A stretch of DNA of 64,000 nt, taken from NCBI GenBank assembly GCA_938084885.1, contig CALKGG010000119.1, positions 10,393 to 74,392 on the forward strand, given 5' to 3'. A model generated the notes under the pieces. The model saw only the letters and a program-made list of their open reading frames with translations. It was not told where the DNA came from and ran no database searches. The translations under genes and the position numbers were made by a program. The DNA comes from an uncultured Acidimicrobiales bacterium (lineage in GTDB: Bacteria > Actinomycetota > Acidimicrobiia > Acidimicrobiales > SHLQ01). Shown here piece by piece: positions 1 to 64,000 of this stretch (the first letter of the stretch is position 1; each line of letters opens with the position of its first letter).

Positions 1-857
1 CGCTCGTCGGCGCACGGGCGCTCACCGTTGTCGACCGTGGTCTGCTCATGGGCTTCGATGGCGACCGCAGCAACAACCGCTTCGTCGGCACGACCGCCTT
101 CTTCGACTTCGGTCCAGACGCAGCGCCGACCGACCCTCGCGACAACCTCCGATGCTCAGCAATCGTCAACGGCAGTCAGGTCAATGTGTCGTGGAACCAG
201 GTTGGCGGCGTCACCGACTACGTCGTCCGACGCAATTCTTCGTGGGTAGCATCGCCCGGCAACGTCGACCGGTACACCGATACGCCGCCACCTGGTACCC
301 ACACGTACTTCATTCGAACCCGAATCGGAAACGACCGGCGAGACATCCAATGCTCCCCGTCGGTAACCGTTCAATCGCTGGGTCAAACCTGCAGGGCCTC
401 GCGCAATAACAACGGCACGGTGCAAGTCTCGTGGGATGCAATTGCTGGTGAGAATACCTACAGCATCCGACGCAACGGCGGCTGGATTGGCGATGTCGGC
501 GGCGGCGGAACCGTGCTCGTCGATGACCCTGGAGCCGGCAACTTCACCTATGTCGTCCGCTCTCGACAGAACGGCCGCAACACGATCACGACGTGCACTC
601 CAGCGCCGATCACCGTTGCTCACCGGGTGGGGGCAGGCGGTCAAACATGTACGACCCGGACCCTAGACACTGGCGATCTGCGACTCGAGTGGAGTGCGAT
701 TGCCGGCGAGAACGAATACAGCATTCGACGAAACGGCCGCTGGGTAGCCAACGTGAACAACGCAACGGCGTTCACCGCAACAACACATGGACCAGGAGAC
801 GTCTTCGAGATCCGTTCACGAATGGCCGGCACAACGACCGACACACGATGCAGCTAG
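1..857 (+). CDS. 3' part of a larger secreted protein with three tandem FN3/Ig-like modules of about 85 aa (5' end lies outside the window)
   Basis: Frame 3 is open from the window edge to the TAG at 855-857; the ORF track lists it only from the first ATG at 48. The translation has three modules, each with an upstream Cys, a core like VSWNQVGGVTDYVVRRNSSW / VSWDAIAGENTYSIRRNGGW / LEWSAIAGENEYSIRRNGRW, and a downstream Cys. No catalytic motif is visible in the part present. Confidence 0.5.
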   Translation, partial: LVGARALTVVDRGLLMGFDGDRSNNRFVGTTAFFDFGPDAAPTDPRDNLRCSAIVNGSQVNVSWNQVGGVTDYVVRRNSSWVASPGNVDRYTDTPPPGTHTYFIRTRIGNDRRDIQCSPSVTVQSLGQTCRASRNNNGTVQVSWDAIAGENTYSIRRNGGWIGDVGGGGTVLVDDPGAGNFTYVVRSRQNGRNTITTCTPAPITVAHRVGAGGQTCTTRTLDTGDLRLEWSAIAGENEYSIRRNGRWVANVNNATAFTATTHGPGDVFEIRSRMAGTTTDTRCS

Positions 858-897
858 AGGAGCCGTCGTCTTCGATCGAGAAGACACAGCCAAACAG

Positions 898-1593
898 CTA
901 GGAGTTGGCTGCCTCGTCGAGTAGGACAATCGCTCGCGCCTGCGTTGGCAACGTCGCTGGAATCGCGGCGTCGTTGCTCAGAAACTGTTGCACGGCACCC
1001 CGCTTGGACTCGCCACCGATTACCCACAGCAGTTGCTTTGCTCGATCGAGGACCGGCCAGGTGAATGACATGCGTCGTCGTCCCTGATAGTCGCCGGTGA
1101 GCGCAACGTCGACCGTGTCGACTTGCAGGATTGGGTCGCCGGGAATCAACGACGCCGTATGGCCGTCCGAACCCATACCCAATTGCACGAGATCGAACAC
1201 GACCGGGCTGCCAGCAATGCTGTCCATGCGTTCGCCGTAGCTCGCTGCGGCCGCATCGAGGTCGTTGGCGGTCACCGGCATCAGGTGAATGCCAGCTGGA
1301 GAGTGATGCCGGAGAAAGTCCTCGGTGAGCAGCGCAGACTCGAGCATCGTGGCGTTTCGGTCAGCCGAACCATCAGGAGCAATGCGTTCATCGACCTGGA
1401 ACAGATGTGTACTGCCCCAGTCGAGATCGTTGCGCTCGCCGAGTAGTTCGAGCATGCGACGCGGAGTGGAGCCACCGGACACTGCCCACACAAATACGCC
1501 ACGCTCGTCGATCGCACGCGCCGACGCGTCGACCAGCAAATCGACTGCACGCCGAGCGAGCGCTTCGCCGTCGGCGAGCACCTCAACGTTCAC
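898..1593 (-). CDS. pgl: 6-phosphogluconolactonase
   Basis: Translation from the GTG at 1593 (VNVEVLADGEALARRAVDLL...VWAVSGGSTPRRMLELL...LGMGSDGHTASL) fits the Pgl/SOL family. The longer track start (1782) would run through the zwf 3' end. The proposed start overlaps the zwf stop by 11 nt. Confidence 0.8.
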   Translation of the reverse strand: MNVEVLADGEALARRAVDLLVDASARAIDERGVFVWAVSGGSTPRRMLELLGERNDLDWGSTHLFQVDERIAPDGSADRNATMLESALLTEDFLRHHSPAGIHLMPVTANDLDAAAASYGERMDSIAGSPVVFDLVQLGMGSDGHTASLIPGDPILQVDTVDVALTGDYQGRRRMSFTWPVLDRAKQLLWVIGGESKRGAVQQFLSNDAAIPATLPTQARAIVLLDEAANS

Positions 1594-2995
1594 CGATGCG
1601 CCTTTTGGGTTGCGAGCTGGCGCCCTCACGCGGCGCGACTCGGTCGGCTTCTTCTGGGCCCCAGCTTCCAGCGGGATAGGTGATGACCTTGTCGACGGGT
1701 TCGAGTAGCGGGCCGATGATTCGCCATGCCTCCTCGACGCCGTCTTGGCGTGCGAACAGACGCTCGTCACCAATGAGGGCATCAGCGATCAACCGTTCGT
1801 AGGCGTCGGGGCCATCACCGCCGAGTGCTTCCTCGTAGTCGACGCTCATGGCAACGTCATCGCTGCGCATCTCGAGACCAGGAACTTTGGCTTGCATTGT
1901 GAGCGTGATCTGATCATCGGGCTTGAGCCGGAAACGTAACCGGTTTGGCTCTGGACACTTGACCGATGCGTCCGCGAACAACATGCTCGGCGGCTGCTTG
2001 AACTCGACGACCGCCTCGGTGATCGTCTCGGCCATGGCCTTGCCTGCTCGGATATAGAACGGCACACCCTGCCATCGCCACGAGTCGATCTCGAGGGTCA
2101 TTGCGGCGAACGTCTCGGTGTCTGATCCTTCGGCTACGCCCTTTTCGTCGAGGTATCCCTCGACCTGTCCGCGGACGACCTTGTCGGGATCCACGGGTTT
2201 CATTGCCTTAAAGACCTTGACCTTTTCGTCACGCATCGCCGATGCCTCGGCGGTCACCGGAGGTTCCATGGCGAGCAATGCAACCATCTGTAACAAATGG
2301 TTTTGCACAACATCGCGAATGGCACCGACCTCGTCGTAGAACGCGCCACGACCTTCGATGCCGAACGCCTCGGTCATTGTGATCGTGATCGATTCGATGT
2401 GATTGCGGTTCCAGATTGGTTCGAGCATCGAATTCGCGAAGCGGAAGACCATAAAGTTCATGACCGGCTCTTTGCCTAGGAAATGATCGATTCGATAGAT
2501 CTGATTCTCGGCGAGGTGTTTCGACAGCGTGTCGTTCAACTCGATGGCAGATTCGAGATCGCGTCCGAATGGTTTCTCGACGACGACCCGTCCACGGTCG
2601 GTCATTCCCACCAACGCCAACCCTTCGACCACATCGTCGAACAAAAACGGCGGAATCGACAGAAACGACAGCGGTACCTGCGCGCCGCCAGTGAGGTCGC
2701 GAACCTTTGGCCAGGTGTCTGGGTTCGTGTAGTCGCCGGGGATGTAACGAAAGTTTGCGCAGAGCCGTTCCAGCGCGTCTTCGTCGACGTCGTCAACTTT
2801 TGATCGCACAGATTCGCGTACCCGGTCTCGCATGTCGTCGTCACTCCACTCCGAGCGAGCAATACCGACGATCGGCATGTCTGCCCGGCCTTCGAGGGTC
2901 AGTTCGTAGAGCGCCGGCAAGAGTTTTTTGCGGGCGAGATCGCCGGTTGCGCCGAAGAGCAAAAACGCGTCAGCCTTCGCTGGAGATGCTGACAC
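1583..2995 (-). CDS. zwf: glucose-6-phosphate 1-dehydrogenase
   Basis: It has the N-terminal FGATGDLARKKLLPALY dinucleotide-binding motif and the RIDHFLGKE active-site motif. Length is 470 aa, with a GTG start at 2995. Confidence 0.95.
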   Translation of the reverse strand: MSASPAKADAFLLFGATGDLARKKLLPALYELTLEGRADMPIVGIARSEWSDDDMRDRVRESVRSKVDDVDEDALERLCANFRYIPGDYTNPDTWPKVRDLTGGAQVPLSFLSIPPFLFDDVVEGLALVGMTDRGRVVVEKPFGRDLESAIELNDTLSKHLAENQIYRIDHFLGKEPVMNFMVFRFANSMLEPIWNRNHIESITITMTEAFGIEGRGAFYDEVGAIRDVVQNHLLQMVALLAMEPPVTAEASAMRDEKVKVFKAMKPVDPDKVVRGQVEGYLDEKGVAEGSDTETFAAMTLEIDSWRWQGVPFYIRAGKAMAETITEAVVEFKQPPSMLFADASVKCPEPNRLRFRLKPDDQITLTMQAKVPGLEMRSDDVAMSVDYEEALGGDGPDAYERLIADALIGDERLFARQDGVEEAWRIIGPLLEPVDKVITYPAGSWGPEEADRVAPREGASSQPKRRIGER

Positions 2996-2998
2996 GTT

Positions 2999-4018
2999 CT
3001 AACCCTCAGCCTTCTTCTCGTGGTGGCCACCAAACTCTTTGCGCTGGGCGGACACGACCTTGTTCGTAAAGTCGTCGTTTCCTCGCGAGGAAAAGCGGTC
3101 GAAGAGCGATGACGTGATCGTCGCTGCGGGAACCCCAACCTCGATCGCGGCTTGCACGGTCCAACGCCCCTCACCAGAGTCAGAGACATGGCCGGTGAAC
3201 TCGTCGAGGTTCGGGTCGACGGCGAGAGCGTGCGCAGTCAGATCGATCAACCACGACGAAATCACCGAACCGCGTCGCCATACCTCGGCAACCGCAGCGG
3301 TGTCGATGTCGTACTGGTAATACTGCGGGTCCCGCAGCGGCGTTGTCTCGGCGTCGGCCTGACGCTGCTCAGTGCCGACGTCGGCGGCGTTGAGAATACC
3401 CAGGCCCTCGGCAACGGCGGCCATCATTCCGTACTCGATGCCGTTGTGCACCATCTTGACGAAGTGACCAGCACCATTTGGTCCGCAGTGCAGCCACCCG
3501 TTTTCGCCAGGACGAAGAGGGCCGTCGTCGTCGAGCGTGCGCTCGGCCGCCTCGACTCCGGGAGCGAGCGTGTCGAGTAGCGGGGCGAGGTGTGCAACGG
3601 CGTCGTCATCTCCCCCAATCATCATGGAGAAGCCGCGCTCGAGGCCGTAGACGCCGCCGCTTGTGCCGATGTCGACGTATTTGATGCCGCGTTCGGCGAG
3701 TTCGGCGGCCTTGTCGACATCGTCCTTCCACATCGAGTTGCCGCCGTCGATGATGATGTCACCTGCTTCGAAATGCTCTGCGACCTTGTCGACGGTGGCG
3801 CCAGCGAACGCGGCGGGCACCATCACCCAGGCAACGCGAGGGGTGTTGAGCGCAGCAGCGAACGACTCGAGGTCATAGGTGCCGATTGCCCCCTCGGCGG
3901 CAATGGCGTCTACTGGTTCCTTGTTGATGTCGTAGGCGACCGCGTCGTGGCCATCACGCATGGCTCGTCGAACCAGGCCCATTCCCATTCGACCAATTCC
4001 GACCATTCCAAACTGCAT
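2999..4018 (-). CDS. gnd: 6-phosphogluconate dehydrogenase (decarboxylating), short Gnd-like form
   Basis: The N-terminus has a MVGIGRMGMGL Rossmann motif, followed by GGNS...DD and a GAGHFVKMVHNGIEYG core. Its stop lies 3 nt upstream of the zwf start on the same strand. Confidence 0.85.
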   Translation of the reverse strand: MQFGMVGIGRMGMGLVRRAMRDGHDAVAYDINKEPVDAIAAEGAIGTYDLESFAAALNTPRVAWVMVPAAFAGATVDKVAEHFEAGDIIIDGGNSMWKDDVDKAAELAERGIKYVDIGTSGGVYGLERGFSMMIGGDDDAVAHLAPLLDTLAPGVEAAERTLDDDGPLRPGENGWLHCGPNGAGHFVKMVHNGIEYGMMAAVAEGLGILNAADVGTEQRQADAETTPLRDPQYYQYDIDTAAVAEVWRRGSVISSWLIDLTAHALAVDPNLDEFTGHVSDSGEGRWTVQAAIEVGVPAATITSSLFDRFSSRGNDDFTNKVVSAQRKEFGGHHEKKAEG

Positions 4019-4091
4019 GTCTCTACCTTCTTGTTGACGCGCCTCGGGAGAAGCGGGGGGAGGAAGCCGCCTCGCGAAGTCGACTGGTACC

Positions 4092-5033
4092 GTGAACCCA
4101 TCATGGCTCCCGATTTGTGCCCAGTGTGTGAAGGAATCTCCAAATTGCTTTCACCCTGCGGATCGACCAATGAGTAGTCCCTGGACAATTCGGTGCACGG
4201 TCCCAGCAAACGGACCAATCTCGGCCGACGAACTCGCCGGTATTGCCTCGCTCGTGCTGTTTGATGGCGGCGCCCTCGCGATTGGCGAATCTGCCGATCC
4301 CGATGGGTCGGTCGCGTTGACTGCAGGCTTCGATTCCGAAGCCGACGCCAACGGCGCGCTTTGCATGCTCGTGAACCAGCTCCCGGCGGCGACCGCAACT
4401 GTTGTCCATGATGGCGATCACGAGCAATGGGTGTTGTCCCAACGCGACGGGCTCGAACCCACGACGATTGGATCGTGGACTATCCGAACCCCCTGGCACG
4501 AACCTGCCAACGACCAACGTCATGACGTCATCATCGACCCAGGAGCAGCGTTCGGCCACGGCGCGCACCCGAGCACTCGCCTCGCTATCGAATTGCTCCT
4601 TCGCCAGCTCCACCTCGACTCCGCAGTTACCGTCGCGGATCTCGGAACTGGAACCGGGGTAATCGCTATCATCGCTGCACTCTCTGGGCATAAAGTTCGA
4701 GCGACTGAAGTTGACGAGGCTTCGGTGGGTGTCGCCCGAATGAACGTGAAGGACAATGGCGTTGCCGACCTCGTCGAGCTGATCCACGGCAATGCGACCC
4801 AAAGCCGGGTCGCACGCGACGACCTTGTCGTTGCGAACGTCACCATAGATGTGCACCGTCTCATCGCCCCGACATACAGGGTTGCCGATCGCATCATCGT
4901 CGCGGGGCTGCTTTGTGGCCAGGTCGGCGAGATGCGCTCTCTGCTTCCCGACCATCACGCCCACACGGTGAAGGTTTTGAATGAATGGGCAGCGCTCAGT
5001 TTTTGCAGGTCGGAACGTGTGCGCCCGATATGA
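4092..5033 (+). CDS. prmA: ribosomal protein L11 methyltransferase-like SAM methyltransferase
   Basis: The IIDPGAAFGHGAHPSTRLAIELL motif and the SAM motif VADLGTGTGVIAIIAA are typical of PrmA. The start is uncertain; the ATG at 4167 is also possible. Confidence 0.75.
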   Translation: MNPSWLPICAQCVKESPNCFHPADRPMSSPWTIRCTVPANGPISADELAGIASLVLFDGGALAIGESADPDGSVALTAGFDSEADANGALCMLVNQLPAATATVVHDGDHEQWVLSQRDGLEPTTIGSWTIRTPWHEPANDQRHDVIIDPGAAFGHGAHPSTRLAIELLLRQLHLDSAVTVADLGTGTGVIAIIAALSGHKVRATEVDEASVGVARMNVKDNGVADLVELIHGNATQSRVARDDLVVANVTIDVHRLIAPTYRVADRIIVAGLLCGQVGEMRSLLPDHHAHTVKVLNEWAALSFCRSERVRPI

Positions 5034-5100
5034 CCACATCTGCTCGGAACGGCGGCGCAATTTCTCAGAACCGCGCCTCGACGACCGATAGGTCCAGGTA

Positions 5101-5886
5101 ATGAGTCGAACCGGCAAGAAGGGCGACGACTACTACCCGTTGCGGTGGCGCGTCGCCGACTATTTCGAGAACATCATCATCTTGCACCGCACGAAAGCTG
5201 CGCTCGGTATTGCCGCGCTCGCAACGTTGCTGGTGCTCATTGGTCTTTTCGTGCTCGGATGGAACCCATTCGGCTCCGACGACTCGGTGGTCGAACCTCC
5301 TGCAGACACCGAACGTATCGAACCGGACGAGATCATCGACGACGTGGTACCCGCGGGAGGGATCAACCCGGCAACGGCATCTCGCCCGATTGCCGATTCT
5401 CAACAAGTGCAGCTGACAACGCCGGGCACAGTGATCGAACTCGGGCCAACAGTGATGCGCCTGACGGGAGGCCATCCAAACGACGCTGCGGCCGATCGGT
5501 CGCTGTTGATCGCGACCGATCTGTTCGTCGACCGCGAAGTGTTCGACGCGCAAGTGTTGAGCGGAGAGTTTCCCGAGACCGAACAGATTGTGGTGCGCTT
5601 GATCGAGCCCACGTTGTTTGCTGAGGGAACCGCCGAACTCAACACAGCCTTCGTTTCGCTTTTCGACGACGTTGCGAGTGTCGTGTTCACACGTGTTGAC
5701 GTCGCGGTCGAAGTCACCGGCCACAACAACGATGTGCAGTTGAGCGCTGAGCGAGCCCGAGCAATCGCCGACCAGCTGATAGCGGTGGGCGTCGACGAGG
5801 ACATCGTAACCATCAGTGGCCGCGGTGATGCTGAACCAATCGGCGACTTTGATAGCCGAATCGATGTTGTTATCCGGGCCAGCTAA
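5101..5886 (+). CDS. membrane-anchored protein with a degenerate OmpA_C-like C-terminal domain
   Basis: There is one N-terminal TM segment (AALGIAALATLLVLIGLFVLG). The C-terminus VEVTGHNNDVQLSAERARAIADQLIAVGVDEDIVTISGRGDAEPI resembles the OmpA/MotB peptidoglycan-binding fold. Confidence 0.45.
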   Translation: MSRTGKKGDDYYPLRWRVADYFENIIILHRTKAALGIAALATLLVLIGLFVLGWNPFGSDDSVVEPPADTERIEPDEIIDDVVPAGGINPATASRPIADSQQVQLTTPGTVIELGPTVMRLTGGHPNDAAADRSLLIATDLFVDREVFDAQVLSGEFPETEQIVVRLIEPTLFAEGTAELNTAFVSLFDDVASVVFTRVDVAVEVTGHNNDVQLSAERARAIADQLIAVGVDEDIVTISGRGDAEPIGDFDSRIDVVIRAS

Positions 5887-5907
5887 CAGCTCGCATGTCG
5901 CGGATGG

Positions 5908-6717
5908 TTAGGGCTGCTCTTCGTACCAGGCGTCGAGTCGAGCCTCGAGTTCTTCTCGAGGCAGCTCGCCCTCAGAACGCTTGACTTCGAGCAACATCTT
6001 GACGGCCTTGCCAACGATTGGGCCAGGCTCGATCCCGAGGTGAGCCATGACGGCCCCGCCGTCCATATCCGGACGCTCTGCCGCGCGACGGTCGGCCTCG
6101 GCGAGCTCGGCAATACGTCGTTCGAGATCGTCCATTGCCCGTTGAATATCGTCGAACTTGCGGGCATTGCGGGTTGTGCAGTCGCATCGGATCAGATGGT
6201 TGAGCGTGCCGAGCAGCGGCCCTGCTTCGCGGGCATATCGGCGAACTGCCGAGTCTGACCAACCATCGGAGTATCCCTTGAACCGACCTGACAAGCGCAC
6301 GAGCTCGGTGACGTCATTGACGAGCTGCTCGTCGAATTCGAGTGCGGTGAGGCGCTTGCGCGCCATGCGGGCACCCACCGCCTCATGATGGCGAAAGGTC
6401 ACTCCGTCGTCATCGATGCGTCGGGTCTTTGGCTTTCCAACATCGTGGAACAACGCGGCGAGCCGCACGGTCAACTCGGGTTTCGTATTTGCCGTGACCG
6501 CAATGGTGTGTGCCAAGACGTCCTTGTGACGATGAATTGGGTCTTGTTCCATTCGCAACAGAGGAATTTCCGGAGCGATGTCGTCCATCCGTCCAGAGTC
6601 GCAAAGCTCCCACAGCGACTCCGACGGGTCGTCGGGCTGCAGGGCAACGATGAGATCTTGGGCAACGGGTGAGTGGGACACAACTACGCAGGATAGCCAA
6701 GACGCCGCGTCGCCCAA
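5908..6717 (-). CDS. HD-domain protein equivalent to the C-terminal half of an actinobacterial CCA-adding enzyme/PcnA; the nucleotidyltransferase half is absent
   Basis: Motifs HRHKDVLAHT, LAALFHDVGKPKTR and FRHHEAVGARMARKRL are followed by a SAVRRYAREAGPLL...IRCDCTTRN tail. No polymerase-beta-type NTase domain is encoded upstream. The start is uncertain (6717 or the internal ATG at 6588). Confidence 0.75.
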   Translation of the reverse strand: MGDAASWLSCVVVSHSPVAQDLIVALQPDDPSESLWELCDSGRMDDIAPEIPLLRMEQDPIHRHKDVLAHTIAVTANTKPELTVRLAALFHDVGKPKTRRIDDDGVTFRHHEAVGARMARKRLTALEFDEQLVNDVTELVRLSGRFKGYSDGWSDSAVRRYAREAGPLLGTLNHLIRCDCTTRNARKFDDIQRAMDDLERRIAELAEADRRAAERPDMDGGAVMAHLGIEPGPIVGKAVKMLLEVKRSEGELPREELEARLDAWYEEQP

Positions 6718-7450
6718 TACCCTTCACGACGTGTCTGAACACGAGCCGGTGCCTCCACCTCCACCACCAAACTCGGCGCCACCACCGCCGCCGCCACTCG
6801 AACCGCCGAACCCGCACGAGCCTGCGACCAGTTCGGTTGGAGTGCCCGCACCAGACAACGATGTCCGCCGTGACAATCCAATTGCTGTCGCTGCGCTCGT
6901 AGTTTCGGCGCTCGCACTCGTGTTGTCGATCATCGTGATCGGCGGCCTCATCGGCGTGATCGCCATTGTGATGGCGGGAGCTGCCATTCGCCGTTCGAAG
7001 ATTTCGGGCCAGGGCAAGGGTCTTGCGTTGAGCGCCATTGCGATCTCGGTCTTTTCGATTATTGCTTCGGCGGGCGCGCTCACCATTATCGTGTCGACCC
7101 TGCGCGGTGACGACGTCGTGCGCAATGGCATTGTTTCGAGTTCGGACAACACCGAGTTCCCTCCCCAAGATGACATCGTTGCGGTCGACTGCACTGAGGA
7201 GGGTGGGATTCCGTTGGCGTTGATCACCGTTGAGAACCACTCCCCCGAGGACAGTATCTACACGCTGACGATCACCTGGGACGCCGAGACCGAGGAAGGC
7301 ACCGAAGAGATCACCGAGATTCTTCGTGCGTCTGAGGCATTACCCGAGGGCGAGCAGAACGTGTTCCGGTTCTTTCAGCGAGCGTCGGGAACGGTGTCTG
7401 ATTCGTGTGCAGTCATGCGCATTGAACGGACCTCGTTCAGCCTTGGCTAG
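6650..7450 (+). CDS. Pro-rich membrane protein, DUF4190-like
   Basis: A proline-rich N-terminus (PPPPPPNSAPPPPPPLEPPNP) is followed by two long hydrophobic segments (IAVAALVVSALALVLSIIVIGGLIGVIAIVMAGAAI and LALSAIAISVFSIIASAGALTIIV). The track start is 6578 and the ATG at 6650 is used here. Either start overlaps the 5' end of the divergent HD-domain ORF. Confidence 0.5.
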   Translation: MRSWATGEWDTTTQDSQDAASPNTLHDVSEHEPVPPPPPPNSAPPPPPPLEPPNPHEPATSSVGVPAPDNDVRRDNPIAVAALVVSALALVLSIIVIGGLIGVIAIVMAGAAIRRSKISGQGKGLALSAIAISVFSIIASAGALTIIVSTLRGDDVVRNGIVSSSDNTEFPPQDDIVAVDCTEEGGIPLALITVENHSPEDSIYTLTITWDAETEEGTEEITEILRASEALPEGEQNVFRFFQRASGTVSDSCAVMRIERTSFSLG

Positions 7451-7534
7451 GCGTTCGCCAGTCGCCGTTTGAGAAACCTGGAAATCGTTTTGGTCCTCCG
7501 TTGACCCCTCCGGTACGTTCTGTTCCGCACACGG

Positions 7535-7906
7535 GTGGAGCCGGGGCCTTGGAGACGAGGACCAGTGTCATCACAGCCAGTAGATCACGCAGCGCAGGAC
7601 GCGCAACACCCGCTGACGGTCGTGTCAGAGTTGCACCGTCCAATGGGGATTGATGAAGCACTCTCATGGTTCAACGGCATTCTGAGCGGCCAGGATTGGG
7701 CCATGCGGGATTGTGTTGAGCTCGTCGACGATTCCGGGCTGCGTTCGGTTCACCTCACTGCCTGGGGTAGTCGCTGGACACTGGAGGTCGACATCGAAGA
7801 ATCGCGAGCCCTCGAAGGGGTCATCGTGAGCGCACGTGTAAAAGATATTGCGGTTGGACACGAACCGCCAGCGGTGCCCGGACTCGCGAAAGCGCTTGTG
7901 CCATGA
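7535..7906 (+). CDS. hypothetical protein
   Basis: This is an ORF only, with no recognisable motif. An internal ATG giving MGIDEALSWF... may be the true start. Confidence 0.3.
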   Translation: MEPGPWRRGPVSSQPVDHAAQDAQHPLTVVSELHRPMGIDEALSWFNGILSGQDWAMRDCVELVDDSGLRSVHLTAWGSRWTLEVDIEESRALEGVIVSARVKDIAVGHEPPAVPGLAKALVP

Positions 7907-7924
7907 CTAGTATGTTGCATTCGC

Positions 7925-9361
7925 GTGACGTTCATTACCGAAACATGTCGGCGTCATGCTTCCCGCCACAGCTCGTACACCTGGATATCAACGTTGTCTC
8001 ATCACCGATCTCGCCTCGGAATTGTCGCCCTCGCGACTTGTCTCCTCGCCGTTGTTCTACTTTCTGCCACCATCGTCGAGGCGCAAAGCAACACCCCAAA
8101 TCCCCAAGAAACCAGCGCCGCTGTTCCCTTCATAGGTGAGTACGAAGTCTGGTGCACCGAGCGAAACCCGGGAGCCGACGGCTTCTGCCAAGCCAGAAAC
8201 CACCACACGAGCCCTGCGATCGACATCGGCATGCCGATCGGCGCGACGCTACGAAGCACTGGTTCTGGTGAGGTCATCGAGGCCGATGCCTTCTGCGCCG
8301 GACGAGGATCGTGCAACAACGGTGCGGGCAACATCGTGGTCATCGAACATCGCGACGGACGGTTCTCCCGTTACCTGCACCTCGCAAGCGTTTCGGTCAA
8401 CGTGGGCGATCAGGTCGTAGCTGGCGACGTCATTGGCACCAACGGTGTCACCGGGCACTTCAGCTCTCCCCATCTTCACTTCGACGAACAATGGCCGCTC
8501 GGTACCCGCGTCAACTTGGGTTCGATGGTGGGCTGCGTCAACGGAATCCAGGTCCGGTACCCGGCTGCATTCGGCGTCGACAATTGGGACCAGGTGCCCT
8601 TTGGATCGATCATGGTCAACGAGGGCTACGGCTGCTTGAGCGGTGCCACGGGGGCACAACTCGCAGCGACCGACGTGCCCCGGGTCTTTGGCGGTCCAAC
8701 ACGCTTCGCCATTGCCCCGCCGGTGGGTTCGCCGAAAGCCCGGTATGACATCAGCGTGAACTACGCCGGTCGCTCCGAGCCCATGATCTTTCAACTGACC
8801 GGCGCCGGGTTGGAACGGTTCGACATGGTTCCCGACATCCTCGATGTTCGAGCTCGTCAGATAATCGACGGCGTTCCCCAACGTTGGTCGATCGCTGTGC
8901 AATACGACCCCAGTCAAGAGATGGTTCGGCGCACCTGTGACGGCCTGTATGCAACCCAGGACATCCACACGGGAACCCCTCAGGCCGATGTGATTATCGG
9001 GACAAACCTGAACGACACGATCAATGGAAGCGGCGGACACGACATCATTTGTGGACTCGCCGGCGACGACCGAATCGCTGCCGGGTCCGGTGCCGACCTC
9101 GTCTTTGCAGGCGAAGGAAACGATTCGGTCTCCGGAGGATCCGGCTCAGACACGATCTATGGCCAAGCCGGTAACGACACCCTTGCGGGCAACAAAGGAA
9201 GCGACCGTCTGCGCGGCAGCGTTGGCAATGACACCCTCAACGGTGGCAAGGGACGAGACGCACTGTGGGGCGGCGGCGGAACCGATTTCTTCGCCGGCGG
9301 GCCGGGCAATGACCGATGTGTTGGTTCGGCCAGCGAAACCACCGCCAGTTGCGAACGCTAA
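7925..9361 (+). CDS. secreted M23 (lysostaphin-type) metallopeptidase with C-terminal RTX/hemolysin-type Ca-binding repeats
   Basis: It has a signal-peptide-like N-terminus (RLGIVALATCLLAVVLLSATIVEAQS). M23 motifs are HHTSPAIDIG and FSRYLHLASVSVNVGDQVVAGDVIGTNG...SSPHLHFD. The C-terminal block has about 9 GGxGxDxxx nonapeptides (GSGGHDIICGLAGDDRIAAGSGADLVFAGEGNDSVSGGSGSDTIYGQAGNDTL...). Confidence 0.85.
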   Translation: MTFITETCRRHASRHSSYTWISTLSHHRSRLGIVALATCLLAVVLLSATIVEAQSNTPNPQETSAAVPFIGEYEVWCTERNPGADGFCQARNHHTSPAIDIGMPIGATLRSTGSGEVIEADAFCAGRGSCNNGAGNIVVIEHRDGRFSRYLHLASVSVNVGDQVVAGDVIGTNGVTGHFSSPHLHFDEQWPLGTRVNLGSMVGCVNGIQVRYPAAFGVDNWDQVPFGSIMVNEGYGCLSGATGAQLAATDVPRVFGGPTRFAIAPPVGSPKARYDISVNYAGRSEPMIFQLTGAGLERFDMVPDILDVRARQIIDGVPQRWSIAVQYDPSQEMVRRTCDGLYATQDIHTGTPQADVIIGTNLNDTINGSGGHDIICGLAGDDRIAAGSGADLVFAGEGNDSVSGGSGSDTIYGQAGNDTLAGNKGSDRLRGSVGNDTLNGGKGRDALWGGGGTDFFAGGPGNDRCVGSASETTASCER

Positions 9362-10746
9362 CGCGAGCCCGACTCCGGCGGACGAACCGTCGCTCTGTCA
9401 TCGTCTGCGCGCTCTGGCTTGTCGCAGGCCTCATTGCTGCAACCGCCGCTCCCATCGGGGCGAGCACGAACAGCTCGGTCCCGCGCATCGACAACGCCGA
9501 TCGGGCACAGGTCGCTGCCACCTACCGCAACGCCATTACTGCAAACCTCCAACTCAGCAGCGACTGGAATGGCGATGTTGCGACGTGTCGAGCCGGCACG
9601 GTGTCCAACGCTTTCACCACCGGAACCCTCGAGGCAATCAACTGGTTCAGATCGATGGCCGGGCTCGAGAACGTTGTCGAAGACCCCGACCTCAGCGCAA
9701 ACGCGCAACGAGCGGCCCTCATGATGCAGGCACAGAACAGCCTCTCCCACTCGCCCGATCAAAGCTGGAACTGTTATTCCCCCGACGGCGCCATGGCCGC
9801 AGCGACAAGCAACCTCACCCTCGGCATCAACGGTGTCAGCGGAGTGCTCGGCCAAATCCAAGACCCCGGCGCGTCGAACCTCGCGCTTGGTCATCGACGC
9901 TGGTTACTCTTCCCAGAACTTGAGACGGTTGGTGTCGGCAACACATCTCGCGCCAGTTCGGTCCAGGTCGTCAGCGATTTCGGACCACGCTCGACTGAAG
10001 ACCCATGGGTGGCATGGCCTCCTGCGGGCTTTGTGCCCGACGACGTCGTGTTCGAGCGCTGGTCGATTTCCTATGCGGGTGCCGGCACCGCCGATCTACG
10101 CGGCGCACGCGTCCGCGTGACCGAAAACGGTCGTCCACTCGCCGTGACCGTCTTGCCGGTGATCGATGGATTTGGCGATCCGGCCCTCGGATTCGAACTT
10201 CCAGATGCACGGCCAGCGACCGCCGGAGACACGATCTACCGCGTCAATATCACCGGCATCTCGGTCGATGGACGGGCCGCCGATCAAACCTATGCAGTCA
10301 CGGCATTCGATGCAGAGGCTGCGTCCTACAGCTGCGCTGGCCGACCTGCCACCATTTTGGGCAGTACTGGAGATGACGAGCTCACAGGTACAGGCCGCGC
10401 CGATGTCATTGTTGGGCTCGGAGGCAACGACACGATCTCTGGGCTCGGAGGAAACGACGTCATCTGTGGCGGCGCCGGAAGCGACCTGATCAACGGGGGC
10501 TCGGGCAACGACCGAATCCTCGGTGGAAGCGGTTCCGACGTCCTTCGAGGTGCGAAAGGAAGCGACACGATTTTCGGCGGGGCCGGGAAGGACACCATCT
10601 ATGGACAACACGGCAACGACCGCCTCATTGGGGGATCGCACGCCGACTCGATAACGGGCGGGGCCGGCAACGACCTATGTTGGGGCTACCAAGACGGTGA
10701 GCGCTCGAAACGAAACGACTCGCGGCGCTGCGAGCTCGGCCGTTAG
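9316..10746 (+). CDS. secreted CAP/SCP (PR-1-like) domain protein with C-terminal RTX Ca-binding repeats
   Basis: A signal-like segment (SVIVCALWLVAGLIAATAAPIGA) precedes a CAP-like region (TLEAINWFRSMAGL...ANAQRAALMMQAQNSLSHSP...GHRRWLLFPELETVGVG). The C-terminal nonapeptide block reads GLGGNDTISGLGGNDVICGGAGSDLINGGSGNDRILGGSGSDVLRG.... An alternative TTG start lies at 9349. The gene overlaps the preceding gene. Confidence 0.7.
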   Translation: MCWFGQRNHRQLRTLTRARLRRTNRRSVIVCALWLVAGLIAATAAPIGASTNSSVPRIDNADRAQVAATYRNAITANLQLSSDWNGDVATCRAGTVSNAFTTGTLEAINWFRSMAGLENVVEDPDLSANAQRAALMMQAQNSLSHSPDQSWNCYSPDGAMAAATSNLTLGINGVSGVLGQIQDPGASNLALGHRRWLLFPELETVGVGNTSRASSVQVVSDFGPRSTEDPWVAWPPAGFVPDDVVFERWSISYAGAGTADLRGARVRVTENGRPLAVTVLPVIDGFGDPALGFELPDARPATAGDTIYRVNITGISVDGRAADQTYAVTAFDAEAASYSCAGRPATILGSTGDDELTGTGRADVIVGLGGNDTISGLGGNDVICGGAGSDLINGGSGNDRILGGSGSDVLRGAKGSDTIFGGAGKDTIYGQHGNDRLIGGSHADSITGGAGNDLCWGYQDGERSKRNDSRRCELGR

Positions 10747-10764
10747 ACCGCCAGCGATAACTCG

Positions 10765-11136
10765 CTACCGTCCAAGGACAAAGAACCATGCAACCGCGGC
10801 GATCACTCCAAGCAACACGGCCATCTTGATGAAGCCCTTGATCGCTCCCATGATGGCCCCGCCGACCGATAGCAGCGCAATAACAACGACCACAGCGGTT
10901 AGCCCAGGGTTGACTGCAGCCGTGTCGACCAGCGAGTCTGGGATCCGATCGGCGATGTCTGGGGTCAAGGTATCGACGACATCTTCGGGTATCTGGTCGC
11001 GCGCTCCCGAGATGATCTCCTCGCGGATATCATCAGGAAGCGCATCGATGACTTCCTGCGGGAGATCTTCGACCTCAATCGATTCGTCAGCCTGTGCGAT
11101 CTGCGCCATGATTGTAATCTTCGCACCCCAAGCCAC
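10765..11136 (-). CDS. small acidic protein with a C-terminal double-TM anchor
   Basis: The ORF has an Asp/Glu-rich N-terminal half and two hydrophobic segments at the C-terminus (LTAVVVVIALLSVGGAIMGAI and AVLLGVIAAVAWFFVLG). No family motif is recognised. Confidence 0.4.
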   Translation of the reverse strand: MAWGAKITIMAQIAQADESIEVEDLPQEVIDALPDDIREEIISGARDQIPEDVVDTLTPDIADRIPDSLVDTAAVNPGLTAVVVVIALLSVGGAIMGAIKGFIKMAVLLGVIAAVAWFFVLGR

Positions 11137-11166
11137 GCTTGCGGCGCCACCCTTCGCTGAAATCCC

Positions 11167-11979
11167 ATGAACTCTCGCCTGCCAATCGGCCTTCCGAACA
11201 ACTTCAACAGCTCGCGTGGTGGCTCCGGAAGGGGCACCAGCCTGCCAGTTGCGCGCATCATCATCGTCGGCGCGCTCTTGGCTGTATTGATCTTGTTGTT
11301 CGTTCTTGGCTCGACTGCCACAACGAGCATTGCCGAAGCCGATGAAAGCCGAGTCGACCTTGAATCAATCGTCGGCCCGGCCCTGACCAGAGCTGGTTAT
11401 GGCGACGTCATTGTCGAGTCTGACGGACGCACCGTGACGCTGTCCGGTGAGCTGCCTACACGCACTGATGTCATTGCGGCCGATGCCGTAGCGAAGTCAA
11501 TTGCCGAGGTGGCATTTGTTCAAAACAACTTGAGTCACCCCGGTGATAGTGCCGACATTCCCGTTCCGGGGGAACCGCGAGGCACCACCGCCATTGGCTC
11601 AGCATCGTCGGCAGACCTTCAGCTGCAACTTCAGCTTGCGACTGTCGCTGCGGTTTCACCCATCGTGTTCGAACAACGAAGCTTCGAGATCACCCCAGAA
11701 TCTCAAGCGACGCTCGATCAGGTCATCCAGATCCTTGTCGAAAACCCCGATGTGCGGGTTGAAGTTGGCGGGCACACCGACTCGAGCGGCGACCCCGAAG
11801 CCAATGAGCTACTCGCGCAAGACCGGGCAGATTCGGTCATGGCGTCGCTGGTAGCTGCGGGCATTGAAGAGCGTCGGCTCACCGCAGTTGGCTACGGCGA
11901 TTCTCGTCCGATTGCCTCGAACGAGCTGCCCGACGGGCGAGCGCGAAATCGTCGCATCGAGTTCCTCATCCTGCCCTAG
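11167..11979 (+). CDS. BON-domain / OmpA_C-domain peptidoglycan-binding protein
   Basis: There is an N-terminal TM, then a BON-like segment (VIVESDGRTVTLSGELPTRTDVIAADAVAKSIAEV). The canonical OmpA_C block is VEVGGHTDSSGDPEANELLAQDRADSVMASLVAAGIEERRLTAVGYGDSRPIA...NRRIEFLI. Confidence 0.8.
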   Translation: MNSRLPIGLPNNFNSSRGGSGRGTSLPVARIIIVGALLAVLILLFVLGSTATTSIAEADESRVDLESIVGPALTRAGYGDVIVESDGRTVTLSGELPTRTDVIAADAVAKSIAEVAFVQNNLSHPGDSADIPVPGEPRGTTAIGSASSADLQLQLQLATVAAVSPIVFEQRSFEITPESQATLDQVIQILVENPDVRVEVGGHTDSSGDPEANELLAQDRADSVMASLVAAGIEERRLTAVGYGDSRPIASNELPDGRARNRRIEFLILP

Positions 11980-12110
11980 ATCAAAAGGATGCTGACCCCG
12001 GGCCCGATACAAGCCCGGAGTGCGTGTATCGCCCTGCCTGACGCAACGCTGTCTTAGCACGACCCTGCCTGCCGCAACGCTGCCTGAAAACGACGCTGTC
12101 TGAAAACGAC

Positions 12111-12142
12111 GATGGTCCCGAGCTCGAAAGCCCGGGACCATC
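12111..12142. terminator. hairpin between convergent genes (10-bp perfect stem), likely the rpmG terminator
   Basis: gatggtcccg (12111-12120) pairs perfectly with cgggaccatc (12133-12142). On the minus strand the hairpin is followed by TCGTCGTTTTCAGACAGCGTCGTTTTC. Confidence 0.5.
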
Positions 12143-12190
12143 TGTCGATTCGATTGACGTGCACTCGCCCCCTTGGGAGACGGACGTGGC

Positions 12191-12352
12191 CTAGCGCTCT
12201 TCGCGGAAGAGGACGTGCTTGCGAGCCACCGGATCGAACTTCATCAGTTCGAGGCGCTCACGAGTGTTCGTCTTGTTCTTCGTCGTCCAGTACTGGAAGC
12301 CGGTTCCAGCGGTCGAGCGGAGCTTGATGATTGGTCGCTTGTCGCTTGACAT
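12191..12352 (-). CDS. rpmG: 50S ribosomal protein L33 (not in the ORF track; 53 aa)
   Basis: Manual reverse-strand translation gives [53 protein letters not shown], the L33 signature. The ATG is at 12352 and the TAG at 12191-12193. Confidence 0.9.
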
Positions 12353-12589
12353 TTAGATCTTTTGTCCGTTCCTGCGCATCTCGGCAACGACGCTCTCGAT
12401 GCCACGCTTGTCGATGGTCTTGATGCCCTTCGCCGACACCGTGAGAGAAATCCACTTCTTCTCAGAAGGCAGGTAATACCGCTTCTTTTGAATGTTGATA
12501 TCCCAACGACGGTTGGTCTTGCGGTGCGAATGGGAAACGTTCTTGCCGAACGATGGCTTCTTCCCTGTTACTTGGCAAATACGTGACAT
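12353..12589 (-). CDS. rpmB: 50S ribosomal protein L28
   Basis: The last 78 aa of the 255-aa track ORF read [78 protein letters not shown], which is L28. The ATG is at 12589. Its stop abuts the rpmG start with no gap. Confidence 0.9.
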
Positions 12590-12781
12590 GTCACGCCCTC
12601 TTCTGTGCGAGCTTGCAAACGAAAATCTGGCGGCCGTATTCACGAAACGGGTGAACGGGCCAGCAGACAAGGCTATCAGCCACCATTGAACACAGCACGC
12701 GCGTATTTCGCGCAAATACAAAGGATGCCTTTTGGCGTATTCGAGCGAACACCACCCGGTCCCAAGTGTCATCATCAGACC

Positions 12782-13753
12782 ATGTCCTCGATACCAGCCA
12801 AGCTCATCGATACCGTCCTTGAAGCAACCATTGCCCCGAGCTTCACCAGGATTGGACCTGCGGTTCGAAGTCGACTGTTTAATTGGCAGCCAATCCGGAG
12901 TGTTCCCGGGCGCCGAGTCATCATCACCGGAGCCAACTCGGGCCTCGGGTTTGCGGGCGCCCACCTGTTGACCAAGGCCGGTGCGGCCGTGACCGTCGTT
13001 GCCCGCAACGAACAGCGCGGCACCGAGGCCGTCGATACGCTCAACCAGATGGCTGGTGCAGATGTGCGCCTCGAGATCTGTGACCTGTCGTCGTTGGACT
13101 CGGTCGACGAGTTTGCGCACCGTCTACTCGCAGCCGGAGACCCAATCGACACGTTGGTCCACAACGCAGGCGCGCTCCACAATCCGCGAGAAGAGTCGGT
13201 CGATGGCATCGAACTGACGTTGGCGACCCACGTCGTTGGTCCGTTCAAGCTCACCGAAATGCTCCGACCGCTCTTGCGACAAGGCAATGACCCACGCATC
13301 ATCACCATGGCCTCGGGCGGCCTCTACGGACAGGGCATCTCGCTATCGGATCTGCAAACAACCCGTGACTACAGCGGCACGAAGGCCTACGCCCGAGCAA
13401 AACGGGCCCAGCTGCTGCTCAGCAGTATGTGGGACGACATCTTGGTTCCCGAAGGCATCGAGTCCTATGTGATGCACCCCGGTTGGGCCAATACCGCCGG
13501 CGTCGCCGATGCACTGCCCGGCTTTGGCAAGCTGGTCGGGCCGTTGCTGCGCTCTCCGGAGGAAGGAGCCGACACGTTGGCATGGCTAGCAACAGAACCA
13601 ACCGCCGAGCTGGGAAGCAGCGGATTCTGGCTAGATCGAGCCCGCCGGCCGGAACATCGCATTCCGAACACCAAGAGCGCCGATCAAAAGACCGACGCGC
13701 TTTGGCAAGAGATTTCTCGAATGGCCGGAGTTAACCCGACGACGGCCGACTAA
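12782..13753 (+). CDS. short-chain dehydrogenase/reductase (SDR)
   Basis: The cofactor motif is [14 protein letters not shown], and a YxxxK catalytic motif is present (YARAK). The ATG at 12782 (MSSIPAKL...) is preferred over the track start at 12605. Confidence 0.8.
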
Positions 13754-13773
13754 CTGCCTAACCGACGAGACGC

Positions 13774-15216
13774 CTAGCCGGTGCGACCGAGCGTGACGTC
13801 GAGGTCGACCTCTTCGCCGTTTCGGATGACGGTGACCGTGATGTTAGTTCCAGGCACCTGATCGATGACCTGGGCTCGTAGATCAGCCGAGCCACGGGTG
13901 TTGACACCATCGAGCGCAATGATGATGTCGCCAACCTGCACACCAGCGTTCTCGGCAGCAGATTCGGCCACGACCTGTCCGACCTGCGCGCCTCGGGCGC
14001 CGTTGGGAGCAGCACTGGTACTGACACCGAAGAGCGCTAGTTGAGGCTCGACTCCTTGGACGATCTGATCGGCAATGATGACCGCCAGATCGATGGAGAT
14101 CGCGAAACCAACACCAGCGCTCGAGCCGGACTCGGTAAAGATCAAGTCGTTGATGCCAACGACCTCACCGTCGAGGTTAATAAGCGGACCACCAGAGTTT
14201 CCGGGGTTGATGGATGCATCCGTTTGGACCATCGACACGTCGTTAACAATGCGGTCGACGGCGCTGATGATTCCTGCGGTGACGGTCTGATCGAAACCAA
14301 ACGGTGAACCGACCGCAACCGCAATCTGGCCAACACGGACATCTTCACCCTCGGCGAGTCGAGCAACGACGAGGTCGCGACCGTCAGGATCGATCTGGAC
14401 CACACCAACATCGGTCGGGACATGGGTTCCAACAACGGTGCCCTGAGCGCTCGAACCGTCAAAGAACGTCACGTTGACGTCGGTTGCGGTTCCGAGAACA
14501 TGGGCAGCGGTAAGAATCGTTCCGTTCTCATTGATGATAACCCCGGTTCCGAGACCCGTTCCGAGGTTCAGTTGCACAACCGATGGACGAATAATCTCGG
14601 CGGCAACAGCGAATGGTTCGTCGGCGAGCGACGATGCGTCGACAGCGCTGGTGGCAGTGGTGGCGGCTGGCTCGGCGGCAGGTGCCGGCGGAGATGCCGC
14701 TGTCGGAAGCGGTGCGGGGATGGCGCTTACCGCGTCGTCAGCGACGAGGTTGGCAACGGCATAGCTGACGCCACCGGACGCCAACACGGTGAGCAACGCC
14801 AAGGCGACGAGGAACCCGGTGCGGCGTTTCCTTTTTTGGGGCGGTGGCGCCAACGCTGGATCAACCGAGGCGGGGCGAGCTGCTCCCAACAGCAGTGGCG
14901 CTGGTGCTGGAACGCCCGGTTGCCCAGCGCTTTGTGGAGGTGCCGGTGGACTACCTGGTCGAACGGTCACTGCAGCGACGGGGCGGGGAGTAAACGCCCC
15001 GGTCGCTGGTGTGACCTCCTCGGCTTTCGGAGAACCGATAGCCGAGAAGCTGGCCCGTGCCGGTGTGGGTGGAACCGACAGTGGAGGGTTGGGGCCAGAT
15101 TGAGGAGATGGAGAATTCGCGGTGCCCAATGGTGTGGCACTTCCCGATGGTGTGGCGCGCGCTTGTGGTTCGCCGCTGTTCGCCGTGTCCATATCGGGAG
15201 TGTGGTCGTTCCACAT
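13774..15216 (-). CDS. HtrA/DegP-family trypsin-like serine protease with PDZ domain
   Basis: A Pro-rich N-terminus and one TM precede the catalytic triad context TAAHV, a conserved Asp region and INPGNSGGPLINLDGEVVGIN. The C-terminal PDZ-like region is GAQVGQVVAESAAENAGVQVGDIIIALDG. An SD-like GAAGGA lies upstream of the ATG at 15216. Confidence 0.9.
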   Translation of the reverse strand: MWNDHTPDMDTANSGEPQARATPSGSATPLGTANSPSPQSGPNPPLSVPPTPARASFSAIGSPKAEEVTPATGAFTPRPVAAVTVRPGSPPAPPQSAGQPGVPAPAPLLLGAARPASVDPALAPPPQKRKRRTGFLVALALLTVLASGGVSYAVANLVADDAVSAIPAPLPTAASPPAPAAEPAATTATSAVDASSLADEPFAVAAEIIRPSVVQLNLGTGLGTGVIINENGTILTAAHVLGTATDVNVTFFDGSSAQGTVVGTHVPTDVGVVQIDPDGRDLVVARLAEGEDVRVGQIAVAVGSPFGFDQTVTAGIISAVDRIVNDVSMVQTDASINPGNSGGPLINLDGEVVGINDLIFTESGSSAGVGFAISIDLAVIIADQIVQGVEPQLALFGVSTSAAPNGARGAQVGQVVAESAAENAGVQVGDIIIALDGVNTRGSADLRAQVIDQVPGTNITVTVIRNGEEVDLDVTLGRTG

Positions 15217-15464
15217 TGTGTGTCCTTCGTGAAGAGCTAGAGGATTGCCCTTCGGTTGTAATAGGTGCCAGTGAAGTCCTTCGAGGTAAGGACTGAATTA
15301 GAGCCACCTGAGTTACATACGAAAACTGTTGGTCCTTTGGATGTGTTCCCGCCAAAACAAAAACTTTCTTGGAAACAGCACCAACGTACGCTCCAGCGCT
15401 GATCCCTCTCAAGTCACAAGTTCCATCGCCGAGTTCGCTTGTGCGAATCACCTAATCTGACCGA

Positions 15465-17759
15465 GTGCGATTCGAACTCACCCCGTCTCGTGACCTCGTT
15501 GAAGACGCATCGCAGGTCTCGAACACTTCTCGTTGGCGAGTGAACGGCTCCCGACCGCTGTTCGAACTGACCAGCAGCGACCGCTCCGCGCCGAACCCTG
15601 GTTGGCATCTCGTCCACGTTTCGATCACGAGCACGCAAGCCACCGGACAGGGGCTGCCCGAGCATCCGCCCATCGCCCTGCGATTCCTCCCAACGTCGGG
15701 GTCGGTTCCTCTCGCCCGACGTCCAGTTCCGAACGTGTCTCGAACTCGCACCCGGGTTGTTCACGTGCCCGAGGGAACGTCGCGTGTGTTTCTCGACGTT
15801 TCTCCCTGGATCGATACCGTCGAGGTCGGCCATGTCTCGTTCCAGCCGTTACCGGCCGCAGCAGCCGCAGCGCTCATGTCAGCCGACGTTGCAGCCTCGA
15901 GCATTGGCGGCACCACCGAGAGGAGCGAACTGATCGAGCGCCTGCGCTCAGCGAGAACACTCCGAGGCAACCGAGCCGCGCTTGAAGAGGTCGCTACCTC
16001 CTATGAGCACCTCCAACACCGTCGTTCGGGCGATGGAGTCGACTATCCCTCTTGGCGTTTCCGCAATGCCACAATGTTCGAAGACGACGCTGACCAGCTT
16101 CGAACCCGATGCAGCGAACTGCCTGGCGGCGGTCCGACGATCAGCGTCATCATGCCCGTGTACAACCCCGAACTTCGTTGGCTCGACGCCGCCATTGAAT
16201 CGGTCACAGGTCAGGCGTATGACCGTTGGCAGCTCCATCTCGTCAACGACGCCTCGACCAATCCCGCCGTCGCCGATCGACTCGACCACCACGCGGCCGC
16301 GGACGATCGCATCTTTGTGACCCACCGAGCAGTGAACGGACACATCGCTGCTGCGACCAACGATGGCCTCGCGATCGCCACCGGCGAGTTCGTGGCATTC
16401 ATGGACCACGACGACGCGCTCGCCCCTTTTGCCCTCGGGGCGCTCGCTGCTTACTCGAACGGTGCCGACATTCTCTACACCGATGAGGACAAGATCGATT
16501 CGGCCGGGCGGCATTACGATCCGCATTGCAAGCCACCGTGGAACCCTGAACTGCTTCTCGGCCAGAACTACATGTCGCATCTCACGGCGATCCGGCGTTC
16601 GCTCATTGCGAACGTCGGCGGGCTGCGGACCGGTTTCGACGGTTCACAAGATCACGATCTGCTCCTTCGGGCAACGGCGGCAACAACACCAGATCGTATT
16701 CGCCACATACCGCTCGTGGCCTACCACTGGCGAGCAGTGACCGGCTCGACCGCGCTCGCCCCCGGCGAAAAGACCTACACCGAAGATGCCTCGATCCGGG
16801 CGCTCGAAGATCGGCTCGGAAGCGACTGGTCGGTCGAGCTCGGTGGCGCCCCGACGGCATACCGCTGTATCCCTCCGTTGACCGACTACCCATTGGTGTC
16901 CATCGTGATCCCGACCCGAGATCGGCTCGAACTCGTGCAGCAATGCGTCGAGAGTCTCGCCCGCACGACCTACCCAGCCTTTGAGATCCTGATTGTCGAC
17001 AACGACTCGGCCGAACCCGCCACACTCGACTGGTTTGCTGCATTCAACAACGGCCACGACCATCGGGTGATCCCCGCGCCGGGGCCGTTCAACTACTCGA
17101 AGATCAACAACATCGGCGTCAGCGCTGGCCGAGGCGAACTCGTGTTGCTACTCAACAACGACACCGAAGTGATCGAACCGGACTGGTTGACCACGATGGT
17201 TCGCTGGATTCAGCAACCAAACGTGGGAGCGGTCGGCGCCAAGTTGTTGTATCCCAATGACACGATTCAGCACGCCGGTGTTGTGCTCGGCCTCGGCGGT
17301 CTTGCTGGCCACGGACACCTCCACGAACCCGCCGATTCATCCGGCTACTTCAACCGGCTTATGCTCACCCACGAAGTGGGGGCGGCCACCGCAGCGTGCC
17401 TCCTCACTCGCCGCTCCACGTGGGACGAGCTCGGTGGCCTCGACGAGGAGCTGGCCGTTGCCTTCAACGACATCGACTACTGCATGCGCGTTCGACACCA
17501 CGCGGGCCAGCGCATTCTCTGGACTCCCGACGCCCTGCTCTACCATCACGAAAGCGTGAGCCGCGGTGCCGAGGACGACCCGACAAAGGTCGCTCGTTTC
17601 AACCGTGAGGTCGACCTTGCTCTCGACCGCTGGGCCGACGTGCTCGACCTCGACCCGGCCTACTCCCCCAACCTCACCCTCGAGGGAAACTCGTTCACCC
17701 TGGCGCGGGAACCTCGCATCACCACACCCTGGGCCGACTCCGCAGACGAGTCCGAGTAG
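15465..17759 (+). CDS. tandem double-GT2 glycosyltransferase with an uncharacterised N-terminal region of about 200 aa
   Basis: Two GT2 cores are present: ISVIMPVYNPELRWLDAAIESVTGQAYDRWQLHLVNDAS...MDHDD, and VSIVIPTRDRLELVQQCVESLARTTYPAFEILIVDNDS...NNDTE. The start codon is uncertain. Confidence 0.8.
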   Translation: MRFELTPSRDLVEDASQVSNTSRWRVNGSRPLFELTSSDRSAPNPGWHLVHVSITSTQATGQGLPEHPPIALRFLPTSGSVPLARRPVPNVSRTRTRVVHVPEGTSRVFLDVSPWIDTVEVGHVSFQPLPAAAAAALMSADVAASSIGGTTERSELIERLRSARTLRGNRAALEEVATSYEHLQHRRSGDGVDYPSWRFRNATMFEDDADQLRTRCSELPGGGPTISVIMPVYNPELRWLDAAIESVTGQAYDRWQLHLVNDASTNPAVADRLDHHAAADDRIFVTHRAVNGHIAAATNDGLAIATGEFVAFMDHDDALAPFALGALAAYSNGADILYTDEDKIDSAGRHYDPHCKPPWNPELLLGQNYMSHLTAIRRSLIANVGGLRTGFDGSQDHDLLLRATAATTPDRIRHIPLVAYHWRAVTGSTALAPGEKTYTEDASIRALEDRLGSDWSVELGGAPTAYRCIPPLTDYPLVSIVIPTRDRLELVQQCVESLARTTYPAFEILIVDNDSAEPATLDWFAAFNNGHDHRVIPAPGPFNYSKINNIGVSAGRGELVLLLNNDTEVIEPDWLTTMVRWIQQPNVGAVGAKLLYPNDTIQHAGVVLGLGGLAGHGHLHEPADSSGYFNRLMLTHEVGAATAACLLTRRSTWDELGGLDEELAVAFNDIDYCMRVRHHAGQRILWTPDALLYHHESVSRGAEDDPTKVARFNREVDLALDRWADVLDLDPAYSPNLTLEGNSFTLAREPRITTPWADSADESE

Positions 17760-17829
17760 GGTCGAGGTCACCGCGGGTCGATTCACTATCGACCCGCTCG
17801 TCAACTAGGCGGACCCCAGGAGAGAAAAC

Positions 17830-18399
17830 ATGAATATTGGACGACTGGTCGGATCGCTCGCAGGCTCGTTTGGTGGTGCCGCTCTCGGCGGTGCCGTCGG
17901 TGGTCGCACCGGACGCATGGTCGGCTCGATCGTTGGATCGATGGTCGGGTCACGCGGCGTCAAGGACGCAGCCGGCGGCATTGGCGATGCGCTCGGCGGG
18001 ATCAAAGACAAGATCGACGGGGGCGACGATGTCGCCGATGTCGAAATGCCCGAAGAAGAAGCCGCAATTTTGATCCGCGCCATGGCCAACGCAGCGAAAG
18101 CCGACGGCGAAGTTGATCAGGCCGAGATCGACGCCATCATTAGCCGCGCCGGCGATCTCGACGACGAAGCCGAGGCATATGTGCGATCTGAACTTGCGCT
18201 GCCGCTGAACCTCGACGAGTTCATCGAGTCGGTTCCCGGAGGGATGGAGGCCGAGGTGTACACGATGTCGTTGCTGCCGATCGATGTCGACACGGTAGCT
18301 GAGGCCGAATACCTCGCCGACCTGCGCTTGGGTCTTGGACTCAGCGACGAACAGGTCGTCGACATACACGAAGCTCTCGGCGTCCCACTCTCGCTGTGA
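17830..18399 (+). CDS. DUF533/TerB-like protein with a Gly-rich N-terminus
   Basis: A glycine-zipper-like N-terminus (GSLAGSFGGAALGGAVGGRTGRMVGSIVGSMVG) is followed by EEAAILIRAMANAAKADGEVDQAEIDAIISRAG, typical of the DUF533/TerB fold. Confidence 0.5.
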   Translation: MNIGRLVGSLAGSFGGAALGGAVGGRTGRMVGSIVGSMVGSRGVKDAAGGIGDALGGIKDKIDGGDDVADVEMPEEEAAILIRAMANAAKADGEVDQAEIDAIISRAGDLDDEAEAYVRSELALPLNLDEFIESVPGGMEAEVYTMSLLPIDVDTVAEAEYLADLRLGLGLSDEQVVDIHEALGVPLSL

Positions 18400-18439
18400 G
18401 CGGGCCGGCTGGGCTGGCCCTAGGGCGAGGACAACACCG

Positions 18440-32164: not shown

Positions 32165-34747
32165 GTGATTCGGCTGGCGATAAAGAACCTCGCGCAAAAC
32201 AAGGTTCGACTTCTCCTCACCACGTTTGCGATCGTGCTGGGTGTTGGGTTTGTCGTGTCATCGTTCGTGTTGCGCGACGGCCTAAAAGAAATCTTCAACA
32301 ACCTGGCCACCGAGGTAGTTGACGGAGTCGACCTTTCGGTGTCGTCGTTCGATCCTGTCAACGACTCGGTCGGACAAGACGAGCTCGACATCATCCTCGC
32401 ACTCGATGGGGTTAGCGAAGCCGACCTGACGATCACTGGCGTGGACGCAGAGAACCTCATCCAGCCCATCAAACCCGATGGCACGACCATCACCTTGCAG
32501 GGCCCACCGCAGATCGCCTTTGGTTGGAGCGACGCAACATGGAGCGCAAGCTCGATCGTCGATGGGCGAGCTCCTACGACGGTCAATGAGTGGGTCATCG
32601 ATCCACCGAGCCTGGCCGAACACGGCTTCGTCGTCGGCGACACCTACGACGTCATCACGCCAGCTGGCCGCCGAACCGCCGAGCTCGTCGGCACGTTTAC
32701 TTTCGACGGCTTCATCGAGGGCCCAACCTTCATCTCGATGACCAACGAGTCGCTTCAGGACTACCTGCTCTACGGCGACCGGTTCGATTCTCTGATTATC
32801 GTCGGCGACGGATCGGTGCCACTCGACGAGTTGAATAGAACGGTCACCTCGGCGATCGGCGCCGATATCGAAACATCGAATTTCTTCGTCCAGACCCAAG
32901 CGGATCTCATTGCCGAGACCCAAGGCGAATTTAACCAGGCCCTCGACATCATTGGCGGGGTCCTCCTCGGTTTCGCGCTCGTCTCGTTGTTCGTGTCGAT
33001 CTTCATCATCTCCAATACGTTTGCCATCACCACGAGCCAGCGAACGCGTGAACTCGGCTTGCTTCGCGCAATCGGTGCTACCCCACGCCAAATCCTGCGC
33101 TCGGTCGTTGCCGAATCGGTCGTCATTGGCGTCATTGCCTCGGTTCTCGGCATCGGCGCCGGCGTGCTGATCGCCCTTGGTTTGCGAGCCATCCTCAACC
33201 AGGTAGGCGTCGCCATTCCCGACTTTTCTCTCGTCGTTGCGCCAGCCACCGTGCTCTACGCCTTTGTGGTTGGAACTGCGGTCACGGTTCTTGCCGCGAT
33301 CGTCCCCGCCATCGGTGCGGCTCGCACATCGCCAATCGCCGCCATCACTGGGCAATCGGACGAGAAGAAGAAATCGATCATCCGTTTTGTGGTCGCCGCG
33401 ATCATTACCGCGATTGGGCTGGCACTTATGGCCCTCGGACTGTTCGGTAATGCCGATGGCGTCACCGAAGTGCTCGTTCCGCTGGGCATCGGCGCGGGGC
33501 TCTCCTTCATTGGCATCACCTTGCTCAGCCCGCTAGTCGCCGGTCCCCTCAGCCGGATCATCGGCGCCCCATTGTCGATTCCGTTCGGAACCGCTGGGCA
33601 CCTCGCCAAGGAGAATTCGGCCCGGAACCCTCGCCGTACCGCAACGACCGCCGCGGCCCTGATGATCGGCCTGTCGCTCGTCTCGGGAGCTTCAGTCCTC
33701 GGCGAATCGTTCAAAGCCGAATTCGAGAACATCCTCAATACCGCGGTCCAAGGCGACTTTCTGGTCACGAGCGACAACGAACAATCCGATATCCCCGACG
33801 AGGTCGTTGCAGCAATCCAAGCAAACAACGCCTTCGGCAACACCACGGCGGTGAAGTACACAAACGTGATGCTCGAAGAAGACCTCGCGCAAGGCGTTGC
33901 TGTTGGCGAAGAAATCAACAGCCGCGACGTTGCCGCGTTCGACTACGCAAACATCGACGGACTCTTCAATCTCTCGGTCGTCGAGGGTTCGCTCGATGAC
34001 ATCACCACCAACACGGTTGGCATTCGAAACACCCTTGCAGACGACCTCGACATTGGGCTTGGCGACTCGATACATATTGCTCCCGACGATGTGACGACGG
34101 GTTTCGTCGAGCTTGCCGTCGTTGCGATCTTCGAAGAAGCACAGGTCTCGGGACAGCTGCTCCTCAATTTCGAACGGTTCGAAGAGGTGGCACCGCTCGA
34201 AGCAAACGCCTGGATCGCAGCGAGCGTCGCCGACGGTGTCGACATCGAAACCGCCGACGCCGAGTTCGCAGCGCTCTCCACGACGTATCCCAACTTGGCG
34301 TTCCAATCGTCGGCGGAGTTCCGTCAGACATTCTCCGAGCAGATCGATTTCATCCTCAACCTGCTCACGGTCCTGCTTGGATTGACGATCTTTATTGCGC
34401 TGCTCGGCATTGCCAACACCCTCGCGCTTTCGGTATTCGAACGTACCCGCGAGCTCGGACTCCTCCGTGCGGTTGGAATGGTTCGTCGCCAGACCCGTCG
34501 AATGATCCGGTGGGAAGCGGTGATTATTTCGGCGGTTGGTGCAGTGCTCGGCACCGTTCTTGGTGTGGCCCTTGGTGCAATCATCGTGACCGCGATTCCA
34601 GAACAGTTCCTGAGTGCGTTCGCGATTCCGTGGACGCGCATTGTCATCATGGTCCTTGCCGCATCGTTTGCTGGGGTCTTTGCTGCACTCTTCCCGGCGT
34701 GGCGAGCATCGAGGATGAACGTACTCTCGGCCATCAACAGCGAGTAG
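32165..34747 (+). CDS. ABC transporter permease with two FtsX domains (MacB-type)
   Basis: The N-terminus is IRLAIKNLAQNKVRLLLT. Two FtsX-type motifs are present (TSQRTRELGLLRAIGATPRQI and VFERTRELGLLRAVGMVRRQT), each followed by TM clusters. The gene starts 3 nt after the ATPase gene. Confidence 0.85.
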   Translation: MIRLAIKNLAQNKVRLLLTTFAIVLGVGFVVSSFVLRDGLKEIFNNLATEVVDGVDLSVSSFDPVNDSVGQDELDIILALDGVSEADLTITGVDAENLIQPIKPDGTTITLQGPPQIAFGWSDATWSASSIVDGRAPTTVNEWVIDPPSLAEHGFVVGDTYDVITPAGRRTAELVGTFTFDGFIEGPTFISMTNESLQDYLLYGDRFDSLIIVGDGSVPLDELNRTVTSAIGADIETSNFFVQTQADLIAETQGEFNQALDIIGGVLLGFALVSLFVSIFIISNTFAITTSQRTRELGLLRAIGATPRQILRSVVAESVVIGVIASVLGIGAGVLIALGLRAILNQVGVAIPDFSLVVAPATVLYAFVVGTAVTVLAAIVPAIGAARTSPIAAITGQSDEKKKSIIRFVVAAIITAIGLALMALGLFGNADGVTEVLVPLGIGAGLSFIGITLLSPLVAGPLSRIIGAPLSIPFGTAGHLAKENSARNPRRTATTAAALMIGLSLVSGASVLGESFKAEFENILNTAVQGDFLVTSDNEQSDIPDEVVAAIQANNAFGNTTAVKYTNVMLEEDLAQGVAVGEEINSRDVAAFDYANIDGLFNLSVVEGSLDDITTNTVGIRNTLADDLDIGLGDSIHIAPDDVTTGFVELAVVAIFEEAQVSGQLLLNFERFEEVAPLEANAWIAASVADGVDIETADAEFAALSTTYPNLAFQSSAEFRQTFSEQIDFILNLLTVLLGLTIFIALLGIANTLALSVFERTRELGLLRAVGMVRRQTRRMIRWEAVIISAVGAVLGTVLGVALGAIIVTAIPEQFLSAFAIPWTRIVIMVLAASFAGVFAALFPAWRASRMNVLSAINSE

Positions 34748-34831
34748 CCGCCCGTCAAGGGCATATGGTCCCGGCCTGAAGGTGTCGAAATACCTCTACG
34801 GACACGCCCACAACTTGCCGAATATCGGAAC

Positions 34832-36157
34832 GTGGATGTGCAAGACACCAACGTCATCACCGCCGTTCCCCCGAACCGCCTCGGCCAGCTGCTCTCCGAA
34901 GCTCGGCTGCGCAATGGTGCCGACCTTCAAGAATTGGCGGGCCAAAGCGAGTTCACCGTTGGCGAGCTCAGCGACCTCGAAGCTGGCCATCAGCTCCTCG
35001 ACGAGGACCTGATCACCAGGGTCACCCAGCTCTACCAGATCGACTGTGGGCCGATCGTTCCCCAGCGCAGCACCTTGGTCATCGATCTCGACGATCAGCT
35101 AATGACCGCCGCCAGCCACGCGCTGCCACTCGATTCCGCCGCTCGCGAACACGTGCTCGACCGTTACCTGTCGCTGGTCTACCTGCTTCGCAACAACAAC
35201 CCTGGCAGCAAGGTCACGCTTCGTGATGAAGATCTCGACATCCTCGCTGCGTCACTCCAGGAACGCCGCGAACTCATCGAGGAGCAGTTGCTTCTGGCAA
35301 TGGACCCCGACAATTCGTCGGTCTTTAGCCTCTTTGGCTGGTTCAAGAAGCGGTTGTGGGTTCCCGCAGCCGGTGCCCTCGTCGGCGTCACCTCGGTCGG
35401 AGCGCTCGTCATGTTGTCGACCGCGTCGCCGTCGGGCGACGCCATCTCGTCAGCACAGCTACTCGACACGTCGCCCGACCCAGACGCCACGAATGGCGCC
35501 GGCGGTGTTCAGCTGAGCGCAGGTCCAACGAGCAGCCTCTCGCAAGGATCCACCGACGCCGGTGCAACCAACGCGTCAGCTTCGGCCTCGTTCTCGTCAA
35601 CAGCAGATTCAGCGGTGTCGCCGCCGACCACGATCATTGCTTCGCGGTCCTCGTCGGTGGACCGGCCCGACTCGGTCGTTGAATCAGAATCGATCGCCCC
35701 AACAGATGCGGTACGTCAGCTTGGCGGCGCCGCCGAAGCCTTGCTCCCATTCGACTGGCAAGAGGCCCTTCCGGGTTGGGAGATCAACTACCGAGGCCAC
35801 AACGACAGCTTCCGTGGGTTGACCTACCCCTACGAACAAACCATTGAAATATTTGTTCGCGCCGATGACACGCCGGAACAACTCGCTTCGATCGTCGCCC
35901 ACGAACTCGGTCACGCAATGGACGTGACCCACATGGGTTCAGACGAGCGAAATCGCTGGCTCGAAGCTCGAGGCGTCGATGACGCACCGTGGTGGTCGGA
36001 TGCATTTGCCAGCGATTTTGAAAGCGGCGCCGGAGATTTCGCAGAGGCATTTGCGGTGTGGGCAATCAACGACGCGAGCTCCTCAGAGATCGCCGGACAG
36101 CCAACGACTTCGCAGCTTTCGCTGCTCGCAAGTTTCTTCGACGAGATCCTGGAATAA
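34832..36157 (+). CDS. membrane-spanning protein: N-terminal XRE-like HTH, one TM, C-terminal HExxH Zn-metallopeptidase-like domain
   Basis: The HTH-like segment is LGQLLSEARLRNGADLQELAGQSEFTVGELSDLEAG. The TM is LWVPAAGALVGVTSVGALVMLS, followed by a Ser/Thr/Ala-rich linker. The C-terminus is SIVAHELGHAMDVTH...GDFAEAFAVWA. Confidence 0.6.
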   Translation: MDVQDTNVITAVPPNRLGQLLSEARLRNGADLQELAGQSEFTVGELSDLEAGHQLLDEDLITRVTQLYQIDCGPIVPQRSTLVIDLDDQLMTAASHALPLDSAAREHVLDRYLSLVYLLRNNNPGSKVTLRDEDLDILAASLQERRELIEEQLLLAMDPDNSSVFSLFGWFKKRLWVPAAGALVGVTSVGALVMLSTASPSGDAISSAQLLDTSPDPDATNGAGGVQLSAGPTSSLSQGSTDAGATNASASASFSSTADSAVSPPTTIIASRSSSVDRPDSVVESESIAPTDAVRQLGGAAEALLPFDWQEALPGWEINYRGHNDSFRGLTYPYEQTIEIFVRADDTPEQLASIVAHELGHAMDVTHMGSDERNRWLEARGVDDAPWWSDAFASDFESGAGDFAEAFAVWAINDASSSEIAGQPTTSQLSLLASFFDEILE

Positions 36158-36267
36158 CGGCCGAAGAAAAATTCTGAAATGTCGCGACTTTCGTTTCCTC
36201 CGGTGCGTCAGTCACCTGTCCGGCACCGTATTGGTACCCGCCACCGGTGCGGTGTCGGATTAGAACG

Positions 36268-36370
36268 CAGACCTGTCCCCCTCTTCAGGTCTCGGCCGCC
36301 CGCCCCGGTGTGGCGGCCAATTTCTCAGGCCCGAGTCGTATCCCGCCACGGCTCGGGCTTGGGTTTTTTT
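36268..36370 (+). ncRNA. candidate small RNA with three hairpins bearing C-rich loops (6C-like), ending in an intrinsic terminator
   Basis: Hairpin 1 pairs agacctg/caggtct (36269-36292) with loop tccccctctt. Hairpin 2 pairs ggccgcc/ggcggcc (36294-36318) with loop cgccccggtgt. Hairpin 3 is the terminator, with loop atcccgcc. The 5' end is unknown. Confidence 0.4.
36328..36370 (+). terminator. rho-independent terminator
   Basis: An 11-bp stem (gcccgagtcgt / acggctcgggc, with one G-U pair) is followed by ttgggttttttt. Confidence 0.75.
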
Positions 36371-36434
36371 CGTCACAAGTGAGGCGTCTCTGCTGACGTT
36401 CTACACTGGCGTCCATCATGAGAGGACCTTCCCG

Positions 36435-37205
36435 TTGAGCAAAGCACTCGTCGCCTTCGTAACCGTCGCTGGCGTGTTTTTGCTTTCGCTCGTCCTGGTC
36501 CTCGCACTCGTCTCGCTCGGGTTGATCGACATTGCCTGGCCATGGGAAAACGTGGTGCGAGAAGAAACGGTCATTGAGATCGACACCGAAGAGGTCGGCC
36601 CTGCTCGCATCATCGACATCACGCCAATCGCCCTCGATTGTCGCGCCCGAATCCAGGCCGAAGTCCCGGTCGTTGGGACGCAACGGACGTCGGTGGCTGG
36701 CGCCACCGTCAGCACCGACACGATTCGCATGCGAGCAATTGGCGACGTCGACACATGCGTTGCCGCAGATGGCGTTGAGATCAACGAACGAACCGATGGA
36801 ACGATCGGCGTGATTATCGACGCTGATGCAATCGAGTTCGTCCGACCTCGCGTCGATGCGGTTGCGACCATGGATTCGGTGACGACAGATCGAGGCATCG
36901 TCAACCAAGTCATCGAGGCCTTGCCATTCACCAACGAAGACGACGAACTCACACCAGCAGCCTTCGCCTTTGCCCAAACCGTTATCGGCGGTAGCGACTG
37001 CATGCAGGCTGCGTTCGACCAAACAACCGAGGCGCTCGAAGAGGCCTACCGCCAGCAAATGGTCGACCAAGGCGCGAACCCCGCCGATATTGATGTGATC
37101 GTCTCGGGAACGCCAGACTTCGACCAAAACGGCGACGCAACGGCCTTGGGCGATTTCGAATTCATCGAAGAACCGGGAGCTGCCTGCGTCATCGCCGCGC
37201 CGTAG
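36435..37205 (+). CDS. N-terminally membrane-anchored hypothetical protein
   Basis: A TTG start is preceded by GAGAGGA. There is a single TM (ALVAFVTVAGVFLLSLVLVLALVSLGLI) followed by an acidic extracytoplasmic domain. The family is not recognised, though DUF4230-like is possible. Confidence 0.45.
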   Translation: MSKALVAFVTVAGVFLLSLVLVLALVSLGLIDIAWPWENVVREETVIEIDTEEVGPARIIDITPIALDCRARIQAEVPVVGTQRTSVAGATVSTDTIRMRAIGDVDTCVAADGVEINERTDGTIGVIIDADAIEFVRPRVDAVATMDSVTTDRGIVNQVIEALPFTNEDDELTPAAFAFAQTVIGGSDCMQAAFDQTTEALEEAYRQQMVDQGANPADIDVIVSGTPDFDQNGDATALGDFEFIEEPGAACVIAAP

Positions 37206-37223
37206 CGCCGGTATCGTCAAACA

Positions 37224-38399
37224 GTGCTCCATCTCTTCGATACAAGCCAATCGATGGTCGTACCCTTCGAACCGGGTCCGACCGTTCGCATGTACATCTG
37301 CGGCATCACGCCGTACGACTCAACCCACCTCGGTCATGCGAATACCTATCTGACATACGACCTTGTCATCCGACGACTTGAAGACTTGGGCCACACCGTC
37401 GAGATGGTACGTAACGTCACCGACGTCGACGACTCGATTCTGCCCAAAGCGCGCGAGCTCGGCATCGACTTTCTCGAACTCGCCGCGACCGAAATGCAGC
37501 GGTTCCACGGCGACATCGAGGCGCTCAACATGCGCCCTGCAGTCGCCGAACCGCGGGCGACCGAATCGATCGATGCCATCGTCGATCTGGTACAACGACT
37601 TTCTGACAAGGGCCATACCTACACCAAAGAGGGCACGACCTGGTTCGACGTGACCACGGCTCCAGAATTTGGCCGTCTCTCGGGGTACGCCGAAGACACC
37701 ATGCTGGCGCTGGCCGCCGAACGCGGCGGCACACCGACCGACCTTCGCCAGCGCAATCCGCTCGACTTCATCTTGTGGCAGCCATCGGCCGATGACGAAC
37801 CGAGCTGGGATTCGCCCTTTGGCCCAGGTCGACCCGGTTGGCACATTGAATGCAGCGCAATGAGCTGGAGCCAATTCGGCACAACCCTCGATCTTCACGG
37901 GGGCGGCTGCGACCTGATCTTTCCTCATCACGAGTGCGAACAGGCCCAATCCGAACACGGATACGGCGAGACGTTCGTTCGCCATTGGATGCACACGGGG
38001 ATGGTTGGCTACCAAGGCACCAAGATGTCGAAGTCGCTCGGCAACCTCGTCTTTGTGAGCGAGCTCGTCAAAACCCATGCCCCGCAGGCCATCCGTTTGG
38101 CGCTGATGGGTCATCATTACCGCGACGACTGGGAATGGATGGACGGCGACATCGAGGACGGCCAGGAGCGCTTCGAGCGCATCGTTGCCGCCATCGGTGC
38201 TGGCGCGGGACCCGACCCCGCTGTAACTCTCGGCAAGATTCGCGCGGCGCTCGACGACGATCTCGACGCGCCGACTGCCCGAGACGCGATCGATTCGCTC
38301 GCTCGTGCGATTCTCGCTGGTGACGGCACGAACCCCGACGCGGGCGCTGGACTCGCTGAAGCTGCAGAGCTCGTTGGCGTAAACATTCCAGGAGACTGA
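37224..38399 (+). CDS. mshC: cysteine ligase paralogue lacking the anticodon-binding domain: probable mycothiol ligase MshC
   Basis: It is a class-I aaRS catalytic core: MYICGITPYDSTHLGHANTY (HIGH) and KMSKSLGNLVFVSEL (KMSKS). At 391 aa it is shorter than the adjacent bona fide CysRS, as expected for MshC. Confidence 0.7.
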   Translation: MLHLFDTSQSMVVPFEPGPTVRMYICGITPYDSTHLGHANTYLTYDLVIRRLEDLGHTVEMVRNVTDVDDSILPKARELGIDFLELAATEMQRFHGDIEALNMRPAVAEPRATESIDAIVDLVQRLSDKGHTYTKEGTTWFDVTTAPEFGRLSGYAEDTMLALAAERGGTPTDLRQRNPLDFILWQPSADDEPSWDSPFGPGRPGWHIECSAMSWSQFGTTLDLHGGGCDLIFPHHECEQAQSEHGYGETFVRHWMHTGMVGYQGTKMSKSLGNLVFVSELVKTHAPQAIRLALMGHHYRDDWEWMDGDIEDGQERFERIVAAIGAGAGPDPAVTLGKIRAALDDDLDAPTARDAIDSLARAILAGDGTNPDAGAGLAEAAELVGVNIPGD

Positions 38400-38401
38400 A
38401 A

Positions 38402-39778
38402 ATGAAGTTGTTCGACACGCTCGAAGACACCGTTGTCGACTTTGTCCCGCGCAAAGCGGGCGAAGTTTCGCTGTACGCCTGCGGTCCGACCGTCTACAGC
38501 CATCCTCACCTCGGCCACGCTCGACAAGCAATCACCTACGACGTCATCCGCCGCTATTTCGAGTGGTCCGGATTCACGGTCCATCACGTCGCCAACGTGA
38601 CCGACATCGACGACAACATCATTGGCCGAGCGCGCGACGAAGGCTCCACCGAACCAGAGATCGCCGCAACATGGAAGACCATTTACGACGAGGCCATGGC
38701 CGATCTTGGGGTCTTGCTCCCCCACGACCGGCCGCACGCCACCGAATACGTCGCCGAAATGATCGAACTGATCCACGTGCTCGTCGAAAACGGATCGGCC
38801 TACGCCAACGAATCGGGCGTGTACCTGCGGGTTCGTTCGGTTGAGGATTACGGCGCCCTTATTCATCGGACCCCCGACGAGCTCGCCGAGGGCGCTGGCG
38901 CTCGTGTCGAAGTCGACGACAACAAAGAGGACCCTCTCGACTTCGCTCTGTGGAAAGCAGCAAAGCCAGACGAGCCAACCTGGGACTCCCCGTGGGGAGC
39001 AGGACGGCCGGGGTGGCACATCGAGTGCGCTGCCATGAGCCTCGGGATCCTCGGCGACGGATTCGACATTCATGGGGGTGGCAACGACCTCGCCTTTCCC
39101 CATCACACCAACGAGCGAGCTGAAGCCCTCGCTGCGGGGCGCACCTTCGCGAGGTATTGGGTGCACAACGCAATGGTCAATATCGGCGGCGAGAAGATGT
39201 CGAAGTCGTTGAACAACTTCACGACGGTCCGCCAGCTCCTCGACGAAGACCCAATGAACGCTCGGGCGGTTCGGCTCGTGCTCCTCCAAACCCACTATCG
39301 AAAGACGTTGGAGATCAACCCGAAGGTGATGGCGGTGGCCCGCGAGGCGTTGAAGGGCATCGACGCCATGGTCCGGCGGGCAGATACTGCGGGAATCGAT
39401 CGCACCGCGCCTGACCGCGACGAGGACAGCTTGGAGAAGTTCCGTGCCGCAATGAGCTACGACTTCGGCACGCCAGATGCAATGGCGACGGTCTTTGACC
39501 TCGTGCGTAAGGCCAACTCGGCGATCGACGCTGGCGCGCCTGAGGCAACGGCGTTCGCCCTCACCGCCATCGAACTTTCGAACGCTCTTGGACTGGCGGT
39601 TGGCGCCGAAACGGTCGCAGGCGACGACGACGACGAAATCGACGCGCTGGTCGCCGAGCGAACGGTCGCCAAGGGCGCCAAGGACTTCGCCACTGCTGAC
39701 CGTATCCGTGACGAACTTGCAGCCCGAGGCATCACCGTGGAGGACACCGCCGACGGCGCTATTTGGTACCGGCAGTAA
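38402..39778 (+). CDS. cysS: cysteine--tRNA ligase
   Basis: It has LYACGPTVYSHPHLGHARQAITYD (HIGH), WGAGRPGWHIECAAM (Zn/Cys site) and KMSKSLNNF. A C-terminal anticodon-binding extension is present, giving 458 aa. Confidence 0.9.
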   Translation: MKLFDTLEDTVVDFVPRKAGEVSLYACGPTVYSHPHLGHARQAITYDVIRRYFEWSGFTVHHVANVTDIDDNIIGRARDEGSTEPEIAATWKTIYDEAMADLGVLLPHDRPHATEYVAEMIELIHVLVENGSAYANESGVYLRVRSVEDYGALIHRTPDELAEGAGARVEVDDNKEDPLDFALWKAAKPDEPTWDSPWGAGRPGWHIECAAMSLGILGDGFDIHGGGNDLAFPHHTNERAEALAAGRTFARYWVHNAMVNIGGEKMSKSLNNFTTVRQLLDEDPMNARAVRLVLLQTHYRKTLEINPKVMAVAREALKGIDAMVRRADTAGIDRTAPDRDEDSLEKFRAAMSYDFGTPDAMATVFDLVRKANSAIDAGAPEATAFALTAIELSNALGLAVGAETVAGDDDDEIDALVAERTVAKGAKDFATADRIRDELAARGITVEDTADGAIWYRQ

Positions 39779-39780
39779 GG

Positions 39781-41469
39781 CTATTCGGCGATGCCGTAGA
39801 CGGCGCCCGACCGGGTTCCAACAACGATGGTTCCGTCCCACACTGCCGGAGTCGATTCGATACAGCCGTCATCGAGCTGCACAGACCACACGCGCTGGGG
39901 AACAGACCGAACGTCGGCGACATCGAACGCGTGCATGGTGCCCGAGCAGTCGCCCATCAACAACACGTCGTCGACGACCACTGGCGACTGCCACAGGTGA
40001 AAGCCGATGTCGATGCTCCACAGGTCGGCGCCGGTTGCTTGATCGACGGCACGGAGGTGTCCGCCTTCGCTTCCAAAGATGACGGCGCCATCGTGCAACG
40101 CCGGCGTTCCCCAGATGCCGGTGCCGACACCTTGTTGTTCTTCGACCGACCACACGAGTGCGTCGTCGGCCGACGCTGAGGGATCGAGTTTGAGTAGTTG
40201 ACCAAGTTCACGGGCCCGAGAGGTTTCCCGCTCGTACTCGGCGGCGACGTAGAGCATGCCGTGAGCATCGACGACAACCGTTGCGTCTACATCGTCGCCC
40301 ACCCAATACCGGAACGTGCGAACGGGGTCGCGGCCAGTGCGAAGCGGCGCGAGGTCCCATCCCTGCACGAGCCCGCCTGAGTTTGCGAAGTACATCGTGT
40401 TGCCCGAGATGGTCACCGAGTTCTCAATCGATACGTTCTCGTCGCCAATCGCGGCGAGCAGTTCGTCATCCCATCCCGGAGCGCTAAACACCAGCTCGGG
40501 GCTGACCGTTGCCTCGCCATTGGGGCCCCATGCACGGTTGAGTTCAACAATGTGGATTCGACTGTTCTCGCCGCCGACGAATAGCCGGTCGTCGATGACC
40601 AGACCCGCTCCATCCCAGTCGTCGTTCCACAGGGTCTCGCCGCCTGCCGCGGCGTCGAGTTTCCATACTTCGCGCGGTTCGCCCTGGTCAAAGGAGATGA
40701 TCCGGTAGCCGCCGTCGCGCGATCCGACGTACACGAGAGGAAACCCATCGGGGTCGACGGTTACCGAACCCTTGATAATGTCGTTGGTTTGATACGGGCG
40801 AATCAATCGCTCACCGGTCTCGGCATCGACGAAGTGCACTGCGCCGTCGAGGGCACCAAAGACAGCCCAAAGACGTCCGTCGAGCCGAAACATTGCGGGT
40901 TGACCAGTCCACCCAGTGCCGCACCAGATCTGCTGGTCGCCGCCGACGAGCGAACTGGCGCATAGCCCGCCGTCTTGTGGATACCTCCAGTGGACTTCTG
41001 GGGTTTCGGGGACGGGCCCGCGGCCATAGAAGGTTCGAGTTGGCGAGCCGCGGAAGGTGAGCAGCCCCTCGAGTGCGCCTTTGGGTGCGACGCCGATTTG
41101 GGTCGGATCGACGACGTAGGAGCCATTTCCGCTTTGGGTCTCGTTGGCCGCGAGTAACGTCTCACCGAGGATTCCGTTCTCGGGTATCTCGGTCGTGGTG
41201 TCGACGGGCGAGCGAACCTCGGCAGTTTCGGTACCTTCGCTCCCGGTCGCTCGAGTATCTGGAGCGTCGGTGGTGTCTTCTTGGTCAGAGATGCGTTGGT
41301 TGGTGAGGGTAACGGCGTCGTTCGTAGCCGATGGTGACGTAACAAATGCCCCGACAATAAGCAGGACCAATGCAACGATCAGCCCGTTGCGCACGAGGTA
41401 GATCGGCGCACGCGGACGGGGGTTTCGTTGAGGGCCAACCGATAGCTCGGCCGTCTCGCTGTTGATCAC
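39781..41469 (-). CDS. membrane-anchored PQQ-like (BamB-type) beta-propeller repeat protein
   Basis: An N-terminal TM (LIVALVLLIVGAFV) is followed by repeated blades such as GTPALHDGAVIFGSEGGHLRAVDQATGADLWS and QSPVVVDDVLLMGDCSGTMHAFD. Confidence 0.7.
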   Translation of the reverse strand: MINSETAELSVGPQRNPRPRAPIYLVRNGLIVALVLLIVGAFVTSPSATNDAVTLTNQRISDQEDTTDAPDTRATGSEGTETAEVRSPVDTTTEIPENGILGETLLAANETQSGNGSYVVDPTQIGVAPKGALEGLLTFRGSPTRTFYGRGPVPETPEVHWRYPQDGGLCASSLVGGDQQIWCGTGWTGQPAMFRLDGRLWAVFGALDGAVHFVDAETGERLIRPYQTNDIIKGSVTVDPDGFPLVYVGSRDGGYRIISFDQGEPREVWKLDAAAGGETLWNDDWDGAGLVIDDRLFVGGENSRIHIVELNRAWGPNGEATVSPELVFSAPGWDDELLAAIGDENVSIENSVTISGNTMYFANSGGLVQGWDLAPLRTGRDPVRTFRYWVGDDVDATVVVDAHGMLYVAAEYERETSRARELGQLLKLDPSASADDALVWSVEEQQGVGTGIWGTPALHDGAVIFGSEGGHLRAVDQATGADLWSIDIGFHLWQSPVVVDDVLLMGDCSGTMHAFDVADVRSVPQRVWSVQLDDGCIESTPAVWDGTIVVGTRSGAVYGIAE

Positions 41470-41490
41470 GCCGAGACTCGTTTGGAAACG

Positions 41491-42108
41491 CTACGAAACA
41501 GCGATGCGACGACCATGCGGCGGAAATGGAAGTTCGAACTCGTGGTAGCGACTCGTAGATTCCTCCTCGGCGTCGTCGGAGGAGGATCGTGCCCGGCGCC
41601 GAGGACTGAGCTCATCGACAGGAGCTTGAGGAGCCGACGCCGAACCGCGTTGCACAGTGTCTCGGGACCCGCTTCGATCTTTGCCATTGGGTCCGGTGCC
41701 CGGGACGTCGTCGGTGGCCGGCCCGTTAAACGCCCGATCGAGCAACGACCCAGCGCTTGGGTTCTTTACGAGTGAATCCTCGTCGGCATCGATGTCGGCG
41801 GCGGCATCGATGTGTGCTGCTGGCACAAACCACGGGTTCTCGCGATCGTGTTCACGATTTGGCGTAACCTCGTCGACCGCAGCGTTGGACTGCACCGCAG
41901 TGTTGGACTGCGAAGGGTCGGGTTCTGGTGCGGCCACCGTGAGGGACCACCCAACGGGAACCGAAAAGCGGTCGGCGTGCACCTGGCACAACGCAATCCC
42001 CTGCTCGGACGCGCTCGTTGACCGTGCGACCTCGCGCGTCTCGCGGGAAAGATCGAACCAACTGACCGCTGGACTCGAACAAGTGGGTTTCGCACACGAG
42101 CGACTCAT
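41491..42108 (-). CDS. DUF3499-like protein
   Basis: The ATG at 42108 gives MSRSCAKPTCSSPAVSWFDLSRETREVARSTSASEQGIALCQVHADRFSVPVGWSL, the pattern I associate with actinobacterial DUF3499. The C-terminus is acidic and disordered. Confidence 0.6.
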   Translation of the reverse strand: MSRSCAKPTCSSPAVSWFDLSRETREVARSTSASEQGIALCQVHADRFSVPVGWSLTVAAPEPDPSQSNTAVQSNAAVDEVTPNREHDRENPWFVPAAHIDAAADIDADEDSLVKNPSAGSLLDRAFNGPATDDVPGTGPNGKDRSGSRDTVQRGSASAPQAPVDELSPRRRARSSSDDAEEESTSRYHEFELPFPPHGRRIAVS

Positions 42109-42212
42109 GAACCGAACCCTACCAATCGAAACCCACAAAGTACATCGGTGTGATTTGTCGTTTGCGCAAAGTTGTCGAATCGCGAAGAGGACGCCACTGA
42201 TACGCTCCGGAA

Positions 42213-42629
42213 ATGGCACACACCAACGCCCCGCGGAGGCGCAACCTCGACCCCGAAGAAATCACCACGTTCACCCACATTGCCGACGGTTTGTGTGCGC
42301 GCGTGCGGTTGATCCGGACCAACTTGCTCCCCCGAGCGGCCGACGGCATGACCATTGGACGTTTTGTGTTGCTCCGCGACGACCACATCGAAAATCGAGC
42401 CTCCACACTGCTCGCCCACGAACTCGTCCACGTCCGCCAGTTCGCCGAGATGGGCATGCCTCGATTTTTCGCTAGCTATTTCGGTTCCTATTTCAAGAAT
42501 CTTGCTCGTACACGAAACCATCGTCAGGCGTATCTCGACATCCCGTTAGAAATCGAAGCTCGACGCCTCGCCGGAACGTGGGCGAAGTCTCGTGCGGTTT
42601 CCTCTGAGCAGAGCTATCCAAAGGCCTAA
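42213..42629 (+). CDS. small HExxH metallopeptidase-like protein (DUF4157-like)
   Basis: It carries the LLAHELVHVRQFAEMG motif, which is DUF4157/eCIS-core-like (HELxHVxQ). Length is 138 aa. Confidence 0.5.
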   Translation: MAHTNAPRRRNLDPEEITTFTHIADGLCARVRLIRTNLLPRAADGMTIGRFVLLRDDHIENRASTLLAHELVHVRQFAEMGMPRFFASYFGSYFKNLARTRNHRQAYLDIPLEIEARRLAGTWAKSRAVSSEQSYPKA

Positions 42630-42698
42630 CCGCCAAAGCCCCCGAACCACCAAACCCCAACGCTCGATTGCCCCTCAACTCACGACGCCGGATGCCGA

Positions 42699-43916
42699 TT
42701 GAACGGTGTTATGGCTGACCCGACCTTCGACTGCTATTTGTGCGGCACGAGCAACGATGCCGATGCCGACTTTTGCACCAAGTGCAGCGGACGGCTCTTG
42801 AAGTTGCCCGACGTCGATGACGGAGCGTCGGACAATGTCGAAGCCGAAGTTATCGACGAAGCCGCCCTGATGGCGGACTTCGAAGACCAGCCAGAGGTAC
42901 CCGAAGAACATCCAGCGCCCAAAGGTCGCAAGAATCCCATAGCGCAACGTCGGGCTCGGTCCATCCACACCTCGCTGGAAGATCAGCGCCTATCTGATGC
43001 GCTCGGGATGACCGAGGACGTCGACGTTCTCGACACGCTCACTACCGACGTCACGAGCATCCCGCGGGCTCGAGCCGCCGAGAACATCCCCGTGCTCGGA
43101 ACACGAAACGCTTCCCCAAGCACCCCAATCCAGTTCGTCGACGACGACAGGGTGAGCCCCGTCACCTATCTCATCGTTGCGATACTTCTCCTCGCGACCG
43201 CCTGGTTTGGCTACAACACGCTGTTTCAGAACGATCGTGTCGGCGAGCCATCAAACATCGCCTTTTCCGACGCGACGACCACCACTGCTCCCGCAACGAC
43301 GACGACCGAGCCCGATACGGGCTACTCGGCAAGCCAAATCAACTTCATCTTCGAACGGACCCTCGTCCGGGTCGTGCCCTACGCATGCTCAGCATCGCCC
43401 GATGAACCAACAGGCGACATGCTGGTCGGTGTTGCGGTCAACGACCGTTCGGTGGTACTTCCCGGGGAAATTCCGGCAGGCACCAACGTCGTCCTCATCA
43501 TTAACCAGACAGGGACGACGCGGGTCGCCGTCGTGAGCCAAGAGAACGGGCTGACGGTGGCCACGTCCGATGTGCTCACCACGCGAAGCCTCGACATCAC
43601 CGCGACCACCAACAGCCCGGACTTCTTCGTTGGTTACGACCTCGAAACCGAAATGGTAACGACCGCCCAATCGCCGCAAGGACTCGACGCAGAAATTTCC
43701 GTTGGCGACGAAGGTGAACTTCACCAAGTCCGGCTCGGAAGTTCGGTCCATTCGGCCTCTGCCCTCGCAGATCTTCGAGTCATCGACGTCGACGGATCTC
43801 GGGGCACGGGCAACCCATGCGCTGCTGCGGCAGCGCTTTCTATCGTGCCGCCAGAGGTCACCGAGGCAGGCGAAAACGAAACCGGCGCCGGTCTCGAAGA
43901 GACCGACGCCGAATAA
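42699..43916 (+). CDS. zinc-ribbon / single-TM protein of unknown function
   Basis: The N-terminal CxxC-x11-CxxC is FDCYLCGTSNDADADFCTKCSG. An acidic linker leads to a TM (TYLIVAILLLATAWFGY) and an extracytoplasmic domain of about 220 aa. Confidence 0.5.
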   Translation: MNGVMADPTFDCYLCGTSNDADADFCTKCSGRLLKLPDVDDGASDNVEAEVIDEAALMADFEDQPEVPEEHPAPKGRKNPIAQRRARSIHTSLEDQRLSDALGMTEDVDVLDTLTTDVTSIPRARAAENIPVLGTRNASPSTPIQFVDDDRVSPVTYLIVAILLLATAWFGYNTLFQNDRVGEPSNIAFSDATTTTAPATTTTEPDTGYSASQINFIFERTLVRVVPYACSASPDEPTGDMLVGVAVNDRSVVLPGEIPAGTNVVLIINQTGTTRVAVVSQENGLTVATSDVLTTRSLDITATTNSPDFFVGYDLETEMVTTAQSPQGLDAEISVGDEGELHQVRLGSSVHSASALADLRVIDVDGSRGTGNPCAAAAALSIVPPEVTEAGENETGAGLEETDAE

Positions 43917-43920
43917 CGAT

Positions 43921-43935
43921 ATACCCCCGGGGTAT
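43921..43935. terminator. short GC hairpin between convergent genes
   Basis: atacccc c ggggtat is a perfect inverted repeat, followed by ttggg on the plus strand. It sits between the stops at 43916 and 43955. Confidence 0.3.
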
Positions 43936-43954
43936 TTGGGAGAGTGCGTTTCGG

Positions 43955-44509
43955 TTAGCTCTCGGTGATCGTCACCGAGTTGATCACGACATCTTCCAGA
44001 GGGCGATCGCCGCGGGCGGTCGGAACGTTCTGCATTGTCTCGAGCACGTCGAGGCCTTCGGTGATCTGACCGAAGAGCGAGTATGCGGGAGGAAGCCCAA
44101 CGCCGGACCCTCCACTGATCAAGAAGAACTGGCTGCCGTTGGTGTTCGGGCCGGCGTTTGCCATTGCGACAGAGCCGATCTGATAGGTGTTGGGCGCTGG
44201 AAGTTCGTCTTCGAACTTGTAGCCAGGACCACCGCGGCCACTGCCCTCAGGATCGCCACCTTGGCACATGAAGCCGTTGATGATGCGATGAAAGATGACT
44301 CCTTCGTAGTAGCGGTAGCGCGCAAGTACGACGAAATTGTTGACGGTCTTCGGCGCGGCTGCTGCGTCGAGCACGATCGTCATCGAACCCAACGAGGTGT
44401 CGAGCACGGCGGTGTAGGTCTTTGACGGATCGATGCACATTGGCGGTGCTTCGGAGAATTTTGTGACGCGCTCAGCGGCGCCTTCTGCTGGGGGGCAAGG
44501 AGTGCTCAT
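43955..44509 (-). CDS. cyclophilin-type peptidyl-prolyl cis-trans isomerase
   Basis: It has FHRIINGFMCQGGDPEGSGRGGPGYKFEDE and GSVAMANAGPNTNGSQFFL. The ATG at 44509 is preferred over the track start at 44677. Confidence 0.9.
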   Translation of the reverse strand: MSTPCPPAEGAAERVTKFSEAPPMCIDPSKTYTAVLDTSLGSMTIVLDAAAAPKTVNNFVVLARYRYYEGVIFHRIINGFMCQGGDPEGSGRGGPGYKFEDELPAPNTYQIGSVAMANAGPNTNGSQFFLISGGSGVGLPPAYSLFGQITEGLDVLETMQNVPTARGDRPLEDVVINSVTITES

Positions 44510-44708
44510 ATTCGGTCCTGTTCTTGAGGGGTCTGCTTCGATCCCGTCGTCATGCGAACGGTAGCCGAATTGGCGCATTGTCCGGTGCCATCCACCAACT
44601 AGGACTGGGGCGAGACCTAAGGTCACCGTCATGGCAGGCAAGCTCCCCCTCATACGAAGCCTCGCTGGACTCCCCACTCGTGAACCACTCGCTCAGGTCC
44701 CAGCGGTA

Positions 44709-44819
44709 ATGACGTGTTCGGACTGCGACGTGACATGGCGCGATCTTCCGGGCGCCCCGTGCTGGTTCTGCGGCGAATCTGGCGAGGTCGCTAACCCGAA
44801 GCGCCTCGTTCTCGACTAG
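44709..44819 (+). CDS. possible 36-aa zinc-ribbon peptide (doubtful)
   Basis: MTCSDCDVTWRDLPGAPCWFCGESGEVANPKRLVLD has a CxxC-x12-CxxC pattern. It sits in an otherwise empty intergenic region. There is no other support. Confidence 0.2.
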   Translation: MTCSDCDVTWRDLPGAPCWFCGESGEVANPKRLVLD

Positions 44820-44875
44820 CTGGGCGACGGTCTCGGCCCGGTCGGGCGCAACCTCGAGGACCCCGGTACTTGGTG

Positions 44876-45757
44876 CTACCGGCGGAACAATCCACGCCGC
44901 TTCGGCAATGCGAGTTGCTCGTCGGGGATAGCGCGCAATGCGTCAGCGAGTTCTTGAGCAGACTGGTATCGATCCTCTGGACGTTTCTTAATCGCACGCA
45001 GGATCACCTGTTCGAGCGGTTCGGCGAGCGACTTCTCTATCGAGCGTGGAGGCGGCGGTTCGTTCTCCGCGTGCATGCGCAGCAAGTCCATGCGTTCGCC
45101 ATAAAAGGGCAACTTGCCGGTAGCCATCCGAAACAACGTGACACCGAGCGCGTACACATCGGCGCGTCCGTCGACCTTCCCTTCGGCGGCGACCTGTTCG
45201 GGTGATGCCGTCATGGGAGTGGCATAAAGGCGTCCAGGTTCAGCGTCTGGATTCTCGTCGTCTTGGGCAAGTCCAAAGTCGAACAGGACCGGAACATCGT
45301 GACCTCGCATCAACACGTTCGACGGCTTAACGTCGCGATGCACAACACCCTGGTCGTGACATGCAGCGAGGGCGTCAGCGATCCCGATCGCAATGGTGAC
45401 CGCGGAGTGAGCACTGAGGGGTTTGCCCGCCGTCATGATCTGATCGAGCGTTGGACCATCGATCCATTCCAGTTCGATGAACAGCACGTCGGCGATCGTT
45501 CCCATCTTTTCGACGGCGATGACATTGGGATGGCGAATCTTGTTCAACGCATTGAACTCGCGCGGAACCGCGGCACGAAAATCGGCATTGCCCATCGCAA
45601 AGGTCGACAGCACCTTTACCGCAACGTCGACCCCGTCGGACCGTCGGCCGACAAAGACAGTGGCAGAGGCGCCTTTTCCGAGGACGTCGCGAATTTGGTA
45701 GGGGCCGAACGGACGACCGACAGCTATCGCGACCAACGTCTTACCCTTCTGGCGCAC
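44876..45757 (-). CDS. Ser/Thr protein kinase, catalytic domain only
   Basis: It has a Gly-loop region (LGKGASATVF), VAVKVL (Lys), HRDVKPSNVLM, DFGLA and SPEQ. There is no TM or sensor domain after the kinase domain (293 aa). Confidence 0.85.
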   Translation of the reverse strand: MRQKGKTLVAIAVGRPFGPYQIRDVLGKGASATVFVGRRSDGVDVAVKVLSTFAMGNADFRAAVPREFNALNKIRHPNVIAVEKMGTIADVLFIELEWIDGPTLDQIMTAGKPLSAHSAVTIAIGIADALAACHDQGVVHRDVKPSNVLMRGHDVPVLFDFGLAQDDENPDAEPGRLYATPMTASPEQVAAEGKVDGRADVYALGVTLFRMATGKLPFYGERMDLLRMHAENEPPPPRSIEKSLAEPLEQVILRAIKKRPEDRYQSAQELADALRAIPDEQLALPKRRGLFRR

Positions 45758-45796
45758 CCGCCCTTGCTAAACACACAGCCTAGGAGAGTCCGAGCT

Positions 45797-47152
45797 TCAG
45801 ATCGACAGCAGGACGTCAGCCACGACCTCTGCAATGGCGCGTTGCCCATCGGTATTGGGATGTGCGCAGTCGAGCGCCGATATCAACGGAGCGTCGACGC
45901 CACCGTCGTCAGCGCACAGCGCAGTGGCACCACCGGTGAAGGTGTCGACGAGACCCTGAAACGGACCCAACCCGTCGCGCAGCGCATCGACGCCGAGCCC
46001 ATTTGGCGCTTCAAAGACGTCGGCAACTCCGTCGAGCCGAGCAACCGACACCCTCCCCTCGCGTTGGCCGGCGGCCACCTCCAACAGCATGGTGTTCAGC
46101 TCGTCGACGATGCGGTTGCTCGCAGCCACCATGCAATCCCCACGGCAACCCTCGACGCCGATCGGGGTGCTCGCAACGGGGTTGAACGCCGTGGTGATGA
46201 CCACGTGCGCACTCGTCGTCGCCATCAACACATCGAACGTATTGCCGAGGTTGGCTCGGACTGTCGAAATCCGTCGATCGAGTTCGACAGCATCAACAGC
46301 GGCAACAGGATTTCCACCGGCATCGGGAAGAAGGAACTCCTCGAGGTCGAAGAGACCAACATCTGACGCACCGATGGTGAGCGTCACGACCGTCGGGTTG
46401 AGCAAGGTCGCACGCTCGAGCTGAGACATCGAATCGCCAATGACATTGCCTTGTCGGTCCGTCGCCGAGGTGGCGAGCGTCGCGAGGTCGCTCGACCCGG
46501 CGGCGGAGCACGCCACGATGAGCAGCTCGGATTGTGACCCCAGCGAACCGGCTTCGATCAGTTGGTCGAACGCCAACGTGCTGTACGCGTCGGCCTCGCT
46601 GCGAAAGCAGTCATCGGCGCCAACGAAGTCGCTTCGATCCCGGCCAAAGCCAGCAGCGATGGAATCTCCCATTGCGAGCAACATGTCGACGCTCGGTTCG
46701 TGGTGGGCAATCAGTTCCACCGTTGCGTTTCCGACAAGCCCACCGGAGTCGGTTGCGGTCATTTCGACCTGCCATTCGCCAGCCTCTGTGGGTTCCCATT
46801 CGAACCCGATGATCGTGCCGCGCACGTTGGTCACTGGCCGGAATCCGGGCACGTCATCGCCGAAGGCGCGAATCACGACATCGTCGCCGTTGGGGTCGGT
46901 GACAACAACCGCTTCTGAAACCTGACGCCCAACGACGGCAAAGGCCATCTCGGGCATCCGAACGTTGGGCGGTTGTGGCGGAATCGTCGAGGTGGTCGTA
47001 GTCGAGGTCGTGGCTTCGGTCGCGATCGCTCCGCTCGACGACAGTTCGTCATTGGACACAGATTGGTCGCTCGAACTCGACGACGAACATGCAGTCAGTA
47101 CGCCAGCAAATGCGAACATGGCCAGCCAGAAACGTGGTCGAATACGCATCAC
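45797..47152 (-). CDS. lipoprotein: Ig-like domain plus SGNH/GDSL hydrolase
   Basis: The lipobox is FAGVLTACSS. The GDSL block is LAMGDSIAAGFG, with a later GASD block (LTIGASDVG) and a C-terminal HP motif (DCAHPNTDG). Confidence 0.7.
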   Translation of the reverse strand: MMRIRPRFWLAMFAFAGVLTACSSSSSSDQSVSNDELSSSGAIATEATTSTTTTSTIPPQPPNVRMPEMAFAVVGRQVSEAVVVTDPNGDDVVIRAFGDDVPGFRPVTNVRGTIIGFEWEPTEAGEWQVEMTATDSGGLVGNATVELIAHHEPSVDMLLAMGDSIAAGFGRDRSDFVGADDCFRSEADAYSTLAFDQLIEAGSLGSQSELLIVACSAAGSSDLATLATSATDRQGNVIGDSMSQLERATLLNPTVVTLTIGASDVGLFDLEEFLLPDAGGNPVAAVDAVELDRRISTVRANLGNTFDVLMATTSAHVVITTAFNPVASTPIGVEGCRGDCMVAASNRIVDELNTMLLEVAAGQREGRVSVARLDGVADVFEAPNGLGVDALRDGLGPFQGLVDTFTGGATALCADDGGVDAPLISALDCAHPNTDGQRAIAEVVADVLLSI

Positions 47153-47262
47153 CCGCCCATGCTTACAGCAGGAGCGGCCCGAACGTAGGCGGGCGGGAGA
47201 AACTTGGACAAGAAGCGACTCCGCGACGCCGTGCAGATGCGTTGCGAACCCGCTGGCGTATC

Positions 47263-50200
47263 GTGAAGCTTGTGCTGTTTCGGCTGGTGCTCAAGAACTT
47301 GGTACAACGGCCGCTTCGCTACGTACTGACCTGCATCGCGATCACCTTCGCCGTCGCCCTCGTCGTTGCGGTCCTGATCTTTACCGGCGGGCTCCGCACC
47401 ACATTTGGTGAGCTCGCCGAGAACATCGAATCGGGATACGACATTGCGGTACAGCCGCGAATCGAGTTCGGCGATGGACTAATTGCTCCGACCATCTCGA
47501 CGAACCACGTCGAACGCATCACGCCAATCGACGGCGTCCTCGCCGTGCAGCCTCGTGTGATCAACGTCGGGGTCATAGCCGTCGATGGCCAGGGTGTTCC
47601 GACCTTTGCCCCGGCCGGACCAAATCTCGGCAGCTTGTGGGATGGCGACGCACCGAATACGAGATTGTTCCGCCAATCCGGGCGCCCTCCGGTGGGCCCT
47701 GATGAGTTTGCGCTCGATATTGATGCGTTCGCCGACGGCGATTACGAGCTCGGCGAACGTTATGTGTTGCAGCTTCCTACAGAGACCGAGCCCGGCCGTA
47801 CCTTCGAACTCACCGGCACCTTTACCTTTGCGAACCCCGAGCGAAATGCACTCGTCGGGGCGCGCATTGTTGCATTCGACGAGGACACCGCGGTCGAGCT
47901 TCTCAACGATGGGCAAGGCTTCACCGACATCACGGTCATCATCGAGCAAGACGCTGATCAGCTCGCGGTCATGGCCAATATTGCCAATGTCGTCGACGAG
48001 AACATCATCGTCCGGTCCCAAGAAGAGGTGCTCGCCGAGACGCAGGGGCAATTCAGCGAGTTTCTCGACATCTTCCAAACCGTGCTGCTGGCCTTCGCGG
48101 CGATCATCAGCGGCGTCAGCTGGTTTCTCATCTACAACGTGTTTTCGATCACGCTCGGGCAACGAATCCGAGAGTTGGGCCTGCTCCGGGCCGTTGGCGC
48201 GCTCGGAAGCCAAGTCACCAAGCTGATGTTTGGCGAGGCGCTTGCGCTCGGTATTTTCTCGACGATTGTTGGGATTCCGGTCGGGCTTGGTCTGGCGTGG
48301 CTTCTCCGGGCGGCACTCATCGCTCTCGGATTTCCCGACAGCACTGGGCTGCCGCTCAGCGGCTTTGCGATCACGGCGGCGATCTTCACCGGCATCTTTG
48401 TCACGATGAGCGCGTCGTTGTGGCCAGCAATTCAAGCTCGCCGCGTCTCTCCGCTCGCCGCAATGCGTGATGGCGCAACCCAAACCGAGCTGGAGTCGGT
48501 CAACAACCGGGTTCTCGGGGCCGTACTGCTCGTAGTGGCGCTGGTCCCTCTTCGGTTCGTGTTTCAGTTCGGTTGGCGCTCAACGATTGGAGTGCCGCTC
48601 GTTGCCGCGGCGCTCGTCTACTTCGCTGTCCGGTTGGCGTGGCGTCCGGCCGCCCGATTCGTCATGCTCCCCATTGGCATCATCACGTTGCTGGTGAGTC
48701 TCTTTGGGAGCTTCGAGCTCGGAGAGACCTTTGGGTTGATCGGTGCGGGCTCGATCCTCGTTCTCGTCGGCTCGATCCTCATTATGCCGATATTCGCTGG
48801 ACACGTCACCACGCTCGTCGGGAAATGGCCGACGATGGTCGTGGTCGGGCTTGCCGGTGTTGCGTTCGGGTTGGGTGGCGTTGTGTCTCTCGGAGCGGCT
48901 GGATTCATTTTGGTCTCCGGTGTTCCCAATACGGTGATCGACGCCACAGGAACGGCGATCTCGCCGATAGCGCTCGTCTTGCCGCTCGTATTCATTGCCG
49001 TGATGTTGGTGATCACGAGCTATGGCACGATACGAACAGCACTCGGGGCCAGGGGGTTGGCTGGTCGAGTGGCCCGGTCGAATGCCTCGCGCAATCCGCA
49101 GCGGACAGCAACCACCGCGGCGGCCTTGATGATTGGTCTGGCGCTCGTGACCGCCGTGACCGTGGTCGGCGATTCGATCAAGTCTTCTGTCAGCGACGCG
49201 CTCGATTCTTCGATCACGGCGGATTGGCTGATTCGAGGCCCGCAGAACGGACCGGGCGGTACGCCATTTTCGGCGGCGGCCGCTGAGCGTGTTGCCGCCC
49301 TTGACGAAGTCGAGTCGGTCGTGCCGTTTCGCGTTGCCTTCCCGGCGGCGTGGGTGACGAGTGAGTCGGGCGAACTGCGCGCTGAAGACTTCATCGAGTT
49401 TCTTCCAATCGTGCTTCAACTGATCGATGACGACGCCGACCTCGACCCGCAAGAGCTTCTGGCGCTACGGGATGAGCTCGGCACCGATGTCGAGGTGAAC
49501 GATGCGGCAGCGGTTGACTTTGCGAACCTGGACCGCCACGTCGACCCCGACTTCATCGAGCGCGATCTGGACCTTGCAACGCGTGACAACGCCGTCTACC
49601 TCGTCGATCAAGTCGCTGAGGAGAAGGGACTTTCGGTCGGCGACACGTTCTCGGCGCTGTTCGTTGATCTCCAAAGCGAAGACCTTGTCGTTGCCGGGAT
49701 TTATGAGAACGGTTTCGTTCTCGGAAATCGCGTCATCACCCTCGACTTGTGGGAGCGTCACTTCCCGACTGGTAGCGACAACTTCCTCACGGTGGTGACC
49801 GCATCTGGGGTTCCCGAAGAAGTAGCTCGTGCGGCGATCGAAGCCGAACTGTTGACGGACTTTCCAATCCTTGAGGTCAGTAACCGTGAGGAGTTTGCCG
49901 CGGCGACCGAGCTGCAACTCAATCAGACGCTGGCGACGGTAAACGTGCTCCTCGGGCTCTCCGGATTCACGGCGATTCTGGGCATCCTTATTGCCCTGGC
50001 ACTTTCGGTGTTTGAACGAACTCGCGAGATTGGCCTTTTTCGGGCGATTGGTACGACCCGATCACAAACGCGCTGGATTATTCGTTGGGAGGGTGTGATT
50101 ATCGCGATCTTCGGTGGGGTCTTTGGTCTTGCGGCCGGTGTTGGGCTCGGGGTTTTGATTACCGCGAAGCTTCCTGAAATCTTGGTGACGACGATTTCGG

Positions 50201-50322
50201 TTCCGATCCCGACGTTGGTTGCGTACCTGGTTTTTGCTGCGCTGACGGGCCTCGCCGCCGCCGTCTATCCGGCCTGGCTCGCCGGACGCATGAATGTTCT
50301 TGACGCAATCAGCACCGAATAG
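47263..50322 (+). CDS. large MacB-type ABC permease with two FtsX domains and no adjacent ATPase
   Basis: The GTG at 47263 gives VKLVLFRLVLKNLVQRPLRYVLT. The FtsX motifs are TLGQRIRELGLLRAVGALGSQV and VFERTREIGLFRAIGTTRSQT, each with TM clusters. The track start at 47089 overlaps the divergent lipoprotein gene. Confidence 0.8.
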   Translation: MKLVLFRLVLKNLVQRPLRYVLTCIAITFAVALVVAVLIFTGGLRTTFGELAENIESGYDIAVQPRIEFGDGLIAPTISTNHVERITPIDGVLAVQPRVINVGVIAVDGQGVPTFAPAGPNLGSLWDGDAPNTRLFRQSGRPPVGPDEFALDIDAFADGDYELGERYVLQLPTETEPGRTFELTGTFTFANPERNALVGARIVAFDEDTAVELLNDGQGFTDITVIIEQDADQLAVMANIANVVDENIIVRSQEEVLAETQGQFSEFLDIFQTVLLAFAAIISGVSWFLIYNVFSITLGQRIRELGLLRAVGALGSQVTKLMFGEALALGIFSTIVGIPVGLGLAWLLRAALIALGFPDSTGLPLSGFAITAAIFTGIFVTMSASLWPAIQARRVSPLAAMRDGATQTELESVNNRVLGAVLLVVALVPLRFVFQFGWRSTIGVPLVAAALVYFAVRLAWRPAARFVMLPIGIITLLVSLFGSFELGETFGLIGAGSILVLVGSILIMPIFAGHVTTLVGKWPTMVVVGLAGVAFGLGGVVSLGAAGFILVSGVPNTVIDATGTAISPIALVLPLVFIAVMLVITSYGTIRTALGARGLAGRVARSNASRNPQRTATTAAALMIGLALVTAVTVVGDSIKSSVSDALDSSITADWLIRGPQNGPGGTPFSAAAAERVAALDEVESVVPFRVAFPAAWVTSESGELRAEDFIEFLPIVLQLIDDDADLDPQELLALRDELGTDVEVNDAAAVDFANLDRHVDPDFIERDLDLATRDNAVYLVDQVAEEKGLSVGDTFSALFVDLQSEDLVVAGIYENGFVLGNRVITLDLWERHFPTGSDNFLTVVTASGVPEEVARAAIEAELLTDFPILEVSNREEFAAATELQLNQTLATVNVLLGLSGFTAILGILIALALSVFERTREIGLFRAIGTTRSQTRWIIRWEGVIIAIFGGVFGLAAGVGLGVLITAKLPEILVTTISVPIPTLVAYLVFAALTGLAAAVYPAWLAGRMNVLDAISTE

Positions 50323-50374
50323 GCGAGCCGGGGCCCGAGCGGCCCGCACGAAGTGCCAGAGCGGGAGCCGGGCG

Positions 50375-50933
50375 CTAGCTGGAGGCGGGTTGGCACCGGG
50401 GGCACCATGTGGTGATGCGGGCGAATTGGCCTTGGTCCTTTTTGAGGATCGGTGTTGCGCACCGGCGACAGGGTTTGCCGCGTCGCCCATATACCGCCAA
50501 ACCTCCGGGGACGGTGGTGCGTGACGTGGTCGTCAAGTTCGCGATCAGCAGTCGTGATGCACGCCGATAGAGCTGTGCCAGGCGTTCATCTGCAACGGTG
50601 TCGATCGTGTCGAAGGGGTTGGTCTGTAGCGACCAAAGCACCTCGCTCTTGTAGACGTTGCCGATTCCCGATGCGACCCGCTGATCGAGCAGCACATCGG
50701 CGATCATCTCGTTGCCCGACACGAGCGTTCGTGCTCGGCGGACAACCTCGTCGATGTCGACGTTCGAGAGGCAAAGGTCGGTGCTTGCCGGTTGCGGTCA
50801 CGGCCGTGATGTGTTCGCCGGGGCGAGGGCGGTCACGAGCGAGACGCGGTGCGCTGAACCTCAGCAGTTCGGCGTCGACGAGGGCCGGCCTGAGCCGGTT
50901 CGCTGTTCGGTGAATCGTGTCGCCTTCAGGCAT
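50375..50933 (-). pseudogene. nei: nei/fpg-family DNA glycosylase remnant (internal deletion plus frameshift)
   Basis: The N-terminal 51 codons (MPEGDTIHRTANRLRPAL...TATGKH) are in one frame, from 50933 to 50781. From about 50779 the H2TH and zinc-finger part continues in a different frame (DLCLSNVDIDEVVRRARTLVSGNEMIADVLLDQRVASGIGNVYKSEVL...CRRCATPI...WCPRC). Together they total about 186 codons, which is too short for the family. Confidence 0.75.
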
Positions 50934-50975
50934 GGGGAAAGTCTGTCAGTGCGTGACGGTGAAGGACGGTCCGAA

Positions 50976-53900
50976 TCAGCCGTCGACCGGCGGCACGACG
51001 ACATCTTGGGTGAAGGTATCCCTGCCGGTGCGGTCACGGACAACGAGGGTGACGGTGAATGTTCCGCCCTCGTCCGGATAGCGGACGACGAGGCGATTGT
51101 CGTCGACGAATAGGACCTCTTCGCGGCCGCTGAGACGAAAGGTGATCTCGGCGTCGTCGGCGGCTGTAGATGTGTTGACGAACTCCACCACACCGGGCTC
51201 AATGACCCGCCACGTAAATGCCGCCGCCACCTCGTCAGGTTCGTCAGGTGCAATGGAGTCGACGGTGAATCTGACCGGGTCTCTGTCGTTCCCGAACACG
51301 TTGCTCGCAATGACTTGACCCGAGTACCTGCCGTTTCCAGGGACACGGAAGGTCGGCGAGGAGGTATCGCCGCCTGCGACGAGTTCGGCCCCGGGGATGT
51401 TCCACTCCCAGCGGGTTGGGTCACGATCGAAGTCGGATTCGAGTCGGACGAGGTTTCCGTCGATCGAAGCAATGCGCACATCGAGTACGCGGGGTTCCTG
51501 TCCGGCTTGCACGCTGGGCGCTCTGATCGTGACCGAGTCGGTCTCACCTTCGGCACTGGTGACGGTGAGGGTGACGAGTGGCTGTCCGGTGCGATCGAAC
51601 GAGAAGAACGTCGTTGGCTGGTCCGGTGTCGAGTTGGTGACCGCTCCAGCGGCGCTCCACGCAAACCCGGTTGCCCGGGCAGAGCCTTCGCTCGTGCAGC
51701 TCAATTGACGTCCCGACACACTGCATGTGGCGACGGCGACTGGAGGGTTCGAGATTGTCACACGCTGGCTCGCCGGACCTGCGGTTGCCACTTGATTTGC
51801 GGTTGTGAGCGTCACGTTGAACGAACCGCCCGCAAAGTCATGAATCGGATTTTGCTCACTCGATGTTGCACCATCGCCGAAGTTCCAACGCCACTGATCC
51901 GCGTTCTGCGACTGGTCGATAAAGCGCACAGTATTTTCGTCGACTATCTCGAACCGGAACGAGGCCGTTGGCGGATCGAGGACGGTGATCTCGGTCTCGC
52001 TTGATGACCGGCCGCCTTCGTTGCTTGCGGTGAGCCGGACGGTGTAGGTGCCCGCCCTGTCCCATCGTCGGAACGGGTTCTGATCGGTCGATGTTCCGGC
52101 GCCCTCAAATTCCCACTGCCATTGCTCGGGATCATTTGCCGACGTGTCTTGGAACCCAATGTCGCTGCCGGTTGCAATGACCGTCGAACCTACCCTGAAC
52201 GATGCGACCGGCGGGTCGACGGGTTCGTTCACGACGATCGTGACGCCACTCCGGTCGCTTCCGGCCTCGTTGGCAACTCGCAAGGTGACACGATAGGTGC
52301 CCGCTTCATTCCAGGAGTGCCGGGGGTTGCGGGTGGCCGCGGTCTCGCCGTCATCGAAGTTCCAGACGAACTGGTCGGGGCTGTTTGCTGACTCGTTGGT
52401 GAATTGGATCGTCTCCCCAACCAGCACCTGGGTTGCGCTTTGGCTGAAGCTCGACACGGGTTCGACGACGCGCTCTCGCACCTCGATGTCGGCGAAGGTT
52501 CGATCGGTGCCCGCCGAATTTTCTACGACGAGCGTGATTCGATATTCACCCGGCTCCGGCCACGAGTACCGAGTGGTCTGCCCGTTCGCATTCGTGCCGT
52601 CACCAAAGCGCCACCGGGTGCGGGTGGGATCGTTCAACGACGCGCTCTCGAACGTGACGAACTGGTCGGTCATGACGATCTGCGGGATTGGTGCAATTGC
52701 GGCGATTGGCGGTTCGACGCTGTCGAGAACGGTGATGGTCACCTCGCTCGTCGTCGATCCTGCTTCGTTCGATGCAGTGAGCACCGCCAGAAAGGTGCCT
52801 GCGGTTTCGTAGGTGTGGGTAACTTCTTCTCCTACCCCGGTGCGTTCGTTGCCAAAATCCCACTCGAGAAGGTCGACCTCGCCGGTGGTACGACTTTCGA
52901 AGGTCACAAACTCGCCCTCTTCGATCGTGGCGCGACTGAATTGGAAGTCGGCGTTCGGTGGCAGCACCACGGATTCGGGGACGATGTTGACGGTGGTCGA
53001 CTGGCTCGAGCTTGCGCCGGTCGCATTCGTCACGGTGAGAATGATCTCGTACAAGCCAGCGTCGCTCCATGCCTTTTCGACGTTGGGCAGCAATTGGGTG
53101 GTTCCGTCGCCGAAGGTCCACGCCCACTCGACTGGAGACCCCAGGCTCGAATCGGTGAAACGCACGATCTCGCCGACCGTTGCCTCAACGGTCGATACCG
53201 AGAAGTTCGCAATGAGCGTTTCGGCAAGTTCTGGTAATTCGGCCGCTGACTCGACCTCTGTTTCCACGGCGACATCGAACGCATCGTCGTCTTGGCCATC
53301 ATTGGCATCTTCGCCGTCGCCGTCGCCGTTGGTGGCGTTGTCGGCAGATATCCCGAACACCTCCGGTGCTGGCAGTTGGGCAAGGTCGATCTGGTCGAGG
53401 ACTGGCTCGTCGGTAGTGGAACGCCCGCTCGTTCCACCGCCAGTACGTTGCCCGTCAGTGGCAGCAATGACGGCCTCTCCGCTATCGCCGATTAGAAGAA
53501 GCCCCCGGTCGTCGTTGCTTCCTCCGGCGAGTGAACTTCCATCGCCGTCGACGTCGGGATCGCCAGGAGCGGCGAGTACCGCGGACAACTTTGCGATCGG
53601 GGTGATTTGGCCACGGTCGACGACAGCGGCAAACGGTCCAAGTCGTTCGTTTGCCCACACCATCGAACCAAACACCTCGAGTTCGAATGGTTCGCCGTTC
53701 GTGCCGAACGGTAGATCGTTGAGCACTTCCCCGCTGTCGAGGTCGATGCTGATGATTCTTCCCTCGCTCCAGTGCGGCAGGTACGCGACGCCGTCGACAG
53801 CCACGGGTGCGCCGTACTCGCCGTCAGCAATATCGATGTCGATGTCGCTGCAGTCCCCGTTTGGGCTGCTGATTGCGAGGGTCGATGTCGCAGCGTTCAG

Positions 53901-54713
53901 CGAGAGAATGATCGGGTCTTCTTCGGGGCCCGCCCCGCCGTGCACGGCGCCGTTTGCGGCACTGCGCATGCAGATCGGCTGGCCGAGTTCGCCGGTGGCC
54001 AAGAGTTCGGCCATGGACAGGCGGGCCGGGTCGAGAACGAAGACGCTTCCGCCGCTGCGAACCATTTGCCGCTGATCGGTCACGGCCTCACTATCGACCG
54101 TGGCGGTCTCTTCGACGACGATTAGTGGCGCTGCGCCGTCGGCGGCGACACGAACAACGCTCGACCGCTCGCCATCAAAGCCGAAGACGGTGCCGTCCAT
54201 GCCTTGCACCACGCCGGCGAGGGGAGACGAAAGTTCGCTAGAAGTGACAACCCCCGACCCCGGATCGATGTGGATGACTTGGTCGTCATCGATCACGAGC
54301 ACCCCGTCTTGTCGATCGTCGTGGCCGAAGAGGGCGAGGTTCCGATCGAGCGCACCTTCGGCGAGGGAGAGTTCAATCGTTTCGCTGACCGTCAGGGAAG
54401 ATCCGTTCACCATCGAGATGGTGTTGCGCGAAGTATTTAGAACAACGGCACCATCGGCGTGGGGCATCGCGACAAAGTCGTCCCCGTCGCCAGCCACTTC
54501 GATCCGCGAGGAGATTTCCCCGGTGACACCATTGATCTGCAAGAGCTCGCCGTCGATGCCGTGTTCGATCCAGGCGGTTGGATTGTCGAGGGTGATGGCT
54601 GCGGCCGACTCATCGCCTGGACGGAAGATCACGAGCAGGAACAAGGCAGCGAGCGCCGTGACCGCAAACGCGACGAACGCTCGTCCGGTAGGAAGAGCCA
54701 TGACGCGTGCCAT
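50976..54713 (-). CDS. very large secreted/anchored protein: uncharacterised N-terminal region plus nine PKD-like domains
   Basis: The N-terminal TM/signal is GRAFVAFAVTALAALFLLVIF. Nine Ig-like modules of about 85 aa carry PKD hallmarks such as VRFTDSSLGSPVEWAWTFGDGTT, WDFGNERTG...THTYETAGTF, WRFGDGTNANG and WNFGDGATSSEQNPIHDF. The start could be 54701, 54713 or 54722. Confidence 0.85.
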   Translation of the reverse strand: MARVMALPTGRAFVAFAVTALAALFLLVIFRPGDESAAAITLDNPTAWIEHGIDGELLQINGVTGEISSRIEVAGDGDDFVAMPHADGAVVLNTSRNTISMVNGSSLTVSETIELSLAEGALDRNLALFGHDDRQDGVLVIDDDQVIHIDPGSGVVTSSELSSPLAGVVQGMDGTVFGFDGERSSVVRVAADGAAPLIVVEETATVDSEAVTDQRQMVRSGGSVFVLDPARLSMAELLATGELGQPICMRSAANGAVHGGAGPEEDPIILSLNAATSTLAISSPNGDCSDIDIDIADGEYGAPVAVDGVAYLPHWSEGRIISIDLDSGEVLNDLPFGTNGEPFELEVFGSMVWANERLGPFAAVVDRGQITPIAKLSAVLAAPGDPDVDGDGSSLAGGSNDDRGLLLIGDSGEAVIAATDGQRTGGGTSGRSTTDEPVLDQIDLAQLPAPEVFGISADNATNGDGDGEDANDGQDDDAFDVAVETEVESAAELPELAETLIANFSVSTVEATVGEIVRFTDSSLGSPVEWAWTFGDGTTQLLPNVEKAWSDAGLYEIILTVTNATGASSSQSTTVNIVPESVVLPPNADFQFSRATIEEGEFVTFESRTTGEVDLLEWDFGNERTGVGEEVTHTYETAGTFLAVLTASNEAGSTTSEVTITVLDSVEPPIAAIAPIPQIVMTDQFVTFESASLNDPTRTRWRFGDGTNANGQTTRYSWPEPGEYRITLVVENSAGTDRTFADIEVRERVVEPVSSFSQSATQVLVGETIQFTNESANSPDQFVWNFDDGETAATRNPRHSWNEAGTYRVTLRVANEAGSDRSGVTIVVNEPVDPPVASFRVGSTVIATGSDIGFQDTSANDPEQWQWEFEGAGTSTDQNPFRRWDRAGTYTVRLTASNEGGRSSSETEITVLDPPTASFRFEIVDENTVRFIDQSQNADQWRWNFGDGATSSEQNPIHDFAGGSFNVTLTTANQVATAGPASQRVTISNPPVAVATCSVSGRQLSCTSEGSARATGFAWSAAGAVTNSTPDQPTTFFSFDRTGQPLVTLTVTSAEGETDSVTIRAPSVQAGQEPRVLDVRIASIDGNLVRLESDFDRDPTRWEWNIPGAELVAGGDTSSPTFRVPGNGRYSGQVIASNVFGNDRDPVRFTVDSIAPDEPDEVAAAFTWRVIEPGVVEFVNTSTAADDAEITFRLSGREEVLFVDDNRLVVRYPDEGGTFTVTLVVRDRTGRDTFTQDVVVPPVDG

Positions 54714-54862
54714 TCCATCCATTGCAACAGAAAATGCCAGCGAATAGCAAAACACACACATTCTGTAGGCATCGCACGCTTCTCTGCCGTTCCCCCATGT
54801 GTGGTTCACGACGTTGCCAGACCATCCGAGGCCCGGACCTTTGCACCGCTAGTCTCCAAAGC

Positions 54863-55645
54863 GTGGACGACCCCCTCGATTCCGCGGCGGAACTCGCGGC
54901 GCTACTCAATCAGCCCAATCCCCCCATCGACCGAGCCCTGCTCTTGGTCAGCCAATGCTTCCAGCAGCGGGCTGGAGTAGTCGAACGAGGCCTCGCACAT
55001 CTCGACGAGTGGGCCAGCAGAATCCACATTCCCACTCAGGAACCCGGTGCGACACTCGAGATGGTCGATGCGCTCATCGGCGGGCTCTTTGGGACGGGCG
55101 GCTTCGTTGGCGATGTCGAGAACTATCACGGCGAAGAGAACTCGTTCCTCGACCGGGTGCTCGAGCGCCAAACCGGAATGCCAATAACACTCGGAGTTGT
55201 TGTCGTAGCCGTTGGGTCACGACTCGGTCTGCCGCTCGAACTCATTGGACTACCAGGCCACGTTGTTGTTCGGGTCCCCACCATTGCCGACACCTTTATC
55301 GATGCCTTCTCGGGTACCCGAGTTGACCGTGCCGCCCTCGACGAACGAATGCGATCGATCTTTGGCCACGACATACAAGTCGACGATCAGCTGTTGACCC
55401 CCATGCCCACGAGTGGCGTGGTCATCCGGGTGTGCAACAACCTCATGCGATCGTGGGCAGACGACCACCGAAAGTTCGATCGCCTACTCGAGGTCCGTTC
55501 GCTACTACCCCTCGAACCCAGCGATCAACGGATGTTGATCGACATTGCCGAGGCACGCGCTCGCTTCGATATCGCAGCCAAACTGCGCGCAACAATCGAC
55601 CCCGACGACCCCGAGATCAACGCGCTCTGGGGACGTTTGAACTGA
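54863..55645 (+). CDS. SirB1/YchA-like transglutaminase-like (Transglut_core2) protein
   Basis: The core is NSFLDRVLERQTGMPITLGVVVVAVGSRLGLPLELIGLPGHVVVR, followed by a helical C-terminus. The GTG at 54863 is preferred over the track start at 54707. Confidence 0.55.
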   Translation: MDDPLDSAAELAALLNQPNPPIDRALLLVSQCFQQRAGVVERGLAHLDEWASRIHIPTQEPGATLEMVDALIGGLFGTGGFVGDVENYHGEENSFLDRVLERQTGMPITLGVVVVAVGSRLGLPLELIGLPGHVVVRVPTIADTFIDAFSGTRVDRAALDERMRSIFGHDIQVDDQLLTPMPTSGVVIRVCNNLMRSWADDHRKFDRLLEVRSLLPLEPSDQRMLIDIAEARARFDIAAKLRATIDPDDPEINALWGRLN

Positions 55646-55683
55646 TCCGCTGTCGGCCTCTCCCCCTACCTAGAATTCGATCT

Positions 55684-56235
55684 ATGGATCGAGACTTGAA
55701 GCGATGTCTAGGACAGATGATGAAGGGAGTGCAGGTCGTTGCCTCCACTCACGACGGCGTGACCAGGGGGTACTGCTCCCACTGGGTAATGCAGGTGTCC
55801 TTCGATGAACCAATCATGCTGGCGTCGATCTCACCCAAACACGACACGCACGCGCTCATCGAGGCGTCTGGCTGGTTTACGGTTTCGAACCTCGCTGGCG
55901 ACCAGGTCGACGTTGGCCAGTACTTTTCGTATCCCGGTCGAAAGTTCAAATACATCGCTCCCGAATATTTGACCGAGGTCGATGGCGTACCGGTCGTGGC
56001 AAACAACATCTCGTGGATCAAGTGCGATGTCATCGAAAAGCTCGACACTGCACTCGACCATGACCTCTTCTTGGCGAGGGTGAGCCAATTCGGCGAGGGC
56101 CGTCTCGGCGAGGACCCGCTGTTGTATTCCTCCCGACACGGCTGGCGCGTCGCCGGAGCCAAAGCACGCGAACCCGGTCGAAGTATCCGAGACGAACTGC
56201 TCGCTCGCCTCGAAGCCGAAGGCCTCACCGACTAG
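55684..56235 (+). CDS. flavin reductase-like (FMN-binding split-barrel) protein
   Basis: The ATG at 55684 gives ...GVQVVASTHDGVTRGYCSHWVMQVSFDEPIMLASISPKHDTHALIEASGWFTVSNL...HDLFLARV, which fits the flavin reductase-like domain pattern. Confidence 0.65.
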   Translation: MDRDLKRCLGQMMKGVQVVASTHDGVTRGYCSHWVMQVSFDEPIMLASISPKHDTHALIEASGWFTVSNLAGDQVDVGQYFSYPGRKFKYIAPEYLTEVDGVPVVANNISWIKCDVIEKLDTALDHDLFLARVSQFGEGRLGEDPLLYSSRHGWRVAGAKAREPGRSIRDELLARLEAEGLTD

Positions 56236-56262
56236 CCCAACCGCGTCGCTCAACCGCGTCGC

Positions 56263-59200
56263 TCAACGGCGCGGCGGGATCCAAGTCAGGCCTTTGTAGG
56301 CCTTCACAAAACCGTGCTCAGTAAGGATGTCGGCAAGAGGAGAATCGCCGCTCGGATCGCCGTCGATCTTCGATATCTCGAGCGAACGGACATGTCCTCG
56401 GCGTGCCAAATCCTTCAGCGCATCGACCCACAGCGAACTTTCGTGGGCGGCTGGGAAACCAACGACCGACTTGGCTCCCCGATCCACATAGATTCCGGCC
56501 TCGCCGTTGACGATCACCACGTGCGCTCCCGCCGCACGCGCCGGACGGCCAGCCGAATCGGGCCACGGAATGGACGCCCCGAACGGTTGTGCTGGGTCGG
56601 TCGCCGCCAGCAATACCACCGAGTCCTCTTCGAAGTCCGTCGCCGCCGAAGTGCGCAACCGGTCGACCGCGCCCGGCAACGCGAACTGTGCTGCACCAAG
56701 TCCTTCGACGAAGTAGCCCCGTCGAAGATCGCCTCGCTCCTCAAGCGCTTTGAGCACGGGATACACCCCGGCGAAACCGCCGCTGATCCCCTCACCCAAC
56801 GCTGCTTCGCGAGTCAACACGCCATAACGCTCGACGAGTTGCAGCGCCTGTGCTGTCGTGCGTTGGGTGGGCGGAGCTTGCTGAGTCAGCAGTCCCGAAA
56901 CCAGCGACCAACGACCGGCGGCCTGGGGCGGACCAGCAGCTTGCATCTGACCAACCCGTGGCCGGCGTCGACGTTGTGTCGAAGACCGTGACTTTTTCGT
57001 GCCGAGAAATGACCGCACAGGCGCCAACGAATCGTTCGTGACCTCTCCAGCCCACACAAGATCCCACAGCGCAGCGAGGACTGCCTTGTCGCCGTACTGC
57101 AAACCCAGTTGCTGCGCTGCGCCCACGAGGTCGTACCAAAACGATGCTCCGTTCGCAGCGAGGTGGGACCGAAGCGCGTCGTGCAACGGCTCGGCAGGAG
57201 GCGCATCGTTCGGCGAAATGAGCAACGCCGCGTGATCTCGAAAGGCTAGGCGAATTCGACCATCCTTCGAACCAATCGCCCCGGCACCAATCCACACGAC
57301 CTCACCCGATGTCATCAACGCATCGAGATCGCTCGTTCGGTATTCGGCCATTCGCGCCGGCAACACCGACCGTTCAAGGACCGACGCCGGAATGGCTGCG
57401 CCTTGCAGGATCGCAATGACGTCGGCGAGGCCGTCGGGGCCCCGACGAGGAATCCCAACACCTTGCCAGTGCGGAAGGAACCGAGCGAGGGTGTTCTTCT
57501 CGACTGGAGCCACCTCGGCACGCAGAGCAGCGAGCGATCGGCGGCGTAGTTGGCGAAGCACCCCGTCGTCGACCCACTCGCGTGTTGTCCCGTCAGGGCG
57601 GAACTCGCCTCGCACCAGTCGACCGCACGCGGCGAGCGATTCGAGCGCCGCATCGGCGCGCTCGACTGAGAGCGCAAAGCGGGACGCAAACTGCTCGGTC
57701 ACGAACGGGCCGTGGGTCTTTGCAAAGCGGATGGCGAAGTCACCCACCGGGTCATCGACGCTATCGATGTAGGCGGCGGGAAGTCCCATGGGTAGCGAGA
57801 CGCCGAACGCATCACGAAGCCGCCCGGCGTCTTCAGAGGCGCTGAACCGGCGATCGTTGCCAATGCCAATCTCGATGACGCGCAGATCTTTCACCAACTG
57901 CGCAAGGGCCGCATCGACGTCGACATCGTCGGTGCAACGAGCGTCGATCTCGTGCCGATCGAGGGGCCCCAAAATGCGGAACAGGTCGTGCAATTCGTCG
58001 CCGTCTCGAGCTCGGCGTCCATCGACCAACCGCTGCAATTCGAGCTCGAGGTCGGCCAAGACCCCTGGGTCGAGTAGCTCGCGCAACTCCTCGGCGCCGA
58101 GGAGATCTCGAAGAAGATCCCGGTCGAGCGAAAGCGCGGCAGCGCGACGCTCGGCCAATGGCGCGTCACCTTCGTACATGTACACCGCAATCCACCCAAA
58201 CAAGAGCGACTGAGCAAACGGCGACGCACGCGGCGTCTCTACCGGCACCATGCGAATCGAACGGTCGGACAACCCGTGCAAGACAGTTCGCAACGCTGGC
58301 ACGTCGAACACGTCGTTCAAACACTCACGCGTTGCTTCGAGCAGGATCGGAAAGCTCGGATACTTCGCGGCGACCCGCAACAAATCCGCCGCGCGCTGCC
58401 GCTGCTGCCACAATGGTGTCCGTTGGTCAGGTCGACGACGGGGCAACAACAGTGAGCGCCCAGCGCACTCACGAAAGCGACTCGCAAACAACGCGCTTCC
58501 AGGAAGCTCGGCGACAACCCGCTCATCGATCTCGGTCGGATCGAGAAAGAGGTCGTCGAGCTCGATCTCCTCGGCGGACTCGGGTAGCCGGATCACGATG
58601 CCGTCGTCGGCCCACATCATCTCGACGTCCATGCCCCACCGCTGCGACAGCTGGGCCCGAAGCGCCATACCCCACGGCGCATGAACTTGTGCCCCAAACG
58701 GTGAGAGGATGCACACTCGCCAATCGCCGATCTCGTCTCGGAACCGCTCGACCACAATGGTGCGGTCATCGGGGACCACGCCGGTCGCCTCGCGTTGATC
58801 CGACACGTAGTTGAGGACGTTGGCGGCCGCGAGCTCGTCGAGGCCGTGACGCTCGACCAGACGGCGTTTGGCTGCGTCATCGTCGACGGCTTGGATCTCA
58901 CGGACAAACGCTCCGAGGGCCTGACCAAGTTCGATTGGACGCCCAGGGCCGTCTCCGTGCCAGAACGGCATCTTCCCGGGCTGGCCTGGAGCCGGCGTCA
59001 CCACGACACGCTCGAACGTGATGTCCTCGATACGCCATGTCGACGCGCCCAACAAGAATGTCTCGCCCGGGCGGGACTCGTAGACCATCTCCTCATCGAG
59101 TTCGCCAACACGAGTGCCGTCGGGAAGGAACACCCCGTAGAGCCCGCGATCGGGAATGGTGCCCGCGTTGGTGACCGCTAGTCGTTGGGCCCCTTTGCGA

Positions 59201-60888
59201 CTCCGGATCGTTCCTGCCACCCGATCCCACACGATTCGGGGTCGCAACTCGGAAAATTCTTCAGACGGGTACCGCCCCGACAACAGGTCGAGGACCCCTT
59301 CGAAGACATCGTCGGAGAGCTCGGCAAAGTTCGCTGCTGACCTGATCGTCGCCAGAAGTTCGTCGAAGCCCCAATCTTCGAGCGCGGTCATCGCCACGAT
59401 CTGCTGAGCGAGCACATCGAGCGGATTGCGCGGATAGCGCGTGTGCTCGATCTCGCCCTTCTGCATGCGATCGACGACCACCGCAGTCTCGAGCAGGTCG
59501 GATCGGTGTTTTGGGAAGATCTTGCCGGTCGACCGTGCGCCGACCTGGTGGCCTGCCCGGCCGACGCGTTGTAGGCCACGGCTTACCGAGCCGGGAGATT
59601 CCACCTGGATGACGAGATCGACCGCTCCCATATCGATACCGAGCTCGAGGGAGCTGGTGGCCACGATTGCTCGAATCGCCCCTCGCTTTAGCTGGTCTTC
59701 GATGTCGAGTCGCCTGGCCTTCGACAGGGATCCATGATGGGCTTGGATCCGTTGGAACTCATCTTGGTGCTCGGCGGGGTTGGTATTCGCACCTTCAACG
59801 TCGGTGCTGCGTTGGCGCGAAATCTCGTCTTCTTCGTCCCAAATTTCGTTGAGGCGCCCAGCCAGCCGCTCGGCAAGACGTCGCGAGTTGACGAACACGA
59901 TCGACGAATTGTGGGCGCGGATCTGGTCGAGAATCCGAGGGTGTACCGATGGCCAGATACTCGTCCGCTGCGGGCCAGATACAGCTGGACCACTGAGCGG
60001 CTCGTCGGCGACCTTGCCGAGTTCGGCCATGTCCTCGACCGGAACAATGACTTCGATATCCATATTGGGCTCGGAGCCGGCGTCGATTATTTCGACCGGC
60101 CGCCACGAGTGAACTCCATCAACAACCTCCCGCCCGCCCAGAAATCGGGAGATTTCGTCGAGTGGTCGCTGTGTTGCCGATAGGCCAATGCGCTGGACGG
60201 GCCGACCAACGAGGCGTTCCAGCCGTTCGAGGGTCAACCCCAGGTGTGCGCCCCGCTTTGTCGCAGCGACCGAGTGAATCTCGTCGATGATCACCGCATC
60301 GACCGACCGAAGCGTCTCCTTGGCCGCCGAGGTCAACATCAGATACAGCGACTCTGGAGTCGTGATGAGGAGGTCAGGAGGGTTGCGAACGAGTTTGCGC
60401 CGCTCATCGGCGGGCGTGTCACCCGTGCGCATGCCAACGGTTGGAACGTGCACTGTCTCGCCGAGTCGTTCGGCGGCGAGGGTGATCCCCCGTAGCGGCG
60501 CTCGCAGATTTTTCTCGACATCGACAGCGAGAGCTCGTAGCGGCGAAATGTACAGGAGCCGAGTTCGTGCGTCTCGCTCTGGGACCTCGCTCGTCATCAA
60601 CCGGTCGATACCAAAAAGAAAGGCGGACAGCGTCTTACCAGAACCAGTGGGTGAGACGATCAACCCGTTCGCGCCACGTGCAATATGTGGCCACCCCAAC
60701 GTTTGCGGTGGGGTCGGCGCAGGAAATGACGTTTCGAACCATGCCCGGACGGGACGAGAAAAGTGGTCAAGTGGCGATATGGACACACCGACAACCGTAG
60801 TGTCGAGCGCTGCGAGAACGCCGTTTGAACTGCGAGCAGCGGTCGCCGGGCGTGCCAACGCCCGCATCGTATGTGACCAACGGCACAT
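56263..60888 (-). CDS. lhr: Lhr-type large ATP-dependent DNA helicase
   Basis: SF2 motifs are SPTGSGKTL, IIDEIHSV (DEIH), SAT and HHGSLS...VATSSLELGIDMG...RVGRAGH. These are followed by a C-terminal extension of about 700 aa, typical of Lhr (about 1500 aa). The true start is probably downstream of 60888, since conserved sequence begins around SPLDHFSRPVRAWF. Confidence 0.9.
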   Translation of the reverse strand: MCRWSHTMRALARPATAARSSNGVLAALDTTVVGVSISPLDHFSRPVRAWFETSFPAPTPPQTLGWPHIARGANGLIVSPTGSGKTLSAFLFGIDRLMTSEVPERDARTRLLYISPLRALAVDVEKNLRAPLRGITLAAERLGETVHVPTVGMRTGDTPADERRKLVRNPPDLLITTPESLYLMLTSAAKETLRSVDAVIIDEIHSVAATKRGAHLGLTLERLERLVGRPVQRIGLSATQRPLDEISRFLGGREVVDGVHSWRPVEIIDAGSEPNMDIEVIVPVEDMAELGKVADEPLSGPAVSGPQRTSIWPSVHPRILDQIRAHNSSIVFVNSRRLAERLAGRLNEIWDEEDEISRQRSTDVEGANTNPAEHQDEFQRIQAHHGSLSKARRLDIEDQLKRGAIRAIVATSSLELGIDMGAVDLVIQVESPGSVSRGLQRVGRAGHQVGARSTGKIFPKHRSDLLETAVVVDRMQKGEIEHTRYPRNPLDVLAQQIVAMTALEDWGFDELLATIRSAANFAELSDDVFEGVLDLLSGRYPSEEFSELRPRIVWDRVAGTIRSRKGAQRLAVTNAGTIPDRGLYGVFLPDGTRVGELDEEMVYESRPGETFLLGASTWRIEDITFERVVVTPAPGQPGKMPFWHGDGPGRPIELGQALGAFVREIQAVDDDAAKRRLVERHGLDELAAANVLNYVSDQREATGVVPDDRTIVVERFRDEIGDWRVCILSPFGAQVHAPWGMALRAQLSQRWGMDVEMMWADDGIVIRLPESAEEIELDDLFLDPTEIDERVVAELPGSALFASRFRECAGRSLLLPRRRPDQRTPLWQQRQRAADLLRVAAKYPSFPILLEATRECLNDVFDVPALRTVLHGLSDRSIRMVPVETPRASPFAQSLLFGWIAVYMYEGDAPLAERRAAALSLDRDLLRDLLGAEELRELLDPGVLADLELELQRLVDGRRARDGDELHDLFRILGPLDRHEIDARCTDDVDVDAALAQLVKDLRVIEIGIGNDRRFSASEDAGRLRDAFGVSLPMGLPAAYIDSVDDPVGDFAIRFAKTHGPFVTEQFASRFALSVERADAALESLAACGRLVRGEFRPDGTTREWVDDGVLRQLRRRSLAALRAEVAPVEKNTLARFLPHWQGVGIPRRGPDGLADVIAILQGAAIPASVLERSVLPARMAEYRTSDLDALMTSGEVVWIGAGAIGSKDGRIRLAFRDHAALLISPNDAPPAEPLHDALRSHLAANGASFWYDLVGAAQQLGLQYGDKAVLAALWDLVWAGEVTNDSLAPVRSFLGTKKSRSSTQRRRRPRVGQMQAAGPPQAAGRWSLVSGLLTQQAPPTQRTTAQALQLVERYGVLTREAALGEGISGGFAGVYPVLKALEERGDLRRGYFVEGLGAAQFALPGAVDRLRTSAATDFEEDSVVLLAATDPAQPFGASIPWPDSAGRPARAAGAHVVIVNGEAGIYVDRGAKSVVGFPAAHESSLWVDALKDLARRGHVRSLEISKIDGDPSGDSPLADILTEHGFVKAYKGLTWIPPRR

Positions 60889-60934
60889 GCATGGCGGTTG
60901 AACGGGACAAACTGCCTAGAAAGGTTCTCGTCCA

Positions 60935-63184
60935 ATGCGCCGAAGGTACGGCGTGAACTCTTTTGCCAACCTCCAGTCCAGGATCGAACGCTCGGAATCT
61001 GAGCGTGGCGCGATCCTCGTCATGACAGCGCTCGTAATGCTTCTGCTGCTCTTTGTCGCGGCCTTCGCAACCGACCTCGGCGCGTGGTACCGCCAGGGTG
61101 GAGAACAACAGCGCGCAGCCGACGTGGGATCACTTAATGGCGTGGCCGCATTCGATCGCGAAACCAAAGCGTACTTCGCCGACCTTCCCGGAGGCCCCGT
61201 GGACACATGGGCCGAGCTCCTTGCTCGACCCGACGGCCAGAACTTGGTGCGAGAAGCCGAGGAACAAGGATTCCGAGCTGCGGTAGCAACCGTCCAAACC
61301 CTCCTCGAGACGAGCAACCTCACGTTCACCAACCCACCGGTCTTCGTCTTTGCCACCGATCCAACCGGCTCCGACGGCAACCTGCTCGACATCAACAGCA
61401 CGTCGACGGCGACGTTGACCGCCGACGACGGTTCGGTGATCACGATCACTCGGGCATTCGTCGATACCAGCAACGCAACCACCGGAACGAACTCGTTCAC
61501 CCGTGTCATCGAGGTCAGCATCGAACGCAGCGGCGAACAGTATTTCTCCGACATTATTCGCGACGCTCCAACGATCGACCGCGGGGCGCAGGCACTGCTC
61601 TCGAACTGCGGCGCCTTGTGCAATCAACCAATCACGCTCAACCCGCCATTTATTGGGTTCGGCGGTAGCGGTAACGGCGATGGATTCGCACCTCTCCTTT
61701 ATGACCGAGACCCCGACCCAAACCCAGAAATCAAAGACTACGACGAGGTTTGGGCCGTCAACCACCACTCGGACGGCCGCATGTGGGGTCAGATTATCTG
61801 TCAGCGGGTAGACGTCGACCCAGAGATCAACGGCACGGACTGCGACGGTGCGCCGTACGAGCTTGAATTCCAGACCGGAAACCGACCCGTCGAATACATC
61901 TCACCTGCTGGAAAGCTGTACTTCTCTGGTCGCGACCCAGACGCCGGGATGACCGGCCTGGTCTGTTTCGATGCCAACACGAAGGACTACTGTAGCGGTA
62001 CGTCGTTCATACCATTGTTCGAACAGCCCACGGACGCATGGTGGTCGGCATGGATTAATATCCACGGACCATTCGAAAACAACGGCCGCTTGTATGTCTT
62101 CTCACAGGACGGCTATGGGGCTTGCGTGACACTCGCAATGCAACGGTGCGGTGCCCCAACAGCGCTTCTTGCTGGGCTCGGCACACCAGAAAACCCCGAT
62201 CCTCGCCTGCCAGAACGCGACGGCGAAAGGTTCCACGTCAGCAACGGCGAGCAGATCGGCGACACGCTGGTCCTCACCCAGAACACCGACACCGGCGTGT
62301 TCTTCCACTGCCTCAACCTGGCGTCGGGCAACGGCGAGATTGGTTCGTGTGGTGCGCCAATCTTTAGCGACACTCTTGGCAACGGCGGCGACAACCTCAC
62401 GTTCACCCGCTACAACACCAACGCTCAGCCAATCGGCGTGTGCGTGTTCAACATCAACTCCGGCAACAACAACTGTGTCAGTACTGTTAGCTGGGGTAAC
62501 GCCGGTCCGCTTCCGGGGTTGACCGAGGGATTGTCCGAACTTGGCGAGCGCTGGGGAGGAGACACACTCTCGTGGAAAGGCGTGCGAACCTTCTTTGCCG
62601 GCGGCTTCTCGAACTTGGTTGGCTGTTGGAACTGGCAAACCCAAAGCGCCTGCACTGATGGCCCTGATGAGGGCGGCGCCTACCTTCGGACCGACGACGG
62701 CATCACCGACAACCTCGGCAACGCTTTGCCGTATGGTTTTGCGGTCGTTGCAGATCGTTGCATCATCGGACTCGGCGACCAAGCAGTGTTCTTCTCGTTT
62801 AACCCCCTTGGCTTAGGGCCATGTAACGACGCCGCGATCTCAGACCGGATCGACCCATGTCAGTGCACCGACGGAAGCGGCCGCGAGCGTTACGGCGTGA
62901 TCCGTCTGCCATCGAACATTCTGGCGATCAGTGAAACTGCCTTCGCAACGATCACCGTTGGAGAATTCGGGCCGCCACTCGTCGATCTTGATGGCGTGCC
63001 ACTGGAGAACATTGCGCTCCACGAGAACGGTGGCGTCATTGACTTGACGAACATTCCCGATAACCCCGGAGATCTGTGGATCACCCTTCAGGTCAACGCT
63101 CGGATCGTGAACGGTCGATCGGTCTTCACTGAACCCGTCGTCGGCAACCTTGAGATCGACGTCCAGCCAACACTCACGCAGTAG
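60935..63184 (+). CDS. large secreted protein with a TadE/TadG-like (pseudopilin-type) N-terminal segment
   Basis: The N-terminus SERGAILVMTALVMLLLLFVAAFATDLGAWY matches the Flp-pilus TadE/G-like N-terminal motif. The remaining roughly 690 aa are Cys-containing and Gly/Asn/Asp-rich, with no domain I can name. Confidence 0.5.
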   Translation: MRRRYGVNSFANLQSRIERSESERGAILVMTALVMLLLLFVAAFATDLGAWYRQGGEQQRAADVGSLNGVAAFDRETKAYFADLPGGPVDTWAELLARPDGQNLVREAEEQGFRAAVATVQTLLETSNLTFTNPPVFVFATDPTGSDGNLLDINSTSTATLTADDGSVITITRAFVDTSNATTGTNSFTRVIEVSIERSGEQYFSDIIRDAPTIDRGAQALLSNCGALCNQPITLNPPFIGFGGSGNGDGFAPLLYDRDPDPNPEIKDYDEVWAVNHHSDGRMWGQIICQRVDVDPEINGTDCDGAPYELEFQTGNRPVEYISPAGKLYFSGRDPDAGMTGLVCFDANTKDYCSGTSFIPLFEQPTDAWWSAWINIHGPFENNGRLYVFSQDGYGACVTLAMQRCGAPTALLAGLGTPENPDPRLPERDGERFHVSNGEQIGDTLVLTQNTDTGVFFHCLNLASGNGEIGSCGAPIFSDTLGNGGDNLTFTRYNTNAQPIGVCVFNINSGNNNCVSTVSWGNAGPLPGLTEGLSELGERWGGDTLSWKGVRTFFAGGFSNLVGCWNWQTQSACTDGPDEGGAYLRTDDGITDNLGNALPYGFAVVADRCIIGLGDQAVFFSFNPLGLGPCNDAAISDRIDPCQCTDGSGRERYGVIRLPSNILAISETAFATITVGEFGPPLVDLDGVPLENIALHENGGVIDLTNIPDNPGDLWITLQVNARIVNGRSVFTEPVVGNLEIDVQPTLTQ

Positions 63185-63210
63185 GTAGCGGGACTACCGC
63201 CTGGGGGCCA

Positions 63211-64000
63211 CTAGCTGAGCACGTTGGGCAGCGGGTCGGTATGCACAATGCCGACCCGCTTTGTCGCTCTCGTTAGCGCAACGTAGAGCGCCCGCATACC
63301 TTGGCGCTCCTCGGCGATGATCCGAGCGGGCTCGACGACGAGCACCGCGTCAACCTCGAGACCCTTTACGAGCTGCACTGGCACGACCGCCACCTGACGG
63401 TCGAGTCCAGAACGACTCGCGCGGCCAAAGTCGAGCTCTGCTGCGTCAAGTGTTGCACTCACCGAGTCAACGAGTGAGCGCGGAACGACCACCGCAATAT
63501 TGCCTTGACCAATCTCGGCGAGTTCGCGGCGGATGGCTTTCGGGACAGCGTCGGCGAGGTCGTCGACCTTGGTGATCAACGGAGTGGTACCAACATCTCG
63601 AATCGAGACCGGCGGCTTCAGCCCCGGGGCAGCCTCGGTGAGCACGCGAGCAGCGAGCGCCATTGCAGGTGCAGGGATGCGGTATCCCGTGGTGAGTTCT
63701 CGACGGACCGGTTCATATTTCGCATTCGTTGGAAGCTGTTCGATGACGTCATCCCAAGAATCCCGAGCCCACGATCCGGTCGATTGGGCGAGATCACCAA
63801 CGATGGTCATCGAACCGTTCAGTGACCGTCGGGAGATCATCCGAAGCGCCATCGGCGCAAGATCTTGGGCCTCGTCGATCACGATATGACCAAAGGTTCG
63901 AACCTCATCGAGACTCTTCTTCCCAGGGCGAGCACCAAGGTGCGCTCGTGCTTCATCGAGCAGTGGCGCGTCGTCGAAGGTCCACACGAGTGCATCGGCA
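63211..64000 (-). CDS. UvrD/HelD-like SF1 helicase, C-terminal part (5' end outside the window)
   Basis: The ORF is open to the window edge. It has HIVIDEAQDLAPMAL (Walker B / motif II), TIVGDLAQST, GYRIP, LVKGLEVDAVLVV and LYVALTRATKRVGIVH (motif VI). Confidence 0.7.
   Translation of the reverse strand, partial: ADALVWTFDDAPLLDEARAHLGARPGKKSLDEVRTFGHIVIDEAQDLAPMALRMISRRSLNGSMTIVGDLAQSTGSWARDSWDDVIEQLPTNAKYEPVRRELTTGYRIPAPAMALAARVLTEAAPGLKPPVSIRDVGTTPLITKVDDLADAVPKAIRRELAEIGQGNIAVVVPRSLVDSVSATLDAAELDFGRASRSGLDRQVAVVPVQLVKGLEVDAVLVVEPARIIAEERQGMRALYVALTRATKRVGIVHTDPLPNVLS

What the first reader, a model, noticed from the sequence alone, without database searches (positions are those of the whole stretch)
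50375..50933. nei/fpg DNA glycosylase pseudogene: catalytic N-terminus and zinc finger retained, middle deleted and frame broken
Seen: MPEGDTIHR...TATGKH (codons 1-51, frame A) is joined at about 50780 to DLCLSNVDIDEVVRRARTL...LLDQRVASGIGNVYKSEVL...CRRCATPI...WCPRC in a different frame. The ORF track accordingly splits it into 50586-50933 and 50375-50722. The whole locus is 559 nt. Established: Fpg/Nei enzymes have an N-terminal beta-sandwich domain of roughly 120 aa before the H2TH motif and total about 250-290 aa. Inference: about 80-100 codons of the N-terminal domain were deleted and a frameshift was left behind, so the gene is inactivated.
Basis: partly seen in the sequence, partly recalled or inferred. 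Interest (0 to 1): 0.55.

Follow-up and report, generated by a model that had tools for sequence, protein, structure and literature searches.

The report
Recently broken Nei2-type DNA glycosylase gene
This is an ordinary, apparently recent pseudogene: a DNA-repair glycosylase gene of an uncultured Acidimicrobiales bacterium lost 212 bases from its middle, which removes most of the catalytic domain and breaks the reading frame.

Summary
On the minus strand, codons 1-51 of a Nei2-type Fpg/Nei glycosylase (ATG at 50933, ending GKH at 50781) are followed by one base (C, 50780). The H2TH and zinc-finger part then runs in the +1 frame (50779-50378, stop 50377-50375).

Intact orthologues at the same syntenic position have exactly 71 codons (213 nt) between these points. 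The lesion is therefore one clean 212-nt deletion, and because 212 is not a multiple of 3 it causes the frameshift itself.

The deleted stretch holds 18 columns invariant in 60 homologues and six of the eight strands of the catalytic beta-sandwich. An independent Logan assembly of run ERR9287623 matches the window exactly across the junction, and the orthologues share no word longer than 6 nt at the breakpoints, so assembler collapse is unlikely.

The remnant shows no further decay: 0 of 37 invariant columns changed, dN/dS about 0.09, and relative-rate tests not significant with proper outgroups. The event is therefore recent. There is no second fpg/nei gene in the 64 kb window. Truncated and pseudogenised fpg/nei genes are already known in Actinomycetota (M. 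tuberculosis Rv0944, M. leprae). Interest is low.

The parts
50781..50933 (-). N-terminal remnant: codons 1-51 (MPEGDTIHR...VTATGKH). It keeps Pro2, Glu3 and Lys50, helix 1 and the first two beta-strands.
   Evidence: translation; family HMM positions 1-51, E 1.6e-22. Pfam PF01149 positions 1-60 of 117; secondary structure of the intact orthologue.
50779..50781 (-). Deletion junction. It runs from the last base of the His51 codon (50781), through the single residual C (50780), to the first base of the Asp codon that is residue 123 in intact orthologues (50779). 212 nt are missing here.
   Evidence: one gap of 212 alignment columns against two intact orthologues; orthologues have exactly 213 nt where the window has 1.
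50375..50779 (-). C-terminal remnant in the +1 frame: 134 codons plus the TAG stop (DLCLSNVDIDEVV...CPRCQPASS*). It holds the H2TH domain and the four-cysteine zinc finger (CRRC...CPRC).
   Evidence: translation. PF06831 E 1.5e-11, PF06827 E 4.4e-4; family HMM positions 125-258, E 1.6e-62; aligns to 8TJG residues 141-252.
50586..50933 (-). The ORF a ribosome would read from the native start: 51 native codons followed by 64 out-of-frame codons (RPLPLERRHRRG...HRCR), ending at TGA.
   Evidence: This exact product is absent from the protein collection.
50375..50707 (-). 110-aa ORF starting at an internal ATG (MIADVLLDQRV...). This is the gene as called in the public records (P0012).
   Evidence: P0012 is 100% identical, held by NCBI, Logan and ENA; it is the called gene on Logan contig L001.
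50976..54809 (-). Upstream neighbour on the same strand: a 1277-aa protein with six PKD repeats. The same neighbour occurs in intact orthologous loci.
   Evidence: Pfam. (synteny with L003 and L004).
47089..50322 (+). Convergent downstream neighbour: a MacB/FtsX-type permease. The same neighbour occurs in intact orthologous loci.
   Evidence: Pfam. (synteny).

Best explanation
The locus is a recently inactivated Nei2-type Fpg/Nei DNA glycosylase/AP-lyase gene of an uncultured Acidimicrobiales bacterium. A single 212-nt deletion joined the His51 codon, via one residual C, to the Asp codon that is residue 123 in intact orthologues.

Because 212 is not a multiple of three, ribosomes starting at the native ATG (50933) read 51 correct codons and then 64 wrong-frame codons before a TGA (50588-50586). 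Even if the frame were restored, the product would lack residues 52-122. That stretch holds six of the eight strands of the beta-sandwich, which positions Pro2, Glu3 and Lys50 over the DNA groove. No active glycosylase or lyase can be made; this step is inferred from the structure and not assayed.

The H2TH and zinc-finger part is most likely just an untranslated or poorly translated remnant. The remnant sequence still looks fully constrained, so the deletion is young relative to the divergence from the nearest sampled relatives.
For: 1. Homology and orthology. Intact homologues of 254-263 aa are 70-90% identical. They occupy the same position between a large surface-repeat protein (PKD repeats shown for the window's copy only; no Pfam hit on record for the L003 copy) and a convergent MacB/FtsX permease in L003 and L004.
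2. Size and nature of the lesion. The protein alignment lacks L52 to P122. The DNA alignment shows one clean 212-column gap against two orthologues. Four orthologous loci, two of which (L003 and L004) encode the same protein, each have exactly 71 codons (213 nt) there, against 1 nt in the window.
3. What was lost. 18 of the columns invariant in 60 homologues lie in residues 52-122. In an AlphaFold model of the intact orthologue P0001 (pLDDT 91.7), the strands at 51-56, 61-65, 71-76, 88-94, 97-102 and 106-110 fall in the deleted part. The Nei2 crystal structure paper describes the N lobe as an eight-strand beta-sandwich, with Pro2 and Lys51 essential for lyase activity (PMC11323726).
4. Not an assembler artefact. 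Logan contig L001 (run ERR9287623, 1289 nt) is 100% identical to window 51626-50338 and passes straight through the junction. Orthologues share no exact word longer than 6 nt between the two breakpoint regions, so a k-mer collapse is implausible.
5. Recency. The remnant changes 0 of 37 invariant columns and 1 of 59 columns conserved at 95% or more. dN/dS against orthologues is 0.08-0.10, compared with 0.05-0.07 among the orthologues. Relative-rate tests with L003, L006 or L008 as outgroup are not significant; the only nominal exception (14 v 3, p = 0.013) used L005, which is itself close to L002. Neither fragment has a stop in its own frame.
6. All 80 best relatives among GTDB species genomes match over the full length.
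Against: No raw reads were examined. The two assemblies may rest on the same sequencing run, so a population that also carries an intact allele cannot be excluded.

The absence of any decay in the remnant fits a very recent event, but it also fits continued selection on the C-terminal ORF.

The loss of activity is inferred from structure and was not measured.

The rest of the genome could not be searched, so it is unknown whether paralogues compensate.
Confidence: 0.88

Rival explanations
1. The deletion is an assembly or consensus artefact, or a minority variant. The organism would then actually carry an intact gene of about 255 aa.
For: The window comes from a metagenome-assembled contig: P0012 is seen on one 86-kb contig held by NCBI and ENA. 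No reads could be inspected. The Logan contig may derive from the same run as the deposited assembly.
Against: An independent assembler reproduces the junction exactly, within a 1289-nt unbranched contig. The intact orthologues share no word longer than 6 nt at the two breakpoints, so a de Bruijn graph has nothing to mis-join. A random mis-join would not be expected to fall inside a single gene with perfectly collinear flanks.
Confidence: 0.06
2. The C-terminal ORF (110 aa from ATG 50707, or 115 aa from GTG 50722) is expressed as a stand-alone H2TH and zinc-finger DNA-binding protein and is kept by selection. It would be comparable to the N-terminally truncated Fpg2 (Rv0944) of M. tuberculosis.
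For: The C fragment has all invariant residues intact and a low dN/dS. Public annotation calls this ORF as a gene. There is a precedent for a truncated Fpg family gene retained in the M. tuberculosis complex (PMC2734929).
Against: The same conservation is seen in the N fragment, which cannot belong to such a protein, so the conservation is better explained by recency. The exact protein forms a cluster of one member. The only short homologues, P0010 and P0082, lie on contigs of 1037 and 792 nt and are probably cut by the contig ends. The sigma-70-type consensus scan found no promoter-like site in 50200-51200, though it also found none in the shuffled controls and does not cover other promoter types. 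No Shine-Dalgarno-like sequence precedes either start (by eye), but the native start also lacks one.
Confidence: 0.05
3. Programmed +1 frameshifting or transcriptional slippage at the junction restores a 185-aa fusion protein that still functions.
For: Both fragments are open and abut with a one-base offset.
Against: The junction (GGC AAG CAC C GAC CTT TGC) has no known +1 shift site, no homopolymer run and no in-frame stop. The fusion would still lack six of eight sandwich strands and 18 invariant residues. None of the 120 listed homologues shows this architecture, apart from the window's own product P0012.
Confidence: 0.01

Closest known systems
Mycobacterium smegmatis Nei2 (PDB 8TJG), a Fpg/Nei family AP lyase and 5-hydroxyuracil glycosylase
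   Same: It is the best solved-structure match. The intact orthologue P0001 aligns to it end to end (residues 1-255 to 1-252, E 7.6e-33). The window fragments align to 8TJG residues 1-52 and 141-252. The shared features are the MPEGDT N-terminus, the GKH lysine, the H2TH motif and the CxxC...CxxC zinc site. A large Lhr helicase gene lies on the same strand nearby.
   Different: The window copy lacks the equivalent of residues 52-122 and is frameshifted. Lhr is not the adjacent operon partner, as it is in mycobacteria (PMC11323726). It lies about 5.3 kb upstream, with three genes in between.
M. tuberculosis Rv0944 (Fpg2) and the M. leprae fpg/nei pseudogenes
   Same: These are Fpg/Nei family genes in Actinomycetota that have lost the N-terminal catalytic part or are pseudogenes, while intact orthologues persist in relatives (PMC2734929).
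   Different: Rv0944 is described as lacking the N-terminal part. Here the extreme N-terminus (Pro2, Glu3, Lys50) is kept and an internal block is removed with a frame break. It belongs to a different paralogue family (Nei2-type) and a different class (Acidimicrobiia).
E. coli endonuclease VIII (Nei; PDB 1K3W and 1K3X)
   Same: It has the same domain plan: an N-terminal beta-sandwich, H2TH and a zinc finger. The intact orthologue matches it at E 1.1e-18.
   Different: It is only distantly related in sequence, and the window copy is not intact.

Membership tests
Fpg/Nei DNA glycosylase family (Nei2-type) | N-terminal Pro2 nucleophile followed by Glu3 | tested here: met
   The sequence reads MPEGDT at 50933-50916. 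P2 and E3 are invariant in 60 homologues.
Fpg/Nei DNA glycosylase family (Nei2-type) | Conserved phosphate-binding lysine (Lys51 of Nei2, in the GKH motif) | tested here: met
   GKH forms codons 49-51. K50 is invariant. The role of this lysine is taken from PMC11323726.
Fpg/Nei DNA glycosylase family (Nei2-type) | Complete N-terminal eight-strand beta-sandwich domain (PF01149) | tested here: not met
   Only profile positions 1-60 of 117 match. Family HMM positions 52-124 are absent. Six of eight strands and 18 invariant columns are deleted.
Fpg/Nei DNA glycosylase family (Nei2-type) | H2TH DNA-binding domain (PF06831) | tested here: met
   E 1.5e-11, 44.6 bits against a cut-off of 34.7.
Fpg/Nei DNA glycosylase family (Nei2-type) | C-terminal four-cysteine zinc finger | tested here: met
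   CRRC and CPRC are present and align with the invariant C226, C229, C248 and C251. PF06827 scores 20.4 bits, just under its 21.3 cut-off.
Fpg/Nei DNA glycosylase family (Nei2-type) | One continuous ORF of about 250-290 aa | tested here: not met
   There are two frames offset by one base, and the locus is 559 nt.
Mycobacterial lhr-nei2 operon | nei2 immediately adjacent to lhr and co-transcribed with it | tested here: not met
   Lhr is at 56263-60888 on the same strand. Two opposite-strand genes and the PKD protein gene lie between it and the nei remnant. L003 has the same spaced arrangement.
Pseudogene (unitary, by deletion) | Orthologous to intact genes at the same syntenic position | tested here: met
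   The flanking genes are collinear with L003, L004 and L002.
Pseudogene (unitary, by deletion) | A disabling lesion that is real and not an artefact | tested here: inconclusive
   Two assemblies agree exactly across the junction, and no repeat exists that could cause a collapse. Reads were not available.
Pseudogene (unitary, by deletion) | Relaxed selection on the remnant | tested here: inconclusive
   There is no excess of changes at conserved columns. dN/dS is 0.08-0.10. Relative-rate tests are not significant with the L003, L006 or L008 outgroups. This fits a recent event, but the test has little power because dS is 1 or more.
Pseudogene (unitary, by deletion) | No functional product | not testable with these tools
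   This needs expression data or an enzyme assay.

The most novel reading that the evidence does not exclude
The surviving H2TH and zinc-finger ORF (50375-50707 or 50375-50722) is translated on its own. It would act as a small DNA-binding protein without catalytic activity, for example as a lesion or AP-site binder working with the nearby intact Lhr helicase. That would be a domain-shedding step and not simple gene death.
Probability: 0.05. Interest if true: 0.3.

Novelty: new member of a known kind. Interest (0 to 1): 0.12.

Why it matters
It matters little beyond annotation. The public records call only a 110-aa H2TH protein here, which hides the fact that this is a disrupted Nei2-type repair gene. 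This lineage has probably lost one oxidised-base and crosslink-related glycosylase while keeping Lhr, the helicase that is its operon partner in mycobacteria. It adds one more case of dispensability in the Fpg/Nei family, which is already documented in mycobacteria.

Tried and rejected
1. A second fpg/nei gene, or the deleted piece relocated elsewhere in the window. A family HMM run on the six-frame translation of all 64 kb found only the two fragments. The next best hit had E 0.06.
2. Direct repeats that could explain the deletion or an assembler collapse. The intact orthologues share no word longer than 6 nt between the two breakpoint regions, and none at the 212-nt offset. Only 1-2 nt of possible microhomology (C or CC) is visible. 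The local repeat scan gave only short chance matches.
3. Signs of decay in the remnant. I checked conserved-column violations, Nei-Gojobori dN/dS and Tajima relative-rate tests. None shows a clear excess.
4. Promoter and terminator consensus scans around the locus. Nothing was found, so they say nothing about expression of the C-terminal ORF.
5. Provenance by exact protein look-up. P0012 is in NCBI, ENA and Logan but has no accession or name. Neither the 115-aa native-start product nor the GTG-start product is in the collection.
Paralogues elsewhere in the genome could therefore not be sought.

Full report
**Observation**

The feature lies on the minus strand. From the ATG at 50933, the sequence reads MPEGDTIHRTANRLRPALVDAELLRFSAPRLARDRPRPGEHITAVTATGKH (51 codons, ending at 50781). 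It then continues out of frame to a TGA at 50588-50586. This is the listed ORF 50586-50933.

One base further on, the +1 frame reads DLCLSNVDIDEVVRRARTLVSGNEMIADVLLDQRVASGIGNVYKSEVLW...CRRCATPI...WCPRCQPASS, with its stop at 50377-50375. The listed ORF 50375-50722 starts at an internal GTG of this frame.

- Pfam places the N fragment at positions 1-60 of 117 of the Fpg N-terminal domain. Alone this is weak (E 0.13).
- Pfam places the C fragment on H2TH (E 1.5e-11, above the cut-off) and on the Fpg/IleRS zinc finger (20.4 bits, cut-off 21.3).
- A family-specific HMM, built from up to 100 full-length homologues and run against the six-frame translation of the whole window, hits only these two pieces. 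The N fragment matches profile positions 1-51 (E 1.6e-22) and the C fragment matches 125-258 (E 1.6e-62).

**What is missing**

A protein search returned thousands of Fpg/Nei proteins. The closest are intact proteins of 254-263 aa, 70-90% identical to the remnant. One 110-aa entry (P0012) is the exact product called in the public records of this very contig.

In the protein alignment, the intact relatives continue after GKH with L(F/M)I(T/S)FSGGLVLETHMKMTGSWHLY...WRKP...ARV..EV.GW.AVCFSAPVVK...VGR.DLGP. They then reach DLC, where the window resumes.

At DNA level, the window aligned with two intact orthologues (L002, L003) shows one uninterrupted gap of 212 columns and collinear sequence on both sides. 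In four orthologous loci, two of which encode the same protein, exactly 71 codons (213 nt) separate the His51 codon from the Asp123 codon. The window has a single C there (50780).

The lesion is therefore one 212-nt deletion. Since 212 = 3 x 70 + 2, the deletion itself breaks the frame and no separate frameshift mutation is required.

**Orthology**

- L003 (GCA_020357715.1) and L004 carry the intact gene between a protein of more than 1100 aa upstream and a convergent MacB/FtsX permease. The flanks align with the window at 68-73% nucleotide identity in the same order.
- In the window, the neighbours are a 1277-aa protein with six PKD repeats (50976-54809, minus strand) and a 1077-aa FtsX/MacB permease (47089-50322, plus strand).
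- The 80 best relatives among GTDB species genomes are nearly all labelled Acidimicrobiales, Acidimicrobiia or Actinomycetota MAGs, and all match over the full length. The taxon assignment rests on these relatives.

**Consequence for the protein**

The closest solved structure is M. smegmatis Nei2 (8TJG). The intact orthologue P0001 aligns to it end to end (E 7.6e-33), and the window fragments align to 8TJG residues 1-52 and 141-252.

The Nei2 paper describes an N lobe made of two four-strand sheets forming a beta-sandwich, flanked by helix 1. Pro2 sits in the groove between the lobes, and Pro2 and Lys51 are essential for AP-lyase activity (PMC11323726).

An AlphaFold model of P0001 (60-sequence alignment, mean pLDDT 91.7) gives helix 4-18 and strands at 25-27, 41-48, 51-56, 61-65, 71-76, 88-94, 97-102 and 106-110. 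Deleting residues 52-122 removes six of the eight strands and the linker to the H2TH domain. Eighteen of the columns invariant in 60 homologues lie in this stretch, among them H65, M68, G70, W72, H73, W81, R89, C101, F102 and P105.

The catalytic Pro2, Glu3 and Lys50 and the four zinc cysteines survive. The scaffold that holds them over the DNA does not, and the two halves are in different frames. I infer a complete loss of enzymatic function. This was not assayed.

**Is it real?**

Reads were not available. However, Logan contig L001, assembled independently from run ERR9287623, is 1289 nt long and 100% identical to window 51626-50338. It runs unbranched through the junction, with about 850 nt on one side and 440 nt on the other.

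In the intact orthologues, the longest exact word shared between the two breakpoint regions is 6 nt, and it is not at the right offset. A de Bruijn assembler therefore has no repeat on which to collapse. For the same reason, the mutation was not a slippage between substantial direct repeats; at most 1-2 nt of microhomology (C or CC) is visible. I rate an artefact or a minority allele at about 6%.

**Age**

- The remnant changes none of 37 columns invariant in 54 close homologues, and one of 59 columns conserved at 95% or more (G33R). That places it in the middle of the distribution for intact proteins.
- Pairwise dN/dS against the nearest orthologues is 0.08-0.10, compared with 0.05-0.07 among those orthologues, at dS of 1 or more.
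- Relative-rate tests with L003, L006 or L008 as outgroup are not significant, with p values from 0.06 to 0.80. The one nominally significant comparison (14 v 3, p = 0.013) used L005 as outgroup for the window against L002, and L005 is itself close to L002.
- Neither fragment has acquired a stop in its own frame.

Almost all of the divergence from sampled relatives therefore accrued under purifying selection, so the deletion is recent. The same data cannot by themselves exclude selection on the C-terminal ORF. However, the N fragment is conserved just as well, and it could not be part of such a product. Recency is the simpler explanation.

**Rivals considered**

1. Assembly artefact or polymorphism: discussed above.
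2. A stand-alone H2TH and zinc-finger protein from ATG 50707 or GTG 50722, by analogy with the truncated Rv0944 of M. tuberculosis (PMC2734929).
   - The exact protein forms a cluster of one member.
   - The only short homologues lie on contigs of about 1 kb or less and are probably cut by the contig ends.
   - No promoter-like site was found in a scan that has little power here. I give this rival about 5%.
3. Programmed +1 frameshifting. There is no recognisable shift site at GGC AAG CAC C GAC CTT TGC, and the fusion would still lack the core of the sandwich. I give it about 1%.

**Comparison with what is known**

Truncated and pseudogenised fpg/nei genes are documented in Actinomycetota. [quoted passage not shown] Single and double deletions of nei and fpg genes have no growth phenotype in M. 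smegmatis under laboratory conditions.

Loss of one such paralogue in an environmental Acidimicrobiales lineage is unsurprising. The locus fails the membership test for a functional Fpg/Nei enzyme because it has an incomplete N domain and no continuous ORF. It is clearly derived from a Nei2-type gene.

**Verdict**

This is a real, correctly interpreted and ordinary feature: a young unitary pseudogene made by a single 212-nt deletion. Its main value is to correct the annotation, since public records list only a 110-aa H2TH protein. Interest is 0.12.

Noticed in passing
window 56263-60888 (-): There is an intact 1541-aa Lhr-type helicase (DEAD, Helicase_C, WH_Lhr, DEAD_assoc, WH2-4_Lhr) on the same strand as the nei2 remnant, about 5.3 kb upstream. 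In mycobacteria lhr and nei2 are operon neighbours. Here, and in relative L003, they are separated by a flavin reductase and a transglutaminase-like gene on the opposite strand, plus the PKD protein gene. Lhr is intact while the Nei2-type gene is dead.
   Followed up: partly
L003 1837-2463, compared with window about 56235-56263: Relative L003 has an IS200-like Y1 transposase gene (PF01797) and a 53-aa ORF between Lhr and the flavin reductase gene. In the window these two genes are only about 27 nt apart, so the insertion is specific to that relative's lineage.
   Followed up: no
L002 671-1438: The gene call for P0006 (232 aa) starts at an internal Met (MAFRAPRL...). The full MPEGDTIHR start is in frame 69 nt upstream, so the true product is 255 aa. 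The public gene call is truncated and the gene itself is not.
   Followed up: yes
L031, L055, L065, L080: Contigs whose records are titled 'uncultured Burkholderiales' or 'uncultured Bifidobacterium sp.' carry Nei2-type genes 49-52% identical to the Acidimicrobiales protein. They rank among Ilumatobacteraceae and Acidimicrobiia hits. The bins are probably mis-binned or mis-labelled.
   Followed up: no
window 50976-54809 (-): This is a 1277-aa protein with six PKD repeats, plus weak InlK_D3 and Ig-like matches, immediately upstream of the nei remnant with a 42-nt spacer. The orthologue in L003 (1238 aa) had no precomputed Pfam hit. Its N-terminal 570 aa or so has no domain assignment.
   Followed up: no
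window 50465-50467 (-), codon Ala in CRRCATPI: The glycine that follows the first CxxC of the zinc finger (CRRCGTPI in all 13 other full-length or partial sequences of alignment A1) is alanine in the window. Together with G33R and Y-to-F in QGQYAR, it is one of only 7 residues unique to the window against its three nearest orthologues. This is not statistically in excess.
   Followed up: yes
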